Shown here: piece by piece, positions 1-13,094 of the stretch
How the letters are laid out: each line of letters starts with the position of its first letter
How positions within the stretch are numbered: the first letter of the stretch is position 1
Virus record (IMG/VR): IMGVR_UViG_2703718822_000001
Coordinates: 1-13,094 of that record
Length of the DNA stretch: 13,094 nucleotides
Direction: 5' to 3' (one strand)
Source: a virus
Taxonomy: Duplodnaviria > Heunggongvirae > Uroviricota > Caudoviricetes
The notes under the pieces: model-generated
The model's input: the letters and a program-made list of their open reading frames with translations, nothing else
The model's database searches: none
What the model was told of the DNA's origin: nothing
Made by a program: the position numbers and the translations under genes

Positions 1-318
1 ATCTTCAAACGCATACGAAGCCATAATTCGCATCACTGCCGGTTTTATTTCTGCCGGGAGTTTTCTTAACGCCGCCACGCGATCACACCGACTGAGTGCA
101 TATTCTGTCAGCAATTCTGTTGCCCGCTCTCTGTCATTCATACTAATGCCCATTTTCCCAAGGAACGCAGAAAACCCCATCTCAGCCCGATTCTGTGTCA
201 TGCCCTGCGCGGCCATCACATCAGTGATACTCAGCGCATCTTTTGACGTTGAGGCCGATGCATCAGTCAGGCCGGGGGATTTTGGGGAGTAGTATTTCGG
301 TAAATCTTCCAGTTTCAT
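1..318 (-). CDS. late-gene antiterminator Q (phage 82 / QuuQ-like), N-terminal ~106 aa; rest of gene lies beyond the window start
   Basis: Minus-strand frame opens with ATG at 316-318, overlapping the rusA stop as ATGA, and stays open to position 1. Translation MKLEDLPKYYSPKSPGLTDASASTSKDALSITDVMAAQGM... resembles the N-terminus of phage 82-type Q proteins as I recall them. Position directly downstream of rusA is the canonical Q slot. Not in the ORF track because it is truncated by the window edge. Confidence 0.7.
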   Translation of the reverse strand, partial: MKLEDLPKYYSPKSPGLTDASASTSKDALSITDVMAAQGMTQNRAEMGFSAFLGKMGISMNDRERATELLTEYALSRCDRVAALRKLPAEIKPAVMRIMASYAFED

Positions 319-689
319 TTTTTGACCTGCTCTTCAAGCATTATGGGGTAAATCTTCACCCCCAGACGTCCACCAGATACTGGCTGACCACGTACAATAT
401 TGATTTCATCAAACTGCTCGTCATCAATAAGCACTCCCGCATGCGTCAGCGCATCCAGCGGTGCTTTCAGAATATTGTCCAGGTCGCGACGACGCTTATC
501 CGGTGGCTCTGCAATAATTTTTATTGCCAGCCGTCCGGACAGGCTTAATTTCAGTCGCAGCTGGCGAACAATAAGCGCCACTGCCCGGCGATAACGCTCC
601 CCTGCTTTTGATACAAAATATGTGCTGCCACGGCGTCTCCAGTAAGTGTTCACCGTCGGCGGGTAAGGTAAAACCAAATCTATGAGCAT
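315..689 (-). CDS. rusA: RusA-family Holliday junction resolvase
   Basis: 124-aa ORF. Motifs PDKRRRDLDN and SGGRL match the RusA catalytic region (E. coli RusA has PDRRRRDLDN and KGGRL). RBS GAGGTG about 6 nt upstream of the ATG at 687-689. Sits in the nin-region slot next to Q. Confidence 0.85.
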   Translation of the reverse strand: MLIDLVLPYPPTVNTYWRRRGSTYFVSKAGERYRRAVALIVRQLRLKLSLSGRLAIKIIAEPPDKRRRDLDNILKAPLDALTHAGVLIDDEQFDEINIVRGQPVSGGRLGVKIYPIMLEEQVKK

Positions 690-701
690 CAGTCACCTCT
701 T

Positions 702-1751
702 TTACCCGAGCACGCCAGTCGCAAAGGCGTGATCAAGAAAACGAAAAATTAACTCAATCTGAGAGCCGTACTTTTTCTCAAACTCCAGCGGGTCTGCATG
801 AAGTTCGTTGTGGTGCTCCCGGCACAACGGTAGCGTGAAAATATCGTGGGCCTTTGTCCCCATTCCCCCCTGACCATGACCAATCAGGTGATGCGGATCG
901 TCAGCAGGCTTACCACAACACGCACACGGCTGTGTCTTTACCCAGCGCGTGTATTTCTCATTTACCCAACGGCGACGTTTAGGTCGCCTCATGAAAGATT
1001 CCGGAGACTCCGGATCAACGGCAATGCTGAGCACCGCCTTTTCCTGTGGTGAGGGTTGTTGCTGGTGGACGTGAGGCAACGGCGCAAGATTTTTTGTGCG
1101 CTGATTCAGTATGCTGGTGGCGGTCTGCTCTCCCGGTACGATGTCGCTCTCACGGTATACTGAGCGGATTTTTTCCGCTGGTAATCCCAGCGAACGACGC
1201 GCTACTGCCTCAGGTAGTGCATCCACCACCTGATTGCAGACCGCCCACCAGGATAATTCGGCCAGCGATAACTCCCTCTCCTGCGTACCGCTTATTGCGT
1301 GACGGATGACGTCAATCATCCAGGCAACCAGATTCTGCTGAGCAAGTTGCGCCAGTGAATCAGATGTCTGGTCGCGCAGCTGGTTGTCGCAGTGCCAGCA
1401 CAACACCATCGCGCCGGAACCGTAACGATGTATGACAGTTTCGCTGTGATGATAATCGCCATGTGACCACTGGCAGGATTTCACGTGACGTAATAACCAG
1501 TCAGACAGTGCACCAGCACCACCTACTGCACGAATTACCCGCTCATCGCTGAAAAATGGCAGTAATGATTTATCCTCAGCCAGCGGCTGGCGAACGGCAG
1601 GAACGACTCCGGACGACAGACCGCGCATGCTTTTCGGTTCCGGCTCCACCAGCACCCTGCAGCAATGAAAAACCGGCAGTGATTCGCGACCAGGTTTAAG
1701 GACCACCAGGCCAAGTTCCGGTACCAGAACAGGTCTAAGTAATATCCGCAC
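702..1751 (-). CDS. ydfU: YdfU-like prophage protein (DUF968 type) with C-terminal HNH-like Cys/His motif
   Basis: 349-aa ORF, GTG start with GGAGG RBS 5 nt upstream. C-terminal CACCGKPADDPHHLIGHG...LCREHHNELH looks like an HNH/zinc-finger nuclease motif; N-terminal half has a CWHCDNQ / HGDYHH cluster. Same length as K-12 Qin YdfU as I recall it, and adjacent to Q as in Qin. Confidence 0.55.
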   Translation of the reverse strand: MRILLRPVLVPELGLVVLKPGRESLPVFHCCRVLVEPEPKSMRGLSSGVVPAVRQPLAEDKSLLPFFSDERVIRAVGGAGALSDWLLRHVKSCQWSHGDYHHSETVIHRYGSGAMVLCWHCDNQLRDQTSDSLAQLAQQNLVAWMIDVIRHAISGTQERELSLAELSWWAVCNQVVDALPEAVARRSLGLPAEKIRSVYRESDIVPGEQTATSILNQRTKNLAPLPHVHQQQPSPQEKAVLSIAVDPESPESFMRRPKRRRWVNEKYTRWVKTQPCACCGKPADDPHHLIGHGQGGMGTKAHDIFTLPLCREHHNELHADPLEFEKKYGSQIELIFRFLDHAFATGVLG

Positions 1752-1752
1752 G

Positions 1753-2085
1753 TTACCTCCAGATGCGCTGCTGGAATGTGCGGGACGGACGCGGTGGGCG
1801 TTCGGAGTAAGGGAGTCTGACTGAGATTATCCAGTGACGGTAGTCGAGGCTAAGAGCTTTCTTAACCTCGTATCCGCGCCTGCGGTAACACTGAATTATC
1901 CATTCAGCCTGCTCTTCAGTGCATGGAGGATGCTGGAACCAGTCTGATTTGAATGCATGAGAACGCCGCCCGTGCCTGCAGGCAGGAGCGGCAGAGTTAT
2001 CCGAATTGTAAAATCTGGTATCGTGCGCCATCGGTTGTCTCTGCTGGCGCAGCAGGTGCCAGTTGTTCAGGCTGGCGTGTGGCAA
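1753..2085 (-). CDS. hypothetical protein (start uncertain; TTG at 2085 or ATG at 2029-2031)
   Basis: ORF-track ORF whose stop abuts the ydfU-like start, suggesting translational coupling. No strong RBS at either candidate start and no recognisable motifs. Confidence 0.35.
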   Translation of the reverse strand: MPHASLNNWHLLRQQRQPMAHDTRFYNSDNSAAPACRHGRRSHAFKSDWFQHPPCTEEQAEWIIQCYRRRGYEVKKALSLDYRHWIISVRLPYSERPPRPSRTFQQRIWR

Positions 2086-2129
2086 TATTGTCTCTGATTT
2101 CTGTTGTCGTCAACCGCTTCTGTGCTTAC

Positions 2130-2162
2130 TCACTTGATGAGTGAAACGATTAACTTTACTAT
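2130..2162 (+). promoter_or_regulatory. candidate sigma70 promoter with overlapping palindromic operator for the 2213-2548 gene
   Basis: -35-like TTGATG (2134-2139), 17-bp spacer, -10-like TACTAT (2157-2162). Palindrome TCACT-TGATG-AGTGA at 2130-2144 overlaps the -35. Confidence 0.35.
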
Positions 2163-2212
2163 TTACTTAACAGGTTTTTCCTGTACCACGATTCCCCATA
2201 CAGGAGGCCAAC

Positions 2213-2548
2213 ATGAGTGATGACAAAAAAATTGAGTTCAGCACCAGTGATGTGTTGAATGCTTTACTCCATCGCCAGCAGAACATGCAACACCTGGCGA
2301 CACAGGAAAGCGTTGATAACCTGCGTCGTGAGATTGATGGTCGATTCAATTCTTCACAGGACAACGTTGATAACTTCCGACGTGAGGTCGATAGTCGCTT
2401 TAATTCTTTGCAAAACCAGCTAATATCGGTTGATAAGCGCCTGGACAAGCTGGAAACCAAGTTTGATCGACTCCAGTGGTTTATTGTTGCTGCCGCTCTG
2501 GCTCTCATCTTCAAGGATTACATCTTCAGGATTATTGGTGCTCAGTAA
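2213..2548 (+). CDS. small tail-anchored coiled-coil protein with internal tandem repeat (moron; FlxA-position or XhlA-like architecture, family not established)
   Basis: 111-aa ORF with strong AGGAGG RBS 6 nt before the ATG. Two tandem 18-aa repeats (ESVDNLRREIDGRFNSSQ and DNVDNFRREVDSRFNSLQ) encoded by a diverged 54-bp tandem DNA repeat. C-terminal hydrophobic anchor WFIVAAALALIF. Convergent with the surrounding minus-strand operon; own promoter and terminator. Confidence 0.7.
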   Translation: MSDDKKIEFSTSDVLNALLHRQQNMQHLATQESVDNLRREIDGRFNSSQDNVDNFRREVDSRFNSLQNQLISVDKRLDKLETKFDRLQWFIVAAALALIFKDYIFRIIGAQ

Positions 2549-2550
2549 AT

Positions 2551-2578
2551 CCGGCCCCGTTTTCGGGGCTATCTTTTC
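2551..2578 (+). terminator. Rho-independent terminator
   Basis: Stem GCCCCG (2554-2559), loop TTTT, stem CGGGGC (2564-2569), followed by T-rich tail TATCTTTTC, immediately after the TAA stop at 2546-2548. Confidence 0.7.
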
Positions 2579-2733
2579 GCATCTGCATCAGACTTTCCAC
2601 CAACTTTTTATTGCCAGCTTCTGCAATCTACTCTACCTTATGTGCGTCAGAACGGCGCAATGCGCTCGCCTGAGATACGTTTACTTGCCATGGTAACAAC
2701 AGGTAACAGCAATTGTTGTTTCTGTTTTGTTTG

Positions 2734-2817
2734 TTATCCCCAGCGGCAAATCGAATACACCACCAGCGCCACCGCCATCGCAATTCCTACCGTTGTGAAT
2801 GCTTCAGGCCAGGTCAT
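2734..2817 (-). CDS. candidate 27-aa single-TM micropeptide, translationally coupled to the DUF551 gene
   Basis: ATG at 2815-2817 overlaps the DUF551 TGA stop (ATGA). Translation MTWPEAFTTVGIAMAVALVVYSICRWG, then stop. Below the ORF-track size cutoff; hand-translated. Confidence 0.3.
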   Translation of the reverse strand: MTWPEAFTTVGIAMAVALVVYSICRWG

Positions 2818-3371
2818 TGATTCACCTCCTGCGGCGGTTCTGGTAGCGGCATCCAGTGGGTTGCTTGCCTAAGATCATTACCCGGACTAACTGCTATACC
2901 TCCGCGCCGGAACGTGCCTCCGAGATAGCGTGCGGAATATATTAATGGCCCTGCCTCGCTATCGATATTCATCGAAATAAGCACGTTCTGGCTCTTTTCA
3001 GGCATTCGCTCAGTACAGCTTATCCAGCCATCCGGAGTTATCGGAGATCTGGTTGACGTTTCCGAGATTTCCCGAAAATTGTTGGTTGACGAATTCTTAT
3101 TTTCCCGAAAGTTTCCGGCCTGAAGCATGGCGACGCGGCAGGCGTTCCAGCCATCAGCATATGTTTTAGTTACACCGTCGAGATGGCAGGTAAGCAAATC
3201 CATTTCATCAGGCACTACCATTGCTATCGGCTCTGCTTCCAGTGATGCCAGCGCGATACGAAACACATTAGCCAGCAGGCTGTCTGAAGACTTGTTATCG
3301 TGCGCCGAGTCGCTCAGGAAGCCTGTGATGTATGATTTAATCTCCGCGCGTTCTCTGGTAATAGTGCTCAT
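2814..3371 (-). CDS. DUF551-domain phage protein
   Basis: 185-aa ORF with AGGAA RBS 8 nt upstream of the ATG. C-terminal W/P-rich signature DGWISCTERMPE...THWMPLPEPP, typical of the lambdoid DUF551 domain as I recall it. Confidence 0.65.
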   Translation of the reverse strand: MSTITRERAEIKSYITGFLSDSAHDNKSSDSLLANVFRIALASLEAEPIAMVVPDEMDLLTCHLDGVTKTYADGWNACRVAMLQAGNFRENKNSSTNNFREISETSTRSPITPDGWISCTERMPEKSQNVLISMNIDSEAGPLIYSARYLGGTFRRGGIAVSPGNDLRQATHWMPLPEPPQEVNQ

Positions 3372-3717
3372 ATCAGTTTTCCTTATACGGATTAATTTTA
3401 TTGTGCAGTGCGCTGAATGATTCCCATGTCACATCGGTATATAGCTCAATAACTGGTTCAAATGTCCTTCCAATTATCCAGACCAGTAATAGCGGGGATA
3501 TCGGTATCATCAACACTATAAACAGAATGAAAAACAGAAACTCTGTTGTTCTGCTCTTTCGTGGGTAATTTTTTCTAAATAATGTTTCATTTCTTACCGC
3601 CCTTTCGGGCGGCCTCCTGATGTTCTGAGGGTGCAGGAATCCCTCCGGTTAAGGATTTAATAAAAATCGTTTCTGATTTAAATCTTCAGTATTTAGTTGT
3701 TAGTTGGTTTATCGCCT

Positions 3718-4029
3718 TTATGCTTCAGCCTTATTTCGCAACCAGACACAAACCGGGCCATCTTCCGTATCATGAATGGAACCAATAAACCAGCCATCGC
3801 CCTCTGGTCGTTCCGGTTCCCATGCTGAAATATCAGGGCCATCTGCGTCCAGGTTAAAATCATCTTCATCCATAGTGCAGATAGTCCACTGAAGATTATT
3901 TGCCTCCATCCACGCGTTAAATTCTTCCGTTGAAATATTCTCCCGACCATCACAGAATTTTTCATATTCAGGATGTGTCCAGTAGCCATATTCGTCACGA
4001 ACTACCGGCATTTCTTTAATTTCACTCAC
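3718..4029 (-). CDS. hypothetical acidic phage protein
   Basis: 103-aa ORF, GTG start at 4029 preceded by AGGAGG at 8-nt spacing (alternative in-frame ATG at 4009-4011). Acidic, Trp-rich. Start overlaps the upstream gene stop. Confidence 0.5.
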   Translation of the reverse strand: MSEIKEMPVVRDEYGYWTHPEYEKFCDGRENISTEEFNAWMEANNLQWTICTMDEDDFNLDADGPDISAWEPERPEGDGWFIGSIHDTEDGPVCVWLRNKAEA

Positions 4030-4249
4030 TGTTAACCTCCTGCAACGCTACACGATACGCCTTCTTTATCCACGCCTTACTGCCATATAATTTCGTCTTC
4101 ATAATAAACACACCTGCACGACTCGCCGATATCCCCGGACAGGTTAACAGCACAGCATCCACCACACGGTTATGCTTCCGGAACTCCATTACAGTACTGC
4201 TGATAAGCACCTGCCCCACCGGGCCGTAATCCTGATACAGGATTTTCAC
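4022..4249 (-). CDS. hypothetical protein
   Basis: 75-aa ORF, GTG start at 4249 preceded by AGGAGG at 8-9 nt; GTGA overlap with the stop of the upstream gene. Confidence 0.45.
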   Translation of the reverse strand: MKILYQDYGPVGQVLISSTVMEFRKHNRVVDAVLLTCPGISASRAGVFIMKTKLYGSKAWIKKAYRVALQEVNSE

Positions 4250-4500
4250 GCAGACACCCTCCTGTCGAAATAAACGTAGTTATTCACTGTGCGCAACGGC
4301 ATTCCGAATTTTCTGGCGATTTCTCTCCTCGACACGCCACGCTGATGCTGCTGTCGCGCCAGCTCAATATCACTCTGCGGATATTTTGCTGACTGGTGAT
4401 AATCACCCCGTAACATCATACTAATACCCAGTTCCCGCGCTTTCGTTCTGACCGCAGCCTCACTACGACCAATAAGCATCCCGATGCATTCCACCGTCAT
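4246..4500 (-). CDS. small DNA-binding protein with two HTH-like segments (NinH-like style)
   Basis: Chosen start is the ATG at 4498-4500 (MTVECIGMLIGRSEAAVRTKARELGI...). The ORF-track start at 4650 is a GTG that would overlap the upstream gene by 90 nt. Second HTH-like segment QRGVSRREIARKFGMPLRTVNNYV. Confidence 0.45.
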   Translation of the reverse strand: MTVECIGMLIGRSEAAVRTKARELGISMMLRGDYHQSAKYPQSDIELARQQHQRGVSRREIARKFGMPLRTVNNYVYFDRRVSA

Positions 4501-4559
4501 TGTTCCCGCACACTGCCGGAGTATCAGGATTTCCGCCCGGCACCACGTCTTCCAGCCAC

Positions 4560-5264
4560 TCACTGTTGCTGCTCTCTGGTGGTGGTAATATCCCGGAGAA
4601 TATCCCTGTGTTTGTTCAGTTCCCGCAGCGCGGCACAGACACGCTCCCACTTCTGGACATGACTTTTCGCCCGGCGCAGCTCGCGGTTAGCCACATTCAG
4701 CGATGGTAGAATCAGGTCATCTGCTTTCGTTTCGGTAAACGATGGCAGCGACTGCACAATGTCCGCCACAGTATCTGTTTTAATTTCTTCCTGTGTCGCC
4801 GCTTCCTGTACCGGTAACGCAACTCCTGCTGGCTGAGGAAAGGCTTTACCATCCGTTTCCGCTACGGATGCAGCTTCCGGCTCTGCCGGTAAATCAGCGC
4901 CCGGTATGCAGTAACGAAATTTACCACCCTGATTCACGCGAATCAGACGACCTTTGCTGATTGCCATCGCCAGTGATGAATTCGCCCGGCGGGAGGTAAT
5001 CCCGAACATTAACGCCAGTTCGTCAGCCGACTGAGGACCATGCTGTTCAATCGCGTTAATCAGCATCTCTGCAGTGGTTTTTGGGGCCTCTTCAGTTGCC
5101 TCACTCGTCAGCCACCACATCGACCCCTTGTTATCAGCTTCGCCACGACGCTTCAGCTTCCAGAGTTCGGTAACAGCATCGTCACGGCTGATTTCAAGAC
5201 GGGCTGCAATCTCGTGCGACGAGGCTTTTTTCAGTGCTTTCAGTGCGTCAAAAACGGTTTCCAT
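4560..5264 (-). CDS. hypothetical protein with tandem winged-helix-like N-terminal domains
   Basis: Start moved to ATG 5262-5264 ([13 protein letters not shown]...), which has a strong GGAGGA RBS 8 nt upstream and sits in the gap after the DnaC-like stop. Two consecutive wHTH-like segments, acidic/Pro-rich linker, C-terminal coiled coil. Confidence 0.6.
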
Positions 5265-5286
5265 TAAATTTTCCTCCGGATAAAAA

Positions 5287-6039
5287 TTACTTCGCCACAC
5301 TCAGATGGCTGACATTGGGACGCCAGCTTTCCCAGTTAAAACTCACCCAGCGACCACCGTTCATGGTCATCCGGTCCATAATCCTCTCACCAAGAAGCGT
5401 GCTCATTGCGGCATGATTCAGGTTTGTCAGCATCCCGACACTGCGCAGTGATGCCGTCCGGCGATCAACAATCTGGTGCAGTACCACCTGCTCGTTTTTC
5501 GTCTCACGCTGGATGCCAATTTCGTCAAGAACCAGGAGGTCCACTTCGCACAGTTCACGCAAAAATTTTTCCCCTGACAGCCCGTCATCGTAGCTGGCAT
5601 GTAACGCGCTCATCACATCCGCCACAGTGACCACTATCACGGATTTACCGGCCTTCAGCAGACGATTACCCACAGCCGCCGCCAGATGATTTTTTCCGGT
5701 TCCCGGATTCCCGCTGAACACGAAGTTTGTATAACCGGTTATCATTTCCTCAGCGATGGATTTGGCCTGGCTCAGCGCATGTTTCTGCCCGTCGTTCCGC
5801 ACCTGGTAATTCGCGAACGAACATTTGCGGTGCAGCGGCTGGATGCCCGAACGGTTCAGGATTTTTTCCACCCGCAACTGACGATTCCGGCGGTTAATCT
5901 CCTCGCAGTATTTCCGGCCTTCGGCAAGTTGCCACTCGCGCCACTCCTCCGGCGTACAGTACGGCACGGTTGCGCGTTCAGAAGCCAGTCTGCGGATGCG
6001 TTCCAGAACACCAACTGCAACTGTCGCGATATCTTTCAT
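5287..6039 (-). CDS. DnaC/IstB-type AAA+ replicative helicase loader (lambda P analogue; YdaV-like)
   Basis: 250 aa. Walker [16 protein letters not shown] and Walker B-like DLLVLDEIG. Immediately downstream of the O-like initiator. Confidence 0.85.
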
Positions 6040-6045
6040 GGTCAG

Positions 6046-7014
6046 TTACCCCCTGAAACCCGGTGGAATTTCAGTGTCCGGTTCAGAAATATGATTCACG
6101 CAACTCTGCGCAGGCCCACGCCCAAGACGAATGACCAGTTCATCCCATTTTTCGCGCAGTTTTGCCGGACTCATGATATTTTTTACCCAGAACGGATCCC
6201 GCTGCACCCGACTGAACATTTCACAAATCTGCCGGTGACTGCGGCCATCCAGCATGCGCATCATCCGGACATCGTTAGCCCATGTCGTCCAGTTTGGCTC
6301 TCTGGGGCGAGAAACCTCACCATCATCACTGGCTGCGTGTTCATACAGCGCAACAACACGCCCCCAGATCCACTGCGCACAGGTAATATCATCACGGGTT
6401 CCCCACTGTCGCTTCGGCACATTCCACGTATGCGCATCAGGGTGTTTATCCAGAAAGCGTTCAACCGGAGATGATTTTTTTTCGTCCGGAAGTGAAACGT
6501 CCGGACAAGAAGATCTTTTATCTGACGGATCAAGTTTTAATACTGACGGATCGGGGTCAATCATCGCCCCCCTAATCGGCTGTTTTTTATCAATGGTTGA
6601 CCCCTCAGAATTTGACGGGTCAACCATTGAGGGGTCAATATTTGACGGGTCAACTGTTAACGGGTCATTTTTTGCCGGGCTAATTTTTCTTTTCGGTTTA
6701 TATGCCTCACGCGCCGCCGCTGCCGCTGCTTCGAGTTTTTCCACATTAAGCCGATAGATATTGCTTACGTTACGCCCACCGATCTTACGCTCTTCCTTCG
6801 TCAGCCAGCCCTCTTTCGCCAGTTCTGCAATCGCAGATTTCACGGTGGATTCACTTCTGGCACCGATCTGACGCCGGATCGTTTCCATAGCAGGCCATGA
6901 CACCCCCTCGTCATTGCTGTAATCTGCAAGACGGGCCATTACTGCCACCCTTGATAAGATCATGCCAGTGAAGGCGCATCCTTCCCAGACAAGACCATGA
7001 AGCTTGCTGCTCAT
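6046..7014 (-). CDS. replication initiator (lambda O analogue / YdaU-like) with origin embedded in its linker region
   Basis: ATG at 7012-7014 with GGGGG RBS 5 nt upstream (the ORF-track start at 7029 is a GTG). N-terminal winged-helix-like domain, central D/P/S-rich repetitive linker (DPLTVDPSNIDPSMVDPSNSEGSTID...) that is encoded by the iteron DNA, then a C-terminal domain. Confidence 0.8.
   Translation of the reverse strand: MSSKLHGLVWEGCAFTGMILSRVAVMARLADYSNDEGVSWPAMETIRRQIGARSESTVKSAIAELAKEGWLTKEERKIGGRNVSNIYRLNVEKLEAAAAAAREAYKPKRKISPAKNDPLTVDPSNIDPSMVDPSNSEGSTIDKKQPIRGAMIDPDPSVLKLDPSDKRSSCPDVSLPDEKKSSPVERFLDKHPDAHTWNVPKRQWGTRDDITCAQWIWGRVVALYEHAASDDGEVSRPREPNWTTWANDVRMMRMLDGRSHRQICEMFSRVQRDPFWVKNIMSPAKLREKWDELVIRLGRGPAQSCVNHISEPDTEIPPGFRG
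6550..6706. repeat. candidate replication origin: iterons plus AT-rich region inside the O-like gene
   Basis: At least four direct repeats of (T)TGACGGGTCAA-like units at about 15-bp spacing (6611-6667: tttgacgggtcaacc / attgaggggtcaata / tttgacgggtcaact / gttaacgggtca), with further copies at 6553-6560 (ggggtcaa) and inverted at 6597-6604 (ttgacccc). Flanked by AT-rich ttttttgccgggctaatttttcttttcggtttatat (6667-6706). Confidence 0.6.
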
Positions 7015-7036
7015 AAAACCCCCGAACACCGTGCTT

Positions 7037-7462
7037 TTAGTGCATCACCACAGCATTCCCTGCCGGGCCGCCGCGATTTATCTGGTCATACAAAACGACC
7101 GCTGACGCAACAAAATCGTCGACATCCTTCACCAGCCGATCCCGCCGTTCGACAATCTCCCGGTAGTACTCAGAACTGTGACTGCGCATACGGGCCACCA
7201 GCAAAGGCGGCATCGCCTTTTCGATCGCCGGTAACAGAGCCTGAATTTTTTCAACAGCATCAGGGGTGTCTTTATCCAGCCAACGGAAAATTTTCTGGGT
7301 ATTACGAGCCAGGGCCTCAGGATGAGTGTCGTCGTACAGTTCCGGGAACGTCATCCCCAGTTCGAAATAAGTCCGGGCTATTTCAGCTGCGGGAACTTTC
7401 TCACCGTCAGGATATGCCCAGGCATTCATCGCCATGCGGATGTGCTCATGCTTGATTTTCAT
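7037..7462 (-). CDS. ydaT: YdaT-family protein (proposed CII-like regulator in Rac-type immunity regions)
   Basis: 141 aa, starts MKIKHEHI and ends ...VVMH, matching my recollection of Rac YdaT (about 140 aa). ATG overlaps the Cro-like stop (ATGA at 7459-7462). Third gene position as in racR-ydaS-ydaT. Confidence 0.55.
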   Translation of the reverse strand: MKIKHEHIRMAMNAWAYPDGEKVPAAEIARTYFELGMTFPELYDDTHPEALARNTQKIFRWLDKDTPDAVEKIQALLPAIEKAMPPLLVARMRSHSSEYYREIVERRDRLVKDVDDFVASAVVLYDQINRGGPAGNAVVMH

Positions 7463-7713
7463 GAATCAACTCCCAACAGCTTTTTCGTAGTAGTTTTATT
7501 TCTGCCAATAGTTAAAATTGCATCGGCAGAAAATAATCCGTTTGATGCATGAGCGATTTTTTCAGCATAATTTGTTTCGCCGGTATATTCAGTGCGAGGC
7601 AATTTTCCGTTATCCATCCATTTGTAGATTGCTCTTTGGCTGACACCACAAACGTCGGCCACAACAGAAACGCGAACAGTTTTGATTACATCTTCAAGTG
7701 TTTTCTGGTTCAT
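7459..7713 (-). CDS. Cro-like HTH repressor (DicC/YdaS family)
   Basis: Start set at ATG 7711-7713 (MNQKTLEDVIK...), with GAGGGTG RBS 6 nt upstream. The ORF-track start at 7785 would leave only 8 bp before the divergent repressor gene. HTH segment VADVCGVSQRAIYKWMDNGKLP. Confidence 0.7.
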   Translation of the reverse strand: MNQKTLEDVIKTVRVSVVADVCGVSQRAIYKWMDNGKLPRTEYTGETNYAEKIAHASNGLFSADAILTIGRNKTTTKKLLGVDS

Positions 7714-7792
7714 ATCACCCTCACAATGTGAACTTTGAGTACACTCTATAACAGAACTGACAGTACATTCAAGAGCGAATATCATTGAACTT
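7714..7792. promoter_or_regulatory. divergent immunity promoter/operator region (PR/PRM analogue)
   Basis: 79-bp AT-rich gap between the divergent Cro-like and repressor starts. Repeated GTACA-core motifs: GAGTACACT (7737-7745) and AGTACATT (7760-7767). Confidence 0.6.
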
Positions 7793-8212
7793 ATGGTTCA
7801 TGAAGATAAAGCGCGTAAAGAGTTCGCCAGTAGGCTTGCGCTAGCCTGTGAAAACGCTGGTTATGAACAACATGGAAGGCAGGCAGAAATTGCCCGTCGA
7901 ATGAAATTAACACCAAAAGCGGTTAGCAAATGGTTTAATGGCGAAACAATTCCTCGCCGAGAGAAATTAAGGGAATTAGCAACACTCATTGGAACAACAC
8001 CAACCTATCTTTTGGGAGAGGATACAGAAGAAAGTGGACAGGTACGTTTCTATCAGGAGTTAAATCCAAGACAAAAAATCATCATTGATCTTCTGGACGA
8101 GCTCCCTGACAGTGAGACAGATGAACTTTTAAAAACTCTTGAGGAGAAAAAACAAAAGTACAATGCAATTTACGAAGAGTTAGCACGAAAGAAAAAACAA
8201 AAAGCCTCTTAA
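7793..8212 (+). CDS. dicA: DicA-like (RacR-like) XRE-family HTH immunity repressor without a peptidase S24 domain
   Basis: 139 aa. HTH region GRQAEIARRMKLTPKAVSKWFNGETIPRREKLRELATLIGTTPTYLLGED. C-terminal LNPRQKIIIDLLDELPDSETDELL... resembles the DicA C-terminus as I recall it. Divergent from the Cro-like gene and followed by ydfA/B/C-dicF-dicB as in Qin. Symbol is by synteny plus resemblance. Confidence 0.7.
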   Translation: MVHEDKARKEFASRLALACENAGYEQHGRQAEIARRMKLTPKAVSKWFNGETIPRREKLRELATLIGTTPTYLLGEDTEESGQVRFYQELNPRQKIIIDLLDELPDSETDELLKTLEEKKQKYNAIYEELARKKKQKAS

Positions 8213-8275
8213 ACCAGCATAAATCCGGTAGCGTCCCCCTCCGGGTTTGTGTTTCACTTTTTCCCATCTCATTTT

Positions 8276-8335
8276 TTTACACATAAAATGTACTTAAAGT
8301 ACTTTACAACACTGAACATAAAGTACATTATATAC
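8276..8335 (+). promoter_or_regulatory. candidate repressor-controlled promoter of the downstream dicB-type operon
   Basis: AT-rich region with -35-like TTTACA (8303-8308) and -10-like CATTAT (8326-8331), overlapped by GTAC-core operator-like repeats ATGTACTTAAAGTACTTT (8287-8304) and AAGTACATT (8321-8329). The 8-mer AGTACATT is identical to that at 7760-7767. Confidence 0.4.
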
Positions 8336-8510
8336 ATACCAACCCACCCCGCCCCACAGAACGCAGGGCAATACTTCGAGTTACCAGGCAGTGGTCAGGG
8401 GTTAAGTAGCCAGCCCGAGGCGTAAGAACATGACGGCAGGGTTCAACTTTAATAACTATGCAGCAGGTTTTTGTTCCGCTACCCCGGCGTTAAGGGGAAA
8501 TGAGGTCAGC

Positions 8511-8666
8511 ATGGATACTATCGATCTTGGCAACAACGAATCTCTGGTGTACGGCGTGTTTCCAAACCAAGACGGTACGTTCACCGCGATGACGTATACC
8601 AGAAGCAAAACGTTTAAAACCGAAGCTGGCGCGCGTCGCTGGCTGGAAAGAAATTCAGGTGAGTGA
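8511..8666 (+). CDS. ydfA: YdfA-like small protein (51 aa)
   Basis: Start set at ATG 8511 (MDTIDLGNNESLVYGVFPNQ...), which has a GAGGT RBS at 5-nt spacing; the ORF-track start at 8430 has a weaker RBS. Resulting 51 aa equals the K-12 YdfA length, and it is the first gene after the DicA-like repressor. Confidence 0.55.
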   Translation: MDTIDLGNNESLVYGVFPNQDGTFTAMTYTRSKTFKTEAGARRWLERNSGE

Positions 8667-8667
8667 T

Positions 8668-8796
8668 ATGGATTTCGACGCAATCATGGAAAAGGCTTAC
8701 GAAGAATACTTCGAAGGCCTTGCCGAAGGCGAAGAAGCTCTCAGCTTCAGTGAGTTTAAACAGGCGCTTTCCAGTTCGGCAAAATCTAACGACTGA
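8668..8796 (+). CDS. ydfB: YdfB-like small acidic protein (42 aa)
   Basis: Hand-translated: MDFDAIMEKAYEEYFEGLAEGEEALSFSEFKQALSSSAKSND. ATG 1 nt after the ydfA-like TGA. 42 aa equals the K-12 YdfB length. Below the ORF-track cutoff. Confidence 0.55.
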   Translation: MDFDAIMEKAYEEYFEGLAEGEEALSFSEFKQALSSSAKSND

Positions 8797-8825
8797 TAAG
8801 CGAAGCGGCACCGCGAGGAATCAGT

Positions 8826-9041
8826 ATGCAGAAACGAGAACCCGTCATCATCGCACCAGACTATACCGAGGATGAAATTTACGAATGGATGTGCGGAAAG
8901 ATACGCGCCATTAATGACCTGAAGCAGGCCGCTGACTACAAAGAGCGCCTCTCTAAAGAACTGGTGTCAGCGGAGCAGGATATTACCACTCTGGCAAAAA
9001 GCGCGGCATTAAACGTTTCGCGAGTGATTGAAAACTACTGA
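8826..9041 (+). CDS. ydfC: YdfC-like small protein (71 aa)
   Basis: 71-aa ORF with GAGGAA RBS. Third small gene of the operon; K-12 YdfC is 72 aa as I recall. Confidence 0.55.
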   Translation: MQKREPVIIAPDYTEDEIYEWMCGKIRAINDLKQAADYKERLSKELVSAEQDITTLAKSAALNVSRVIENY

Positions 9042-9130
9042 CCAATGAGCTCAAGTAGTTCTCCGCAGATGAAGTGCGTGCGCCGGACACGGATAAACCT
9101 CCGGCATGCTCTTTAACAATCTGGATATTC

Positions 9131-9577
9131 CTAACCACAAAGAAATCGCATCAATTTGGATTTTGTGGGCAACTTCTCGTGTTGTTCGATGGAGACGCCT
9201 ATTTTGATCTGTGTTTTTAAGATCGCAATATCTTTAAGTGATGACCAAATATGATCATCTGTTTTTCCCAGAGTTTTTAACTGAATTTTCAATTCCGAAT
9301 CAGAATATTTTTCTGCATCATCAAAAAGCTGCAAATATTCTGCGGATTTTCTCATGGCATTACCTGACTTTTGTCCGAATCCATAAATCGTTTGGTCGGT
9401 TGCGATCACAACAATAAAAACGCCAGAAATTTCCGGAATGAATCCGCCAATGACAGATGAACCGAGGATAATACTCACTACTGAGAGAAGTTTATCGAGA
9501 CGACCAGTCGCTACAGAAAACAGTTGCTCAAGAAAATAGCCATATAAAATTCTGTCAAGAATATCATCCCGGTCCAT
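9131..9577 (-). CDS. reverse-oriented two-TM membrane protein; candidate superinfection-exclusion / abortive-infection effector (SieB-like position, SLATT-like topology)
   Basis: 148-aa ORF, ATG at 9575-9577 with AGGTGA RBS. Two adjacent hydrophobic helices (LLSVVSIILGSSVIGGFI and ISGVFIVVIATDQTIYGF) followed by about 78 aa of soluble, charged C-terminus. Locally AT-rich compared with neighbours. Opposite orientation to the dicA-dicB operon and lying where K-12 Qin, as I recall, has only a short ydfC-dicF spacer. Confidence 0.7.
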   Translation of the reverse strand: MDRDDILDRILYGYFLEQLFSVATGRLDKLLSVVSIILGSSVIGGFIPEISGVFIVVIATDQTIYGFGQKSGNAMRKSAEYLQLFDDAEKYSDSELKIQLKTLGKTDDHIWSSLKDIAILKTQIKIGVSIEQHEKLPTKSKLMRFLCG

Positions 9578-9636
9578 ACACCATCACCTGCTTGTGCTCT
9601 TTGCTCTGTCATATGATTTCCTTGGATCGTTGGGGA

Positions 9637-9672
9637 TATCCAGATTATACAGATTTCCTGTCGTTGGGGAAT
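9637..9672 (-). promoter_or_regulatory. candidate promoter for the 9131-9577 gene
   Basis: Perfect -10 TATAAT on the minus strand (complement of 9644-9649), preceded by TG; weak -35 TTCCCC (complement of 9667-9672) at 17-bp spacing. About 65-nt leader to the ATG. Confidence 0.35.
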
Positions 9673-9926
9673 GACGGAAACCACCTCGCCTGACGTGGTT
9701 AAAAGCAGGCACACAACACGAAAGCGCACGGCGAAGTTCGTCTCACTGCACGGTGTCGTTAAATTTAATTCGACCGTGCGCTTCCGGTTGTGGCGCCCCG
9801 CGAAATGGCGCGGCGGTAAGTATGGCGGGGGTGGGAGGGACGCCTTTCCCCGTTGAGGACACCGGGTTGTCAGGTTGACCATACGCTTAAGTGACAACCC
9901 CGCTACAACGCCCTCTGTTATCAATA

Positions 9927-9984
9927 TTCTGGTGACATTTGGCGGTATCAGTTTTACTCCGTGACTGCTCTGCCGCCCTTTTTT
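9927..9984 (+). ncRNA. dicF: DicF small RNA (ftsZ-targeting) with intrinsic terminator-like 3' end
   Basis: ttctggtgacatttggcggtatcagttttactccgtgactgctctgccgccc followed by a run of six T (9979-9984). This matches the E. coli DicF sequence as I recall it (UUUCUGGUGACGUUUGGCGGUAUCAGUUUUACUCCGUGACUGCUCUGCCGCCC) apart from about two substitutions near the 5' end. Lies 170 bp upstream of dicB as in Qin. Confidence 0.85.
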
Positions 9985-9987
9985 AAA

Positions 9988-10139
9988 AGTGAATTTTGTG
10001 ATGCGGTGAATGCGGCTCAGCGCACGCGGAACAGTTAAAACCAAAAACAGTGTTATGGGTGGATTCTCTGTATCCGGCGTTAATTGTTAACTGGTTAACG
10101 TCACCTGGAGGCACCAGGCACCGCATCACAAAATTCATT
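9988..10139. repeat. long inverted repeat (18-bp perfect core, about 21 bp extended) bracketing 110 bp between dicF and dicB
   Basis: 9991-10008 GAATTTTGTGATGCGGTG is the exact reverse complement of 10119-10136 CACCGCATCACAAAATTC; pairing extends to 9988/10139 with one G-T. The loop contains GTTAAC-TG-GTTAAC (10087-10100) and CCTGG-aggca-CCAGG (10104-10118). Confidence 0.5.
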
Positions 10140-10154
10140 GTTGAGGACGCGATA

Positions 10155-10343
10155 ATGGAAAAGTTATCATGTAATGCCAGCACGTCTGAACTTCGTTTCG
10201 AAATTGGCGTTATCACTGGAGACAAAACATTTATTGAAGACGCCATTAAGCAGAGAAAACTCGAGCAGGACCTGTTAAATGAAGTATGCATTCCTTCAAT
10301 GCTGGCTCGTCTGGACCTGCTGCAAAAAGGATATAAACAATGA
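10155..10343 (+). CDS. dicB: DicB cell-division inhibitor (MinC-dependent FtsZ antagonist)
   Basis: 62 aa: MEKLSCNASTSELRFEIGVITGDKTFIEDAIKQRKLEQDLLNEVCIPSMLARLDLLQKGYKQ. Closely parallels E. coli DicB as I recall it (same length; FEIGV...TEDAI..RK...LLN..CI.SMLARL). GAGGA RBS. Stop overlaps the ydfD-like ATG (ATGA). Confidence 0.85.
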   Translation: MEKLSCNASTSELRFEIGVITGDKTFIEDAIKQRKLEQDLLNEVCIPSMLARLDLLQKGYKQ

Positions 10344-10531
10344 ATACAACATTTGCACTCGTTCTGACAGTTTATCTTGTTTCCGGCGAATCTCTTGAGC
10401 TGGTGACTGGCTTATACGGTTCAATGAAAGAATGCATGGCTGCAGCAGCAGAACAAAAAATTCCCGGTAACTGTTATCCGGTAGATAAAACTACTCACAC
10501 TAATAATAACGAAATACCGGCAGGACTTTAA
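10340..10531 (+). CDS. ydfD: YdfD-like small protein with N-terminal hydrophobic segment (reported lysis-type protein in Qin)
   Basis: 63 aa, equal to the K-12 YdfD length, directly after dicB. N-terminal TFALVLTVYLVSG hydrophobic helix. Confidence 0.55.
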   Translation: MNTTFALVLTVYLVSGESLELVTGLYGSMKECMAAAAEQKIPGNCYPVDKTTHTNNNEIPAGL

Positions 10532-10624
10532 AACAGCACCGTAATTAATATCCGGTTTCATTTTTATATGCCAGCAATGGCAGGGATTTGTTCACCCTTA
10601 AATCTGTAATGAGGTTAAAACAAA

Positions 10625-13094
10625 ATGAGTAAAGTCTTTATTTGCGCCGCCATTCCGGACGAACAGGCAATAAAAGAAGAGGGCGCAGTTGCTGTAGCCA
10701 CTGCCATTGAAGCCGGTGATGAACGCCGCGCCCGTGCCAAATTTACCTGGCAATTCCTGGAGCAATATCCTGCTGCTCAGGACTGCGCTTATAAATTTCT
10801 TGTCTGCGAAGATAAACCCGGCATGCCCCGCCCTGCTATCGACTCCTGGGATACCGAATATATGCAGGAAAACCGCTGGGATGAGGAATCCGCTTCCTTT
10901 ATTCCGGTCGAACCAGAATCCGATCCTATTAACGTCAATTTTGACAAGCTGTCCCTTGAAGTACAGAACGCGGCCCTAGTTAAGTTCGGTACATGTGAAA
11001 ACATCACCGTTGATATGGCGATTGACGCGCAGGAATTACTGCAAGAAGACGTGGCTACCTTTGACGGGCATATCGTTGAAGCACTGATGAAAACGCCTGA
11101 AATTAACGCTATGTATCCGGAACGCAAACTGTTCGCTATCGGATGGGTTAAACACAAATGTAAGCCGGGTACCAAATGGCCCGAAATTCAGGCTGAATTA
11201 CGTAACTGGAAAAAACGGCAGGACGCAGAGCGCAAAGAGACTGGAAAATACACGTCTGTTGTTGATCTTGCCCGCGCCAAAGCCAACCGACAGCACACTG
11301 AAAACCCAGCAGAAAAAATCCCTCCTGTAACTGCCGCCATTCATCGCGAATACAAGCAGACATGGAAAACCCTGGACAGGGAGCTGGCCTACTATCTCTG
11401 GCCTGGTGATGCGGATGCCGGAAACATTGACGGCAGCATCCTTCGCTGGGCTAAAAATGAAATTATCGCCAGAGATCGCGAAGACTGGAAGCGCATCTCC
11501 GCATCAATGCGCAAACAACCTGATGCGCTTCGCTACAGCCGCCAGACTATTTTTGGCCTTGTCCGTGAACGCCCGATCGACATTCACAAAGATCCCGTGG
11601 CACTGAACAAATACATCACTGAATACCTGACTACAAAGGGCGTGTTTGAAGATGACGAAGGAACAAATCAGGGCACAGCTAATACTCTCTCGTCGCCAGT
11701 ACCAGAAACTGACGCAGTGGAAACGGCAATTCAGGACAACGAAAAAACCGAATGCAAAGTGGAAGTCGAATCATCTGTAGAGCGTGAGGGGCCGTTCTAC
11801 TTCCTCTTCACCGACAAGGATGGCGAAAAATACGGTCGCGCAAACAAACTTTCTGGTCTGGATAAGGCACTGGCTGCCGGGGCTACTGAAATCACGAAAG
11901 AAGAATATTTCGCCCGCAAAAACAGTACATACTCAGGTTCACAACAAAATACTGGTGCATCTGACACGACCGCACAACCAGAGCCGGTAAAAGTTACCGC
12001 TGACGAAGTAAACAAAATTATGCAGGCAGCCAATATCAGCCAGCCTGACGCCGATAAGTTGCTTGCTGCCTCTCGCGGAGAATTTGTTGCAGGGATTAGC
12101 GACCCGAATGATCCGAAATGGGTTAAGGGGATCCAGACCCGCGATTCTGTAAACCAGAACCAGCATGAATCGGAACGGAACTACCAAAAAGCGGAACAAA
12201 ACAGCCCAAATGCGTTACAAAACGAGCCAGAAACGAAACAGCCTGAACCAGTGGCGCAACAGGAAGTGGAAAAAGTCTGCACCGCCTGCGGTCAGACCGA
12301 CGGCGGCAACTGCCCTGATTGTGGCGCGGTGATGGGCGACGCAACATACCAGGAAACATTCGATGAAGAGTATCAGGTTGAAGTTCAGGAAGATGATCCG
12401 GAGAAAATGGAAGGCGCTGAACATCCACACAAGGAGAACACTGGCGGCAATCAGCATCACGATAGCGATAATGAAACTGGCGAGACGGCAGATCACTCAA
12501 TTAAGGTGAACAGTCATCAAGAAATCACATCCACCAGCAGGACGTGTGACCATCTAATGATCGACCTTGAAACCATGGGAAAAAATCCTGATGCCCCGAT
12601 CATCTCAATAGGTGCAATATTTTTCGATCCGCAAACCGGAGATATGGGACCGGAATTTAGTAAGACTATCGATCTGGAAACTGCTGGCGGAGTCATTGAT
12701 CGGGACACCATTAAATGGTGGCTTAAGCAATCACGCGAAGCGCAATCTGCCATTATGACCGATGAAATCCCGTTAGATGATGCACTGTTACAATTGCGGG
12801 AATTTATCGACGAAAACTCCGGTGAATTTTTTGTTCAGGTCTGGGGAAATGGAGCCAACTTCGACAACACGATTTTGCGCCGTTCATACGAACGGCAGGG
12901 GATCCCCTGCCCGTGGCGTTACTACAACGATCGCGATGTACGCACAATCGTTGAGCTGGGGAAAGCCATAGACTTCGATGCCAGAACGGCTATTCCATTC
13001 GAAGGTGAGCGCCATAATGCACTTGATGACGCCCGTTACCAGGCAAAATACGTTTCAGTTATCTGGCAAAAACTGATCCCGAGTCAGGCTGATT
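10625..13094 (+). CDS. large early-left-operon protein (at least 823 aa, 3' end beyond window) with C4 zinc ribbon and DEDDh 3'-5' exonuclease domain; YdfE/RecE-position protein
   Basis: I hand-checked codon by codon: ATG at 10625 (GAGGT RBS 9 nt upstream) and no in-frame stop through 13093. Absent from the ORF track only because it runs off the window. Zinc ribbon CTACGQTDGGNCPDCG at about 12283-12330. Exonuclease motifs: Exo I MIDLETMG (about 12557-12580), Exo II GNGANFDNTIL, Exo III HNALDDARYQAKY (His codon 13013-13015). Confidence 0.8.
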   Translation, partial: MSKVFICAAIPDEQAIKEEGAVAVATAIEAGDERRARAKFTWQFLEQYPAAQDCAYKFLVCEDKPGMPRPAIDSWDTEYMQENRWDEESASFIPVEPESDPINVNFDKLSLEVQNAALVKFGTCENITVDMAIDAQELLQEDVATFDGHIVEALMKTPEINAMYPERKLFAIGWVKHKCKPGTKWPEIQAELRNWKKRQDAERKETGKYTSVVDLARAKANRQHTENPAEKIPPVTAAIHREYKQTWKTLDRELAYYLWPGDADAGNIDGSILRWAKNEIIARDREDWKRISASMRKQPDALRYSRQTIFGLVRERPIDIHKDPVALNKYITEYLTTKGVFEDDEGTNQGTANTLSSPVPETDAVETAIQDNEKTECKVEVESSVEREGPFYFLFTDKDGEKYGRANKLSGLDKALAAGATEITKEEYFARKNSTYSGSQQNTGASDTTAQPEPVKVTADEVNKIMQAANISQPDADKLLAASRGEFVAGISDPNDPKWVKGIQTRDSVNQNQHESERNYQKAEQNSPNALQNEPETKQPEPVAQQEVEKVCTACGQTDGGNCPDCGAVMGDATYQETFDEEYQVEVQEDDPEKMEGAEHPHKENTGGNQHHDSDNETGETADHSIKVNSHQEITSTSRTCDHLMIDLETMGKNPDAPIISIGAIFFDPQTGDMGPEFSKTIDLETAGGVIDRDTIKWWLKQSREAQSAIMTDEIPLDDALLQLREFIDENSGEFFVQVWGNGANFDNTILRRSYERQGIPCPWRYYNDRDVRTIVELGKAIDFDARTAIPFEGERHNALDDARYQAKYVSVIWQKLIPSQAD

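Follow-up and report, generated by a model that had tools for sequence, protein, structure and literature searches.

The window analysed here (the whole stretch of 13,094 nt) is a lambdoid prophage of the Qin/DicF type from Escherichia coli. DicF was located at 9927-9978 on the plus strand by an Rfam scan of the window, and the best E. coli match (92% coverage, 93% identity) is annotated with Q, RusA, DUF968, DUF551, replication genes and YdaS/YdaT, together with a DicA-like repressor, ydfA/B, dicB, an exonuclease and an integrase. RusA, DUF968 and DUF551 are all encoded on the minus strand (Table 1), and the early-right operon therefore reads from right to left. A single ORF (2213-2548) runs the other way: as all its gene neighbours lie on the minus strand, it is antisense to the early-right operon, being convergent with the operon's upstream part and divergent from its downstream part. 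This orientation had already been proposed in an earlier reading of the locus (hereafter the sequence-only reading), and it is confirmed.

Table 1. Features of the plus-strand gene, its cassette and the neighbouring operon genes (positions in the window).
Feature	Position	Strand	Remarks
RusA	315-689	minus	Pfam
DUF968	702-1751	minus	Pfam
92-aa ORF	1753-2031	minus	small ORF adjoining DUF968
Exchangeable cassette	2080-2730	.	gene with its promoter region and terminator, plus ~160 nt of non-coding DNA beyond
Inverted repeat TCACT-N5-AGTGA	2130-2144	.	5-bp arms, overlaps the -35
Candidate sigma-70 promoter	2134-2162	plus	-35 TTGATG 2134-2139, 17-nt spacer, -10 TACTAT 2157-2162
Shine-Dalgarno AGGAGG	2202-2207	plus	5 nt before the ATG; invariant in 9 loci
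Coding sequence	2213-2548	plus	111 aa + stop, ATG start
N-terminal module, residues 1-27	2213-2293	plus	conserved; has helix 11-24 (SDVLNALLH...)
Head/stalk junction motif L-A-T-Q-E-S, residues 28-33	2294-2311	plus	beta-layer-like
54-bp tandem repeat, 2 copies	2301-2408	plus	codes for two 18-residue stalk units
C-terminal membrane anchor, residues 87-108 (LQWFIVAAALALIFKDYIFRII)	2471-2536	plus	hydropathy, conservation, end of long helix
Intrinsic terminator	2553-2580	plus	GGCCCCG-TTTT-CGGGGCT then ATCTTTTCGC; invariant in 8 loci
DUF551	2814-3371	minus	Pfam

Judged from its pattern of substitution, the plus-strand ORF is a real gene, because its differences from relatives are mostly synonymous: compared with a 94% identical homologue, 19 codons differ, 16 of them synonymously and 3 non-synonymously, and 16/20 base changes fall at third positions. 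The existence of 117 homologous clusters further supports the earlier view that a gene is present. As the substitution pattern fits the plus frame, an antisense ORF (2167-2514, 115 aa, TTG start) was discarded as a mirror-frame artefact.

The expression signals attributed to this gene by the sequence-only reading are of unequal standing. The ribosome-binding site is indeed strong, and it is unoccluded. The terminator is likewise the clean intrinsic terminator that had been described, with a hairpin at 2553-2570 (7-bp stem with 6 GC pairs and a 4-nt loop in a terminator scan), a folding energy of -14.1 kcal/mol (z = -2.6 vs shuffles) and a T-rich tail. As for a promoter of its own, a candidate sigma-70 site is present, matching the consensus at 8/12 positions, i.e., below the threshold of the promoter consensus scan (at least 9/12); this site, read from the sequence, is the weakest part of the observation. 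All 9 E. coli loci show it unchanged, as they do most of the flank, and in the orthologues of Salmonella and Photorhabdus 9/12 sites, as consensus matches only, lie 33-40 nt upstream of the ATG. Finally, the inverted repeat over the -35, which had been taken to indicate dedicated regulation, is not regarded as an operator and is probably without meaning; this role is not supported, the repeat being short and not conserved (intact in 3/9 homologous loci and broken in 6/9), and chance alone would give about 0.85 such repeats in the 181-nt intergenic region.

The gene belongs to a self-contained accessory cassette (a "moron"), inserted in reverse orientation in the nin-type region. In the closest whole-window relative (L001), homology covers 1702-2079 (82%) and 2731-3400 (99.7%), ending at 2079 and restarting at 2731, and the gap is occupied by a hok/gef module, while gene-bearing loci have the stretch 2080-2730 entirely in common. 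DNA of the gene was found by near and distant BLASTN in only 6/5,426 complete E. coli genomes, and a tblastn search of 50,697 phage records gave no match. The slot is constant in E. coli, lying past the small ORF beside DUF968 and on the opposite strand, despite the differing Q genes, immunity regions and nin genes of the prophages. Presence or absence between conserved neighbours, together with its own terminator, bears out the accessory appearance of the gene that had been remarked upon earlier.

The product of 111 residues lacks a signal peptide and consists of five parts: an N-terminal helix, the L-A-T-Q-E-S junction, a coiled-coil stalk, two 18-residue repeats within the stalk, and a C-terminal anchor. 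A single-chain AlphaFold2 model based on the family alignment (mean pLDDT 76.6) has a helix at residues 11-24, a loop at 25-30 and a single continuous helix at 31-110; a Foldseek search of this model against the PDB returned zero matches, as expected for one long helix. The hydrophobic periodicity of the protein peaks at 3.55-3.6 residues, and together with the continuous helix this agrees with the repeat-built coiled coil predicted from the sequence alone.

The diverged 54-bp tandem repeat underlying the stalk, also described earlier, was recovered by Tandem Repeats Finder (2.0 copies, 81% matches, no indels), a direct count giving 44/54 identical bases between the two copies. At the protein level, the two units (TQESVDNLRREIDGRFNS and SQDNVDNFRREVDSRFNS) are identical at 12/18 residues. 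Each 18-residue repeat is a hendecad plus a heptad, with 3-4-4-7 spacing inside the unit, followed by regular heptads as far as the anchor. In E. coli, a one-copy allele of 93 aa, present in 2 genomes, is set apart from the window gene by the precise loss of 54 bp and by 1 further nt, and a three-copy allele of 129 aa also exists. From these 93-aa and 129-aa alleles it follows that the repeat grows and shrinks in frame, and stalk length apparently changes through repeat slippage or unequal recombination.

The C-terminal transmembrane helix of the sequence-only reading holds in part. A hydrophobic anchor is present, the best 19-residue Kyte-Doolittle window (residues 90-108) reaching 1.93, above the usual threshold of 1.6. 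This window nevertheless contains three charged residues (K101, D102 and R106), and in the E. coli-type anchor the fully hydrophobic run is limited to 12-14 residues, after which come K-D and an amphipathic end. In contrast, distant homologues have unambiguous hydrophobic tails of 18-22 residues, those of the Vibrio type being clean over ~18 or more residues and ending in a lysine or a short polar tail. The anchor is therefore a feature of the family, with a full span less sure in the E. coli form, where it is probable though short of certain. The anchor sequence DRLQWFIVAAALALIFKDY is near-identical in E. coli, in Photorhabdus and in metagenomic members with other N-termini. Since there is no signal peptide and few residues follow the anchor, the protein would be inserted by its C-terminal tail, with the N-terminus in the cytoplasm. 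Our main reading of the locus, to which we assign a probability of roughly 0.55, is structural and genetic: a C-tail-anchored repeat-stalk protein encoded by a self-contained accessory cassette.

The gene is a member of an unnamed family of ~120 clusters in Enterobacterales and Vibrionaceae. The 117 clusters retrieved by a word-indexed search come from E. coli, Salmonella, Photorhabdus, Erwinia, Serratia symbiotica, Vibrio and metagenomes, and an exhaustive profile search recovered 314 representatives at E <= 1e-10. The best profile matches include a wider set with the pattern ...LLHxxQHxATREEL..., repeats, and ...KFDRLQWLI...LKDY. The family alignment shows a conserved N-terminus (KKIEFSTSDVLNALLH), a middle region variable in length and sequence, and a strongly conserved C-terminal end (KFDRLQWFIVAAALALIFKDY). 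In the N-terminal module A17, L18, L19 and H20 are nearly invariant, and the motif H27-x-A29-T30-Q31-E32 is invariant, its junction residues A29, T30, Q31 and E32 being retained in 39 diverse members. The distance from motif to anchor ranges from 26 to 117 residues (median 57), and the stalk repeats are of 7 residues (KRFEQVD), 11 residues (RRETKEGIDTI) or, as in the window gene, 18 residues. The HMM search that had been proposed to place the protein (XhlA, FlxA, DUF families) led to no curated family at threshold: with Pfam, NCBIfam, PHROG and PADLOC, the window protein and 39 members gave only sub-threshold generic coiled-coil matches, and PADLOC gave no significant match. No study of the family was found in the literature on DUF1640, XhlA and tail-anchored prophage proteins.

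The genomic contexts of the family are diverse (prophages, plasmids and chromosomes). The Salmonella copy is the sole plus-strand gene amid minus-strand neighbours in a P22-like early-left region. By tblastn, a homologue was found on 42 Vibrio plasmids and 4 Arsenophonus plasmids, the Vibrio plasmid neighbours including ArdC-like, ArdA-type antirestriction and DinI-like genes and a topoisomerase. These Vibrio plasmids include ones from shrimp and shrimp-disease isolates. The homologue of V. vulnificus is on a plasmid with a T2SSE-type ATPase gene and an SLT-domain gene, another is on a phage-plasmid-like contig, that of Erwinia is beside a HicB-like gene and IS elements, and on one metagenomic contig the homologue is just upstream of pilB-pilC-pilD. 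In Photorhabdus it lies directly downstream of icd in 11/11 species checked. A motif-based scan of 185,579 species genomes identified only 21 loci, in Photorhabdus, Erwinia, Pantoea, Yersinia-labelled MAGs and Vibrio. No conserved partner gene was found across E. coli, Salmonella, Vibrio, Photorhabdus and the other contexts inspected, and the protein therefore most likely acts alone.

The nearest known kind of protein, which was absent from the candidates of the sequence-only reading, is the DUF1640/CCDC90-like family (PF07798), which includes human MCUR1, CCDC90B, yeast Put6 and Put7 and many bacterial and phage proteins. Like DUF1640 proteins, the window family has a head, an A-T-[K/Q/R]-x-x junction, a coiled-coil stalk and a single C-terminal membrane segment; unlike them, it lacks the ~40-residue FDTLKFV...SH head and has a different 27-residue N-terminal module instead. 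A beta-layer motif of the form [aliphatic]-A-T-K-[polar]-[DE] has been described, with which the C-terminal stalk of DUF1640 membrane proteins opens (Hartmann et al., eLife 2016, PMC4786415). L-A-T-Q-E-S fits this consensus at 4/6 positions, with Q in place of K and S in place of D/E, and ATKES occurs in some family members and ATREE in wider relatives. V34 and L37 occupy a and d positions, LATQESVDNL sharing its register with VATKRDLDDL. The motif aligns on the ATKRD of DUF1640 heads, and the family profile places ATQES on the ATKED of PDB 6h9l (three deposited chains, E = 3.6e-4), an entry of the DUF1640/CCDC90-like family. Only 6h9l is informative among the PDB profile matches, the others being mostly generic trimeric coiled coils (HA2, coronavirus S2). 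The top PDB sequence matches are chains of trimeric assemblies, which is weak evidence for a homotrimer.

Membership of DUF1640 was weighed at several levels. The window protein has no match to PF07798 at E <= 1, and wider relatives score 17.7-22.9 bits in the correct register, below the gathering cut-off of 33.5 bits. One of this wider set (P0138) matches at 8.8e-5 over profile positions 1-71 and another protein (P0183) at 1.1e-4 over positions 70-168, both below 33.5 bits. The former and four relatives of it (P0260, P0262, P0264 and P0265) are natural chimeras in which a canonical DUF1640 head (FDTLKFV...QAEAFSDAV.ESH...VATKRDLDDLRKD) is carried on a stalk and anchor nearly identical to those of the window family. 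With hhalign, the comparison of the family with DUF1640 proteins that have their own anchors reached only 28% probability, and the heads alone compared with DUF1640 heads gave 1.6%, with only the motif aligned, so that homology with DUF1640 is not established. Recombination, and not descent, may account for the stalk and anchor that they have in common. The two families meet on the same Vibrio plasmids, a canonical DUF1640 gene lying ~3 kb from the homologue. On these comparisons, the window family appears to combine the DUF1640 architecture with module exchange, but its membership is not borne out by the HMM and profile-profile tests.

A second similarity of plan is found in the Bdr (Borrelia direct repeat) proteins of cp32 prophage plasmids, which have a conserved N-terminus, 11-residue tandem repeats and a C-terminal anchor. 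They resemble the window family in being prophage- or plasmid-borne, in their varying repeat copy number and in their hydrophobic C-terminal anchor, but there is no significant sequence similarity, and both the phylum and the repeat sequence differ. One relative (P0259) matches the Pfam KID repeat below threshold (17.9 bits, cut-off 20.8).

As to function, the setting of the gene points tentatively to a role in exclusion, defence or establishment, to the advantage of the mobile element, a possibility favoured on genomic setting only and ranked above a toxin, a lysis accessory or a ribosome tether, each of which is improbable. The exchangeable slot bears most directly on the toxin, i.e., a small membrane toxin or addiction element equivalent to hok/sok and checked by antisense transcription. 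Here the cassette stands in for the hok/gef of the closest relative, and the hok/sok (hokD) of Qin-type prophages occupies the same slot between the DUF968-side ORF and DUF551; the product is small and membrane-anchored, transcription of the operon would run antisense to the gene, and a HicB-like antitoxin gene lies 26 nt downstream of the Erwinia homologue. However, the protein and its regulation are unrelated to those of hok/sok: 111 aa with a ~60-residue soluble stalk are unlike Hok with its 50 aa, Pfam and Rfam revealed no signature of Hok or Sok in either RNA or protein, and the ribosome-binding site is strong and unoccluded. An Rfam search over 2000-2900, at gathering and E-value thresholds, returned nothing relevant, so that neither a hok/sok remnant nor a known sRNA is supported. 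In strain C8, moreover, the gene and hokD are both present and adjoining, and the constant position beside icd in Photorhabdus also speaks against a toxin, which leaves this explanation with a slender chance.

A lysis function was among those suggested by the sequence-only reading, which likened the architecture of the protein to that of XhlA-like proteins. An XhlA-type protein would cooperate with holin and endolysin or modulate the timing of lysis, as does XhlA of the Bacillus prophage PBSX (PF10779), reported to be essential for PBSX lysis (PMC6834076). The overall architecture is alike, XhlA also being small and phage-borne, with its coiled coil at the N-terminus and its membrane segment at the C-terminus, and traces of the name recur, one distant homologue (P0104) having a precomputed PF10779 match and P0149 the UniRef name "Haemolysin XhlA". 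Yet the window protein itself has no Pfam XhlA match at E <= 1, and its best PHROG labelled "hemolysin" has E = 0.11. The location of the gene is also unlike that of a lysis gene, since it is placed within the nin region, against the direction of the operon and away from holin and endolysin, the lysis genes lying beyond Q; its homologues are on plasmids and chromosomes, including beside icd, with no lysis genes nearby. Unlike XhlA, it has its own candidate promoter and terminator, and a lysis gene with an independent promoter would be a hazard to the lysogen. Membership of XhlA is not supported, and a lysis role of this type is improbable.

Hardly better placed is a protein that tethers ribosomes or another complex, in which the N-terminus would bind a cytoplasmic machine. 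The models for this are YqjD, ElaB and YgaM (DUF883), ribosome-inactivating proteins that match the window protein in size (~100 aa) and topology, being also helical and cytoplasm-facing with a single C-terminal anchor. In the window family, too, conservation within the soluble part is highest over the N-terminal 33 residues. Nevertheless, the window protein has no DUF883 match at E <= 1 with Pfam or NCBIfam, and YqjD, ElaB and YgaM differ in being chromosomal stationary-phase genes without repeat-length polymorphism. To our knowledge, they have no sequence resemblance to it, nor has a variable stalk length been described for them. YqjD, ElaB and YgaM are C-tail-anchored and act through the N-terminus (bioRxiv 10.1101/2024.08.16.608256).

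The last alternative, a FlxA-like prophage gene dependent on FliA (sigma-28) as in Qin, can be set aside: despite a near-equal size (111 aa vs 110 aa), the same anti-operon strand and a broad region of Qin-like prophage in common, BLASTP gives no alignment at E <= 100, there is no PF14282 match, no sigma-28 consensus within 3 mismatches was found near the gene by pattern search (the lone match in the window, at 6731-6757, is at chance level), and Qin flxA lies between relB and ydfW, in another slot, so that homology is refuted, and the equivalence of position proposed earlier extends to the strand and the broad region but not to the slot.

The assembly and expression of the protein can be sketched further. 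Its motif and register, and its resemblance to DUF1640/CCDC90-like proteins, suggest that it may form a parallel homotrimer with a beta-layer at LATQES, which would keep the head at a fixed distance from the inner membrane, on the cytoplasmic side. From the gene layout, it would be transcribed in the lysogen from its own weak candidate sigma-70 promoter while pR is repressed, and after induction antisense read-through from the early-right operon would oppose it. At the inner membrane, it would most likely act on a conserved partner belonging to the host or to an incoming element. The near-identity of the anchor across genera, the invariance of head and junction and the fast variation of the stalk, as well as the mobile-element settings (the slot shared with hok and the plasmid regions with antirestriction genes), suggest a specific membrane partner and a head at tunable distance.

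A bolder and improbable extension is that these proteins represent a new class of stand-alone inner-membrane proteins of mobile elements, in which a trimeric alpha/beta stalk is an adjustable spacer tuned by slippage of 7-, 11- or 18-residue repeats and the small conserved head intercepts or blocks a conserved machine in the cytoplasm or close to the membrane. The targets of the head could then be an entry or processing complex for incoming DNA or a host defence sensor, and, if so, the length variation would record an arms race among mobile elements. On present evidence, the gene is an accessory gene and not a demonstrated new mechanism, of moderate interest for its repeat-length polymorphism and its spread across mobile elements.

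If the structural and genetic description is right, it defines an unnamed family that is easily recognised by its H-x-A-T-Q-E-S motif, its stalk of repeats and its anchor of the WFIVAAALALIFK type, and that at present no Pfam, NCBIfam or PHROG model captures. This family connects the cargo of prophages with the ArdA/ArdC regions of Vibrio plasmids and with the icd-adjacent gene of Photorhabdus. It would also be a compact bacterial system in which to study the beta-layer junction and the role of stalk length in membrane proteins of the DUF1640/MCUR1 type, and an experiment relating length to function is straightforward because natural alleles with one, two and three repeats exist.

In seven related loci (L002, which carries the 93-aa allele, L003 and L013-L017), a hairpin CCCCGGATTGATAGTCCGGGG with A5 and T5 on its flanks is placed between a 27-aa ORF on one side and the terminator of the coiled-coil gene itself on the other, and from its sequence it looks like a bidirectional terminator. 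The window lacks this hairpin at ~2726-2731, where a 40-nt gap relative to those seven loci coincides exactly with the mosaic joint to a right-hand segment resembling L001, the closest relative of the whole window (99.7% identity from 2731). Transcripts of the early-right operon would therefore reach the gene in antisense, no dedicated terminator standing before it. The 27-aa ORF, kept in eight related loci, shares an ATGA overlap with the DUF551 gene, i.e., its ATG and the TGA stop of the latter; its product, which has no match in Pfam or NCBIfam, is probably a small membrane peptide that is translationally coupled.

On the 5' side of the gene, a promoter-like site directed towards the operon genes beyond the cassette could, judging by its motifs, restart transcription of the 92-aa ORF, DUF968, RusA and Q past this segment, and a short hairpin in the predicted leader is unchanged across nine loci.

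Coordinates of features in the window and in two loci carrying homologues of the coiled-coil gene
Feature	Position	Strand	Remarks
Promoter-like site	2084-2113	-	TTGACG-18-AATATT, 9/12; inside 182-bp divergent intergenic region
Short hairpin	2170-2184	+	ACAGG-TTTTT-CCTGT; predicted 5' leader of the gene
27-aa hydrophobic ORF	2734-2817	-	MTWPEAFTTVGIAMAVALVVYSICRWG; start overlaps DUF551 stop, AGGAGG upstream
148-aa ORF	9131-9577	-	opposed to surrounding early-left genes; hypothetical in relative's annotation
DicF small RNA	9927-9978	+	full length, 77 bits
DUF1640 gene and homologue	L025 1796-2065 and 4986-5264		pair
Homologue	L021 173-535		metagenomic contig

Elsewhere in the prophage, the annotation of the relative L001, carried over to the window, places dicB and a ydfD-like (DUF1482) gene downstream of DicF. 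The 148-aa ORF, whose product gave no match in a family search, is a second moron-like gene in the window.

Homologues of the coiled-coil gene are found in diverse settings. On the Vibrio parahaemolyticus plasmid pXMO116-1 (L025), a homologue and a canonical DUF1640 gene are ~3 kb apart, in a region that also carries ArdA/ArdC-type and DinI-like genes. On a single metagenomic contig (L021), the homologue adjoins pilB-pilC-pilD-coaE-zapD immediately upstream, in the slot usually occupied by pilA; this may be a chance placement, since the contig ends at that point. Finally, in 11 species of Photorhabdus (L027, L028, L030-L033, L035-L038 and L040) the homologue lies directly 3' of icd, with repeat numbers that differ by species, and its pattern in this genus is that of a fixed chromosomal gene.

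Follow-up and report, generated by a model that had tools for sequence, protein, structure and literature searches.

Results

Locus and gene neighbourhood

The window, by which we mean the whole 13,094-nucleotide stretch of DNA that was analysed, represents the early region of an E. coli lambdoid prophage, one of the CP-933P/Rac/Qin kind. Its minus strand carries a gene for an O-like replication initiator (6046-7014, 322 aa from an ATG at 7014, in an ORF of 6046-7029), the product of which matches PHROG 391 'replication initiation O-like' with an E value of 1e-104. Directly downstream is a gene for a DnaC/IstB-like helicase loader (5287-6039, minus strand), with matches to Pfam IstB_IS21 (E 3e-20) and Bac_DnaA and to PHROG 50 'DnaC-like helicase loader' (E 1.5e-84), and past it on the minus strand follow a DUF1627 gene, DUF551, DUF968 and RusA. 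Upstream of the initiator gene, and in the same minus-strand orientation, lie a cII/YdaT-like gene (7037-7462) and a cro/YdaS-like gene (ORF 7459-7785), a region (7037-7785) that matches Pfam YdaT_toxin and HTH_17 and PHROG 163 'CII-like transcriptional activator'. Because these two genes are upstream of and co-oriented with the initiator gene, rightward early transcription would cross an origin located within it. A cI-like repressor gene on the plus strand (7793-8212) faces the cro/YdaS-like, cII/YdaT-like and initiator genes, and DicF RNA and dicB are found on the opposite side. The preliminary description of this DNA needs correction as to strand, the initiator gene being on the minus strand.

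The gene order in the window is that of CP-933P, as it is also given by Jurenas et al. 2021 (PMC8630535), who named the CP-933P gene an 'o' homologue and did not discuss an origin. The initiator gene shares 99.8% identity with the copy in E. coli OkiPb01678 and approximately 85% with that of CP-933P in O157:H7, and of 5426 complete E. coli genomes 1587 contain it (~29%). In two related loci (L001 and L009) the neighbours of the initiator gene are frameshifted. The neighbourhood is also that of K-12 Rac, where racR/cI-like, ydaS, ydaT, initiator, DnaC-like ydaV and DUF1627 ydaW genes are found; identity with the Rac oriJ was considered and rejected, since K-12 YdaU, at the initiator position, is a DUF1376 protein from a different initiator family.

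Domain structure of the initiator

The AlphaFold model of the initiator consists of a winged-helix N-domain (aa 1-105), a disordered linker (aa 109-178, pLDDT <50) and a helical C-domain (aa 183-297). The linker is encoded by 6481-6690 on the minus strand, and the whole of the proposed origin falls inside that stretch. Pfam finds HTH_36 at aa 25-71 (27.5 bits) and a sub-threshold DnaD_N match, and nothing else. In BLASTP, lambda O aligns with the C-domain only, at 41% identity over aa 203-302 (E 2e-24). A sequence search of the PDB gave no structure for the N- or C-domain, the sole match being a weak one between the C-terminal tail and DnaT. The nearest solved folds to the N-domain, found by Foldseek against the PDB, are dimeric MarR/PadR/ArsR-type winged-helix regulators, weak (E ~3e-3) and generic winged-helix matches that serve here to assign fold class only; a winged helix resembling such dimeric regulators would suit palindromic sites. 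The preliminary description had called the gene O-like, which holds for the C-domain, homologous to that of lambda O, but not for the N-domain, which belongs to HTH_36 and not to the Phage_rep_O N-domain family. For this reason orthology with lambda O was rejected, and from its sequence we classify the initiator as O-like by architecture and by C-domain.

A palindromic array with a 15-bp period

Five palindromic sites, with the plus-strand consensus TTGAC-NN-GTCAA and the core TGA-N4-TCA, follow each other at an exact 15-bp period through 6597-6668 of the initiator gene (6657-6668, 6642-6653, 6627-6638, 6612-6623 and 6597-6608), accompanied by a degenerate sixth unit at 6672-6683. Read on the plus strand, the units are TTGACGGGTCAA (at 6612 and 6642), TTGAGGGGTCAA (6627), TTGACCCCTCAG (6597) and TTAACGGGTCAT (6657), and a relative of the unit, CTGACGGATCAA, occurs at 6522. 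Each unit is a TTGAC/GTCAA palindrome around an asymmetric 2-bp centre, and the centre is inverted in the last unit (6597-6608). The array encodes aa 116-140 of the 322 residues, within the linker of pLDDT below 50, and translates to ...NDPLTVDPSNIDPSMVDPSNSEGSTI..., its units reading NDPLT-VDPSN-IDPSM-VDPSN-SEGST on the minus strand.

The iteron-type repeats that the preliminary description had placed inside the O-like gene are present as these five sites in the minus-strand ORF, and their tandem 15-bp spacing was recovered both by Tandem Repeats Finder (15-bp period: 6611-6688, 5.2 copies, 71% match; 30-bp period: 6610-6679, 82%) and by a repeat search, which returned five copies from 6590 at exact 15-bp spacing together with inverted repeats of 18-33 nt. 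The inverted copies it had mentioned are borne out by the last two units, which form an extended inverted repeat with 18-nt arms (6590-6607 and 6613-6630) that are 94% complementary. Allowing up to two mismatches, TTGACNNGTCAA matches at 6597, 6612, 6627, 6642, 6657 and 6522. The exact core TGA-N4-TCA occurs nine times in the 13-kb window, five of them within the 130 bp of 6523-6652, compared with shuffle expectations of 4.3 for the whole window and ~0.04 for 6523-6652. Repeat and core-motif searches gave no other repeat cluster or stronger candidate near the replication genes. Folding of 6500-6690 as single-stranded DNA gives z = -3.5, most of which comes from the 6590-6630 hairpin. As the period equals five codons, within the window's family the DNA repeat keeps to a single frame throughout, so that any argument from frame-independence rests on a sister family only. 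Fifteen base pairs also correspond to 1.4 helical turns, whereas the lambda period is 20-24 bp, and neighbouring sites at such a spacing may not be bound at the same time; we counted this against reading the array as an origin.

Conservation of the array and constraint on the DNA

Homologs were gathered from phage, virus-contig and genome collections. Megablast of the initiator gene against the phage collection gave no match, and relatives were reached by tblastn only. The preliminary description had set beforehand a lack of iteron conservation in related O-like genes as the refutation test for its reading; the 15-bp TGA-N4-TCA array was found at the same place in homologs from eight genera: Escherichia, Shigella, Citrobacter, Salmonella, Edwardsiella, Morganella, Klebsiella and Yersinia. 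Array carriers include PhiR29_2 and SfIV (58% amino acid identity), Kp4866-6 (Klebsiella), YeP1 (Yersinia), Stx2_KH16-043 and prophages of Citrobacter, Salmonella, Edwardsiella and Morganella; in the Salmonella and Edwardsiella homologs the exact sites recur every 30 bp. Natural in-frame variants (L010 and L018) possess one 15-bp unit fewer, and close relatives differ by exactly one unit.

Is the conservation of this stretch explained by the protein that it encodes? A comparison of the window with PhiR29_2 shows an identical codon at 23 of 24 conserved linker residues; for the N-domain the count is 25 of 59, and for the C-domain 29 of 74 (Fisher p = 1.7e-7). In eight of nine diverged lineages the fraction of conserved residues with the same codon is 0.79-0.93 for the linker, compared with 0.33-0.56 for the folded domains, and p <= 0.003 in each of the eight; every one of these pairwise tests has the window as a partner, and they are mutually non-independent, and for Stx2_KH16-043 the test was not significant (p = 0.2). 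Linker amino acid identity is lower than that of the folded domains despite the higher use of identical codons. Third-base identity is 0.84-0.90 over codons 151-170, the maximum for the gene, 0.62-0.68 over codons 121-150, and 0.2-0.55 elsewhere. In a logo of 22 units from five lineages, T3 G4 A5 and T10 C11 A12 are near-invariant. Position 3 of the unit is a codon third base, and it is T in 20 of the 22 units under eight different amino acids; serine is encoded by TCA in 19 of 21 units. The two intervening codons are free at their third bases, and the encoded residues vary (DPS, DAS, DGS, DTS, EGS, EPS). These comparisons indicate that the constraint is on the DNA of the linker and not on the protein alone. 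Together with the low pLDDT of aa 109-178, the synonymous-site constraint supports the proposal, made in the preliminary description, that one DNA stretch serves both as protein linker and as cis-acting site; the protein can tolerate the double duty of this segment because it is an unstructured linker.

Covariation of repeat type with the N-domain

Homologs that combine the same C-domain with another N-domain have other repeats at the same spot, and the three N-domain types found correspond to three repeat types. In the sister family (L003-L006) the repeat is GGTCAAAATG, which is read in all three frames (IGSK, SGQN, EVKM), and L007 has a 63-bp repeat containing CCGCAGAATCGCGG. The five loci obtained from the genome-contig scan all have other N-domains, and they are of no use for iteron conservation but are informative for this covariation. 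Conversely, the window's N-domain is joined to three unrelated C-domains, the C-domain being different in Kp4866-6, YeP1 and Stx2_KH16-043, and the array is retained each time. In these mosaics, repeat type tracks the type of the DNA-binding N-domain and not the type of the C-domain. The mosaic junction lies directly past the conserved linker (...TGT CCG GAC, then divergent). The gene next to the initiator is also replaceable: the window has a DnaC-like gene there, homologs from Salmonella, Edwardsiella and Morganella have a lambda-P-like one, and in SfIV, PhiR29_2 and Citrobacter the partner is PerC-like or YfdN-like, without a phage-encoded loader beside the initiator. The loader partner is interchangeable in this initiator family.

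GATC-bearing sites and the candidate unwinding region

Gene-downstream of the array are two further sites, at 6544-6552 (GATCCGTCA on the gene strand) and at 6523-6531 (GATCCGTCA on the gene strand; TTGATCCGTCAG), each of which carries a Dam (GATC) site; the codons of the second are identical across six genera. The GATCCGTCA sites are present in two to three copies in eight of nine lineages, and the Stx2_KH16-043 lineage is without them. All 17 of 17 such sites have GAT as their Asp codon, in contrast to the array, where 12 of 15 units have GAC (p = 2e-6). Over six genera, no other DNA of the gene is under as strong a constraint as these sites. Our candidate DNA-unwinding region is 6507-6546, which has the lowest stability of any 40-mer in the initiator gene: it is 70% AT, falls in the bottom 1.7% of the window's 40-mers by stability, has a third-base identity of 0.84-0.90, and overlaps GATC at 6512, 6528 and 6549. 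The one GATC outside the two GATCCGTCA sites sits in AGATCT, and no other three GATCs in the window lie as close together. For each homolog type that we examined, and for lambda as well, the gene's 40-mer of lowest stability is immediately gene-downstream of the repeats. The 70% AT of the 40 bp at 6507-6546, at ~45-50 bp from the array, compares with 80% AT in lambda, contiguous with the iterons; the weak AT-richness and the gap of ~45 bp were counted against the origin reading. As an aside, GATCTTTTATCTG (6512-6524) agrees with an oriC-like 13-mer at 9 of 11 positions by our own comparison.

The AT-rich stretch of the preliminary description was a different one, the A-rich DNA gene-upstream of the array (6664-6703, 68% AT). 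It is absent, as a 16-codon gap, from PhiR29_2 and SfIV, both of which retain the array, and is less unstable than 6507-6546. It is probably not essential, going by these natural deletions, and we rejected it as the likely unwinding element, the likelier unwinding region being on the gene-downstream side at 6507-6546. The interval first assigned to the origin, 6550-6706, does contain the array, but related sites and the strongest DNA conservation reach beyond it to ~6505. The element spans ~6505-6670 (~170 bp), with its most constrained part falling partly outside 6550-6706. A search for DnaA boxes gave two 8/9 matches only, at 6446 and 6737, which we do not take as evidence, and no consensus box.

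Discussion

What might this conserved, periodic DNA in the middle of an initiator gene be? We consider it very probable, from sequence and from analogy with lambda, that ~6505-6670, embedded in the linker-coding part of the O-like initiator gene, serves a CP-933P/SfIV-type lambdoid prophage as its replication origin. In lambda, ori consists of four iterons and an AT-rich region in gene O, and relatives of it are found in 434, 21, 933W and P27. The window appears to reproduce this anatomy at the level of sequence. The likeness to lambda ori seen in the preliminary description extends to position, the repeats occupying the linker-coding part of the initiator gene at aa 116-140 of 322 here and at aa 117-145 of 299 in lambda O, and to the C-domain, which is homologous to that of lambda O (41% identity). 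As in lambda, each site is internally dyad-symmetric, the DNA of lowest stability is gene-downstream of the repeats, a helicase-loader gene follows, and the module is behind cro- and cII-like genes. In the window's family the number of units varies in frame, as it does in lambda and Stx phages, with four iterons in lambda and six in Stx phages (PMC7466680). There are also clear differences. The N-domain of the window's initiator is HTH_36, unlike that of lambda O; the sites are 10-12 bp with a 15-bp period, compared with 18-19 bp and 20-24 bp in lambda; the AT-rich stretch is 70% AT and non-contiguous with the array, compared with 80% AT, contiguous and about 40 bp long; two extra GATC-bearing sites are present in the AT-rich part; and the loader is DnaC-like and not lambda P.

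Lambda O binds as a dimer to each dyad-symmetric iteron via its N-domain, the O-iteron complex strains the adjacent AT-rich region, and the C-domain, separated by a flexible linker, binds P (PMC5043065, PMC7466680, PMC6022878). If the element works as lambda ori does, the N-terminal winged helix would bind the palindromes as dimers, build a nucleoprotein complex and distort the DNA. This complex, with negative supercoiling and rightward transcription, would then open the adjacent AT-rich/GATC region (6505-6550), and the lambda-O-like C-domain would bring host DnaB via the DnaC-like loader encoded next door. It is conceivable, though we think it rather unlikely, that the GATCCGTCA sites are a Dam-methylation-sensitive class of initiator site that couples opening or re-firing to methylation, by SeqA-type sequestration or methylation-dependent binding, with the 15/30-bp array acting as an architectural scaffold. 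If true, the origin would have a layer of control that is absent from lambda ori and is nearer to that of oriC or P1 oriR. In the window's own copy of the prophage the origin may be a relic, because such prophages are often cryptic, as the frameshifted neighbours at L001 and L009 illustrate.

Could the repeat be a property of the protein only, a low-complexity (D/E)-(P/A/G)-S-x-x linker that has grown by slippage, with the DNA repeat as a by-product without a cis role? The period of exactly five codons in a single frame throughout the window's family, the predicted disorder of the segment, and the in-frame variation of unit number among close relatives (L010, L018), as expected of slippage, are all in keeping with such a history. 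However, selection on the protein does not account for a linker in which amino acid identity is lower yet same-codon use is far higher (0.79-0.93 versus 0.33-0.56) than in the folded domains, or for bases conserved even at codon third positions, beneath eight different residues, in units whose encoded residues vary. Nor does it account for the sister family's repeat being read in all three frames, or for a repeat sequence that follows the N-domain and not the C-domain type, and we regard a purely protein-level repeat as highly improbable. An RNA-level or transcription signal on either strand, such as an internal promoter with TTGAC as -35-like hexamers, an antisense RNA or a structured mRNA, is scarcely plausible: TTGAC does resemble a -35 hexamer and the single-strand fold of 6500-6690 has a z of -3.5, but the hairpin amounts to no more than a pair of neighbouring palindromic units, the bases that are conserved make up a TGA/TCA dyad and not a -35/-10 pair, the region has no Rfam match, and a promoter and terminator scan of 6100-7500 was empty save for a terminator-like site at 6097-6112.

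A more serious alternative, although still an improbable one, is that the DNA is constrained, and perhaps bound by the initiator, for a purpose other than initiation, with the true start of replication elsewhere. It might autoregulate the O-loader operon, control copy number or mediate exclusion by titration or handcuffing, or provide a homology patch for exchange of initiator halves. The mosaic junction straight past the conserved linker, with N-domain and linker joined to three C-domain types, speaks for this alternative, as do the weakness of the AT-rich element and the lack of a good DnaA box nearby (the 8/9 matches at 6446 and 6737). A recombination patch, however, has no need of a periodic palindromic array that covaries with a DNA-binding domain, and a non-origin role in general is opposed by the feature-for-feature match with lambda ori in gene position, dyad sites, downstream unstable segment and adjacent loader, and by the absence of any other repeat cluster or stronger candidate by the replication genes.

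The replication origin proposed here would be a further example of the lambda-type class in which ori is inside the initiator gene, with its own type of site and possibly with a methylation-linked proximal part, and previously unmapped as far as an incomplete coverage of the literature shows: in publications on oriJ, CP-933P, SfII/SfIV and replication modules, we found no mapped origin of this initiator type. Iterons in theta-replicating plasmids are direct repeats of 17-22 bp, approximately two helical turns apart, that are bound by Rep monomers and located outside the rep gene with accompanying DnaA boxes, and GATC is present in the unwinding region of P1 oriR and of oriC. The plasmid origins (P1, F, RK2, pSC101, R6K) are similar to the window in having repeated initiator sites beside an AT-rich, GATC-containing unwinding region. 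Unlike them, the window has 10-12-bp palindromes with a 15-bp period inside the gene and no consensus DnaA box. Assignment to the plasmid-type iteron origins of the Rep/pi/RepA class was therefore rejected, the short palindromes being inside the gene and the DnaA boxes amounting to the two 8/9 matches only.

The layout has long been known from phage lambda, and no concept is added here beyond the lambda paradigm. The initiator module is, however, found in ~29% of complete E. coli genomes, including O157 strains with CP-933P, and in Shigella serotype-converting phages. A defined origin of ~170 bp with a clear site consensus would be a handle for building or curing replicons of such prophages, and also for understanding how one lambda-O-type C-domain works with a DnaC-like loader, a lambda-P-like loader or no phage-encoded loader at all. 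It would also be a clean natural case of DNA that is both coding sequence and a putative protein-binding array. For annotators, strong synonymous conservation and 'DPS' repeats in genes of this kind would reflect a cis element. Common to the initiators of SfII/SfIV, PhiR29_2, Kati, phiNP (Citrobacter), Klebsiella Kp48xx prophages and CP-933P are this N-domain, the TGA-N4-TCA array with its 15-bp period and the pair of GATCCGTCA sites, and these relatives are annotated as 'replication protein O', 'primosomal protein' or 'helix-turn-helix domain-containing protein'.

Junction and repeats in the initiator linker

Across the N-domain and the disordered linker of the O-like initiator, whose DNA holds the proposed origin, the window and an E. 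coli clade of 85% identity are nearly identical in DNA sequence, and directly after the conserved linker the two diverge abruptly. The mosaic junction lies at window ~6490-6505, between gene-strand codons ...TGT CCG GAC and GTT TCA, and past it the clade resembles the initiator gene of Escherichia phage PhiR29_2. The N-domain and the proposed origin behave as one exchangeable module. Sister initiators that share the C-domain of the window initiator and have other N-domains carry linker repeats of their own: L003-L006 have five copies of GGTCAAAATG at gene nt ~340-450, with every one of the three reading frames represented, and L007 has a 63-bp repeat and, after it, three CAGATCA motifs (containing GATC) spaced at 12-14 bp (gene nt ~370-525). 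Within the proposed origin of the window, GATCTTTTATCTG (6512-6524, plus strand) agrees at 9 of 11 specified positions with GATCTnTTnTTTT, the consensus of the oriC 13-mers, a likeness that could be due to chance.

C-terminal tail of the initiator

The tail of the initiator (aa 300-322, window 6046-6114; ...SEPDTEIPPGFRG) shows weak similarity to the C-terminal ~23 residues of DnaT from E. coli (PDB 2ru8, 6aep and 9zbt; E 0.02-0.08). Homologs whose C-domain is of the lambda-O type retain a (P/A/S)GFR(G/S) terminus, as does the Klebsiella prophage homolog Kp4866-6, which has a different C-domain, irrespective of the helicase-loader gene downstream of the initiator gene. This resemblance hints at a docking motif for DnaB/DnaC common to the initiator tail and DnaT, and it may explain the "primosomal protein" annotations.

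Other features of the window and its relatives

In the Salmonella and Edwardsiella homolog loci (L097 and L098), a TumE (PF20126)/HVO_A0114-type gene pair, which may be toxin-antitoxin or defence cargo, is inserted upstream of the initiator gene and separates it from the immunity genes. The window contains a 54-bp tandem repeat (2301-2408; two copies, 81% match), and the surrounding ORFs (2167-2514) gave no family match. The DicF antisense RNA (9927-9978, plus strand; Rfam RF00039, 77 bits), dicB (10050-10343) and DUF1482 (10340-10531) together constitute a cell-division-inhibition module typical of Qin/Rac-type prophages.

Follow-up and report, generated by a model that had tools for sequence, protein, structure and literature searches.

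We find that the immunity region of a Qin-like prophage very probably works as a switch in which HK022-type operators are bound by a 139-aa repressor, a reading that draws on sequence comparison and on analogy with related phages. The locus is an ordinary lambdoid OR/OL immunity region. Its sites are of a type already mapped in phage HK022, its layout is known from other lambdoid phages, and its one unusual feature is a hybrid repressor. An earlier note on this DNA had proposed that a DicA-like repressor acts through GTAC-core operators on two promoters, one in the divergent switch and one downstream of the repressor gene. The logic of one repressor acting on both promoters is upheld by homology; the operator anatomy and the DicA-type specificity are not.

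Locus and genomic context

By its Rfam and Pfam matches and its gene order, the window (the whole 13,094-nt stretch of DNA analysed) is a segment of a Qin-like lambdoid prophage, with the gene order of K-12 Qin and of the sequenced phage Tritos. The locus studied here comprises the divergent region between the cro-like and repressor genes, the repressor gene, and the AT-rich stretch 3' of it (Table 1). Of 5426 complete E. coli genomes, 1041 (~19 per cent) cover at least 80 per cent of the 1.2-kb stretch from 7400 to 8600. The best match to this stretch was 99.6 per cent identical, and phage Tritos was 96 per cent identical.

The ydfABC-dicF-dicB operon is probably co-transcribed, judging from K-12 data (PMC10448788). 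Folding of the pL leader (8338-8515) was no more stable than that of shuffled sequences (z = +1.5), and even with a permissive threshold Rfam gave just two chance-level matches in 8200-8560. None of 200 shuffles folded as well as the stable hairpin found 3' of the repressor stop codon, and among close relatives the loop of this hairpin is far more variable than its stem. It is possibly the terminator of the repressor transcript; the terminator scan did not call it.

Table 1. Features of the immunity region and the genes around it, in window coordinates, followed by the annotated operators of HK75.
Feature	Coordinates	Strand	Description
YdaT-like protein	7037-7462		Pfam match
cro-like gene (dicC position)	7459-7713	-	84 aa; GAGGGTG Shine-Dalgarno upstream of ATG at 7713
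OR1	7729-7743	.	TGAACTTTGAGTACA; centre 7736; contains GAGTACA element; right half is GAGTACACT; pattern and matrix
Probable pR -10	7743-7750	-	TATAGA (7750-7745) or TAGAGT (7748-7743); between OR1 and OR2; homology to HK022 pR -10
OR2	7753-7767	.	AGAACTGACAGTACA; centre 7760; right half is first AGTACATT; pattern and matrix
Probable repressor-maintenance promoter (pRM analogue)	7757-7785	+	CTGACA-17-TATCAT; promoter scan, 10/12 matches
Probable pR -35	7767-7772	-	TTGAAT; overlaps last base of OR2; equivalent to annotated HK022/HK75 pR -35 TTGACT
OR3	7786-7800	.	TGAACTTATGGTTCA; centre 7793; spans repressor ATG; without GTAC
Immunity repressor	7793-8212	+	139 aa; HK022-type HTH domain and short DicA-type C-terminal part
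Stable hairpin 3' of repressor stop	8216-8253	+	dG -17 kcal/mol, z = -5.0
OL2	8289-8303	.	TGTACTTAAAGTACT; centre 8296; bears minus-strand AGTACATT and AAGTACTT (right half); pattern and matrix
pL analogue (dicBp position)	8303-8331	+	TTTACA-17-CATTAT; promoter scan; predicted start near 8338
OL1	8313-8327	.	TGAACATAAAGTACA; centre 8320; between pL -35 and -10; right half is second AGTACATT; pattern and matrix
Predicted operon read from pL analogue	8338-10343	+	leader, ydfA, ydfB, ydfC, DicF, dicB
ydfA	8511-8666	+	Pfam DUF1391/YdfA
ydfB	8668-8796	+	
ydfC	8826-9041	+	
DicF	9927-9978	+	Rfam, 77 bits
dicB	~10155-10343	+	Pfam DicB
YdfD-like DUF1482 protein	10340-10531		Pfam match
HK75 oR1, oR3			TGAACTTATGGTTCA; annotated 15-mer
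HK75 oR2			GGAACTGATAGTACA; annotated 15-mer
HK75 OFR			GGAACTAAAAGTACA; annotated 15-mer
HK75 oL1			TGAACTTTAGGTAC(A); aligns with window OL1
HK75 oL2			TGTACTACTGGTACT; aligns with window OL2

Five bipartite operators

The 8-mer AGTACATT is present in both regions, as first reported, though its first copy lies at 7762-7769, two positions away from the 7760-7767 originally given. The second plus-strand copy is at 8322-8329, and a minus-strand copy at 8287-8294 had been overlooked. The related elements described for each region are also in place (GAGTACACT at 7737-7745 and AAGTACTT at 8297-8304). Across the window the three copies of AGTACATT compare with 0.27 expected, and one of 200 shuffles reaches three. 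Taken alone, the literal observation of a shared 8-mer is weak, since an 8-mer common to both intergenic stretches arose in 1422 of 5000 local shuffles (28 per cent). GTAC was rejected as an enriched core, with 29 occurrences in the window versus 27 expected.

The operator unit consists of the half-sites TGAAC and GTWCA with 5 bp between them, 15 bp in total. In OR1, OR2, OL2, and OL1 the right half-site is a GTAC element, so that what had been called the operator core is actually one half of a TGAAC-N5-GTWCA operator. The left halves had been missed, as had the whole of OR3 (TGAACTTATGGTTCA), which lacks GTAC. The flanks that had been counted as motif are unconserved, with GAGTACACT reading GAGTACATG in most close relatives. 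As for the ATT that follows GTACA and extends the shared 8-mer, different promoter elements happen to overlap there in the two regions: it is part of the pL -10 (CATTAT) in one and of the pR -35 (TTGAAT, minus strand) in the other.

The pattern GWAC-N5-GTWC has five matches in 13 kb, all of them in the two regions, where 0.54 would be expected; none of 200 shuffles reaches five. We also built a weight matrix solely from the sites of distant relatives (described below). It scored the five sites at 16.6-21.1 bits, with OR3 at the top (21.1 bits), and gave no other site in the window more than 9.0, the level of shuffled sequence. The centre-to-centre spacing is 24 bp for OR1-OR2 and for OL2-OL1 and 33 bp for OR2-OR3, and the OR1-OR2 and OL2-OL1 segments set in register are identical at 32 of 51 positions.

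These counts bear on the simplest alternative, that two AT-rich promoter regions resemble each other by chance and share no regulator. Such a likeness would accommodate both the frequency of a shared 8-mer in local shuffles and the lack of GTAC enrichment. It does not account for the excess of the bipartite pattern or the in-register identity, nor for site positions that are conserved across genera and a matrix from distant relatives that picks the same five sites, and we consider its probability close to nil.

Comparison with HK022 and HK75

In a DNA search of phage records, positions 7543-7953 of the window were ~70 per cent identical to the cro-cI region of HK022, HK75, and relatives. We therefore compared the sites with the operators annotated in GenBank X16093 (HK022) and HM173637 (HK75). 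The operators in these phages are likewise TGAAC-N5-GTWCA, with the same 24/33-bp spacing in OR and OR3 lying over the repressor ATG. OR3 is identical in sequence to the annotated oR1 and oR3 of HK75, and OR1 occupies the position of HK75 oR1. Their OL1 and OL2 are also 24 bp apart and are placed in the same way on a pL of the form TTTACA-17-CATYAT. Positions 8280-8331 align nearly base for base with the HK75 oL/pL region, in which both sites and both hexamers are kept. Binding and cooperative occupancy by the HK022 repressor come from the experimental work of Carlson and Little (1993), as cited in PMC8053113.

The likeness extends to the proteins (57 per cent identity for the repressor DNA-binding domain and 58 per cent for Cro), but the two systems also differ. 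HK022 CI is ~235 aa long and has a LexA-like domain (peptidase S24), which the 139-aa repressor of the window lacks. HK022 and HK75 have oL1-3, and OFR, a distal operator downstream of cro, lies ~330-343 bp upstream of the repressor start in HK75 and in the related loci L094, L097, L099, and L101, whereas in the window no third OL site and no OFR-like sixth site scored above the level of shuffles with the matrix. The strongest further candidate, at 12823-12837, was rejected at 9.0 bits versus a mean shuffle maximum of 8.4. None of the HK022 nun and put elements align in the window, its pL reads ydfABC-dicF-dicB, and a YdaT/CII-like gene replaces HK022 cII. Literature searches linking HK022 with DicA, or on OFR, found nothing relevant.

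Conservation among relatives

We examined two sets of relatives. The close relatives are ~80 IMG/VR loci whose repressors are at least 99 per cent identical, and their OL regions represent 31 usable haplotypes. Among these haplotypes, eight of ten spacer columns in the OL region are variable compared with four of twenty half-site columns (Fisher P = 0.004), and the four variable half-site columns differ in just one or two haplotypes each. Set against ordinary intergenic columns (23 of 93 variable), the half-sites (4 of 20) are not clearly more conserved, so the evidence from close relatives is modest.

The evidence from distant relatives is stronger. We used the alignment of the N-terminal domain to scan species-representative genomes and recovered 27 loci, which belong to Shigella, Klebsiella, Enterobacter, Kluyvera, Brenneria, Pantoea, Providencia, Haemophilus, Volucribacter, Gallibacterium, and Pseudomonas. 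These loci were chosen by peptide pattern only, and DNA sites were no selection criterion; conservation of the recognition helix is therefore partly built in. An OR1-OR2 pair 24 bp apart lies directly upstream of the repressor gene in 23 of 25 loci (L087-L111), most of which carry three GWAC-N5-GTWC sites at -63, -39, and -6 from the repressor ATG. OR1 of the window corresponds to the site kept at -63, and OR3 to the site at -6 in enterobacterial relatives; in Pasteurellaceae and Pantoea the positions are shifted. Wherever the flank reaches far enough, an OL pair 24 bp apart is also found 3' of the repressor gene. The N5 spacers vary freely. Absence of the motif from homologues had been named as grounds for giving up the original proposal, and we found it present in homologues of several genera.

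As negative controls we used K-12 Qin, phage Evi, and an Actinobacillus phage, all of them heteroimmune, with short repressors of the DicA type whose N-terminal domains are different. There were no matches to GWAC-N5-GTWC in 3-4 kb of each.

These alignments also speak to whether the unit recognised might be a palindrome of just 8-12 bp centred on GTAC, for example AAAGTACTTT, in place of the 15-bp bipartite site. The window does contain a perfect 12-bp palindrome centred on GTAC (TAAAGTACTTTA at 8295-8306), and AGTACWYT occurs six times versus 0.81 expected. Yet the spacer-side flanks of GTAC vary freely both in close relatives and across genera, and many sites, including OR3, have GTTC in place of GTAC. 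Each GTAC element here is matched by a GWAC partner exactly 5 bp away, and 15 bp is also the annotated length of the homologous HK022 sites. We regard a palindromic unit as very unlikely.

The repressor and the Cro-like protein

Pfam finds only HTH_3 and HTH domains in the repressor, with no peptidase S24 match. Its first 76 residues are 57 per cent identical to the N-terminal domain of HK75 CI, TPKA(V/I)SKWFNGE is conserved, and the recognition-helix stretch is that of HK75 CI except for one I/V change. Identity to DicA in this domain is 29 per cent over 45 aa. A comparison with solved structures gave nothing beyond a weak similarity to the N-terminal domain of P22 C2 (E = 0.006).

Residues 77-139 do not match the LexA-like C-terminal domain of HK75. 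Over 47 aa they share 28 per cent identity with the C-terminal part of K-12 DicA, and they share 32 per cent with that of a protein labelled DicA in an Actinobacillus phage. This homology is weak but consistent, and an L..LP.SE.D motif is common to all three C-terminal parts. With an HK022-like N-terminal domain and a DicA-like C-terminal part, the repressor is, from its sequence, a hybrid of an HK022-type DNA-binding domain and a short DicA-type C-terminal part. The description of the repressor as DicA-like thus holds for the C-terminal part only; its DNA-binding domain is HK022-type. Repressors of the other relatives are 200-252 aa long from the matched start, and only the window type, including an identical copy in Shigella, has 139 aa. 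Because its C-terminal part differs from that of HK022 CI, the strong cooperativity of HK022 CI cannot be assumed for it.

The Cro-like protein has only weak HTH matches in Pfam. In an alignment that begins at Met1 and spans 71 aa, its identity to HK75/HK022-type Cro is 58 per cent.

A repressor whose C-terminal part is not of the HK022 type, in a class of prophages many of which are defective, might mean that the sites are inherited relics. The hybrid would then have drifted in specificity or would no longer bind, leaving the downstream promoter under H-NS or the Cro-like protein alone. What we observe argues against this: the arrangement is intact in the 1041 complete E. coli genomes and in phage Tritos, half-sites are kept while spacers drift, and the recognition-helix stretch is nearly unchanged from that of HK75 CI. 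We consider it very unlikely that the sites are relics.

Still less probable, and in our view extremely unlikely, is that the sites serve the YdaT/CII-like protein, whose gene adjoins cro, and not the repressor. This protein matches the PHROG family 'CII-like transcriptional activator' and is encoded in the same module. The cII genes of HK022 and HK75 are unrelated to it, yet their operators are the same; across loci, the operators track the N-terminal domain of the repressor; and the Actinobacillus phage, which has a YdaT-like gene but another repressor, is without the sites. The repressor remains our preferred ligand.

Promoters and the proposed switch

We infer three promoters at the locus, pR, pRM, and pL, from promoter scanning and from their counterparts in HK022 and HK75. 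Neither candidate for the pR -10 fits the consensus well, and the promoter scan called neither TATAGA nor TAGAGT. From the positions of the two pR elements, OR2 would cover the spacer and touch the -35, and OR1 would cover the start region. Both hexamers of the pRM analogue are conserved in position across genera. Only 7 nt separate the end of its -10 from the ATG at 7793, so the repressor mRNA may be leaderless. The pL analogue has the hexamers and spacing of the annotated HK75 pL (TTTACA-17-CATCAT). OL1 fills its spacer and touches the -10, and OL2 abuts the -35.

In the switch that we propose, each 15-bp site is most likely bound by a repressor dimer through the HTH domain that it shares by homology with HK022 CI. 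Binding, promoter use, and cooperativity are predicted here from homology to HK022, and the Cro-like protein would be expected to bind the same sites. Repressor at OR1 and OR2 would shut off pR, which reads cro, and with it the lytic-side genes. OR3, over the repressor start and just downstream of the probable pRM, may serve for autoregulation and as a target for Cro. At OL2 and OL1, bound repressor would block the pL-like promoter and leave ydfA-ydfB-ydfC-dicF-dicB untranscribed.

This arrangement resembles that of lambda, where one repressor also acts on two operator clusters flanking its gene, the promoter-proximal operator pair has the same 24-bp centre-to-centre spacing, and the maintenance transcript is leaderless. 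The lambda operators are 17 bp long and unrelated in sequence to those of the window. A second oddity, this one family-wide, is that the proposed pRM -35 appears to lie in the central spacer of OR2, with OR3 centred on the start codon, whereas the lambda -35 lies beside OR2. Given this difference, the effect of the repressor on its own promoter is uncertain.

Comparison with K-12 Qin

The immunity regions of the window and of K-12 Qin share the gene order cro-like, repressor, promoter, ydfA, ydfB, ydfC, DicF, dicB, ydfD. Both encode a short repressor without a cleavage domain, with homologous C-terminal parts. The dicBp promoter of K-12 is under DicA repression, with operator-like sequences both in the dicA-dicC interval and at dicBp itself (PMC10448788). 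The window also has an operator inside the promoter driving the dicBF operon, and dicBp is in the equivalent place (PMC10448788).

The specificity differs. The tested operator of K-12 DicA, Oc, is TTGTTAGTCATAACTAACAA (PMC3441716), and both intergenic regions of K-12 contain TTAG...CTAA repeats related to it. No Oc-type operator (a TTAGT-N5-ACTAA inverted repeat) was found in the immunity region of the window, and with one mismatch allowed TTAG-N7-CTAA had two matches in the window versus 3.1 expected, both outside that region. The DNA-binding domain of DicA is P22 C2-like and only 29 per cent identical to that of the window repressor, and the DNA of the window and that of K-12 become homologous again only ~35 bp upstream of ydfA. 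With operator, DNA-binding domain, and DNA homology all different, the two prophages are expected to be heteroimmune: the Qin architecture is kept and the specificity module exchanged. The comparisons support an immunity region of HK022-type operator/repressor specificity, not DicA-type.

Implications

One possible reading of the hybrid repressor, which we put forward tentatively and would not yet call probable, is a natural domain swap that left it with a non-cleavable C-terminal part, with a host immune to HK022-type phages and induction independent of RecA. If the repressor binds HK022 operators, this prophage type, present in about one-fifth of complete E. coli genomes, would immunise its host against HK022-type phages; such cross-immunity is a prediction. 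If the domain swap is real, induction would take a RecA-independent route, for example by way of an antirepressor or of instability of the repressor, as reported for DicA, and the operator code would still be that of an SOS-inducible phage family.

The general view of how such switches work is unchanged by these findings. What they offer is a base-level map of the switch controlling dicF and dicB in prophages of a type found in ~19 per cent of complete E. coli genomes. Since this switch follows the HK022 code and not that of K-12 DicA, operator results obtained with K-12 DicA are not transferable to these strains. The locus also illustrates lambdoid mosaicism inside a single protein, with a DNA-binding domain and operators from one lineage and a C-terminal control part from another.

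Gene starts at the switch and in the putative pL operon

The cro-like gene of phage Tritos, TRITO_34 (positions 3059-3385 of its locus, L003), is annotated at 108 aa, a reading that corresponds to a start at the minus-strand ATG at 7785 in the window. A frame opened there would add 7714-7785 and cross the putative operators OR1 and OR2 as well as the predicted pR promoter. The predicted start at 7713, giving 84 aa, is supported over the one at 7785, since Cro of phage HK75 aligns from Met1 and a GAGGGTG Shine-Dalgarno sequence is present. Tritos ydfA is likewise annotated as a longer protein, of 78 aa, which in the window would begin at ATG 8430, and other records probably carry the same annotation. 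The 51-aa YdfA of E. coli K-12 corresponds to ATG 8511, with GAGG as its Shine-Dalgarno sequence; in the region upstream (8430-8510), homology to K-12 begins only at about 8475.

Features around the repressor gene and putative pL operon

Directly 3' of the repressor stop codon lies a stable hairpin (ΔG = -17 kcal/mol, z = -5.0) followed by a T-rich stretch. Among close relatives its stem is far less variable than its loop. Transcription of the repressor gene may terminate at this hairpin, which was not called in a terminator scan.

Downstream of the predicted pL promoter, the untranslated leader is conserved as a module roughly 165 nt long, with 98.8% identity in phage Evi and 75.9% in Actinobacillus phage vB_Apl-pPE4. 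Both phages are heteroimmune and also have DicA-type short repressors. The module was not found in the K-12 Qin prophage and had no match in Rfam, and its folding was no more stable than that of shuffled sequences (z = +1.5).

Between ydfC and DicF sits an insertion of about 550 bp with a low GC content (33-40%) and no counterpart in K-12 Qin or phage Tritos. The product of its ORF matched PHROG 6315 (unknown function) and had no match in Pfam. Because this ORF lies on the minus strand, the insertion is an antisense 'moron' inside the putative pL operon.

Features of the window and half-site variants at equivalent positions in close relatives
Feature	Position	Strand	Details
OR1 half-site variant	7739-7743		GAGCACA
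Conserved OR2 stretch	7757-7762		CTGA[C/T/A]A
Hairpin	8216-8253
OL2 half-site variant	8299-8303		AAGCAC
OL1 half-site variants	8323-8327		AAGTGCA or AAGTACG
pL leader module	8336-8500
ydfC-DicF insertion	9060-9610
ORF in insertion	9131-9577	minus	148 aa, hydrophobic stretch at centre

Operator variation among relatives

A few IMG/VR haplotypes among the close relatives (L006-L085) have single half-site changes, which may reflect either sequencing errors or naturally occurring operator mutations. All three OR sites are present on L095 (NZ_JBEOWA010000103.1, 1026 bp), a contig of a Streptomyces sp. assembly with an enterobacterial HK022-type cI start; it is probably a contaminant of that assembly.

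Conservation of the 5-bp spacer in OR2 is unusually strong between genera, as compared at the same position in the 25 distant-relative loci (L087-L111); the conserved stretch includes the final base of the left half-site. It coincides with the -35 element of the probable maintenance promoter. If the stretch is that element, repressor and RNA polymerase would use one DNA segment, in a geometry that differs from that of OR2 and pRM in lambda.

Follow-up and report, generated by a model that had tools for sequence, protein, structure and literature searches.

A reversed accessory gene between ydfC and dicF, possibly a degenerate prophage exclusion module

What fills the long interval between the last ydf gene and dicF in the early-left operon of this E. 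coli prophage (dicA-ydfABC-dicF-dicB), and what might a gene that faces against the operon do there? Coordinates are positions in the window, the whole stretch of 13,094 nt that was analysed, and the + strand is the direction of the dicBF operon. The ORF table and the Rfam position of DicF place exactly 885 bp between the ydfC-like stop (9041) and the DicF start (9927), as the first-pass annotation had counted. Its figure of about 100 bp for the same spacing in K-12 was too small, since the two genes lie 340 bp apart in MG1655 (ydfC end 1649041, dicF start 1649382).

Layout of the ydfC-dicF interval

The interval consists of three parts, a backbone hairpin element, an accessory module and the conserved dicF leader, and is framed by the following features.

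8826-9041, + strand: ydfC-like gene of 71 aa, closing the run of ydf genes ahead of the interval (ORF; phrog_1744, E 2e-27; partial 83-95% DNA identity to K-12 ydfA-ydfC)
9053-9105, + strand: backbone element holding the hairpin at 9082-9105, outside the cassette (K-12 alignment, extended by eye)
9106-9700, - strand: accessory module, absent from K-12 Qin (left and right breakpoints of K-12 homology; GC 33-45%)
9701-9926, + strand: structured dicF leader (DicF precursor region), conserved and outside the cassette (homologous in K-12 and about 4300 genomes; fold z = -3.3)
9927-9978, + strand: DicF sRNA (Rfam RF00039, E 6e-16, full length, 77 bits against a gathering score of 48)
10155-10343, + strand: dicB, cell-division inhibitor gene (Pfam DicB, E 4e-38; RefSeq annotation)

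The alignment to K-12 that the first-pass annotation had proposed puts the cassette boundaries at about 9106 and 9700. The backbone genes, hairpin element, leader, DicF, dicB and the DUF1482 gene are shared and collinear with the K-12 Qin dicBF operon (ydfABC-dicF-dicB-ydfD), whereas about 32 bp of K-12 sequence stand where the window has about 595 bp of extra DNA, the reversed module. We noticed no insertion ends, target duplications, flanking direct repeats or IS-like ends where the alignment breaks, on inspection rather than by a systematic repeat search, and a transposon-style insertion is thus unsupported.

Two structured segments that had been assigned to the cassette belong to its surroundings. 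The first is the hairpin with a 6-bp stem at 9082-9105. Positions 9053-9092 align to positions 3074-3118 of the K-12 locus (L004), which carries no cassette, and the correspondence past 9092, including the 3' arm of the hairpin, was read by eye to about K-12 position 3130. The element was also seen in ML35 and, inverted, in Klebsiella loci. It folds on the + strand (z = -2.3); the minus strand lacks a T-tract, and its folding is no stronger than that of shuffled sequences (z = 0.17), so the hairpin is unconvincing as a terminator of the reversed gene and was rejected as one. The second is the GC-rich segment, considered as a structured RNA borne by the cassette. This is the dicF leader, found in K-12 and in about 4300 of the 5426 E. 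coli genomes, in which Rfam finds only DicF; the window copy differs from K-12 by a private insertion of 8 nt. Two ORFs that run antisense through the conserved leader and DicF, 9584-9712(-) of 42 aa and 9511-10044(-) of 177 aa, were dismissed. Only the last 33 codons of the longer one are meaningful, and they are the frame-shifted remnant of a micro-ORF.

The reversed gene, its promoter and its microprotein partner

Four features on the minus strand make up the module as it stands in the window.

9131-9577, - strand: gene for a SLATT-like protein of 148 aa with two predicted transmembrane (TM) segments and the private replacements V61D (TM2), E104G and Q133H (ORF; phrog_6315; fold and family comparison)
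9511-9612, - strand: micro-ORF remnant, in which the ATG at 9612 and the first 10 codons (MTEQRAQAGD) are kept, followed by a stretch out of register that crosses the SLATT-like start (alignment with intact modules; ORF table)
9644-9649, - strand, read 9649->9644: TATAAT, -10 hexamer of the module promoter (read from the sequence; invariant in 15 distinct upstream sequences)
9629-9636 and 9663-9670, - strand, span 9629-9670: two TCCCCAAC direct repeats flanking the -10, a candidate operator (the only two occurrences in the window)

The opposite-strand gene seen at first pass starts with ATG and is listed in RefSeq as hypothetical protein WP_033801030.1. Its body has a GC content of 33-42% against 47-58% in the flanks, which bears out the AT-richness that had been read from the letters. 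The ORF is intact in 39 of 42 copies, with dN/dS of 0.11-0.21 against alleles at dS 0.09-0.42, and is therefore a genuine gene. Of 5426 complete E. coli genomes, 72 carry it, and K-12 Qin lacks it. Absence from the reference and conservation as a coding sequence are the opposite of the two findings that the first-pass annotation had held to speak against its reading. The upstream neighbour of the module varies, being ydfC here, ydfA directly in a second locus (L002) and a 124-aa gene in a third (L003). These results agree with the earlier description of an accessory, reversed, AT-rich gene with its own promoter in the dicA-ydfABC-dicF-dicB operon.

The TATAAT hexamer, also picked out at first pass, is perfect, lies 72 nt upstream of the ATG and is the same in 15 of the 15 distinct upstream sequences compared. 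It escaped a consensus promoter scan, since the -35 hexamer agrees with the consensus at only 3 of 6 positions. The arrangement of TCCCCAAC repeats around it recurs in an Enterobacter locus (L058).

The module normally has two genes. A microprotein gene lies upstream and the SLATT-like gene second in all 12 divergent loci examined (nine genera), the latter starting 3-18 nt downstream of the former, and most E. coli copies of the module also have the microprotein gene. Intact two-gene modules occur, for example, in E. coli O157:H16 98-3133 (NZ_CP051001.1, about 2636100-2636950) and in strain 1303 (NZ_CP009166.1, about 1323800-1324500). The microprotein is 26-52 aa long and proline-rich, with the motif H[IM]PEK[NA][IV]RP..P.PPP. 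Its gene is under purifying selection (pS 0.35 vs pN 0.135 overall; 0.97 vs 0.19 in the motif region). It is almost never annotated: it is missing from the annotation of the RefSeq loci checked, just two clusters of the protein collection include its product as a called protein, and searches of PHROGs and protein databases with the microprotein returned essentially nothing. From the sequence of one locus alone, the first-pass annotation could show neither the two-gene norm nor the loss of one of the genes here.

One reading places the main role of the insert in its promoter. Antisense initiation and convergent transcription through the ydfC-dicF spacer would tune read-through into dicF and dicB, and the protein would be secondary cargo. 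The promoter block (9629-9680) is conserved independently of what follows it, being shared by the module, by a locus that carries an unrelated reversed gene of 150 aa (L008) and by an Enterobacter locus that encodes a protein of only 30% identity. It also borders directly on the structured dicF leader. Expression of dicBF is toxic and kept under tight repression, and antisense control has a precedent in P22 sieB and sas. However, DicF is still made from K-12 and many other dicF loci in which the promoter is wholly missing, the module transcript would head away from dicF with no overlap, and both genes show clear purifying selection on the encoded protein, which a purely transcriptional role does not need. 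We consider a mainly regulatory role very unlikely.

Kinship of the protein and its place in the operon

The 148-aa protein belongs to a family, spread across Enterobacterales prophages, that clusters at 50% identity into 138 representatives. Most of these are stand-alone proteins of about 150-175 aa, and some are shorter fragments. Family members are annotated as hypothetical throughout and no Pfam model covers them; UniRef names two of them SLATT proteins. An AF2 model built from 90 diverse sequences has a pLDDT of 92.8 and a pTM of 0.84, whereas one built with only 9 close homologues (pLDDT 48.7) was unusable. The model places helices at 3-44, 48-65, 67-86, 93-104, 113-126 and beyond, and hydrophobic stretches occupy about 30-47 and 50-66. 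The predicted fold is a two-TM helical hairpin with flanking helices, remotely similar to SLATT, whose core layout of two TM helices with N- and C-terminal flanking helices is seen in the model.

SLATT proteins are predicted to act as effectors of CBASS and DRT10 systems by forming pores. Among those with the same predicted architecture are SLATT_4 (PF18186 / NF033632, type I CBASS) and SLATT_5 (DRT10/UG17), and SLATT proteins are the best fold matches of the 148-aa protein. In a Foldseek search of BFVD the named top matches were mostly SLATT, with probability 0.97-1.00 and TMq 0.47-0.66 at E-values of only 0.04-0.2. Of the 90 family members, 42 match NCBIfam SLATT_4 (NF033632; best E 8.6e-7, matches judged by E-value only) and 16 match SLATT_1. 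Pfam SLATT_4 matches only two, at E 0.04, and the PADLOC models for the CBASS "2TM effector" and the RT-associated SLATT match nine and three. The window protein itself lies under every curated model threshold. It had no match in Pfam, NCBIfam, PADLOC or a PDB sequence search, and none to the SLATT profiles considered (Pfam PF18181/18183/18184/18186/18160 or NCBIfam NF03363x) even at E <= 1 or 10. No solved structure was found to resemble it, and there was no solved SLATT structure for comparison. We regard the protein as a remote relative of SLATT effectors, closest to SLATT_4, a kinship visible only at the level of the family and the predicted fold.

The surroundings differ from those of known SLATT effectors, which are found in defence islands, whereas this family resides in early operons of temperate phages. 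No CD-NTase/SMODS, SLOG, RT or TIR gene was found in the window or in 10 related contexts, where the proline-rich micro-ORF is the sole conserved neighbour. The adjacent nucleotidyltransferase by which a type I CBASS with a 2TM effector is recognised is likewise absent from the window and the related loci.

The position of the gene is that of sieB. In Rac the order is racR-ydaG-ydaF(DUF1391)-[sieB reversed]-kilS sRNA-kilR-...-recE, and in the window it is dicA-ydfA(DUF1391)-...-[148-aa gene reversed]-DicF-dicB-exonuclease. Rac sieB thus lies between ydaF and kilS with kilR, and the 148-aa gene between ydfA-C and DicF with dicB, so the comparison with sieB drawn at first pass holds for gene order and for orientation. 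Like SieB of Rac, lambda and P22 (PF14163), the gene product is a small membrane protein, here by prediction, that is accessory to a PL-type operon, and both genes would be exposed to antisense transcription from it; for P22 sieB, control by the antisense sas RNA is established. The two proteins are nevertheless unrelated in sequence. The family profile against Rac SieB gave an hhalign probability of 0.3%, there was no Pfam SieB match, and homology to SieB was rejected. SieB also has an in-frame product, Esc, where the module has a separate microprotein gene.

Relatives of the gene share this placement, antisense in an early-left operon between immunity-proximal genes and a kil-type division inhibitor. 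They are reversed in the early-left operon of Providencia phage PSTNGR2lys, of a KilR-carrying contig, of Klebsiella loci, where they adjoin KilR and exonuclease VIII, and of Enterobacter loci, where they adjoin a CI-type repressor. The slot behaves as a recombinational cargo site with alternative reversed genes, as in BL21 and in the locus with the 150-aa gene. RexA/RexB of lambda is another two-gene, prophage-expressed exclusion system, in which RexB, a membrane protein with four TM segments thought to be an ion channel, is triggered by RexA, a soluble sensor of 279 aa. The likeness to the module is in having two genes, one of them for a membrane protein, in the immunity-proximal region. The rex genes differ in lying beside cI, not antisense in the PL operon, and neither sequence nor fold points to kinship.

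Taken as a whole, the first-pass annotation stood in part. Among its observations the gap, the gene, the AT-richness and the TATAAT held, and the K-12 spacing, the hairpin and the GC-rich segment did not. Its interpretation kept the accessory reversed gene and the parallel with sieB, and lost the argument from K-12 spacing and the assignment of the two structured segments to the cassette.

Probable decay of the window copy and the possible function of the module

The window copy has lost the microprotein gene through a deletion of 118 bp, whose junction lies in a AAGCAGGTGATGG repeat at about 9580-9593 and which lies between AAGCAGGTG repeats. TATAAT and ATG are 72 nt apart here versus 190 or 204 nt in intact modules. 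At positions of two of the private replacements, all 16 aligned relatives have a hydrophobic residue at 61 and E or Q at 104. Across the deletion clade we counted eight nonsynonymous changes, one nonsense change, one frameshift and no synonymous change. The lack of synonymous changes among nine substitutions departs only marginally from neutrality (P about 0.04-0.08) and does not separate relaxed selection from selected inactivation. Three alleles of the clade (L013, L067 and near-identical copies) have kept the consensus protein, and partner loss is therefore not necessarily followed by inactivation. The window copy is probably a degenerate derivative, inactive or attenuated to judge from its sequence.

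There is about an even chance, in our estimate, that the gene is what remains, in degenerate form, of a prophage module for exclusion or abortive infection. Such a module would be read from its own promoter (-10 at 9649->9644) on the minus strand, against the PL-like dicBF operon, and we assume that the lysogen expresses it to exclude superinfecting phages or to abort infection. Its product, by prediction an inner-membrane protein in which a two-TM hairpin stands between an N-terminal helix and a helical C-terminal domain, would be the effector and would perturb or permeabilise the membrane, with the microprotein as regulator or partner. By analogy with sas and P22 sieB, the module could be silenced while the prophage itself grows lytically, by antisense transcripts that read through from the dicBF operon once it is derepressed. 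The copy studied here would have gained V61D, E104G and Q133H since the deletion took its microprotein gene.

More tentatively, the microprotein and the minimal SLATT-like protein may form an undescribed two-gene anti-phage system, a non-homologous replacement of sieB in early-left operons across temperate phages of Enterobacterales. The microprotein would act in it as trigger or brake, and its polyproline tract might tie effector translation to the condition of the translation machinery. On this view the decay of the window copy would show the consequence of losing the brake.

The same coupling of the genes could point to a toxin-antitoxin-like or addiction module, with the membrane protein as toxin and the microprotein as antidote, that serves prophage stabilisation or growth arrest under stress and not defence against phages. 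The small gene, tightly coupled 3-18 nt from the membrane-protein gene under the module's own promoter, fits this, as does the run of only protein-altering changes after its loss (TM2 charge, stop and frameshift, none synonymous), which is expected of an unguarded toxin. RelBE occurs in the same operon at other dicF loci, and Hok/Gef in the nin region of the closest genome. Yet consensus copies persist without the partner in the deletion clade (L013, L067), and the nonsynonymous excess is not significantly above the neutral expectation. The steady sieB-type placement in many prophages and the SLATT kinship point instead to phage conflict. We think an addiction role unlikely, and one compatible with defence, many abortive-infection systems being toxin-antitoxin-like.

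A further reading is non-lethal. The protein could block DNA injection in the manner of SieA, Imm or Sim, or have another non-lethal membrane function such as that of an accessory to lysis timing, without forming pores. According to PMC10883804, P22 SieA is located in the inner membrane and is both required for SieA-mediated exclusion and sufficient to bring it about. The protein here is likewise small, prophage-encoded and, by prediction, in the inner membrane, has its own promoter and is not accompanied by the kind of sensor or enzyme typically found with SLATT effectors. Against this, its fold and profile likeness is to SLATT effectors, not to SieA or Imm, and in E. coli the gene lies outside the lysis cassette. 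The present data fit a block of entry and abortive infection alike, and we judge a non-lethal membrane role to be very unlikely.

If the intact module is an exclusion system, it would add a compact two-gene defence, easy to test, to the repertoire of prophages. SLATT-type membrane effectors would then work without a nucleotide-signalling or reverse-transcriptase partner, and a single lambdoid early-left slot, antisense and just upstream of an sRNA and division-inhibitor pair, would be a hotspot of interchangeable defence cargo, occupied by sieB in Rac, by the SLATT-like module here and by other reversed genes in sister prophages. The so-called "long UTR" in front of dicF is variable and, judging from the promoter, may be convergently transcribed in some strains. 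The microprotein gene, conserved over nine genera, is a concrete case of a functional small ORF missed by annotation pipelines.

Limits of the extra DNA between ydfC and DicF

The window covers the immunity and early-left region of an E. coli lambdoid prophage of the Qin/Rac type. OkiPb01678 is 100% identical to it over 8400-10600 and only ~94% identical over the whole window.

Features of the ydfC-DicF interval and its surroundings
7793-8212, + strand: dicA-like repressor gene
between the dicA-like and ydfC-like genes, + strand: ydfA (DUF1391), ydfB
8826-9041, + strand: ydfC-like gene
9131-9577, - strand: 148-aa ATG ORF, a hypothetical protein in RefSeq (here the SLATT-like gene)
9649->9644, - strand: perfect TATAAT hexamer
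9927-9978, + strand: DicF sRNA (Rfam RF00039, 77 bits)
in order after DicF, + strand: dicB, DUF1482/ydfD gene, 3'-5' exonuclease gene, xis, int

The first-pass annotation, which had proposed a reversed cassette in this operon, was right about the spacing from the ydfC stop to DicF (exactly 885 bp), the opposite-strand 148-aa gene, its own TATAAT on the minus strand and the AT-rich gene body (33-42% GC vs 47-58% around it). Its figure of ~100 bp for the gap in K-12 was wrong, as ydfC and dicF lie 340 bp apart in MG1655 (ydfC end 1649041, dicF start 1649382). Alignment to K-12 showed that window 9053-9092 is homologous to the DNA directly 3' of ydfC and 9701-9926 to the dicF leader; read by eye, the left-hand homology carries on through the hairpin at 9082-9105 to ~9105. 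These boundaries place the extra DNA at ~9106-9700 (~595 bp), in place of ~32 bp, and no insertion-type ends were noticed at the breakpoints of K-12 homology.

Two elements that had been counted with the cassette fall outside it. The GC-rich structured segment is the dicF leader (9701-9926), which folds on the plus strand significantly better than shuffled sequence (z = -3.3). This leader has a homologue in K-12, occurs in ~4300 of the 5426 complete genomes of E. coli and represents operon backbone. The same holds for the 9082-9105 hairpin, given the extent of K-12 homology. We also rejected this hairpin as terminator of the reversed gene, since its minus strand folds no better than shuffles and lacks a T-tract. 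In the window clade, the leader carries a private ~8-nt insertion (GGGAGGGACGCC) at ~9835-9846, within a predicted stem region, where all other loci compared have TTATTCC.

An accessory slot and its promoter block

The SLATT-like gene is real and accessory. Of 42 copies collected from IMG/VR contigs and genomes, 39 have the ORF intact; dN/dS is 0.11-0.21 (measured against alleles with dS 0.09-0.42), and 9131-9577 is thus conserved as a coding sequence across homologues. It is full-length in 72 of the 5426 complete E. coli genomes and leaves any trace in 89. E. coli O145:H28 (e.g. NZ_CP028379.1 1107858-1107949) carries a truncated remnant consisting of the 5' 92 nt of the gene and the 3' part of the short ORF that normally precedes it (the micro-ORF).

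The slot upstream of the dicF leader is empty in K-12 and ML35, bearing out the expectation that reference Qin lacks the gene. On its left the SLATT-like gene adjoins ydfC in the window, ydfA itself in O157:H16, and in RM11911 a 124-aa gene. Other reversed occupants are a 150-aa coiled-coil and CxxC zinc-ribbon protein in OkiPb01706 (L008 2026-2481, -; phrog_1244), preceded by the same promoter block as the SLATT-like module, and a 66-aa protein in BL21 (L009 2280-2480, -; phrog_34441). The site looks like a recombinational cargo hotspot. In several sister prophages (L002, O157:H16, 868-1347; L003, RM11911, 854-1327), the same operon has another variable insertion, a relBE toxin-antitoxin pair that separates ydfA from the dicA-like repressor gene.

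Elsewhere in the window, a 111-aa ORF (2213-2548, +), reversed relative to its nin-region neighbours, has repeated DN.RRE.D.RFNS heptad-like units, a hydrophobic C-terminal tail and weak coiled-coil Pfam matches only; the closest complete genome has a Hok/Gef gene in this region instead.

The only two occurrences of TCCCCAAC in the 13-kb window (9629-9636 and 9663-9670, -) lie 34 bp apart, one on either side of the module promoter's -10 hexamer. An Enterobacter prophage with a SLATT-like protein of only 30% identity shows this layout too, and the pair is a candidate operator. In one IMG/VR copy (L031), the -10 region upstream of the module is duplicated in tandem (AATCTGTATAATCTGTATAATCTGG).

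The reversed gene's family and the micro-ORF

No model in Pfam, NCBIfam or PADLOC matches the window protein; its sole match is phrog_6315, which has no known function. An exhaustive profile search gave a family of 138 representatives at 50% identity, mostly stand-alone proteins of ~150-175 aa, the remainder being shorter fragments. Members from a word-indexed profile search (Enterobacter, Serratia, Yersinia, Klebsiella, Edwardsiella, Providencia, Citrobacter and other genera) are annotated as hypothetical throughout, none with a Pfam domain.

Hydropathy indicates two membrane segments (~30-47 and ~50-66). The AlphaFold2 model, built from a 90-sequence alignment, is confident (pLDDT 92.8, pTM 0.84) and predicts a long N-terminal helix into TM1, a tight turn, TM2 and a helical C-terminal domain. 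Among viral predicted structures, the top Foldseek matches were SLATT-domain proteins (probability 0.97-1.0, TM-score up to 0.66, E 0.04-0.2); no similar solved structure was found. Of 90 family members, 42 match NCBIfam SLATT_4 (best E 8.6e-7) and 16 match SLATT_1, the PADLOC CBASS "2TM effector" and RT-associated SLATT models match a few, and two members are already labelled SLATT proteins in UniRef. From this family-level and predicted fold-level evidence, with no direct match by the window protein itself, we conclude that it represents a minimal, divergent clade within the SLATT superfamily, with SLATT_4 as the nearest group. SieB was rejected as a homologue (hhalign probability 0.3%).

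All divergent relatives examined (Providencia phage PSTNGR2lys, "Elizabethkingia" phage EKP1, Salmonella, a KilR-carrying contig, Sodalis, three Symbiopectobacterium loci, Phlomobacter, Enterobacter and Klebsiella) have the micro-ORF, which precedes the SLATT-like gene by 3-18 nt. It is almost never annotated; most E. coli copies carry it, in two N-terminal variants. Its product is hydrophilic, proline-rich and 26-52 aa long, with the motif H[IM]PEK[NA][IV]RP..P.PPP in most copies. Comparison of the O157:H16 copy with the KilR-carrying contig (L052) gave pS 0.35 and pN 0.135, and of the motif between E. coli and Salmonella pS 0.97 and pN 0.19; judged by these substitutions, the micro-ORF evolves as a protein. 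In EKP1 (OM284015.1, 3847-4441), the reversed pair lies between the Q antiterminator and holin genes, a placement unlike that in enterobacterial prophages, and the recorded host, Elizabethkingia, may deserve a check.

The promoter block is conserved whatever the cargo, which hints that the antisense promoter might serve mainly to regulate dicF/dicB; however, selection acts on both ORFs at the protein level, and DicF is made in K-12, where the module promoter is absent.

Apparent decay of the window copy and proposed function

The micro-ORF is missing from the window and a small clade (OkiPb01678, OkiPb01695, 06-00048, N96, 08-00022 and a few IMG/VR contigs), which accounts for ~5 of the 72 complete genomes with a full-length copy. 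It was removed by a 118-bp deletion between two AAGCAGGTG[GA]TG repeats, leaving in the window only the ATG (9612) and ten codons, no longer in frame as they run across the start codon of the SLATT-like gene. If the allele with the consensus sequence of the family (L013 = L067) is taken as ancestor, the window allele has V61D, E104G and Q133H, and other alleles of the clade have G148C; I98T; L11F with A74T; D108N with Q69*; and one frameshift, totalling 8 nonsynonymous, 1 nonsense, 1 frameshift and 0 synonymous changes. Since ~2/3 of differences among intact modules are synonymous, 0 of 9 synonymous substitutions is very unlikely under that regime (~1e-4 by our own calculation), although only marginal against neutrality (~0.04-0.08). 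All 16 aligned relatives have V, I, L, M or F at position 61 (TM2) and either E or Q at position 104, and because V61D and E104G break this pattern, the window allele is probably attenuated or inactive. The clade pattern may reflect either relaxed selection, if function requires the partner, or selection against a toxin left unguarded. A role in addiction or as a toxin-antitoxin pair would fit this pattern of decay, but is compatible with defence.

The proposal that the gene occupies a place comparable to that of Rac sieB held up. Rac (L007 4406-5312) has the order racR, ydaG, ydaF (DUF1391), reversed sieB, kilS sRNA, kilR and then recE; the window has dicA, ydfA (DUF1391), ydfB, ydfC, the reversed SLATT-like gene, DicF sRNA, dicB and the exonuclease gene. 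A reversed membrane-protein gene thus lies between ydaF and kilS/kilR in the one and before DicF/dicB in the other. DicF/dicB and kilS/kilR look like parallel pairs of sRNA and inhibitor that follow the same accessory slot. Relatives that share only 23-44% identity are likewise reversed within early-left operons, with KilR and exonuclease VIII adjoining the Klebsiella relative, a CI-type repressor the Enterobacter one, and cI and bet/exo flanking that of the Providencia phage.

Conserved placement, an own promoter, AT-rich composition and kinship to SLATT effectors make a superinfection-exclusion or abortive-infection module the best supported reading, and we infer that it would be expressed in the lysogen, with the microprotein regulating the SLATT-like membrane protein. 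An entry-blocking, non-lethal exclusion protein is a less likely alternative. Under the exclusion or abortive-infection reading, a derepressed dicBF promoter would drive transcription antisense to the whole module, which, by analogy with sas/sieB in P22, could silence it during the prophage's own induction.

Databases already list the gene and its family as "hypothetical" (phrog_6315), and neither SLATT effectors nor sieB-type morons are new concepts. The SLATT effectors of CBASS and DRT10 are predicted to form pores; the present family appears to be their kin, yet lacks a nucleotide-signalling partner. In the literature, we found no description of a two-gene architecture with a conserved proline-rich microprotein, without such a partner, in the sieB slot across Enterobacterales. 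Though the window copy is degenerate, the SLATT-like family is worth testing.

Follow-up and report, generated by a model that had tools for sequence, protein, structure and literature searches.

A Structured RNA Domain Ahead of the Small RNA DicF That Recurs in Temperate Phages with and without dicF

Introduction

What is the untranslated RNA that precedes the small RNA DicF in Qin-like prophages, and does it do more than fill the distance to the genes before it? DicF is among the oldest known bacterial sRNAs, and the RNA ahead of it has hitherto been taken as a spacer. In K-12, a DicF species of about 190 nt carries an RNase III-dependent 5′ end (Faubladier, Cam and Bouche 1990; Ragunathan et al. 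2023, 10.1101/2023.04.14.536235) and is turned by RNase E into 53-nt DicF, which is excised from the dicB-operon transcript (10.1101/2023.04.14.536235). Published K-12 work further describes the 190-nt species as stable and accumulating in stationary phase, and a 72-nt form of DicF with a 3′ end made by RNase III.

The window analyzed here, a 13,094-nucleotide stretch of viral DNA (IMG/VR record IMGVR_UViG_2703718822_000001, Caudoviricetes), belongs to a Qin-like lambdoid prophage, of which it covers the immunity and early-left region. Reading its letters alone, the original prediction had singled out a GC-rich segment upstream of dicF, at 9780–9905, and had offered three readings of it: a processing or stability element of the dicF precursor, a small structured RNA, or a recombination scar. 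We followed up this segment by folding, by comparison with homologous loci and by database searches.

Results

The features of the locus are collected in Table 1. Downstream of those listed lie exonuclease, xis and int genes, as read from a near-identical genome. Comparison with K-12 (blastn) gave homology to the Qin prophage from about 9701 to 10160, through dicB, at 90.5% identity, and located the insertion relative to K-12 at roughly 9042–9700, with the minus-strand ORF inside it; the segment is therefore not part of the inserted region in which it had been placed. Its K-12 counterpart sits between ydfC and dicF, and by this alignment the element belongs to the ydfC–dicF untranslated region that is conserved in Qin-type prophages. 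The compositional jump that had drawn attention to it is real, with a GC fraction of 0.61–0.62 across 9750–9899 against 0.29–0.47 in the flanks.

Table 1. Coordinates of genes and RNA features in the window
Feature	Position	Strand	Remarks
DicA-like repressor	7793–8212		
ydfA/B/C-like genes	8430–9041		ydfA-like product with DUF1391
Inserted ORF	9131–9577	−	
H1, 5′ arm	9712–9735	+	Candidate RNase III substrate; base CACAAC pairs with GUUGUG 9787–9792
H1, 3′ arm	9769–9792	+	Last 6 nt (9787–9792) double as P1 5′ strand
P1, 5′ strand GUUGUGGC	9787–9794	+	Pairs with 9902–9909; single-sequence folds, covariation
H2 hairpin CCGCG/CGCGG	9798–9813 (9798–9802/9809–9813)	+	Loop AAAUGG near-invariant
J2/3 junction CGGUAAGUAUGG	9814–9825	+	Near-invariant; GUAUGG 9820–9825 is 5′ half of the probable pseudoknot
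H3 hairpin CGGGG/CCCCG	9826–9852 (9826–9830/9848–9852)	+	Variable
J3/4 junction	9853–9863	+	ACACCG nearly invariant
H4	9864–9900	+	9-bp stem, 19-nt loop GGUUGACCAUACGCUUAAG; CCAUAC 9879–9884 is 3′ half of the probable pseudoknot
P1, 3′ strand GCUACAAC	9902–9909	+	Single-sequence folds, covariation
AU-rich linker	9910–9926	+	Contains RNase E site for DicF 5′ end (RNase E dependence from K-12 literature)
DicF sRNA with terminator hairpin	9927–9978, T-run to about 9984	+	Rfam RF00039, 77 bits, E = 5.9e-16
Downstream inverted repeat, 5′ arm	9985–10008	+	24 nt, 92% complementary to 10119–10142
Downstream inverted repeat, 3′ arm	10119–10142	+	Just 5′ of dicB
dicB	10155–10343	+	Product DicB by Pfam PF05358
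ydfD-like gene	10340–10531		3′ of dicB

The stretch 9786–9911 almost certainly constitutes a noncoding structured RNA domain of about 125 nt, read from the plus strand, in which the 8-bp helix P1 closes three hairpins, H2, the variable H3 and H4. A pseudoknot probably joins the H2/H3 junction to the H4 loop, through six proposed base pairs between GUAUGG and CCAUAC that are perfectly complementary. The H4 stem, GGGTTGTCA (9864–9872) paired with TGACAACCC (9892–9900) around a 19-nt loop, is present exactly as first described, and by our own arithmetic a perfect 9-bp stem within 40 nt has a chance expectation of about 0.02 in a 126-nt interval. Folded as a single sequence, 9786–9911 recovers the core with z = −1.72 versus shuffles, single-sequence energies in general surpassing shuffles only modestly (z = −1.4 to −1.9). 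The narrower interval of the original prediction folds no better than its shuffles (z = +0.48) because it cuts through the closing helix P1, so that its boundaries have to be redrawn: the element is larger, comprising 9786–9911 and the stems that flank it.

Covariation among homologues carries the case for this fold. We collected 113 distinct cores, both dicF-linked and dicF-free, from loci gathered by exact matching to dicF or H4-loop patterns. Two alignments were compared, a plain MAFFT alignment of 38 diverse copies that was not fitted to the fold model (A3) and a model-based alignment with the pseudoknot added that was so fitted (A5), and the two agree. In A3, 93.5% of cells are paired and 14 out of 27 pairs change on both sides, a level reached by none of 500 shuffles, while slid controls are 37–61% paired. 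Two-sided changes occur in P1 at four of eight pairs in A3 (five of eight in A5) and in H3 at four of five pairs (A5), where the stem variants CGGGG/CCCCG, CUGGGG/CUCCAG, CCAGGUG/CACCUGG and CGAGG/CCUCG keep their pairing throughout. H2 is paired in 97–99% of cells, with one compensatory G-C to A-U change in lineage L197. In H4, six of the nine pairs show compensatory changes, and the stem exists in six or more sequence versions (GUUGUCA, GUUGCCA, GUAACCA, GCUACCA, GUUACCA and AUCACCA); the small structured RNA among the suggested readings is thereby borne out, more strongly than had been expected, in the very comparison across homologous prophages that had been proposed to decide it. G-U pairs among the variants make the structure specific to the plus strand, the strand transcribed with the operon.

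The pseudoknot has a single covarying pair, 9821/9883, which is U-A in 35 distinct sequences, C-G in four and U-G in four; we grade it probable since a lone covarying pair likely represents one or two evolutionary events. A naive all-against-all covariation scan was dominated by clade-linked changes, and from it only this pair was retained.

About 50 unpaired nucleotides, in the H2 loop, J2/3, J3/4 and the H4 loop, are nearly invariant; for the H4 loop, as for the dicF segment, this invariance is partly built in by the exact-match collection, which does not apply to H2, J2/3 and J3/4, and J2/3 is invariant even among copies retrieved via another segment. Across 87 distinct dicF-linked copies the whole of 9754–9926 is almost invariant, so that no covariation can be read from these copies alone, and nucleotide diversity is 0.02–0.1 over 9770–10140, below the value at the start of dicB. 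RNAalifold applied to Qin-type copies only yielded no compensatory pairs, the sequences being too alike, and was discarded, as was a long-range pairing it proposed with the region 3′ of DicF, which ignores the competing stem 9985–10008/10119–10142.

The G-tract GGCGGGGGTGGGAGGG (9824–9839), the second landmark of the original prediction, is present in the window as claimed and turns out to be a rare form of H3. The common form of this hairpin reads GGCGGGG-UUAUUCCUU-CCCCG, and the window and its near-identical relative L002 read GGCGGGGG-UGGGAGGGACGCCUUU-CCCCG, with an unchanged stem around a loop that has gained 8 nt; among the 4317 matching E. coli records, only 13 reach 95% identity to the G-tract variant. 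Judged from these sequences, the tract is an incidental 8-nt enlargement of the H3 loop and not a conserved feature of the element. A G-quadruplex with four conserved G-runs was considered and rejected, the tract arising from a lineage-specific 8-nt insertion, and with three runs of three or more G in total no canonical three-tetrad quadruplex can form.

The domain is widespread. Among 5426 complete E. coli genomes, 4301 (79%) carry it, at 8898 places and with up to eight copies per genome, and among the records listed no annotated feature lies under the match. A blastn search of phage genomes returned 9787–9917 without dicF in Ayreon, cdtI, Stx2c phages, 2H10, Salmonella phage F1055, pPE4 and P7, and the Rfam DicF model finds no match beside the element in cdtI, F1055, pPE4 and P7. 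The P7 form recurs in 504 plasmid records from Escherichia, Salmonella, Klebsiella and Shigella; those listed are nearly all 90–120 kb and non-mobilizable, and are on that ground taken as P1-like phage-plasmids. A scan of genome contigs for the dicF pattern gave eight loci only. In each of 100 loci scanned with the covariance model built from the domain (R1), the element occurs exactly once.

Its setting is as constant as its fold. The element is always sense within a repressor-controlled early operon: in cdtI, F1055 and pPE4 it lies a few hundred nucleotides 3′ of cI/dicA, and in P7 it is part of the ban operon leader, about 35 nt beyond the C1 operator Op(ban) and before tRNA genes. In 105 of the 113 distinct copies, a hairpin resembling a terminator, with its T-run, begins 4–29 nt 3′ of P1, as counted by a custom check since a consensus scanner misses the DicF terminator, with its loop of more than 8 nt; six further copies have visible long or weak terminators and two singleton types have none within 70 nt. 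What lies between P1 and the terminator varies. Many tails start UUUGGCGG as DicF does, with single-stranded stretches that differ and that the Rfam DicF model misses, and in the P7 type the terminator comes about 8 nt after P1, leaving no space for a seed. The domain is better conserved than these tails, the sRNA it delivers included. On this sequence comparison, the domain is a portable module that is combined with different terminator or sRNA tails, and the Rfam model probably misses part of the DicF family.

In Qin-type phages the element is, almost certainly, the 5′ body of the known DicF precursor of about 190 nt, because counting back 190 nt and aligning with K-12 places it between the two processed ends. 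Counted back from the K-12 terminator and transferred through the alignment, the 5′ end of the 190-nt species maps to about 9781–9786, in the 3′ arm of H1, a position obtained by arithmetic and homology and accurate to within about 5 nt; the 8-nt insertion makes the species predicted for this phage about 198 nt long. The suggested role in processing or stability of the dicF precursor holds insofar as the domain maps between the RNase III and RNase E ends, and fails insofar as the domain is not tied to dicF.

H1 is a 22-bp imperfect stem with conserved arms and a variable apical part (9736–9768), and it folds alike in all 37 sequence variants of the Qin-type copies. H1 and P1 compete for GUUGUG (9787–9792), and the sequence offers CACAAC/GUUGUG alternatives in series, namely H1, P1 and a linker hairpin. 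Long H1-like stems of other sequence that likewise tie up the 5′ strand of P1 are seen in the cdtI, F1055/L183, L185 and L197 lineages; among the lineages compared, P7 and pPE4 lack one. On the other side of the domain, 9917–9924 can pair with the DicF seed at 9931–9938, a predicted helix whose eight pairs are kept with one-sided changes only. Farther downstream, the inverted repeat 9985–10008/10119–10142 is likely, as modeled, a second RNase III site, with the 3′ end of 72-nt DicF at about 9998. A sub-threshold Rfam match to STnc100 was seen at 9992–10132.

Searches for a known identity of the element were negative. Rfam 15 (4227 covariance models), run over 9600–10160 up to E = 10, returned nothing over it; the interval originally proposed likewise matches no family, and membership in the DicF family itself was rejected, its model covering 9927–9978 only, downstream of the element. 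ARAGORN found no tRNA or tmRNA gene in 9500–10200. C4 antisense RNA was dismissed as well, the match in P7 lying in the ban operon leader and not in immI. C4 and isrK matches do occur in related loci, elsewhere, on the pR side. A CACAACA motif had suggested AgvB/AsxR (GcvB sponge); the AgvB and AsxR genes, located 3′ of PR′, are not related to it.

Discussion

How might such a domain act? We propose that it serves as a processing platform for maturation and stabilization of the DicF precursor, a functional reading that we regard as evenly poised between right and wrong; both the order of folding events and the purpose are inferred. The dicB-operon transcript would fold H1 first, holding GUUGUG and blocking P1. 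RNase III would then cleave H1 at about 9781–9786, upon which the released GUUGUG could pair with CYRCAAC, P1 would close and the compact core would cap the new 5′ end. The AU-rich linker would thereby be left as the sole accessible single strand and be cut by RNase E, and this cut would free DicF, whose seed may be masked by 9917–9924 in the precursor. Two observations sit uneasily with such a platform: a pure spacer would need no 50 or so nearly invariant unpaired nucleotides, nor would it be expected to outdo in conservation the sRNA that it delivers. The P7 form adds to this, since a terminator so close to P1, with no seed space, leaves only the domain itself as product or regulator in that form.

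The main rival starts from that position ahead of a terminator. The domain may be a cis-acting regulator of transcription, acting on RNA polymerase as put RNAs do or sensing a factor as a riboswitch does, that sets read-through of the terminator; we consider this a possibility to be reckoned with, though on the unlikely side. If true, expression of dicB/kil and of the recombination, xis and int genes would be under its control in early operons lacking N protein. The invariant sense orientation in the early operons of cdtI, F1055, pPE4 and P7, the terminator-like hairpin just past P1 in 105 of the 113 copies and an architecture recalling aptamers, in which P1 closes a core rich in invariant unpaired bases, all speak for it, as do the needed genes (dicB, exonuclease, xis and int) that lie beyond the terminator, the absence of an N-type protein among the neighbors tested, and HK639, where a putL-like RNA of 126 nt occupies the same relative position. 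These points are countered by the lack of sequence or structure similarity to the put RNAs of HK022 or HK639. R1 finds nothing in the immunity regions of either phage, and membership in the put family was rejected; the best local alignment between the element and put scores 18, where shuffled sequences average 15.8 and reach 27 at most; HK639 putL aligned to HK022 scores 64. Against it count also the single copy per phage in place of a pL/pR pair, the location in Qin-type phages about 0.8 kb from the promoter and behind three genes, and the terminated 190-nt species itself, the accumulation of which in K-12 means that termination occurs. A search for a conserved antiterminator helix in competition with the terminator stem found none.

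Carried further, this line of thought leads to a tentative and rather doubtful proposal: the domain could represent a new class of cis-acting RNA in lambdoid and P1-like phages without N, a leader that renders the polymerase terminator-resistant in the manner of put, while structurally unrelated to it, or that senses a cellular signal, with the RNase III cut of H1 as the folding switch. Such a leader, if real, would decide between stopping at the terminator, giving a DicF-type sRNA, and reading on into division-inhibitor, recombination and excision genes.

A third reading takes the domain as a functional RNA in its own right, with the invariant loops capturing a protein or RNA of the host, whether as decoy, sponge or trans regulator, and DicF a by-product in one lineage. 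This would suit a domain that outlasts its tails in conservation, has seedless tails as in P7, keeps its loop sequence invariant while the stems covary, gives a stable 190-nt species in stationary phase and is present in 79% of E. coli genomes, up to eight times in each. We nonetheless judge it improbable. Six of the 19 nucleotides of the H4 loop are probably used by the internal pseudoknot, no Rfam family or known protein-binding motif matches, and the DicF literature examined reports no phenotype separate from DicF.

That the conservation is instead a coding constraint, imposed by a small protein gene at 9671–9856, is very improbable. This ORF exists, and its Arg/Gly-rich product of 61 aa matches PHROG 8854, of unknown function, with E = 1.3e-22; in several phage records the region is also annotated as encoding a hypothetical protein. 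Pfam, however, returns nothing for the ORF, the first 30 nt of which fall in sequence missing from K-12-type copies. Between conserved anchors, only 23 of 82 homologues retain an uninterrupted, in-phase frame, and it is stopped or shifted in 59, among them 45 of K-12 type with in-frame stops and 12 with frame-shifting lengths. Among 104 relatives there is no shared ORF over the element, strand, frame and length all differing, and the variation tracks base pairing, G-U pairs included, rather than codon positions. The original judgment that the segment does not look coding is upheld: the PHROG 8854 match most likely arose because ORFs were called time and again over a conserved RNA, and this and the other ORF calls over the element are probably spurious.

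A feature of the DNA itself, be it a recombination junction, a G-quadruplex tract or a protein-binding site, is hardly credible, for although the G-tract and the GC jump adjoin the insertion boundary near 9700, the tract is limited to a rare variant, the element is collinear and conserved in thousands of prophages and lies well within the homology block, and its strand-specific G-U pairs and covariation contradict a DNA-level reading, the scar originally suggested included.

Whether the domain proves to be the processing platform that we favor or a regulator, it hints at an unrecognized layer, either in how temperate phages make sRNAs or in early-left control without N protein. K-12 offers a direct test bed, with its 190-nt and 53-nt species and with existing rnc and rne mutants.

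The closest known system is pre-DicF of K-12, the same locus with homologous sequence, in which this stretch was treated as untranslated spacer or precursor and for which the papers give no fold, covariation or dicF-free occurrence (Faubladier, Cam and Bouche 1990; Ragunathan et al. 2023). The window departs from K-12 by the 8-nt loop insertion (about 198 nt) and by the unrelated gene inserted upstream. The transcript as such is thus already known, and its fold, its covariation and its existence as a dicF-independent module appear to be undescribed: in the DicF literature and in a text search for the element sequence we encountered none of the three, though the conserved flank may already have been noticed in a 1994 paper by Faubladier and Bouche, whose title refers to prophage sequences around dicF as widespread.

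With the put RNAs of HK022 and HK639, cis-acting antiterminators that bind RNA polymerase, the element shares its nature as a sense-strand structured RNA in an N-less early-left operon ahead of terminators. Its position 3′ of a repressor-controlled early promoter (P7, cdtI, F1055, pPE4 and Qin-type) is that of a put RNA, and the annotated putL-like RNA of HK639 is of similar size. In contrast to the two stem-loops of put RNAs, usually present as a pL/pR pair, the element has a P1-closed core of three hairpins and a probable pseudoknot. The pL leader of lambda, reportedly described by Kameyama and co-workers in 1991, carries nutL and then an RNase III-processed hairpin before N. A long RNase III-sensitive stem in an early-left leader, the processing of which alters the fate of the downstream RNA, is common to both; the present locus differs in having no boxB/N, in its unrelated sequence and in that the processed product is an sRNA precursor. 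The eps-associated RNA EAR of Bacillus, said to be an intra-operon processive antiterminator described by Irnov and Winkler in 2010, resembles the element in its length of about 120 nt, its pseudoknot and its intergenic place within an operon before terminators, with sequence and host unrelated. Riboswitches and attenuators, too, have a conserved P1-closed core with an intrinsic terminator close behind, as is found here.

Seen from the side of the sRNA, sRNAs derived from 3′ UTRs or operons, such as MicL, CpxQ and SroC, are likewise freed from a longer transcript by RNase E, guided by stem-loops, at a single-stranded AU-rich site beside a stable structure (review PMC9438474), whereas the upstream structure found here is larger and more conserved than the choice of a site would need, has its own RNase III entry and is joined to varied tails. 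AgvB and AsxR (Tree et al. 2014, PMC4104026) are, in the same manner as the present RNAs, modular prophage sRNAs that combine a conserved part with a short variable seed at a fixed position; they are primary transcripts of 51–60 nt, located 3′ of PR′ and conserved in their 3′ terminator half, while in the present case the conserved part is a 5′ domain of 125 nt in an early-left operon.

Results and Discussion

Tails at the 3′ side of the element, the structured RNA domain forming the 5′ body of pre-DicF, are formed by terminator hairpins in six collected loci (L133, L135, L188, L196, L143 and L183), with single-stranded stretches of 15–45 nt that differ between tails and, frequently, a DicF-like start, UUUGGCGG. 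The Rfam DicF model recognises none of these six tails, which may represent a broader group of DicF-like sRNAs with exchangeable seeds. In phage P7, the element begins about 35 nt past the C1 operator Op(ban) and is followed immediately by a terminator, then by tRNA-Asn and tRNA-Thr, so that the ban-operon leader carries the element RNA. The P7 form also occurs in 504 plasmid records, P1-like as judged by size.

Coordinates of features in the window and in collected loci (L-numbers, locus-internal)
Feature	Source	Position	Strand	Remarks
ORF, 148 aa	window	9131–9577	(-)	hydrophobic stretches; flanks about 9042–9700
ORF, 61 aa	window	9671–9856	(+)	
CACAAC/GUUGUG series	window	9712–9717, 9787–9792, 9904–9909		
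Inverted repeat	window	9985–10008/10119–10142		24 nt, 92% complementary; within dicF–dicB spacer
STnc100 match	window	9992–10132	(+)	dicF–dicB spacer
Element-bearing segment, phage P7	L132	2429–2606		AF503408 70972–71149
Terminator tail	L133	3118–3190		
Terminator tail	L135	3107–3180		
C4 antisense RNA/isrK/c4-a1b1 matches	L133, L183, L162, L134	540–728, 2569–2769, 1171–1359, 29–105 (respectively)		

The spacer between dicF and dicB is strongly conserved. It holds an Rfam STnc100 match below the gathering score (37.4 bits versus 47, E = 1.3e-06) and an inverted repeat that is likely the downstream RNase III site. Compared to K-12 Qin, the 148-aa ORF is an insertion separating the conserved leader from the ydfC-like gene. 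Pfam gives no match for this ORF, whereas PHROG places it in family PHROG 6315, whose function is unknown; it could represent a moron or a gene of the exclusion type, with transcription opposing the operon. The 61-aa ORF is a frame without conservation, despite its match to PHROG 8854 (E = 1.3e-22), and both this family and the “hypothetical protein” calls there in several phage records probably reflect artefactual annotation of a conserved RNA.

Several element-carrying phages have Rfam matches to C4 antisense RNA, isrK and c4-a1b1 on the opposite (pR) side of the immunity region. Two E. coli-type dicF loci from genome_contigs (L128 and L130) belong to contigs assigned to Veillonella parvula and Collinsella MAGs; wrong binning of Enterobacteriaceae prophage contigs is the most likely explanation. 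Actinobacillus phage vB_Apl-pPE4 (L135, PP818812), with Actinobacillus pleuropneumoniae as its recorded host, has an E. coli-like early region (dicA/ydaT/kil/exonuclease VIII) plus the element, and this host assignment looks questionable.

Up to four alternating CACAAC/GUUGUG copies occur in series: in the 5′ arm of H1 (the long imperfect stem), in the 5′ and 3′ strands of P1 (the closing helix) and in a linker hairpin, the last found in several lineages (L183, L135 and L196). Their alternation gives a chain of mutually exclusive pairings, recalling attenuators.

Follow-up and report, generated by a model that had tools for sequence, protein, structure and literature searches.

The sequence just upstream of dicB in this caudovirus contig raises two questions: whether it encodes a genuine DicF small RNA (sRNA), and whether base changes near the 5′ end of that RNA alter the set of mRNAs it can regulate. 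The window analyzed here is the whole 13,094-nucleotide (nt) stretch of the IMG/VR record IMGVR_UViG_2703718822_000001.

The window encodes a full-length DicF with two substitutions in its 5′ arm

Across the whole window, cmscan returned a single Rfam match above threshold, DicF (RF00039) at 9927-9978 on the + strand, which covers model positions 1-52 of 52 with a score of 77.0 bits (gathering score 48; E = 5.9e-16). Alignment to the dicF reference from K-12 MG1655 (b1574, NC_000913.3 1649382-1649434) places the gene at window positions 9926-9978 (+), 53 nt and full length. The preliminary description of this locus had thus been right to call it a DicF homolog, but it had started the gene at 9927, one base late; the initial A is at 9926. 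The two genes share 51 of 53 positions and differ by just two substitutions: T>A (U>A in the RNA) at dicF nt 1, window position 9926, and G>A at dicF nt 12, window position 9937. We refer to alleles by these two bases, so that the window carries A1/A12 and K-12 carries U1/G12. Over nucleotides 13-53 the sequence matches K-12 base for base, the GGCGG...CCGCC terminator stem included, in agreement with the earlier statement that the 3′ two-thirds and the terminator hairpin match. The 5′ ends that had been quoted, AUUCUGGUGACAUUUGG for the window and UUUCUGGUGACGUUUGG for K-12, are both correct, and exact alignment confirms that two real 5′ differences exist.

9926..9978, + strand: DicF sRNA, allele A1/A12, 53 nt (Rfam 77 bits, K-12 alignment, MFE structure)
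9979..9984, + strand: terminator U-tract, TTTTTT, six U compared with five in K-12 (sequence and alignment)

In the MFE structure (-15.9 kcal/mol), nt 1-15 form a single-stranded 5′ arm, and nt 16-52 (9941-9977) form a hairpin with an ACUCC anti-SD-like loop. The same structure is obtained for all four combinations of nt 1 and nt 12, the K-12 type included. The hairpin doubles as a Rho-independent terminator followed by a U-tract, a feature of the family that is present here. The element shows every family-defining feature that can be checked in silico and is a genuine DicF.

DicF lies in a canonical dicBF operon beside a divergent DicB

The genes surrounding dicF were assigned from their ORF limits, their profile matches and their positions relative to K-12 and to the E. 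coli genome NZ_AP042495.1.

7459..7785, - strand: HTH regulator of the DicC/Cro type, divergently oriented to the repressor gene (ORF limits; Pfam HTH_17 22.3 bits, below cut-off)
7793..8212, + strand: DicA-like repressor, 139 aa (Pfam HTH_3 37.9 bits; position as dicA in K-12 Qin)
8261..8331, + strand: two sigma-70-like sites in the repressor-ydfA interval, weak candidates for dicBp (consensus scan, 9/12 matches each)
8511..8666, + strand: ydfA (DUF1391), first gene of the dicBF operon (Pfam DUF1391 98.3 bits; annotated ydfA in NZ_AP042495.1)
8668..8796, + strand: ydfB (PHROG 2061, 92.2 bits; annotated ydfB in NZ_AP042495.1)
8826..9041, + strand: ydfC-like gene (PHROG 1744, 95.6 bits; position as ydfC in K-12)
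10155..10343, + strand: dicB, 62 aa, cell-division inhibitor (Pfam PF05358 131.8 bits, residues 1-62 of 62)
10340..10531, + strand: ydfD-like gene (DUF1482) (Pfam DUF1482 69.2 bits)

The order DicA-like repressor, ydfA, ydfB, ydfC, dicF, dicB, DUF1482 is the canonical dicBF layout of a lambdoid prophage immunity region, and an exonuclease gene follows the DUF1482/ydfD-like gene. With dicB at 10155-10343 and the canonical operon order in place, the proposal that DicF and DicB here constitute a prophage cell-division module stands. The true start of the DicC/Cro-like gene is probably internal to its ORF; NZ_AP042495.1 lists the homolog as an 84-aa helix-turn-helix transcriptional regulator. A YdaT-family gene (window 7037-7462, - strand; Pfam YdaT_toxin 42.6 bits) sits directly downstream of this regulator, a placement that resembles Rac-type immunity regions; in related Sp4-like prophages a RelE/RelB pair lies between the repressor and ydfA instead.

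K-12 DicA represses dicBp (PMC10448788), and by analogy the DicA-like repressor of the window would repress the corresponding operon promoter. From K-12 homology, dicBp under this repressor would drive a ydfABC-dicF-dicB-ydfD transcript. The number of sigma-70-like sites in the region is not above shuffled expectation, and the two candidate dicBp sites were assigned by position alone.

In K-12, DicB inhibits cell division via MinC and also inhibits the ManYZ phage receptor. The window protein is 55% identical to K-12 DicB by BLASTP and is identical at 62 of 62 residues to ECs_1059 of the O157:H7 Sakai prophage Sp4 (WP_000413705.1), as well as to the proteins of E2865 and NZ_AP042495.1. A third type of DicB occurs in the viral-contig sample; it matches the window protein at ~29/62 residues and K-12 DicB at 37/55.

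The window as a whole is a mosaic. Its best match among complete genomes covers 92% at 93.4% identity, and none of the complete E. coli genomes contains it intact. A 211-nt segment around dicF is 100% identical in NZ_AP042495.1, but we rejected that genome as a source of the same element because identity over the whole window is only ~93-94% across 92% of its length. E. coli dicF-region sequence, exact or ~96% identical, also appears in records of unrelated taxa, namely metagenome-assembled genomes labelled Veillonella parvula and Collinsella sp., Aeromonas phage AP1 and Actinobacillus phage vB_Apl-pPE4. These most likely represent mis-binned or contaminating E. coli prophage DNA.

Elements for precursor processing are conserved

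DicF is matured from a longer transcript. Published work describes transcription from dicBp, generation of the 5′ end of a 190-nt intermediate by RNase III and of the 5′ end of the 53-nt RNA by RNase E, and a 3′ end, in the 53- or 72-nt form, that comes from the terminator or from RNase III (PMC5069750, PMC10448788). The window RNA would be expressed and processed in the same way, and the elements that flank it are listed below.

9701..9925, + strand: structured precursor leader, homologous to K-12 (K-12 identity, predicted folds)
9985..10008, + strand: left arm of a long-range stem (24-nt inverted repeat)
10119..10142, + strand: right arm of the long-range stem, shortly before the dicB start codon (24-nt inverted repeat)

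Between 9789 and 9925, the leader is identical to K-12 at 121 of 137 positions, and by analogy the RNase III cut that gives the 190-nt intermediate its 5′ end would fall near 9789. A small leader hairpin (GUUAUCA / UGGUGAC) is predicted to hold the RNase E site AU/AUUC in its loop. At its cut sites RNase E prefers a purine two positions upstream, with A or U next and then UU, and both U and A at +1, the first base after the cut, should fit this preference.

Downstream, the 24-nt inverted repeat is 92% complementary with 110 nt between its arms, and K-12 has it too. The MFE fold contains the long-range stem (z = -5.5). For the 72-nt form, the 3′ end is expected at 9926 + 71 = 9997, inside the left arm at 9985-10008, and the stem is a candidate RNase III substrate for that 3′ end. 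Among ~110 copies, two adjacent pairs of the stem show all four G-C/G.U combinations and are never unpaired, a pattern consistent with a conserved double-stranded RNase III substrate; true compensatory double changes in the stem were absent from the same ~110 copies. [quoted passage not shown] As in K-12, RNase III and RNase E would excise DicF as an Hfq-dependent base-pairing sRNA, with a 3′ end set either by its own terminator or by RNase III cleavage in the downstream long-range stem.

A convergent ORF is inserted upstream of the precursor

Between ydfC and the leader, the window carries an insertion relative to K-12.

9131..9577, - strand: inserted ORF, 148 aa, convergent to the operon (ORF list; PHROG 6315, function unknown, 80.7 bits)

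The predicted protein contains two hydrophobic stretches and has no Pfam or PADLOC match. The ORF is absent from K-12 Qin and present at three of five A1/A12 loci, and K-12 homology resumes only at 9701, past the ORF. From this layout, dicBp transcripts must cross the 148-aa ORF to reach dicF, and the ORF could attenuate read-through from dicBp into dicF and dicB, or it may be a moron gene.

At the extreme, a convergent ORF that breaks the operon between ydfC and dicF would leave a silent relic, a dicF that is intact in sequence yet no longer expressed. The reverse ORF and extra DNA ahead of the precursor, which enlarge the ydfC-dicF gap to 885 bp from 340 bp in K-12, fit this account, as does the fact that K-12 has no known independent dicF promoter (PMC10448788). 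We regard such silencing as very improbable, given that the leader needed for processing is intact, as are the terminator and the RNase III stem, that the allele is found exactly in 204 records with the insertion present or absent, and that the + strand of the insertion shows no convincing intrinsic terminator, with one weak 5-bp site predicted.

A12 is predicted to impair pairing with xylR and to spare ftsZ, pykA and manX

Where the two substitutions fall relative to the known target sites bears directly on their effect. ftsZ pairs with the 3′/central portion of DicF, manX with the 3′ part, pykA with the loop and nt 1-13, and xylR with the 5′ end; only xylR depends entirely on the 5′ arm (PMC5069750). 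The manX pairing lies at G145-C162, about +30..+47 (PMC5861419). Four laboratory mutants are defined in the published primer table: DicF3 (nt 6-8 GGU>CCA), DicF11 (G7C), DicF9 (nt 32-34) and DicF23 (G36C). DicF3 keeps ftsZ repression and loses that of xylR and pykA, and G7C alone abolishes xylR regulation, which a compensatory xylR mutation rescues (PMC5069750).

We computed target energies as region-restricted duplexes plus opening energies, with the literature-defined RBS window as the ftsZ region, and this procedure reproduces the published DicF target sites. Two other approaches were discarded: whole-molecule RNAduplex over -80..+90 windows ignored intramolecular structure and gave over-extended duplexes of -33 to -52 kcal/mol, and sliding-window ftsZ scans picked GC-rich artefacts in the coding region.

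K-12 DicF binds xylR +8..+20 through nt 5-17, an uninterrupted run of 13 pairs in which G12 pairs with C13. In the window allele, A12 faces C13 as an A.C mismatch in the middle of the helix, at a cost of ~5.9 kcal/mol, and the contiguous complementarity to xylR +8..+20, a property of a validated K-12 target and not a family-defining feature, is absent. Hybridization drops to -14.5 from -20.3 kcal/mol in K-12. Total energies (hybridization plus opening) place the window allele between the two published loss-of-function mutants:

xylR total, K-12 wild type: -9.2 kcal/mol
xylR total, DicF11 (G7C), published loss of function: -4.1 kcal/mol
xylR total, DicF3 (nt 6-8), published loss of function: -2.4 kcal/mol
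xylR total, window allele A1/A12: -3.3 kcal/mol

Because the xylR site is nearly invariant (100% identical in 5,381 of 5,408 records), there is no target-side compensation for A12. A12 is therefore predicted, from nearest-neighbor energies and by analogy with a different point mutant, G7C, to impair xylR pairing much as DicF11 and DicF3 do. Hfq sometimes tolerates a single mismatch. By deleting the G-C pair with xylR C13 in the middle of a 13-bp helix, G12>A would strongly weaken or abolish xylR repression. More generally, A12 would narrow the range of targets open to the 5′ arm, as G pairs with C or U and A pairs only with U.

The remaining targets are predicted to be unaffected. DicF nt 24-53 pair with the ribosome-binding region of ftsZ (-28..+2) at -27.9 kcal/mol in both alleles, and hybridization is also the same for the pykA loop site (-21.9) and for manX (-32.2). 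The full bipartite pykA pairing gives -28.2 kcal/mol for K-12 and -28.0 for the window allele: nt 12 lies opposite the U of AUG, where G.U becomes A-U, and nt 1 lies opposite G+11, where a terminal U.G is lost. This terminal wobble is the only pairing in which nt 1 takes part, and almost no effect is predicted for U1>A, which lies where RNase E cuts and borders the pykA pairing. With no change from K-12 anywhere in nt 13-53, the RNA should still repress ftsZ, pykA and manX. When the window was scanned for further complements of the variant arm, with up to three mismatches allowed, only dicF itself was recovered.

These calculations refine the earlier proposal that ftsZ and other mRNAs pair through the 5′ and central regions of DicF, so that changes at the 5′ end might shift target affinity. 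For ftsZ, the central region is indeed involved and the 5′ end is not, since pairing is 3′/central and DicF3 still represses. A shift in affinity is predicted for xylR (-9.2 to -3.3 kcal/mol), whereas ftsZ, manX and pykA change by no more than 0.2 kcal/mol. In our assessment, 9926-9978 is very probably the DicF of a lambdoid-prophage dicBF operon in its A1/A12 allelic form, with repression of ftsZ, pykA and manX kept and that of xylR weakened or lost.

A1/A12 is a recurrent minority allele linked to a DicB variant

To place the allele in the E. coli population, we probed 5,426 complete genomes with four 61-nt sequences, each comprising 8 upstream bases and the 53-nt gene, one per combination of nt 1 and nt 12. 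For a 61-nt probe, the band of at least 99% identity holds exact copies only; the counts are thus records with at least one exact 61-nt copy, and leave out copies that vary at nt 53 or within the 8 upstream bases.

U1/G12 (K-12 allele): 3,670 records
A1/A12 (window allele): 204 records
U1/A12: 121 records
A1/G12: 1 record

An A1/A12/A38 allele, the Sakai Sp4 type, is found exactly in 324 further records. The 12 A1/A12 carriers listed include STEC strains of serogroups O26, O103, O121 and O145, and some genomes with an A1/A12 copy hold a K-12-type copy too. In a second sample of 125 dicF copies from IMG/VR and GTDB, collected with a search pattern that fixed nt 15-42 and to which variation in those positions is invisible, nt 12 is G in 106 copies, A in 14 and U in 5, and A1 occurs only ever with A12. 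In the same sample, nt 53 varies among C, G and A (23 G copies), and rare A10G and G9A variants also fall within the xylR-pairing arm.

The allele is tied to its neighborhood. A DicB of the window type adjoins all four evaluable A1/A12 copies and none of ~120 other copies, and in this sample the A1/A12 allele is always co-inherited with the divergent DicB. Prophages that carry the module include one between potB and potC in OkiPb01678 and Sp4-like elements at yccA in Sakai and E2865. A1/A12 is thus a recurrent, natural minority allele that marks a lineage of the dicF-dicB-ydfD module moving among lambdoid prophages. It is also already known: it is present in hundreds of public E. coli genomes, and its 5′ arm is found in the reference O157:H7 genome. 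The novelty that the preliminary description had implied for the 5′ substitutions does not hold in the face of the 204 exact records, the arm in the reference EHEC genome and the Rfam RF00039 consensus, which itself has "a" at the variant position.

An alternative view is that both substitutions hitchhike in a dicF-dicB-ydfD module that has diverged, and that they are physiologically silent, control of xylR by a sRNA from a normally repressed prophage not being under selection. Between K-12 and the window lineage, DicF has 2 differences in 53 nt and the surrounding 250 nt have ~6; DicF is no more conserved than its flanks, and its changes could therefore be neutral. The occurrence of G, A or U at nt 12 across several DicB backgrounds agrees with this view, and the four G-C/G.U combinations in the neighboring stem suggest free drift and recombination. 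The nearest relative of the window prophage, moreover, lacks a pch gene. Against neutrality stand the tight linkage of A1 and A12, with A1/G12 in one record only, and the experimental finding that the G7C mismatch in the same helix abolished xylR regulation. The G7C result makes a molecular effect of A12 on xylR pairing likely even if that effect is selectively neutral. We consider neutrality a real possibility, although we lean against it, and retain the reading of a DicF allele with weakened or lost xylR control.

Complementarity to pchA is ambiguous with respect to the allele

The allele could also affect pairing with pchA. In EHEC, DicF activates pchA by binding within the CDS, at an anti-SD element by which the ribosome-binding site is otherwise masked (review PMC7769764); reviews disagree on where DicF binds. 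We located pchA on Sakai Sp4 (L133:43365-43739, - strand) and found two candidate sites. Site A comprises pchA CDS +87..+105 paired with DicF nt 1-18; nt 12 lies opposite U93, so that G.U becomes A-U with A12. It prefers A12, with hybridization of -21.2 kcal/mol for A1/A12 and -22.1 for U1/A12 compared with -18.7 for K-12. Site B, at pchA +150..+176 next to a true CUCC, places G12 opposite C158 and prefers G12 (-20.2 compared with -16.9 kcal/mol). When the full pchA mRNA is folded, its MFE structure joins the translation initiation region (TIR) at -11..+1 to +89..+100. Pair probabilities with the TIR sum to 5.8 at site A and to 2.6 at site B, which is also costly to open. The element at +89..+100 also matches DicF nt 10-18, and the 5′ arm of DicF is thus similar to the pchA initiation region. 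At +140..+168, pchA has a second element complementary to the SD, with a true CUCC. These models favor site A over site B, neither of which is established, and leave any gain in pchA pairing from the allele ambiguous.

Could A12 be a specificity switch tuned to this EHEC virulence regulator, improving activation of PchA and then of the LEE? The better hybridization at site A, the masking of the TIR by +89..+100 and the placement of DicF binding in the pchA CDS at an anti-SD element (PMC7769764) are all in line with such retargeting. So is the presence of the A1/A12 arm on the pchA-carrying Sp4 of Sakai and on the Sp4-like prophage of E2865, 18-19 kb from pch. However, the energy gain is small, the second candidate site beside CUCC prefers G12, and the complementarity is modestly above chance, 6 of 200 shuffled arms doing equally well. 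In addition, pch lies 19 kb from a K-12 allele (G12) in E2855 and is missing from the prophage closest to that of the window; we rejected a strict linkage between A12 and pch prophages on these two grounds. Retargeting to pchA is, in our view, unlikely.

In several STEC lineages, the Sp4-like prophage at yccA carries dicF, its DicB variant and a PerC-family (pch) gene, with dicF and pch 18-19 kb apart. With dicF and pch on one such prophage, the sRNA and one of its published targets are physically co-inherited, although the allele is not always A12 (E2855).

A broader formulation treats nt 12 as a natural specificity switch, in which G12 would pair with xylR C13, pykA U2 and pchA U93, and A12 would drop xylR and tighten the targets that face it with U. 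The DicF supplied by STEC prophages with the A1/A12 arm and their own DicB variant would then still block division, but would be uncoupled from xylose control and a better match for the cis-inhibitory element of pchA. We offer this formulation tentatively and with some doubt. The favored reading remains the A1/A12 DicF with xylR control weakened or lost, in which the likely consequence of the substitutions is a narrower target range for the 5′ arm, a specific and cheap prediction for existing reporter fusions.

Comparison with known DicF systems

As a genomic feature, this locus is ordinary, DicF and the dicBF module being textbook material. Natural DicF alleles are nonetheless not interchangeable in silico: the site at which the 5′ arm is most often polymorphic lies centrally in the helix formed with xylR, the only validated target that relies solely on that arm. 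Because EHEC and STEC carry several dicF copies with different arms, experiments on "DicF" in these strains may measure a mixture of sRNAs with differing target sets.

The closest textbook counterpart is DicF of K-12 Qin (b1574; RF00039), with which the window RNA shares its 53-nt length, nt 13-53, the hairpin, the anti-SD-like loop and the terminator, as well as the slot between ydfC and dicB, the downstream long-range stem and the upstream processing leader. It differs from the Qin gene by U1>A, G12>A, one extra U in the tail and the 148-aa convergent ORF upstream. The two elements also differ in that the window DicB is only 55% identical to that of Qin, and in that Qin is decayed, whereas the window element resembles intact lambdoid prophages.

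Sakai Sp4 dicF, beside ECs_1059 and one of four dicF copies in EHEC, shares the A1/A12 arm, the TTTTTTAAAAGT tail and a DicB identical at 62 of 62 residues; the Sp4 copy adds G38A in the hairpin. The two differ in genomic setting, as Sp4 lies at yccA with pchA, whereas the nearest relative of the window prophage lies between potB and potC without pch.

Functionally, the nearest parallels are DicF11 (G7C) and DicF3 (nt 6-8) of Balasubramanian et al. 2016, which place mismatches in the same helix between DicF nt 5-17 and xylR +8..+20 and have a similar predicted loss of energy. The parallel with DicF3 does not extend to pykA: in DicF3, pykA repression is lost since the altered bases, nt 6-8, pair with pykA +5..+6, whereas A12 lies opposite the U of AUG and so leaves the pykA pairing in place. 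DicF11 and DicF3 were engineered, whereas A12 in the window is a natural variant.

Follow-up and report, generated by a model that had tools for sequence, protein, structure and literature searches.

Why does the spacer between the sRNA gene dicF and the toxin gene dicB carry a long inverted repeat, and what do the arms of that repeat enclose? The question arises from a 13,094-nt stretch of viral DNA (herein the window, to which all positions refer unless K-12 is named), in which an earlier note had singled out this repeat. We combined repeat and structure searches, comparison of homologs, and published K-12 data to ask whether the repeat acts as DNA or as RNA, what kind of RNA lies between its arms, and what its position implies for the separation of DicF from the dicB message.

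A Long Inverted Repeat Separates dicF from dicB

The window carries the early-left operon of a Qin/Rac-like prophage. YdaT-like, Cro-like, and repressor-like genes (7037 through 8212) and a DUF1391 gene (8430 through 8666) are followed by the DicF sRNA (9927 through 9978, + strand), which is a full-length match to Rfam RF00039 at 77 bits and runs into its terminator U-tract (9979 through 9984, + strand). The dicB coding sequence (10155 through 10343, + strand; Pfam DicB PF05358, 131.8 bits, full length) is preceded by the Shine-Dalgarno sequence GAGGA (10143 through 10147, + strand); a DUF1482 gene (10340 through 10531) and an exonuclease gene (from 10625) lie downstream.

A repeat search places the arms of the inverted repeat at 9985 through 10008 and 10119 through 10142 (24 nt, 92% complementary, spacer of 110 nt). 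The proximal arm starts directly after the U-tract and forms, on the + strand, the 5′ strand of an extended closing helix that we call P1; it is well paired from 9988 through 10008. The distal arm is the 3′ strand of the same helix, also on the + strand. Read directly from the sequence, the perfect core measures 18 bp (9991 through 10008 with 10119 through 10136), and the further pairs U9990-A10137, G9989·U10138, and A9988-U10139 bring the helix to 21 bp (arms 9988 through 10008 and 10119 through 10139). The repeat search and the sequence thus confirm what the earlier note had described, an 18-bp perfect repeat, or 21 bp with one G·U, around a 110-nt spacer. Its statement that such a repeat is longer than chance would give in 13 kb also holds, as the expectation for a perfect 18-mer inverted repeat within 400 nt is 13,094 × 400 × 4^-18, or ∼1e-4. 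The distance to dicB has to be revised: the distal arm was said to end 16 nt before the ribosome binding site (RBS), but it ends 3 nt before the Shine-Dalgarno sequence and 15 to 16 nt before the ATG at 10155.

The repeat heads the list of inverted repeats in the whole 13-kb window. Two other sizeable repeats are present, one at 6590 through 6645 (27 nt, 74% complementarity, 2-nt spacer) and one at 4219 through 4238 with 4521 through 4540 (20 nt, 90% complementarity, arms 282 nt apart). The RNA spanning 9915 through 10175 has a predicted folding energy of −97.1 kcal/mol (z = −5.7), which none of 200 shuffled sequences equaled; both arms form a single continuous helix in the predicted fold. If irregularities are allowed, the helix extends up to 24 to 28 bp.

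The Helix Is Conserved as Plus-Strand RNA

The dicF–dicB region is 97% identical to that of the Qin prophage of K-12. Within the arms there are two differences only, at 10004 and 10122, where the window has C and K-12 has U; each converts a G-C pair to G·U in K-12, and pairing is kept. Homologs were drawn from annotated phages, Escherichia coli genomes, and IMG/VR contigs, giving 151 loci that reduce to 25 distinct arm combinations. Read as + strand RNA, 517 of 525 cells are paired; the − strand reading gives 476. Seven kinds of single change keep pairing, each through G·U, and six kinds break a pair, mostly as singletons. Four kinds of compensatory double change are seen (C-G to U-A at 10004:10123, A-U to G-C at 10001:10126, U-A to G-C at 9999:10128, and U-A to C-G at 9990:10137), and the close relationship of the homologs means that few independent events lie behind these covariation counts. 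One copy from Scandinavium pairs GUG with UGU wholly by wobble.

When 26 distinct sequences were aligned with MAFFT, 98.2% of the cells in the 21-bp helix were paired; six pairs vary on one side via G·U and three on both sides (U-A to C-G, A-U to G-C, and C-G to U-A). The observed measures were reached by none of 500 shuffles, and sliding the partner strand by one to three columns reduced pairing to 33 to 43% (n = 26). The proportion of single-substitution types that keep pairing (7 of 13) is about what transitions alone would give (52%). As about half of the possible transitions keep pairing anyway, the case for selection rests on the compensatory doubles, the frequency of pairing variants, and the strand asymmetry. 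The helix is an RNA feature of the + strand. The earlier note had suggested looking for the repeat, with compensatory changes, in K-12 and other prophages, where both wobble-preserving and compensatory changes are indeed found (26 distinct sequences; 151 loci). The long double-stranded stem that it pictured, closing a structured 110-nt loop, likewise stands: the helix is conserved and its interior is a conserved multihelix RNA.

The same variation bears on a reading of the repeat as DNA, in which the arms would be paired binding sites for a phage or host protein, as the palindrome pair proposed in the earlier note, or would extrude as a cruciform. The symmetry itself is the one point in its favor. 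The commonest polymorphisms (C/T at 10004, 10122, 10121, and 10138; A/G at 10133 and 10120) break the symmetry of the DNA but keep G·U pairs in the + strand RNA, which argues against paired protein-binding sites. The excess of pairing on the + strand and the wobble-only pairing of the Scandinavium copy also count against it, and we regard a DNA-level function of this kind as highly improbable.

The Arms Enclose a Relative of STnc100/PasD

The 110-nt “loop” is a five-helix pseudoknotted domain and a subthreshold relative of Rfam STnc100/PasD. In a permissive scan, residues 9992 through 10132 match STnc100 (RF02076) at 37.4 bits (E = 7e-7; model positions 21 through 154 of 206); this does not reach the gathering cutoff of 47 bits, and a scan at gathering level gave DicF alone. 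All variants retrieved score 33 to 44 bits against STnc100, vs. 207.7 bits for the canonical copy downstream of stx2B. STnc100 and PasD are prophage sRNAs without an established function.

To describe the domain we aligned 18 sequences, comprising dicB and kil early-operon copies, copies from the P1/P7 tRNA operon and from a Klebsiella phage, and Stx and other late-region copies (seven canonical STnc100). Across P1, P2, P4, and P5, 92.1% of cells are paired (n = 18), vs. 76.7% when shuffled and 30 to 41% when slid, and 14 pairs have changed on both sides. RNAalifold by itself recovers P1, P2, and P5. In the common architecture, P1 closes on GGUG/CACC and is followed by an AAU junction, P2, the variable P3, P4, and P5, whose AGGCA loop is invariant.

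In the window, all of these elements lie on the + strand. Hairpin P2 (10012 through 10027) is formed by G10012-C10027, C10013-G10026, G10014-C10025, G10015-C10023, and C10016-G10022, with A10024 bulged; 100% of its cells pair (n = 18), G-C and C-G are swapped at three pairs between subfamilies, and RNAalifold predicts the hairpin independently. The variable region P3 (10039 through 10075) differs among homologs by insertions and deletions. Hairpin P4 (stem 10076 through 10085 with 10093 through 10102; loop GUUAACU, 10086 through 10092) shows compensation in Rac-type copies, where G-C has become U-A and U-A has become G-C. Hairpin P5 (CCUGG-AGGCA-CCAGG, 10104 through 10118) is 100% paired, its middle pair being U-A in 9 of 18 sequences and G-C in the other 9; the loop is invariant and the hairpin abuts the 3′ strand of P1.

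The P4 loop provides the 3′ strand of a pseudoknot. Its 5′ strand, CAGUUAA (10032 through 10038, + strand), pairs with UUAACUG (10087 through 10093), and RNAalifold pairs the corresponding segments, joining columns 58 through 61, after P2, to columns 139 through 142 in the P4 loop. Phage copies contain at least five further pairs of complementary strands (CUGGUG/CACCAG, AUCAGC/GCUGAU, AAGGUUG/CAACCUU, UGGUUAU/AUAACCA, and CCAG/CUGG). Enterobacterales genomes contributed 80 family members with 48 versions of the pseudoknot, and the cognate duplexes have a mean energy of −6.7 kcal/mol vs. −4.1 kcal/mol for noncognate combinations. Covariation of this pairing of the P2/P3 linker with the P4 loop extends over the whole STnc100-like family. 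The displayed Rfam consensus structure line for STnc100 marks these positions as unpaired.

Other identities for the interior were considered and set aside. ARAGORN found no match to tRNA or tmRNA; the likeness to a cloverleaf is loose, and the P4 loop lacks the conservation expected of an anticodon loop. Of the Rfam families, ribozymes and riboswitches included, DicF and STnc100 are the only ones to appear at E values up to 10. Units with the same boundaries measure 183 to 209 nt, and their lengths differ by nonmultiples of 3, so that the interior is not coding. A GTG open reading frame (10050 through 10343) is merely an in-frame upstream extension of dicB and was rejected as a separate gene. 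One RefSeq genome annotates dicB with a 32-codon N-terminal extension starting inside the RNA domain, probably an annotation artifact. A promoter scan of the unit returned two weak promoter-like matches against 0.9 expected. A terminator scan of 9600 through 10400 returned no terminator-like site; it missed the DicF terminator too, so that this absence is weak.

The Closing Stem Is Lengthened Mainly in the dicB/kil Lineage

In relatives of the domain the closing stem usually measures 6 to 10 bp, and it is stretched to at least 21 bp mainly in the dicB/kil lineage. Of 119 family members in GTDB species genomes, 108 have a P1 of at most 10 bp and only 6 have one of at least 18 bp; 5 of these 6 long-stem members have the AAGTGAATTTT proximal arm that is common to dicB-, kil-, and related early-operon copies. 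Relatives are found in Stx, P1/P7, and Klebsiella phages, where P1 measures 9 bp in the P1/P7 copies, 14 to 18 bp in the Klebsiella phage copies, and 8 bp in canonical STnc100.

The dicB-type copy and STnc100/PasD share the P1 through P5 architecture, with helices that covary between subfamilies, and both reside on Enterobacterales prophages. They differ in several respects. The dicB-type P1 is 21 to 24 bp long whereas that of canonical STnc100 is ∼8 bp; the dicB-type copy lacks the 3′ single-stranded region and a terminator of its own, and an RBS follows directly (the Shine-Dalgarno sequence lies 3 nt past the distal arm), whereas canonical copies have a terminator 30 to 50 nt downstream. The dicB-type copy belongs to the early-left operon, and canonical STnc100 is a late-region RNA found downstream of stx.

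At least five different open reading frames, chiefly DicB and Kil, follow the long-stem version, and the cassette is found upstream of kilR in Rac-type prophages and Stx1 phages. In the Rac prophage of K-12, the same cassette lies between the sRNA KilS (b4833) and kilR, its two arms bounding 1418249 through 1418405 on the − strand; KilS ends at a CCGCCC-UUUUU terminator directly before the Rac proximal arm. Against the Rfam DicF model KilS scores 39 bits, under the 48-bit cutoff. Rac and Qin thus have a common layout, in which an sRNA with a leaky terminator is followed by a long helix around a structured domain and then by a cell-division inhibitor.

Several further arrangements were observed. 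KilS (K-12 Rac 1418405 through 1418502, − strand) seems to be a diverged paralog of DicF that occupies the corresponding position ahead of kilR. Another subtype of the domain, at ∼40 IMG/VR loci, has P1 strands GUUGUGGUG/CACCACAAC and then TGCTGTGTGTAGTCCTGGCGGTACCAG, which is close to the body of KilS; the order in this subtype, the domain and then a DicF/KilS-like RNA, is the reverse of that in Qin and Rac. P1-family phages (P7, the P1-like plasmid pSX4-3, and phage D6) carry a short-stem copy in a tRNA operon, between tRNA-Thr or tRNA-Ser and terB or tRNA-Ile, and in P7 a tRNA-Sec-like match (46.6 bits; cutoff 47) lies just upstream of the copy. In several Enterobacterales genomes two family members lie 340 to 630 nt or a few kilobases apart on one contig, one of these being a Pantoea megaplasmid, which suggests tandem or clustered copies.

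The distribution also addresses a second alternative from the earlier note, in which the arms would be the terminal inverted repeats of a small nonautonomous element (MITE) inserted between dicF and dicB. A unit of ∼155 bp with 24-nt terminal inverted repeats does have the general shape of a MITE, and the unit used as a query occurs at several places per genome (median 2), as the note had suggested checking; these multiple copies are those of paralogous prophages. There is no target-site duplication, as the flanks CCCTTTTTT and GTTGAGGACG share no direct repeat. Nor are there empty sites: in the viral-contig sample the unit is present at 107 of 107 complete DicF loci, 103 with the strict pattern and 4 as point variants, and so it is not a MITE by this measure. 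Every long-stem copy occupies the same operon slot in the same orientation, just upstream of dicB, kil, or another early-operon open reading frame; the dicB and K-12 Rac copies directly follow the DicF or KilS terminator; and relatives in other contexts share the interior, not the arms. We find an origin as a mobile element scarcely credible.

The Helix as a Probable Site of RNase III Processing

According to two papers that cite Faubladier 1990 (PMC5069750 and PMC9438474), and so at second hand, DicF has two 3′ ends: a 53-nt form ends at the terminator, and a 72-nt form results from RNase III processing of full-length dicBF mRNA. In K-12, dicF is annotated at 1649382 through 1649434; counting 72 nt from its 5′ end leads to 1649453, equivalent to position 9999 in the window, a placement that is arithmetic on gel-derived sizes and has an error of a few nucleotides. 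Position 9999 lies midway along the proximal arm; the inner end of the helix is 9 bp away and the outer end 11 to 14 bp. That the reported 3′ end maps to the center of the helix supports the RNase III reading.

In vivo, the positions between the two RNase III cuts are paired, usually including a G-C, and the substrate valley is ∼22 bp (PMC6212723). The helix (21 bp, 18 of them perfect) has the length of a double-cleavage substrate (∼20 to 22 bp or more). With a cut after 9999 (+ strand, transferred from K-12 coordinates), the geometry of a 2-nt 3′ overhang would put the partner cut after 10129, so that dicB mRNA would start at 10130 (+ strand). The pairs between these putative staggered cuts, G9998-C10129 and U9999-A10128, would then include a G-C, in line with the published rule and dependent on the assumed cut. 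The product of such a double cut would be an RNA of ∼130 nt (10000 through 10129, + strand) made of a 9-bp stub of P1 and the STnc100-like domain. We infer both the exact positions and the double nature of the cut; the corresponding K-12 coordinates, 1649453/1649454 and 1649583/1649584, are directly checkable predictions.

Transcriptome data touch the same spacer. Gordon 2017 (Table S1) lists K-12 position 1649470, in the dicF–dicB intergenic region and flagged as a known site, with 26 reads in the rnc mutant vs. 0 in both wild-type replicates, weak support given 26 reads in a long table with many low-count entries. The position falls inside the enclosed domain. A second rnc-dependent position, 1418510 in the kilR–sieB intergenic region, was considered as support for the helix and discarded, as it maps upstream of KilS, outside the Rac copy of the helix. 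It is contained in a hairpin upstream of KilS that is analogous to a long irregular hairpin upstream of DicF in the window (9709 through 9794). The 3′ foot of the latter lies ∼190 nt from the DicF terminator, and the hairpin is a candidate RNase III site for a 190-nt precursor.

In a 2023 paper from the same laboratory (PMC10448788), RNase III is mentioned solely in connection with a 5′ end upstream of DicF, that of a 190-nt species. Authors who cite the 1990 study disagree on which DicF end is made by RNase III, the 5′ end of the 190-nt species (PMC10448788) or the 3′ end of the 72-nt form (PMC5069750 and PMC9438474). The window contains a suitable helix for each of the two.

The proposed course of events is as follows. 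In transcripts that read through the DicF terminator, the arms pair into a helix of 21 to 24 bp, the lengthened closing stem P1 of a compact, pseudoknotted P1 through P5 domain of the prophage STnc100/PasD family. At about two turns of double-stranded RNA, this helix is of the size that RNase III accepts, and the enzyme most likely cuts both strands near the center, after 9999 and after 10129. Such a cut would yield a 72-nt DicF whose 3′ end lies 19 nt past the terminated form, would free a structured domain of ∼130 nt, and would leave dicB mRNA with a 5′-monophosphate and a 25-nt leader. We consider it highly probable that the inverted repeat is the stretched closing stem of an STnc100-family domain and an RNase III site that splits read-through transcripts into 72-nt DicF, an excised domain, and dicB mRNA. 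The earlier note had seen in the stem an RNase III substrate tied to DicF maturation, and this view gains support from the conservation of the helix, its structured interior, and the cited 72-nt DicF with a 3′ end at 9999.

The helix could serve mainly for maturation or excision of the STnc100-like domain as a third product of the operon, in the manner of the long helices that flank rRNA in its precursors, with the separation of DicF from dicB as a side effect; this is compatible with cleavage at the lengthened stem as set out above and differs from it only in the target of selection. The domain is strongly constrained, with five helices and a pseudoknot that all covary; at least four unrelated phage contexts have retained it; and canonical STnc100 RNAs accumulate in EHEC, one having been seen by Northern blot. 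Set against this, reads over the K-12 interior come from the rnc mutant alone, the wild type having none, which suggests that the released piece fails to accumulate; the 3′ single-stranded region and terminator of STnc100 are missing from the dicB-type copy; and the STnc100 family is without a known function. On balance we hold this emphasis on the third product to be rather unlikely, with some weight left to it. The missing wild-type reads over the interior are a hint that cleavage leads to decay of the interior and not to a stable product. A bolder form of the idea, which we put forward as speculative and judge unlikely, is that the dicF–dicB and KilS–kilR spacers encode as third product a ∼130-nt pseudoknotted RNA of STnc100/PasD type, excised by RNase III because its stem is lengthened, in which the invariant core (GGUG-AAU, UCACC, the AGGCA loop, and the covarying pseudoknot) would bind a host or phage factor, or else a ligand, instead of being a passive spacer.

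The Helix and Translation of dicB

The proximity of the distal arm to the Shine-Dalgarno sequence raises another role for the helix. With an outward extension, in which the U-tract and the CCGCCC segment pair with the dicB Shine-Dalgarno region, it could act as a translational gate, and an RNase III cut or melting would free the RBS. Minimum-energy folds do run the helix outward, pairing UUUUAA with UUGAGG, and three different downstream genes have comparable outward pairs that extend as far as their RBS region. The Shine-Dalgarno sequence is predicted to be unpaired with a probability of 0.14 before the assumed cut, in the read-through RNA, and of 0.83 after it. The pairing of the Shine-Dalgarno sequence with the terminator U-tract in the minimum-energy fold is weak, and the outward pairs are mostly G·U. 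For the whole RBS (−14 to +3), the cut brings no drop in opening energy (8.6 against 8.8 kcal/mol in the window; 3.6 against 7.6 kcal/mol in K-12), and the CCGCC segment is needed by the DicF terminator hairpin, which forms first. To a gate on dicB translation, as the earlier note had suggested it, we give a low but real probability.

Relation to Known Systems

RNase III processing of K-12 dicBF (Faubladier, Cam and Bouché 1990, as cited in PMC5069750 and PMC9438474) takes place at the same operon position, and the site in the window is its ortholog. The RNase III reading of the repeat, while supported, has been in the literature since 1990 and amounts to a rediscovery. The dicBF literature that we searched contains no description of the helix, of the conserved domain that it encloses, or of the same cassette before kilR. 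Likewise, we found no report in the literature searched of the spacer as a relative of STnc100/PasD, of the covarying pseudoknot, of a cassette shared by Rac and Qin, or of a lineage-specific lengthening of the stem. These new points are incremental, not surprising, and do not overturn the current understanding.

They give a concrete structural basis to the RNase III step that parts the sRNA DicF from the toxin message. A segment of this well-studied “spacer” proves to be a subthreshold member of a very common prophage RNA family without known function, and the covarying pseudoknot could help to redefine the STnc100 family and to design experiments on it.

The arrangement resembles two classes of RNase III substrate in part. 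In pre-rRNA, sequences on the 5′ and 3′ sides of 16S and 23S come together as an RNase III helix, both strands of which are cut, so that the rRNA is excised. As in these stems, distant flanks at the dicF–dicB site pair into a long helix around a structured RNA, and a double cut is proposed; unlike them, the site encloses 110 nt and not 1.5 to 2.9 kb, the enclosed RNA is without known function, and the helix also separates an sRNA from an mRNA. RNase III sites of the T7 R1.1 type and in the lambda N leader consist of a simple hairpin, in which an internal loop often confines cutting to one strand. Like these, the dicF–dicB helix lies in a phage early polycistronic transcript just upstream of an RBS; unlike them, it is nearly perfect and closes a pseudoknotted multihelix domain.

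Follow-up and report, generated by a model that had tools for sequence, protein, structure and literature searches.

We found that the frame starting at position 10625 on the plus strand of the window, by which we mean the whole 13,094-nt stretch of phage DNA analysed (IMG/VR record IMGVR_UViG_2703718822_000001), encodes a protein that is predicted to be a mosaic, with a front part resembling RecE and YdfE and a DEDDh exonuclease forming the tail. The gene is a real and very common prophage gene of E. coli and is already known, having been catalogued as PHROG 2082 (match covering 1-823 of 823) and under the Pfam names YdfE_N (PF27430) and YdfE_C (PF27432), for which precomputed matches were available on proteins 100% identical over residues 1-640. 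The product is probably an early-left-operon protein of Qin/Tritos-type lambdoid prophages, in which a RecE-like scaffold is combined with a DEDDh exonuclease that trims the 3' ends of phage DNA for recombination by the host. Literature searches (ydfE; Rv2179c with phage; exonuclease VIII with O157) returned no functional study and no experiment on this protein.

Extent and coding capacity of the frame

The frame 10625-13094 (+) comprises 823 complete codons with zero stops on translation, while the other two plus-strand frames contain 22 and 73 stops over the same interval and the three minus-strand frames contain 40, 16 and 25; by simple arithmetic, the chance of a random frame of 823 codons staying open is about (61/64)^823, or about 1e-17. 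By codon position, the base composition is also coding-like, with 38% G in first and 39% A in second positions. Upstream, the frame is bounded by an in-frame TAA (10616-10618), so that the ATG at 10625 is the earliest possible start, and a Shine-Dalgarno-like GAGG motif read from the sequence 10 nt 5' of this ATG (10611..10614, +) is a plausible ribosome-binding site. At the other end, the closest relative, NZ_CP074928 (98% nt identity), reads on "...caggctgatTTTTAA" past the window edge, its gene ending in ...QADF*; the window therefore stops 5 nt short of the end of the stop codon, the final codon (F) and the stop being completed within these 5 nt, and the protein has about 824 aa. RefSeq gives one 823-aa CDS at the matching place in this relative.

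The earlier note on this DNA, which described a continuous ORF without a stop from 10625 to the window end, was thus correct as to the frame, and its bound of at least 823 aa can now be replaced by a length of about 824 aa. As the note remarked, the ORF list lacks this frame, but only because ORFs that run off the source are left out of it. The minus-strand ORFs that it took for antisense artefacts can be regarded as such, since the six listed had no family match in Pfam or PHROG and the RefSeq annotation of the 98% relative has no minus-strand CDS in the gene region.

Domain organization of the N-terminal part

Although no motif other than a zinc ribbon had been named in the N-terminal ~640 aa from the letters alone, our HMM and structure analyses revealed two folded domains, a mini-domain and a RecE-like module; in the family collections (Pfam, NCBIfam and PADLOC), residues 1-440 matched nothing apart from the new YdfE_N/YdfE_C names. 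The N-terminal folded domain (residues 1-205; 10625..11239, +), modelled by AF2 with pLDDT >90 as alpha/beta over residues 1-100 and helical over 110-206, is a YdfE-type module remotely homologous to RecE 16-270 (the PF06630 region). The second, all-helical domain (residues 241-340; 11345..11644, +; AF2 pLDDT ~95) is homologous to RecE ~291-353, with a BLASTP alignment to RecE 294-353 and an hhalign probability of 99.8%, and has the top occupancy in the family alignment. There follows a small beta-hairpin/helix mini-domain (residues 391-435; 11795..11929, +; AF2 pLDDT 86-92), with linkers that are predicted to be disordered on either side of it (347-391 and 440-457; AF2 pLDDT <50).

The RecE-like central module (residues 445-626; 11957..12502, +) was delineated by BLASTP, NCBIfam NF007259 and blastn. 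At the protein level it closely resembles K-12 RecE 437-591, and nucleotides 12052-12494 of the window share 77% identity with the K-12 recE gene (blastn). Within it, a predicted zinc ribbon or knuckle, C552-x2-C555-x7-C563-x2-C566 (12278..12322, +), was read from the sequence in a part modelled by AF2 with low confidence; this ribbon had been seen previously near residue 555, and its four cysteines are invariant in 6/6 aligned carriers of the module (this protein and five relatives) and in RecE. A mosaic breakpoint is located at residue ~455 (ORF nt 1363), with phage 640R1 and many genomes matching only from nt 1363 onward, at 98% (blastn), and about 15 residues separate the end of the module, where the nuclease swap has its junction, from the catalytic domain.

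Relationship to RecE and YdfE

RecE of the Rac prophage of E. coli K-12 (866 aa) occupies the same type of locus, distal in the early-left operon and near xis-int, and its non-catalytic part is collinear with our protein: residues 1-256 correspond to RecE 16-270, residues 257-445 to 291-436, and residues 445-626, ribbon included, to 437-591. BLASTP aligned residues 279-626 with RecE (E 3e-63), and the homology of residues 1-445 to the RecE N-terminus is remote (hhalign 97-99.8%). Specifically, residues 19-256 matched RecE 16-270 with a probability of 97.2% (E 3e-11; RecE 1-290 profile), with no PF06630 match by hmmscan, the region being homologous but too diverged to reach the threshold of that family; in the profile-profile comparison the cross-controls were negative and no sequences were common to both profiles. 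According to a review (PMC11611040), the non-catalytic N-terminal region of RecE boosts only linear-linear recombination.

The correspondence ends at the last linker, where the PD-(D/E)XK 5'-3' exonuclease (DUF3799) that forms the tail of RecE is exchanged for the predicted DEDDh 3'-5' exonuclease. PF12684 (DUF3799) gave no match in our protein at E <= 0.1, whereas K-12 RecE matched at 4e-28 in the same library. Likewise, phmmer with RecE 606-866 found no match in the window-type architecture (P0121), and BLASTP gave no significant match of the protein to RecE past residue 591. The NCBIfam ExoVIII equivalog NF007259 scored 288.3 bits against a cut-off of 1269, profile positions 437-602 alone being matched. 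In addition, Rac carries recE-recT, whereas the present gene is without recT and is followed by excisionase and integrase genes.

Residues 1-256 are 84% identical to YdfE of the K-12 prophage Qin, the match stopping at the IS2E boundary. YdfE (pseudogene b1577) has the same neighbours, dicF-dicB-ydfD, but consists of the first 256 residues only, cut by IS2E, whereas the window gene is intact and continues into the RecE-like module and the exonuclease. As judged by these alignments, K-12 ydfE is an IS2-truncated N-terminal remnant of a window-type gene, in agreement with the earlier note, in which it is described as truncated by an IS element.

Predicted C-terminal exonuclease

The C-terminal domain (residues 643-814; 12551..13066, +) is predicted to be a DEDDh (DnaQ-like) 3'-5' exonuclease. 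It matched PF16473 (Rv2179c-like) with E 2.3e-67 and 226.5 bits, against a gathering cut-off of 27, over profile positions 2-177 of 177, and the catalytic residues D647, E649, D747, H797 and D802 are all intact. The sole relative of solved structure found by sequence search was the DNA exonuclease DexA of T4 (PDB 8KEL/8KEN; ~28% identity over 134 residues, E 1.5e-6), whose D7/E9 (DxE), D119, H186 and D191, with roles as given in PMC12153337, pair in the alignment with D647, E649, D747, H797 and D802. The product name in RefSeq is "3'-5' exoribonuclease domain-containing".

T4 DexA and its E. coli homologue EcD ("HREX") share the DEDDh fold family and catalytic residues with this domain, but both are small stand-alone proteins, whereas the present domain forms the C-terminal end of a protein of about 824 aa, and the insertions of DexA and its proposed 5hmC-recognition residues are not kept. 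For example, the residue opposite DexA W152 is Y767, an aromatic residue other than Trp, and D169 belongs to an insertion specific to DexA, against which our protein has a gap. D719 aligns to DexA D90, the EcD-type change of D90 to Ala being absent. EcD was ruled out as the same gene, as it stands alone and its termini, encoded by the published primers (MIDTET... and ...TIPETYD*), differ from those of our protein.

Genomic context and Chi sites

The gene lies directly 3' of dicF-dicB-ydfD (DUF1482) in a Qin-like lambdoid early-left operon, so the slot downstream of dicB-ydfD that the earlier note assigned to it is confirmed; the designation of this slot as a RecE/YdfE position is apt for the location and for the non-catalytic part of the protein, but not for the RecE nuclease, which is absent. 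A PD-(D/E)XK domain of the RecE type and a recT-like annealase, suggested as what might follow to the right, are not there: the gene ends 5 nt past the window, and xis and int come next. The order dicB, ydfD, window-type gene, xis and int was found, with no annealase, in prophages and in the isolated phages Tritos and vB_EcoS-640R1, and excisionase and integrase genes are directly downstream in the 98% relative, Tritos and 640R1. Tritos carries an 823-aa orthologue (90% nt) at the same place. On the plus strand between ydfD and the ATG we found no promoter-like site, and no dedicated promoter or terminator scored above chance level.

One Chi octamer (GCTGGTGG; 12531..12538, -) lies inside the gene and is one of six in the window, compared with 0.41 expected from shuffles, although relative to the genome-wide Chi density of E. 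coli the excess is only about twofold. In Table 1 of Zheng et al. (2025; Genome Res, PMC12315714), Tritos is the prototype of a class described as nuclease only, with no SAP and no anti-RecBCD, and Chi-rich; the window resembles this "nuclease-only" type of Rec module, which has neither annealase nor anti-RecBCD, in being Chi-rich too. The same paper notes DnaQ-type nucleases near int and, citing Lovett 2011, states that such 3'-5' exonucleases usually inhibit, rather than promote, homologous recombination. Its main text does not state the nuclease type of Tritos, nor is the protein dissected in the passages concerned.

Distribution and selection

We found the gene as one intact CDS in about 65% of complete E. 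coli genomes (3,511/5,426), and also intact in plaque-forming phages, such as Tritos; a genome can carry as many as nine copies. A division into several smaller genes in relatives, envisaged in the earlier note as evidence against a single large gene, was not what we observed. The dN/dS ratios were 0.09-0.10 for the domain at residues 1-205, 0.07-0.24 for the domain at residues 241-340 and at most 0.14 for the exonuclease domain, compared with 0.66-0.73 for the disordered linker 341-390. The folded domains are under purifying selection and the disordered linker is relaxed. Truncated copies also exist, among them K-12 ydfE, copies with IS1/IS2 insertions and fragments that form PHROG families of their own.

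Reuse of the scaffold among relatives

The window-type scaffold is fused elsewhere to the RecE nuclease and, in a syntenic Gam-containing module, to a predicted Rad52-fold annealase (Foldseek 1H2I, E 2.5e-6); a profile search of these third-class, annealase-type C-terminal tails against PDB sequences gave no match, Rad52 being seen only by fold search. The proteins that Zheng et al. (2025) named "RecE-2" and described as RecE-like but lacking a nuclease domain have the YdfE_N/YdfE_C scaffold and the operon position in common with the window gene. In place of a nuclease, their C-terminus is a predicted Rad52-fold annealase or, for a second subgroup, an unclassified helical domain. Some relatives (P0122 and P0139 among them) are without whole scaffold modules, so no single module is indispensable. 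The presence of the scaffold on a RecE nuclease or a Rad52-like annealase in relatives suggests that the window protein may act in the processing or recombination of phage DNA ends.

Proposed role and alternative interpretations

As the gene is the sole member of a recombination module that has no annealase and no anti-RecBCD, in Chi-rich phages, the most likely role is the trimming of 3' tails or ends. After induction or infection, the repressor-controlled early-left promoter would drive transcription of the gene together with dicF-dicB-ydfD. The first ~630 residues, consisting of the two folded domains, the mini-domain, the zinc ribbon and long disordered linkers, form a non-catalytic multi-domain scaffold, like the N-terminal two thirds of Rac RecE. 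This scaffold would recruit the protein to recombination intermediates or to the ends of DNA, and might also oligomerise it. The 5'-3' PD-(D/E)XK nuclease of RecE has been exchanged at the last linker for the DnaQ/DexA-type DEDDh 3'-5' exonuclease, which would strip nucleotides from 3' ends with two metal ions. Trimming of the 3' tails or ends of phage DNA may then feed RecBCD/RecA-dependent recombination of the host and concatemer formation.

The records of Tritos, PhiR42_1 and 640R1 call the gene exonuclease VIII, and a genuine RecE, that is, a 5'-3' dsDNA exonuclease with its nuclease domain and recT just to the right of the window, would account for the close likeness to RecE 437-591 and the collinear remote homology across the N-terminus; Asadulghani et al. 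(2009) likewise counted such genes among the ExoVIII-type recombination systems. However, with the gene end 5 nt outside the window and xis and int behind it, no DUF3799/PD-(D/E)XK match where K-12 RecE was positive, an equivalog score of 288 bits against 1269 and a DEDDh C-terminus of opposite polarity, this reading is practically untenable, and identity with RecE/exonuclease VIII is refuted by the domain content. The defective-prophage literature has viewed such genes as decaying remnants, left from a RecE-type recombination system that has degraded and now lacks a function, and Asadulghani et al. (2009) scored 6/7 Sakai ExoVIII-type systems as disrupted; the truncated copies would fit as well. 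We regard such decay as very improbable for the present gene, given 824 open codons, dN/dS of 0.07-0.24 over folded domains, the full set of catalytic residues and a single intact CDS in 3,511 genomes and in plaque-forming phages.

The homology of the catalytic domain to T4 DexA also raises the idea of a prophage defence or superinfection-exclusion nuclease of the "HREX" kind, selectively degrading the hydroxymethylcytosine-modified DNA of incoming T-even phages like EcD, for which Kang et al. (2025, PMC12153337) reported digestion of T4 DNA and protection of the cells. The neighbouring gene dicB is itself reported in PMC6832061 to be phage-protective, and most E. coli genomes keep an intact copy of the gene, in many cases within a cryptic prophage. 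Yet EcD is a different, stand-alone protein, W152 and D169 for 5hmC recognition are not conserved, D719 stands in place of the D90-to-Ala change, and no PADLOC model matches the protein; moreover, the gene lacks a promoter of its own and probably lies in a repressed early-left operon, and the RecE-like scaffold, with its Rad52 and RecE partner domains in relatives, indicates recombination, so that we think a defence role unlikely. As PF16473 is named after the exoribonuclease Rv2179c, an RNA or oligonucleotide substrate is conceivable, and the RefSeq name points the same way; the protein might then work early in anti-defence or on RNA, removing host signalling oligonucleotides, transcripts or retron/DRT products as a 3'-5' exoribonuclease or nano-RNase that the scaffold directs to its targets, and a place in the early operon would be typical of counter-defence genes. 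Because the only solved-structure relative by sequence is the DNA exonuclease DexA, the scaffold is common to DNA recombination enzymes and the literature search gave no support, this proposal seems to us equally doubtful. The trimming of phage DNA 3' ends for host recombination is thus the reading that we prefer.

Implications

The gene is among the commonest prophage genes of E. coli, and the label "exonuclease VIII" in many records is misleading as to polarity and fold and as to a RecT partner, which is missing; a correct label matters for estimates of how much recombination capacity Stx and other lambdoid prophages have. Correct labelling is also relevant to the N-terminal two thirds of RecE, a part of the protein used in RecET direct cloning. 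We suggest tentatively, as a speculation beyond the role preferred above, that the YdfE/RecE N-terminal region may be a general recombination carrier of lambdoid phages, with effectors swapped at a disordered linker (the RecE 5'-3' exonuclease, a DnaQ-like 3'-5' exonuclease, a Rad52-fold annealase and possibly RecT), and that the DEDDh version may represent a new one-protein recombination function, readying the DNA ends of annealase-less, Gam-less, Chi-rich phages for host RecBCD-RecA. The reuse of the scaffold with three different recombination effectors offers a concrete experimental handle on what the scaffold does.

Open reading frame and domain architecture

We found that the plus-strand frame beginning at ATG 10625 is free of stop codons through the window's final base (823 codons by translation), as an earlier note on this DNA had claimed, with 16 to 73 stops in the remaining five frames across the same 2.47 kb. 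This ATG is the first possible start because an in-frame TAA lies at 10616-10618; GAGG is located 10 nt upstream, and the codon-position base composition is coding-like. The ORF's absence from the list of ORFs, which the note had remarked, arises solely because that list leaves out ORFs running off the source; the six minus-strand ORFs that the note had dismissed as antisense artefacts match no family. The closest relative, in E. coli 07_3636 (NZ_CP074928; 98% nucleotide identity across 3.1 kb), is one 823-aa CDS in RefSeq, and its sequence runs on past the window's end ('...CAG GCT GAT TTT TAA'), so that the window ends five bases before the end of the stop codon. At about 824 aa, the protein is thus essentially complete and not the start of a larger one.

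Residues 643-814 gave a full-length match to the Pfam PF16473 'Rv2179c-like' 3'-5' exonuclease domain (E 2.3e-67; 226 bits, cut-off 27). The sole solved-structure relatives found by sequence search, 8KEL/8KEN, are phage T4 DexA, a 3'-5' DNA exonuclease, and alignment with DexA revealed a complete DEDDh set (D647, E649, D747, H797 and D802). A PD-(D/E)XK domain of the RecE type had been anticipated further rightward; instead, the gene ends five bases out, and the DEDDh domain lies within the window.

The N-terminal 640 residues had no match in the local Pfam copy, and YdfE_N (PF27430) and YdfE_C (PF27432) are precomputed annotations on proteins identical to this one over residues 1-640. Residues 1-256 shared 84% identity with K-12 Qin YdfE, the homology ending at the IS2E insertion, so K-12 ydfE, which the note had given as IS-truncated, is the cut-off front end of this gene. 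Residues 279-626 aligned with Rac RecE 294-591 (E 3e-63); within them, 459-626 formed a close match (77% identity at the DNA level) that includes the zinc ribbon C552-x2-C555-x7-C563-x2-C566, noticed earlier near residue 555. Profile-profile comparisons matched residues 19-256 with RecE 16-270 (97.2%, E 3e-11) and 257-445 with RecE 291-436 (99.8%), cross-module comparisons being negative and the compared alignments having no sequences in common. The RecE relationship, judged from these alignments, appears to span the whole scaffold. It stops at residue 626 (RecE residue 591), about 15 residues ahead of each catalytic domain, where RecE continues into a DUF3799/PD-(D/E)XK nuclease whereas the window protein carries the DEDDh domain. 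In an AlphaFold2 model of residues 1-640, built on a 56-sequence alignment, residues 1-205, 241-340 and 391-435 each fold into a confident unit and 459-500 form a weaker helical pair; the low-confidence segments at 224-235, 347-391, 440-457, 502-547 and 577-640 presumably represent flexible linkers.

Modular relatives and mosaicism

Queried with residues 1-640, a set of 1.84 billion representative proteins yielded no more than 249 clusters at E <= 1e-3, which makes the scaffold family a narrow one. Module combinations were read by mapping modules onto the long matches. A RecE-type or YdfE-type first domain was joined to a DEDDh tail in relatives P0121, P0123, P0130, P0142 and P0260; scaffold versions lacked the zinc-ribbon module (P0122) or the first domain (P0139); and the RecE PD-(D/E)XK tail was present in P0144, P0193, P0245 and P0255 and, more weakly, in P0131, P0199 and P0241. 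A large group had tails of 250-350 residues with no Pfam match, which formed one homology cluster with two visible subtypes. The major subtype, with the motif '...GTSIN..YM.MRATE.FGP.G.GWG...KKSLTDAIKKALS.LGFSADV', showed sub-threshold Rad52_Rad22 matches in 10 of 15 members and a confident AF2 fold (pLDDT 85), whose only significant PDB neighbour by Foldseek was the human Rad52 N-terminal domain (1H2I; E 2.5e-6, probability 1.00, 175 columns). This tail is a predicted Rad52-fold annealase, about 265 aa long, replacing the nuclease in the members of alignment A2 (P0129, P0132, P0135, P0150, P0156, P0182, P0185, P0187, P0211, P0212, P0228, P0262, P0263 and P0267). The P0129 gene (locus L009, 5650-7986) occupies the same operon slot, with a Gam-like gene before it and xis-int after it. 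These proteins may be those named 'RecE-2' by Zheng et al. (2025), who describe them as lacking both a nuclease domain and a known role and who also note DnaQ-type nuclease genes near int. Among the tails observed, then, the scaffold is fused to an exonuclease of either 5'-3' or 3'-5' polarity or to a predicted annealase, and in one representative to a RecT domain.

A second Pfam-less tail, of about 200 aa, was found on the same scaffold in P0126, P0222, P0244, P0250 and P0254, with the motifs '..LSGRTDVM..EEA.GVV.CTGHL' and 'YRQQLT.AAL.G.CANPA'. The 703-aa P0200 joins RecE N-terminal residues 1-528 (PF06630) to a RecT domain (PF03837, E 1e-42) without a nuclease domain, the product of either a deletion that brought recE and recT together or a fusion arising naturally.

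In phage vB_EcoS-640R1 the gene is chimeric: a RecE-like front (92% nucleotide identity to recE) is joined to the back half of the window gene (98% from ORF nt 1363) within the predicted disordered linker at residues 440-457. The same sharp mosaic breakpoint (window about 11987) was seen in many E. coli genomes, which match the window at 98% solely from nt 1363 on; the front half there, as in 640R1, is RecE-like, with the 92% identity falling on K-12 recE nt 306-759 (locus L005, 4114-6555).

Prevalence and selection

Of 5,426 complete E. coli genomes, 4,800 gave a megablast match to the gene and 3,511 covered at least 80% of its length, at up to nine places per genome. It is annotated there as one CDS ('exonuclease' or '3'-5' exonuclease') and not as the several smaller genes that the note had considered conceivable in relatives. 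PHROG 2082 is the full-length family, and isolated phages with the gene include Tritos, mEp460_ev081, HannyBb, PhiR42_1 and the PPompW prophages. Other copies are truncated or interrupted by an IS element, as in K-12, and some have IS1/IS2 insertions; however, the view that the gene is a decaying remnant is contradicted both by this wide retention of the intact gene and by purifying selection, since dN/dS against Tritos and the 98% relative was 0.07-0.24 for the folded domains (0.66-0.73 for the disordered linker 341-390). Relative to Tritos, synonymous divergence ranged from 0.79 across residues 1-205 down to 0.02 in the DEDDh domain, a variation that points to recombination inside the gene.

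Gene neighbourhood and Chi sites

Upstream of the gene come, in turn, a repressor, small ORFs, the DicF sRNA (9927-9978, plus strand; Rfam RF00039, 77 bits, full length), dicB immediately after it (about 10155-10343) and ydfD/DUF1482 (10340-10531), the gene being positioned downstream of dicB-ydfD just as first described; the window thus contains a complete dicBF-type early-left operon. No plus-strand promoter-like site was present between ydfD and ATG 10625, making co-transcription from the early-left promoter the simplest reading. Downstream, where a recT-like annealase had been suggested, NZ_CP074928, vB_EcoS-640R1 and Tritos have an excisionase and then an integrase directly after the gene, and no recT or other annealase is present. 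Between dicF and the ydfC-like genes lies a 148-aa minus-strand ORF (9131-9577), which is included in the gene calls of the identical contigs L007 and L008 and has no Pfam family. A YdaT-toxin-family gene (7037-7462, minus) and an HTH_3 repressor (7793-8212, plus), both identified solely through their counterparts in the L007 and L008 gene tables, bracket a divergent immunity region, an arrangement like that of Rac and Qin.

Six Chi octamers (GCTGGTGG) are present in the 13-kb window, against 0.41 expected from shuffles: two on the plus strand (1061-1068 and 1113-1120) and four on the minus strand (1646-1653, 2760-2767, 7195-7202 and 12531-12538), which we read as corresponding to the 'top' strand in the conventional map of lambda. 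This richness fits the Chi-rich, Gam-less lambdoid class of Zheng et al. (2025), where Tritos is the prototype of a 'nuclease only' class (no SAP, no anti-RecBCD, many Chi sites) and host RecBCD is argued to serve recombination-dependent growth of Chi-rich lambdoid phages.

Possible function

The gene joins an intact two-metal DEDDh exonuclease domain, via predicted flexible linkers, to a RecE-type scaffold, in phages without annealase or Gam. After induction, the protein would trim 3' ends or 3' tails of phage DNA, channelling ends or intermediates into the host RecBCD/RecA pathway, while the scaffold would supply localisation or oligomerisation, as the RecE scaffold presumably does; the RecE region enhances linear-linear recombination (review PMC11611040). 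The general picture that we somewhat favour is of an exonuclease working on DNA 3' ends during early phage DNA transactions; specific coupling to RecBCD is considerably less probable.

A true RecE is excluded by both domain content and neighbouring genes; the NCBIfam ExoVIII equivalog scored 288 bits on the protein, with 1269 required. That the gene serves in defence, as an HREX/EcD-type nuclease (Kang et al. 2025), is conceivable but less likely: EcD is a separate stand-alone gene, neither the proposed 5hmC-recognition residues nor the EcD-type D90A change is conserved here, PADLOC has no model for the protein, and the gene is apparently repressor-controlled. Because the Pfam family of the tail takes its name from an exoribonuclease, an anti-defence role directed at RNA or oligonucleotides is possible too.

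The gene was already catalogued (RefSeq names, PHROG 2082, Pfam YdfE_N/YdfE_C and Rv2179c-like, the Tritos class), and Asadulghani et al. (2009) counted such genes as recombination systems of the ExoVIII type, most of them 'disrupted'. Our analysis adds, as a side observation, the nuclease-less relatives with a predicted Rad52-fold annealase; it corrects a label in wide use, 'exonuclease VIII'; and it states the architecture clearly, as what appears to be a RecE scaffold with its nuclease swapped at the last linker.

Follow-up and report, generated by a model that had tools for sequence, protein, structure and literature searches.

A predicted DEDDh exonuclease domain on a RecE-type body in an intact orthologue of the Qin-prophage pseudogene ydfE

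RecE (exonuclease VIII) of the Rac prophage has a PD-(D/E)XK 5'-3' dsDNA exonuclease as its catalytic head and is followed by recT; the RecE of Rac-SA53 consists of PF06630 and a PDDEXK domain, with recT as the next gene. T4 DexA (exonuclease A; PDB 8KEL and 8KEN), a standalone protein of 227 aa from a virulent phage, belongs to Pfam family PF16473, the namesake of which is Rv2179c, a 3'-5' exoribonuclease from Mycobacterium tuberculosis. Residues W152 and D169 of DexA have been reported to read 5hmC (PMC12153337). Temperate phages and prophages also carry standalone PF16473 exonucleases of approximately 180-200 aa, which have no RecE-type body and include the DnaQ-type nucleases of PMC12315714 and EcD of PMC12153337, and many of them occupy the slot just upstream of xis and int. 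The former study, published in 2025, described nucleases of the DnaQ type close to int in the early-left operons of lambdoid phages. Escherichia coli K-12 carries ydfE (b1577), a Qin-prophage pseudogene that is truncated by IS2 behind codon 256 and no longer has the exonuclease domain; the order upstream of it is dicA, ydfABC, DicF, dicB, and ydfD.

In this study, we analyzed a 13,094-nt stretch of phage DNA (hereafter the window), which ends with an intact copy of the same gene. The genes of its operon considered here are as follows.

7793 to 8212, + strand: DicA/CI-type HTH repressor gene, heading the rightward (early-left-type) operon, in which the exonuclease gene comes last (Pfam HTH_3; PGAP annotation of related loci)
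9927 to 9978, + strand: DicF small RNA, part of this operon (Rfam RF00039; 77 bits, gathering score 48)
10050 to 10531, + strand: dicB, then a ydfD-like DUF1482 gene at 10340-10531, the two lying just before the exonuclease gene (Pfam PF05358 and PF07358)
10625 to 13093, + strand: 823-codon ORF, orthologue of the K-12 Qin-prophage pseudogene ydfE (PHROG 2082, homologues, ydfE alignment)

The last of these is a single reading frame, which starts with the ATG at 10625, has a GAGG approximately 11 nt upstream, and has its last full codon ending at 13093. Because full-length homologues are also 823 aa long (2472 nt with the stop), the stop codon would start at base 13094, the last base of the window. 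These homologues are 94-97% identical to the protein; the full-length search was saturated with E. coli proteins of 93-95% identity to the query, and diversity was taken from a library of 50%-identity clusters. At the DNA level, intact copies are 90-97% identical to the window gene. K-12 ydfE matches residues 1-256 with 84% identity and has the same order of genes upstream, and intact orthologues are found as TRITO_27 of phage Tritos, the CP-933P 'exodeoxyribonuclease', and ECO26_1771. A full-length copy was present in 3511 of 5426 complete E. coli genomes (~65%), often more than once per genome and in many cases within degraded prophages; the gene is also present in the plaque-forming phages Tritos and mEp460. 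A decaying pseudogene was considered for the window copy and was ruled out by the intact full-length frame and the conserved catalytic residues.

The protein is already in the databases and is a very common prophage protein. PHROG 2082 ('exonuclease') matches it end to end, PGAP names it a 3'-5' exonuclease or a '3'-5' exoribonuclease domain-containing protein', another database label is 'exonuclease', and phage records use 'exodeoxyribonuclease VIII' or 'exonuclease VIII, ds DNA exonuclease'. No paper on the protein itself turned up in the literature searched. The first-pass annotation had called a 3'-5' module at the recE position unexpected, which is an overstatement because of the number of genomes that carry it, the PGAP names, and the 2025 description of DnaQ-type nucleases (PMC12315714).

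The features assigned to the C-terminal part are given below.

12551 to 13066, + strand: DEDDh (DnaQ-like) 3'-5' exonuclease domain, Pfam PF16473, aa 643-814 (HMM, AF2, Foldseek, profile against PDB)
12557 to 12580, + strand: Exo I motif MIDLETMG (D647, E649), starting at aa 645 (motif positions, alignment)
12845 to 12877, + strand: Exo II motif GNGANFDNTIL (D747), starting at aa 741 (motif positions, alignment)
13007 to 13039, + strand: Exo III motif ERHNALDDARY (H797, D802), with the DEDDh signature H-x4-D, starting at aa 795 (motif positions, alignment)

As judged from sequence and model, the C-terminus is almost certainly a DEDDh exonuclease domain of the PF16473 family. An HMM search, which the first-pass annotation had proposed for the RNase_T and Rv2179c-like families, matched the Rv2179c-like family PF16473 (E = 2.3e-67; 226.5 bits, cut-off 27); the match spans aa 643-814, covering profile positions 2-177 of 177. 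Structure prediction of residues ~640-823, proposed at the same time, gave a confident DEDDh fold (AF2; pLDDT 92.3, pTM 0.87). Foldseek ranked T4 DexA as the top match (E = 1.7e-11, TM 0.73), followed by RNase T and oligoribonuclease, and the matches to DexA, RNase T, oligoribonuclease, and REXO2 each had a probability of 1.00 (RNase H-like alpha/beta fold). The family profile searched against the PDB found DexA at 4.5e-22 across the whole domain. Among 130 representatives of 50%-identity clusters, D647 and H797 were kept in all 130, and E649, D747, and D802 in 128 each; in the 120 closest homologues, the Exo I, Exo II, and Exo III motifs were kept in 120, 118, and 119, respectively. Loss of the catalytic residues in most homologues had been named as a finding that would speak against the domain, and the opposite was found, all five being kept in at least 128 of the 130. 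The DEDDh domain and its three motifs are thus borne out by the HMM match, the confident fold, and the conserved residues. D647, E649, D747, H797, and D802 align with D7, E9, D119, H186, and D191 of DexA, respectively, and the protein is probably an active 3'-5' exonuclease.

With the best sequence match and the best predicted-structure match among solved proteins, DexA is taken as the closest characterized relative. It shares the PF16473 family, the fold, and the five catalytic residues with the window domain but is only ~28% identical to it and has extra loops; in addition, the window domain forms the C-terminal part of a protein of 823 aa, whereas the DexA/'HREX' type is standalone (~180-230 aa). 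The domains of the standalone exonucleases from temperate phages and prophages are 40-60% identical to that of the window. Rv2179c belongs to the same Pfam family but is more distant than DexA: it was missed by the family profile against the PDB at E ≤ 1e-3 and did not appear in the 50 best fold matches. An RNA substrate can therefore not be read from the database name 'exoribonuclease'; in PGAP this name rests solely on that of the Pfam family, and the nearest characterized relative is a DNA enzyme.

The remainder of the protein contains the following segments.

10625 to 11392, + strand: YdfE-type N-terminal region, aa 1-256 (phrog_5943, K-12 ydfE alignment, AF2 pLDDT)
11354 to 11653, + strand: conserved helical module, aa 244-343 (BLASTP, alignment, AF2 pLDDT 60-88)
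11783 to 11932, + strand: small predicted beta-hairpin/helix module, aa 387-436 (AF2 pLDDT 81-84, <50 on both sides; charge profile)
12047 to 12490, + strand: module common to genuine RecE, aa 475-622 (73% identity, partial NF007259 match, alignment)
12278 to 12325, + strand: Cys4 motif CTACGQTDGGNCPDCG, aa 552-567, C552-x2-C555-x7-C563-x2-C566, a putative zinc ribbon (conservation, shuffles, RecE alignment)

Residues 1 to ~622 form a non-catalytic body, in which small folded modules are joined by acidic linkers that are likely to be disordered. The aa 1-256 region differs from the PF06630 N-terminal domain of RecE and gave no match in a Pfam search; AF2 pLDDT by block predicted a folded helical segment at aa 101-203, with low confidence over aa 1-100. 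The helical module at aa 244-343 was found by BLASTP in 11 of the 17 long forms compared. The acidic segments on both sides of aa 387-436 are probably disordered. A model of aa 1-640, built from an alignment of 13 sequences, was poor (pLDDT 52), and a PDB fold search with it returned no structural match (best E = 0.35); we therefore give the body no fold assignment. No recognizable DNA-binding fold was found in it.

The 148 residues at aa 475-622 show 73% identity to residues 471-611 of the Rac-SA53 RecE and contain the Cys4 motif and a nearly invariant RGEFVxGISDPNDPKW motif (aa 484-499). Each of the 120 close homologues examined retains all four Cys residues, as does the RecE of Rac-SA53, and the pattern turned up in 44 of 100,000 shuffles of the residues of the 823-aa protein, which points to a real motif that is more than chance. 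AF2 confidence is low at this position (~49), and no curated zinc-ribbon family matches the motif (NF049953 gave E = 0.04, below its cut-off). The first-pass annotation placed the ribbon about 75 residues upstream of Exo I, a fair count because the distance is 78 residues; the spacing that it gave, C-x2-C-x9-C-x2-C, has to be corrected to C-x2-C-x7-C-x2-C, and its start at 12283 lies 5 nt in from the start of the first Cys codon, outside the reading frame. We also considered the ribbon as part of the exonuclease module and rejected this, as it travels with the segment shared with RecE and is absent from long-form relatives of more distant clusters.

The window protein resembles RecE in operon position, the Cys4 module, and the conserved helical module, whereas its first 240 residues differ, and its head is of the DEDDh type, with 3'-5' polarity expected and without recT. 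Similarity to RecE stops at aa 622, and the swap point of the nuclease head lies at approximately this residue. The protein is a mosaic, with a non-catalytic body of the RecE type and, in place of the PD-(D/E)XK head, a head of the DEDDh type. Other proteins combine these parts differently. P0122 (805 aa) is a chimera with the PF06630 N-terminal domain of RecE at its front, followed by a stretch equivalent to the helical module at aa 244-343, the same ribbon, and a DEDDh head; it lies in a Rac-like prophage (KilR, YdaE, SieB), with an excisionase-like gene (DUF4224) and int directly after it. Seven further long forms from different clusters join PF06630 to PF16473 (P0126, P0127, and P0131 are among the PF06630-bearing long forms). 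The names in phage records imply the 5'-3' chemistry of a genuine RecE, and a partial match to NF007259, the RecE equivalog, agrees with them. However, this match reached 288 bits, where the cut-off is 1269, and involved aa 445-626 alone (model positions 437-602), Pfam found neither a PD-(D/E)XK domain (PF12684/DUF3799 or another PDDEXK family) nor PF06630 in the window protein, recT was not found after the exonuclease gene in related loci, and the C-terminus has a predicted DEDDh fold. The domain content contradicts these names, and we consider the identity with genuine RecE refuted, with next to no probability left to it.

The exonuclease gene is the final large gene in the early-left operon of a lambdoid prophage of the Qin/Rac type. 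The local order is repressor, DicF, dicB (the DicB domain lying in the last 62 codons of the ORF at 10050-10343), ydfD-like gene, and exonuclease gene, followed in close relatives by xis and int. The order repressor, small ORFs, exonuclease, and int was kept in all 10 of the long-form loci compared, which belong to Escherichia, Klebsiella, Kluyvera, Phytobacter, and Enterobacter, with xis before int in eight of them. The gene stands where Rac-type prophages carry recE, which, together with the 148-residue module common to RecE, upholds the earlier assignment to the recombination slot. A promoter and terminator scan, which is weak in that its counts equal chance, found no promoter-like site directly upstream of the gene; this and the gene order are what suggest co-transcription with dicB. 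Neither an annealase nor an anti-RecBCD gene was found with it: in the window, every + strand ORF between the repressor and the exonuclease gene is shorter than 100 aa, and the annotation of the complete genome of phage Tritos, the gene of which shows 90% identity, lists neither an annealase nor Gam. Chi sites numbered 6 in the window (0.41 expected) and 11 in Tritos (1.49 expected). Four standalone relatives adjoin a Sak4-like annealase and an SSB gene, and most adjoin genes unrelated to recombination, such as those for dNMP phosphatase (near 17 of 68) or DUF2303; RdgC genes also occur beside some of them. None of these neighbors is present at the window locus.

Since these phages are rich in Chi and have neither an annealase nor a Gam-type inhibitor, we infer that the enzyme may trim 3' tails for RecBCD. 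The protein would be made only on derepression of the operon, and its RecE-type body would direct the nuclease either to the ends of DNA or to a protein partner. A two-metal 3'-to-5' exonuclease acting on DNA 3' ends would then shorten 3' single-stranded tails until the ends are blunt, or nearly so, and open to host RecBCD, and these ends would feed the RecBCD-Chi-RecA route to concatemers. Unlike RecE and lambda Exo, the enzyme would produce no 3' tails for annealing. We put the probability of this full chain, from domain identity through 3'-5' exonuclease activity to end trimming for RecBCD, at roughly 0.4; the trimming of DNA 3' ends in the lytic growth of a RecBCD-dependent phage, taken as a role by itself, is the reading that we favor, tentatively, and consider possible rather than likely. 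The need for a phage trimming enzyme is not obvious because E. coli ExoI and ExoX already trim 3' tails. Table 1 of PMC12315714 gives the lambdoid phage Tritos as the prototype of a class with a nuclease, abundant Chi, and no annealase, SSB, or anti-RecBCD gene, and that study counts some DnaQ-type genes as members of recombination modules. Against the trimming role, it also describes DnaQ-like 3'-5' nucleases as inhibitors, in most cases, of homologous recombination, and it excludes sporadic DnaQ genes near int from the recombination-module genes. The defence roles of bacterial and prophage DEDDh exonucleases (PMC12153337 and PMC13344964), a body without a recognized DNA-binding fold, and the non-recombination neighbors of most standalone relatives point in the same direction.

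These defence roles suggest that the protein could instead be a prophage defence or superinfection-exclusion nuclease, the DEDDh head of which destroys incoming phage nucleic acid, either cytosine-modified T-even DNA, as claimed for EcD ('HREX'), a DexA homologue of E. coli, or the 3' ends of RNA-phage genomes, as shown for the ISG20-like 'TONDO' exonucleases, which bear auxiliary domains. Bacterial DexA homologues are commonest in Escherichia, and EcD is claimed to digest T4 DNA and protect cells (PMC12153337); DEDDh exonucleases with auxiliary domains, some of them prophage-borne, block MS2 and Qbeta (PMC13344964). Both sets of findings favor this role, as do the xis and int genes adjoining the gene in related loci and the presence of the gene in ~65% of E. 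coli genomes, including many degraded prophages. The residue aligned with DexA W152 is aromatic (Y767; the family column has W in 34 and Y in 14 of 72), and D783 aligns with D169; however, W152 is not kept as Trp, and the alignment of D169 falls in a gapped loop. We regard the defence role as unlikely because the gene is the last in a repressor-controlled lytic operon with no promoter-like site directly upstream, PADLOC (2023) returned a weak generic DEDDh match and no defence-system family, and the K-12 copy is a pseudogene. To judge from the primer sequence given for it, EcD is a standalone protein starting with MIDTET and not a RecE-type fusion. That the protein is a widespread DexA/EcD-type prophage defence nuclease, present in approximately two thirds of E. 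coli genomes, is more doubtful still.

The early lytic-operon position beside the host-takeover genes dicB and DicF would also suit an anti-defence factor, an idea of the first-pass annotation, which would remove host immune nucleic acid with a free 3' end (retron msDNA, linear signalling oligonucleotides, or guide RNAs) during lytic growth, and the missing annealase partner hints at a job outside classical recombination. Short linear oligonucleotides are degraded by DEDDh enzymes of the kind of oligoribonuclease, which is among the structural matches; by contrast, DexA, the nearest characterized relative, acts on DNA, and we rate this role as improbable. DEDD enzymes need a free 3'-OH end, and cyclic second messengers, which have none, are therefore unlikely substrates. 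Even less credence is given to nucleotide scavenging as in T4, in which host DNA fragments would be degraded to mononucleotides for phage DNA synthesis. DexA, of the same Pfam family and fold, has a scavenging role, and a dNMP phosphatase gene is near a quarter of the standalone relatives (the 17 of 68 above), but no such gene neighbors the window locus or any of the 10 long-form loci, and this role would leave the RecE-type body unexplained. Temperate lambdoid phages are not known to degrade the host chromosome.

The practical value of these results is modest, but the prevalence of the gene and its plaque-forming hosts, Tritos and mEp460, make it an easy experimental subject. PMC12315714 did not settle what a 3'-5' exonuclease does in lambdoid phages that have neither an annealase nor a RecBCD inhibitor. 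Under the 3'-end trimming reading, the RecE-type body might be a general delivery platform with interchangeable heads of opposite polarity, the DEDDh version of which serves an annealase-free RecBCD/Chi strategy; we consider this broader idea unlikely, but, if true, it would explain Chi-rich phages that have neither an annealase nor an anti-RecBCD gene. We know of no function for the N-terminal 560-600 residues of RecE, and one RecE-type body with two unrelated nuclease heads may provide a way to study them.

The gene under study is a plus-strand reading frame of 823 codons that extends from an ATG at 10625 to a last full codon ending at 13093, with a GAGG about 11 nt 5' of the ATG. Full-length homologues are 823 aa long (2472 nt with the stop codon), indicating that the protein in the window is complete and that its stop codon starts from base 13094. 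Translation showed that the four motifs quoted in the first-pass annotation (Cys4, Exo I, Exo II, and Exo III) all lie within this one frame, at the following positions:

12278-12325, plus strand, aa 552-567, Cys4 motif
12557-12580, plus strand, aa 645, Exo I
12845-12877, plus strand, aa 741, Exo II
13007-13039, plus strand, aa 795, Exo III

The start proposed there for the feature, 12283, falls a few bases within the Cys4 motif and is out of frame, and the ribbon has the spacing C-x2-C-x7-C-x2-C, with seven central residues and not nine.

The motifs had been read as a DEDDh 3'-5' exonuclease domain, and this assignment is upheld by profile, fold, and residue conservation. In Pfam, PF16473 (Rv2179c-like, DEDDh) covered aa 643-814 over the whole profile with an E value of 2.3e-67; the generic RNase_T model, the other family proposed, matched the 823-aa protein weakly. 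A search with aa 626-823 among 1.84 billion cluster representatives retrieved 12,140 clusters at E<=1e-3. When residue conservation was counted on 130 cluster representatives spanning the whole domain, D647 and H797 were invariant (130/130), and E649, D747, and D802 were each kept in 128. The 120 closest homologues had intact Exo I, Exo II, and Exo III motifs in 120, 118, and 119 cases, respectively, so the catalytic residues are not lost in homologues. Structure prediction likewise gave a DEDD fold (AlphaFold2, 72 diverse sequences; mean pLDDT 92.3, pTM 0.87), and the top PDB matches to this model were the T4 DexA structures 8KEN and 8KEL (E ~1e-11, TM 0.73), followed by RNase T and oligoribonuclease/REXO2. 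DexA, which belongs to PF16473, was also the only solved protein matched in a sequence search with the single protein. It was far ahead in a family-profile search of the PDB (4.5e-22, full domain), in which Rv2179c was not recovered at 1e-3. Temperate and virulent phages alike carry the exonuclease domain, with 1610 phage records containing it.

The Cys4 ribbon, by contrast, does not belong with the exonuclease, to which it had been tied. The protein contains 12 Cys residues, four of them inside 15 residues, a pattern that arose in 44 of 100,000 residue shuffles, and all four were conserved in 120/120 close homologues. The motif sits in a 148-residue segment, aa 475-622, whose counterpart in RecE of phage Rac-SA53 (aa 471-611) shares 73% identity with it. 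That RecE begins with PF06630 and ends with a PD-(D/E)XK (DUF3799) domain, and recT lies 3' of its gene. Beyond about aa 622, roughly 20 residues ahead of the DEDDh domain, the likeness to RecE is lost, and the NCBIfam RecE equivalog matched the middle stretch only, with 288 bits against a cut-off of 1269. The ribbon was missing in the long-form relatives (exonuclease domain fused to a long N-terminal body) of more distant clusters; it therefore moves with the RecE-type body and not with the exonuclease.

The model of aa 1-640 was poor (pLDDT 52) and found no structural match in a PDB fold search; three small folded pieces may be present (aa 101-203, 244-343, and 387-436), with acidic, low-confidence stretches between them. 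Of the 17 long forms compared, 11 share the piece at aa 244-343, as does a chimera whose front is RecE-type (PF06630). In an alignment of 12 long-form sequences, RGEFVxGISDPNDPKW (aa 484-499, window 12074-12121) was nearly invariant; it also occurs in rows without the Cys4 ribbon, in otherwise low-confidence surroundings, and might be a short motif by which a partner protein docks. PF27430 and PF27432 accompany PF16473 in the precomputed Pfam annotation of the 120 close homologues and probably cover portions of the N-terminal body.

Seven long relatives, drawn from different clusters at 50% identity, unite PF06630 (RecE N-terminal) and PF16473. The clearest case of a swap is the chimera P0122, an 805-aa protein with a PF06630 front, the same ribbon, and a DEDDh end. 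It is encoded in a Rac-like prophage with KilR, YdaE, SieB, and YdaT, and directly 3' of it are an excisionase-like gene (DUF4224) and then the integrase gene, with no recT. The N-terminal 380 residues of the window protein were joined to other C-termini in the PHROG matches phrog_2489 and phrog_26058. One type of body therefore occurs with a DEDDh head in some proteins and with a PD-(D/E)XK head in others. A 2023 review states that no function is known for the N-terminal region of RecE. Our literature search found no study of the fused RecE-body/DEDDh architecture, and in the literature examined we did not find it stated that RecE-type bodies have interchangeable nuclease heads, with the DEDDh form lacking recT.

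The gene lies at the 3' end of the following arrangement:

in the window, minus strand, genes for DUF968, DUF551, DUF1627, a DnaC/IstB-like loader, an HTH_36 replication protein, YdaT, and a Cro-like HTH protein (Pfam)
7793-8212, plus strand, HTH_3 repressor (Pfam)
3' of the repressor, plus strand, small ORFs of <100 aa
9927-9978, plus strand, DicF small RNA, 5' of dicB and within one operon with it (Rfam RF00039; 77 bits, gathering score 48)
in the window, plus strand, dicB, then a DUF1482 (ydfD-like) gene, then the exonuclease gene (Pfam)

The order DicF, dicB, ydfD-like gene, and exonuclease gene is the same as in Qin of K-12, where the pseudogene ydfE, cut by IS2, is 84% identical to aa 1-256. 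This identity and the matching upstream gene order indicate that the window holds an intact ydfE orthologue. The genes that come next are xis and int in the annotated genomes and phages closest to the window. The DUF968 (YdfU-like) protein (702-1751, minus strand) also scored weakly, below threshold, against a model of a putative HNH nuclease (PF16784; E=7e-5, 23 bits, cut-off 26.6).

A locus scan with one genome per species gave 353 domain relatives, of which 80 loci were retained. Long forms of 641-828 aa occupied 10 of these, in Escherichia, Klebsiella, Kluyvera, Phytobacter, Enterobacter, and related genomes. All 10 had the repressor first, then small ORFs, the exonuclease, and int; xis stood before int in eight, and no recT-sized gene lay 3' of the exonuclease in any of them. 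At the remaining loci the exonuclease genes were standalone, about 180-200 aa in length, and many of them held this slot too; their neighbours included genes for dNMP phosphatase (17/68), DUF2303 (15), SSB (8 + 4), RdgC (8), and Sak4-like annealase (4). In other Enterobacterales prophages, standalone PF16473 genes often share one operon with dNMP phosphatase, DUF2303, RdgC, and SSB, forming a recurring gene set; the phosphatase is an HD-domain protein (phrog_318; for example L011, L021, L029, and L048 among loci L009-L084). A 98% identical copy of the Escherichia-type domain in a Veillonella parvula metagenome bin (locus L006, contig JAGZPX010000007.1) is most likely a binning contaminant and not part of a real Veillonella prophage.

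Of 5426 complete E. coli genomes, 3511 carried full-length copies (coverage >=80%), which go under the PGAP names 'exonuclease', '3'-5' exonuclease', and '3'-5' exoribonuclease domain-containing protein'. Several phage records (LR597641.1, OV696610.1, PV340562.1, ON470612.1, and others) use 'exodeoxyribonuclease VIII' or 'ds DNA exonuclease'. We rejected the former identity, which the domain content contradicts: the protein has no PD-(D/E)XK domain and scores far under the RecE equivalog cut-off, and the name is therefore misleading. The lambdoid phage Tritos, whose copy is 90% identical, is the prototype of a nuclease-bearing class without an annealase, SSB, or anti-RecBCD gene and with abundant Chi (Table 1, PMC12315714); neither annealase nor Gam appeared in its whole-genome annotation. 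The gene product is thus a member of an abundant, already annotated prophage protein family with a phage prototype already classified in the literature, and, contrary to what had been supposed, a DEDDh module here is not unexpected.

Six Chi sites (GCTGGTGG) were counted in the window, where 0.41 would be expected, and 0 of 200 shuffles reached six. In Tritos the count was 11, with an expectation of 1.49. The window sites are as follows:

1061-1068 and 1113-1120, plus strand, Chi, both inside the DUF968 gene (702-1751, minus strand)
1646-1653, 2760-2767, and 7195-7202, minus strand, Chi
12531-12538, minus strand, Chi, within the exonuclease gene shortly before the DEDDh domain

The window count is in keeping with the Chi-rich lambdoid class of PMC12315714, which has no anti-RecBCD gene.

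A mechanism can be proposed from a confidently modelled fold with an intact, conserved DEDDh active site, the RecE-type body, and the Chi enrichment; the operon contains no annealase and no RecBCD inhibitor. We infer metal-dependent 3'-5' exonuclease activity for the enzyme. By analogy, DNA would be a more likely substrate than RNA because DexA is the closest characterized relative and some family members lie in Sak4/SSB modules. The main rival to a recombination function is defence. A 2025 NAR paper (PMC12153337) solved the structure of DexA and reports digestion of T4 DNA and protection of cells by EcD, its homologue in E. coli; ISG20-like DEDDh exonucleases with auxiliary domains (TONDO), some of them prophage-borne, are reported to block RNA phages (preprint, PMC13344964). 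The window gene, however, ends a repressed lytic operon, and its product differs from EcD, which is a standalone protein, in being fused to a RecE-type body. In the alignment with DexA, W152 corresponds to Y767 of the window protein. The anti-defence role raised in the first-pass annotation is a hypothetical alternative and, for cyclic messengers, chemically unlikely because such molecules have no free 3' end.

RecBCD requires blunt or nearly blunt ends, and host 3' exonucleases help to supply them. Partly on this ground, we weakly prefer the reading that the enzyme trims 3' tails for RecBCD loading, although E. coli already owns 3' exonucleases and DnaQ-like nucleases usually inhibit recombination, according to the Genome Research authors (PMC12315714). 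The exonuclease would be produced along with the lytic early-left operon. Under the trimming reading, it would trim 3' tails at the ends of phage DNA; host RecBCD could then load on the trimmed ends, and recombination would begin at Chi, through the RecBCD/Chi route on which these phages apparently rely.
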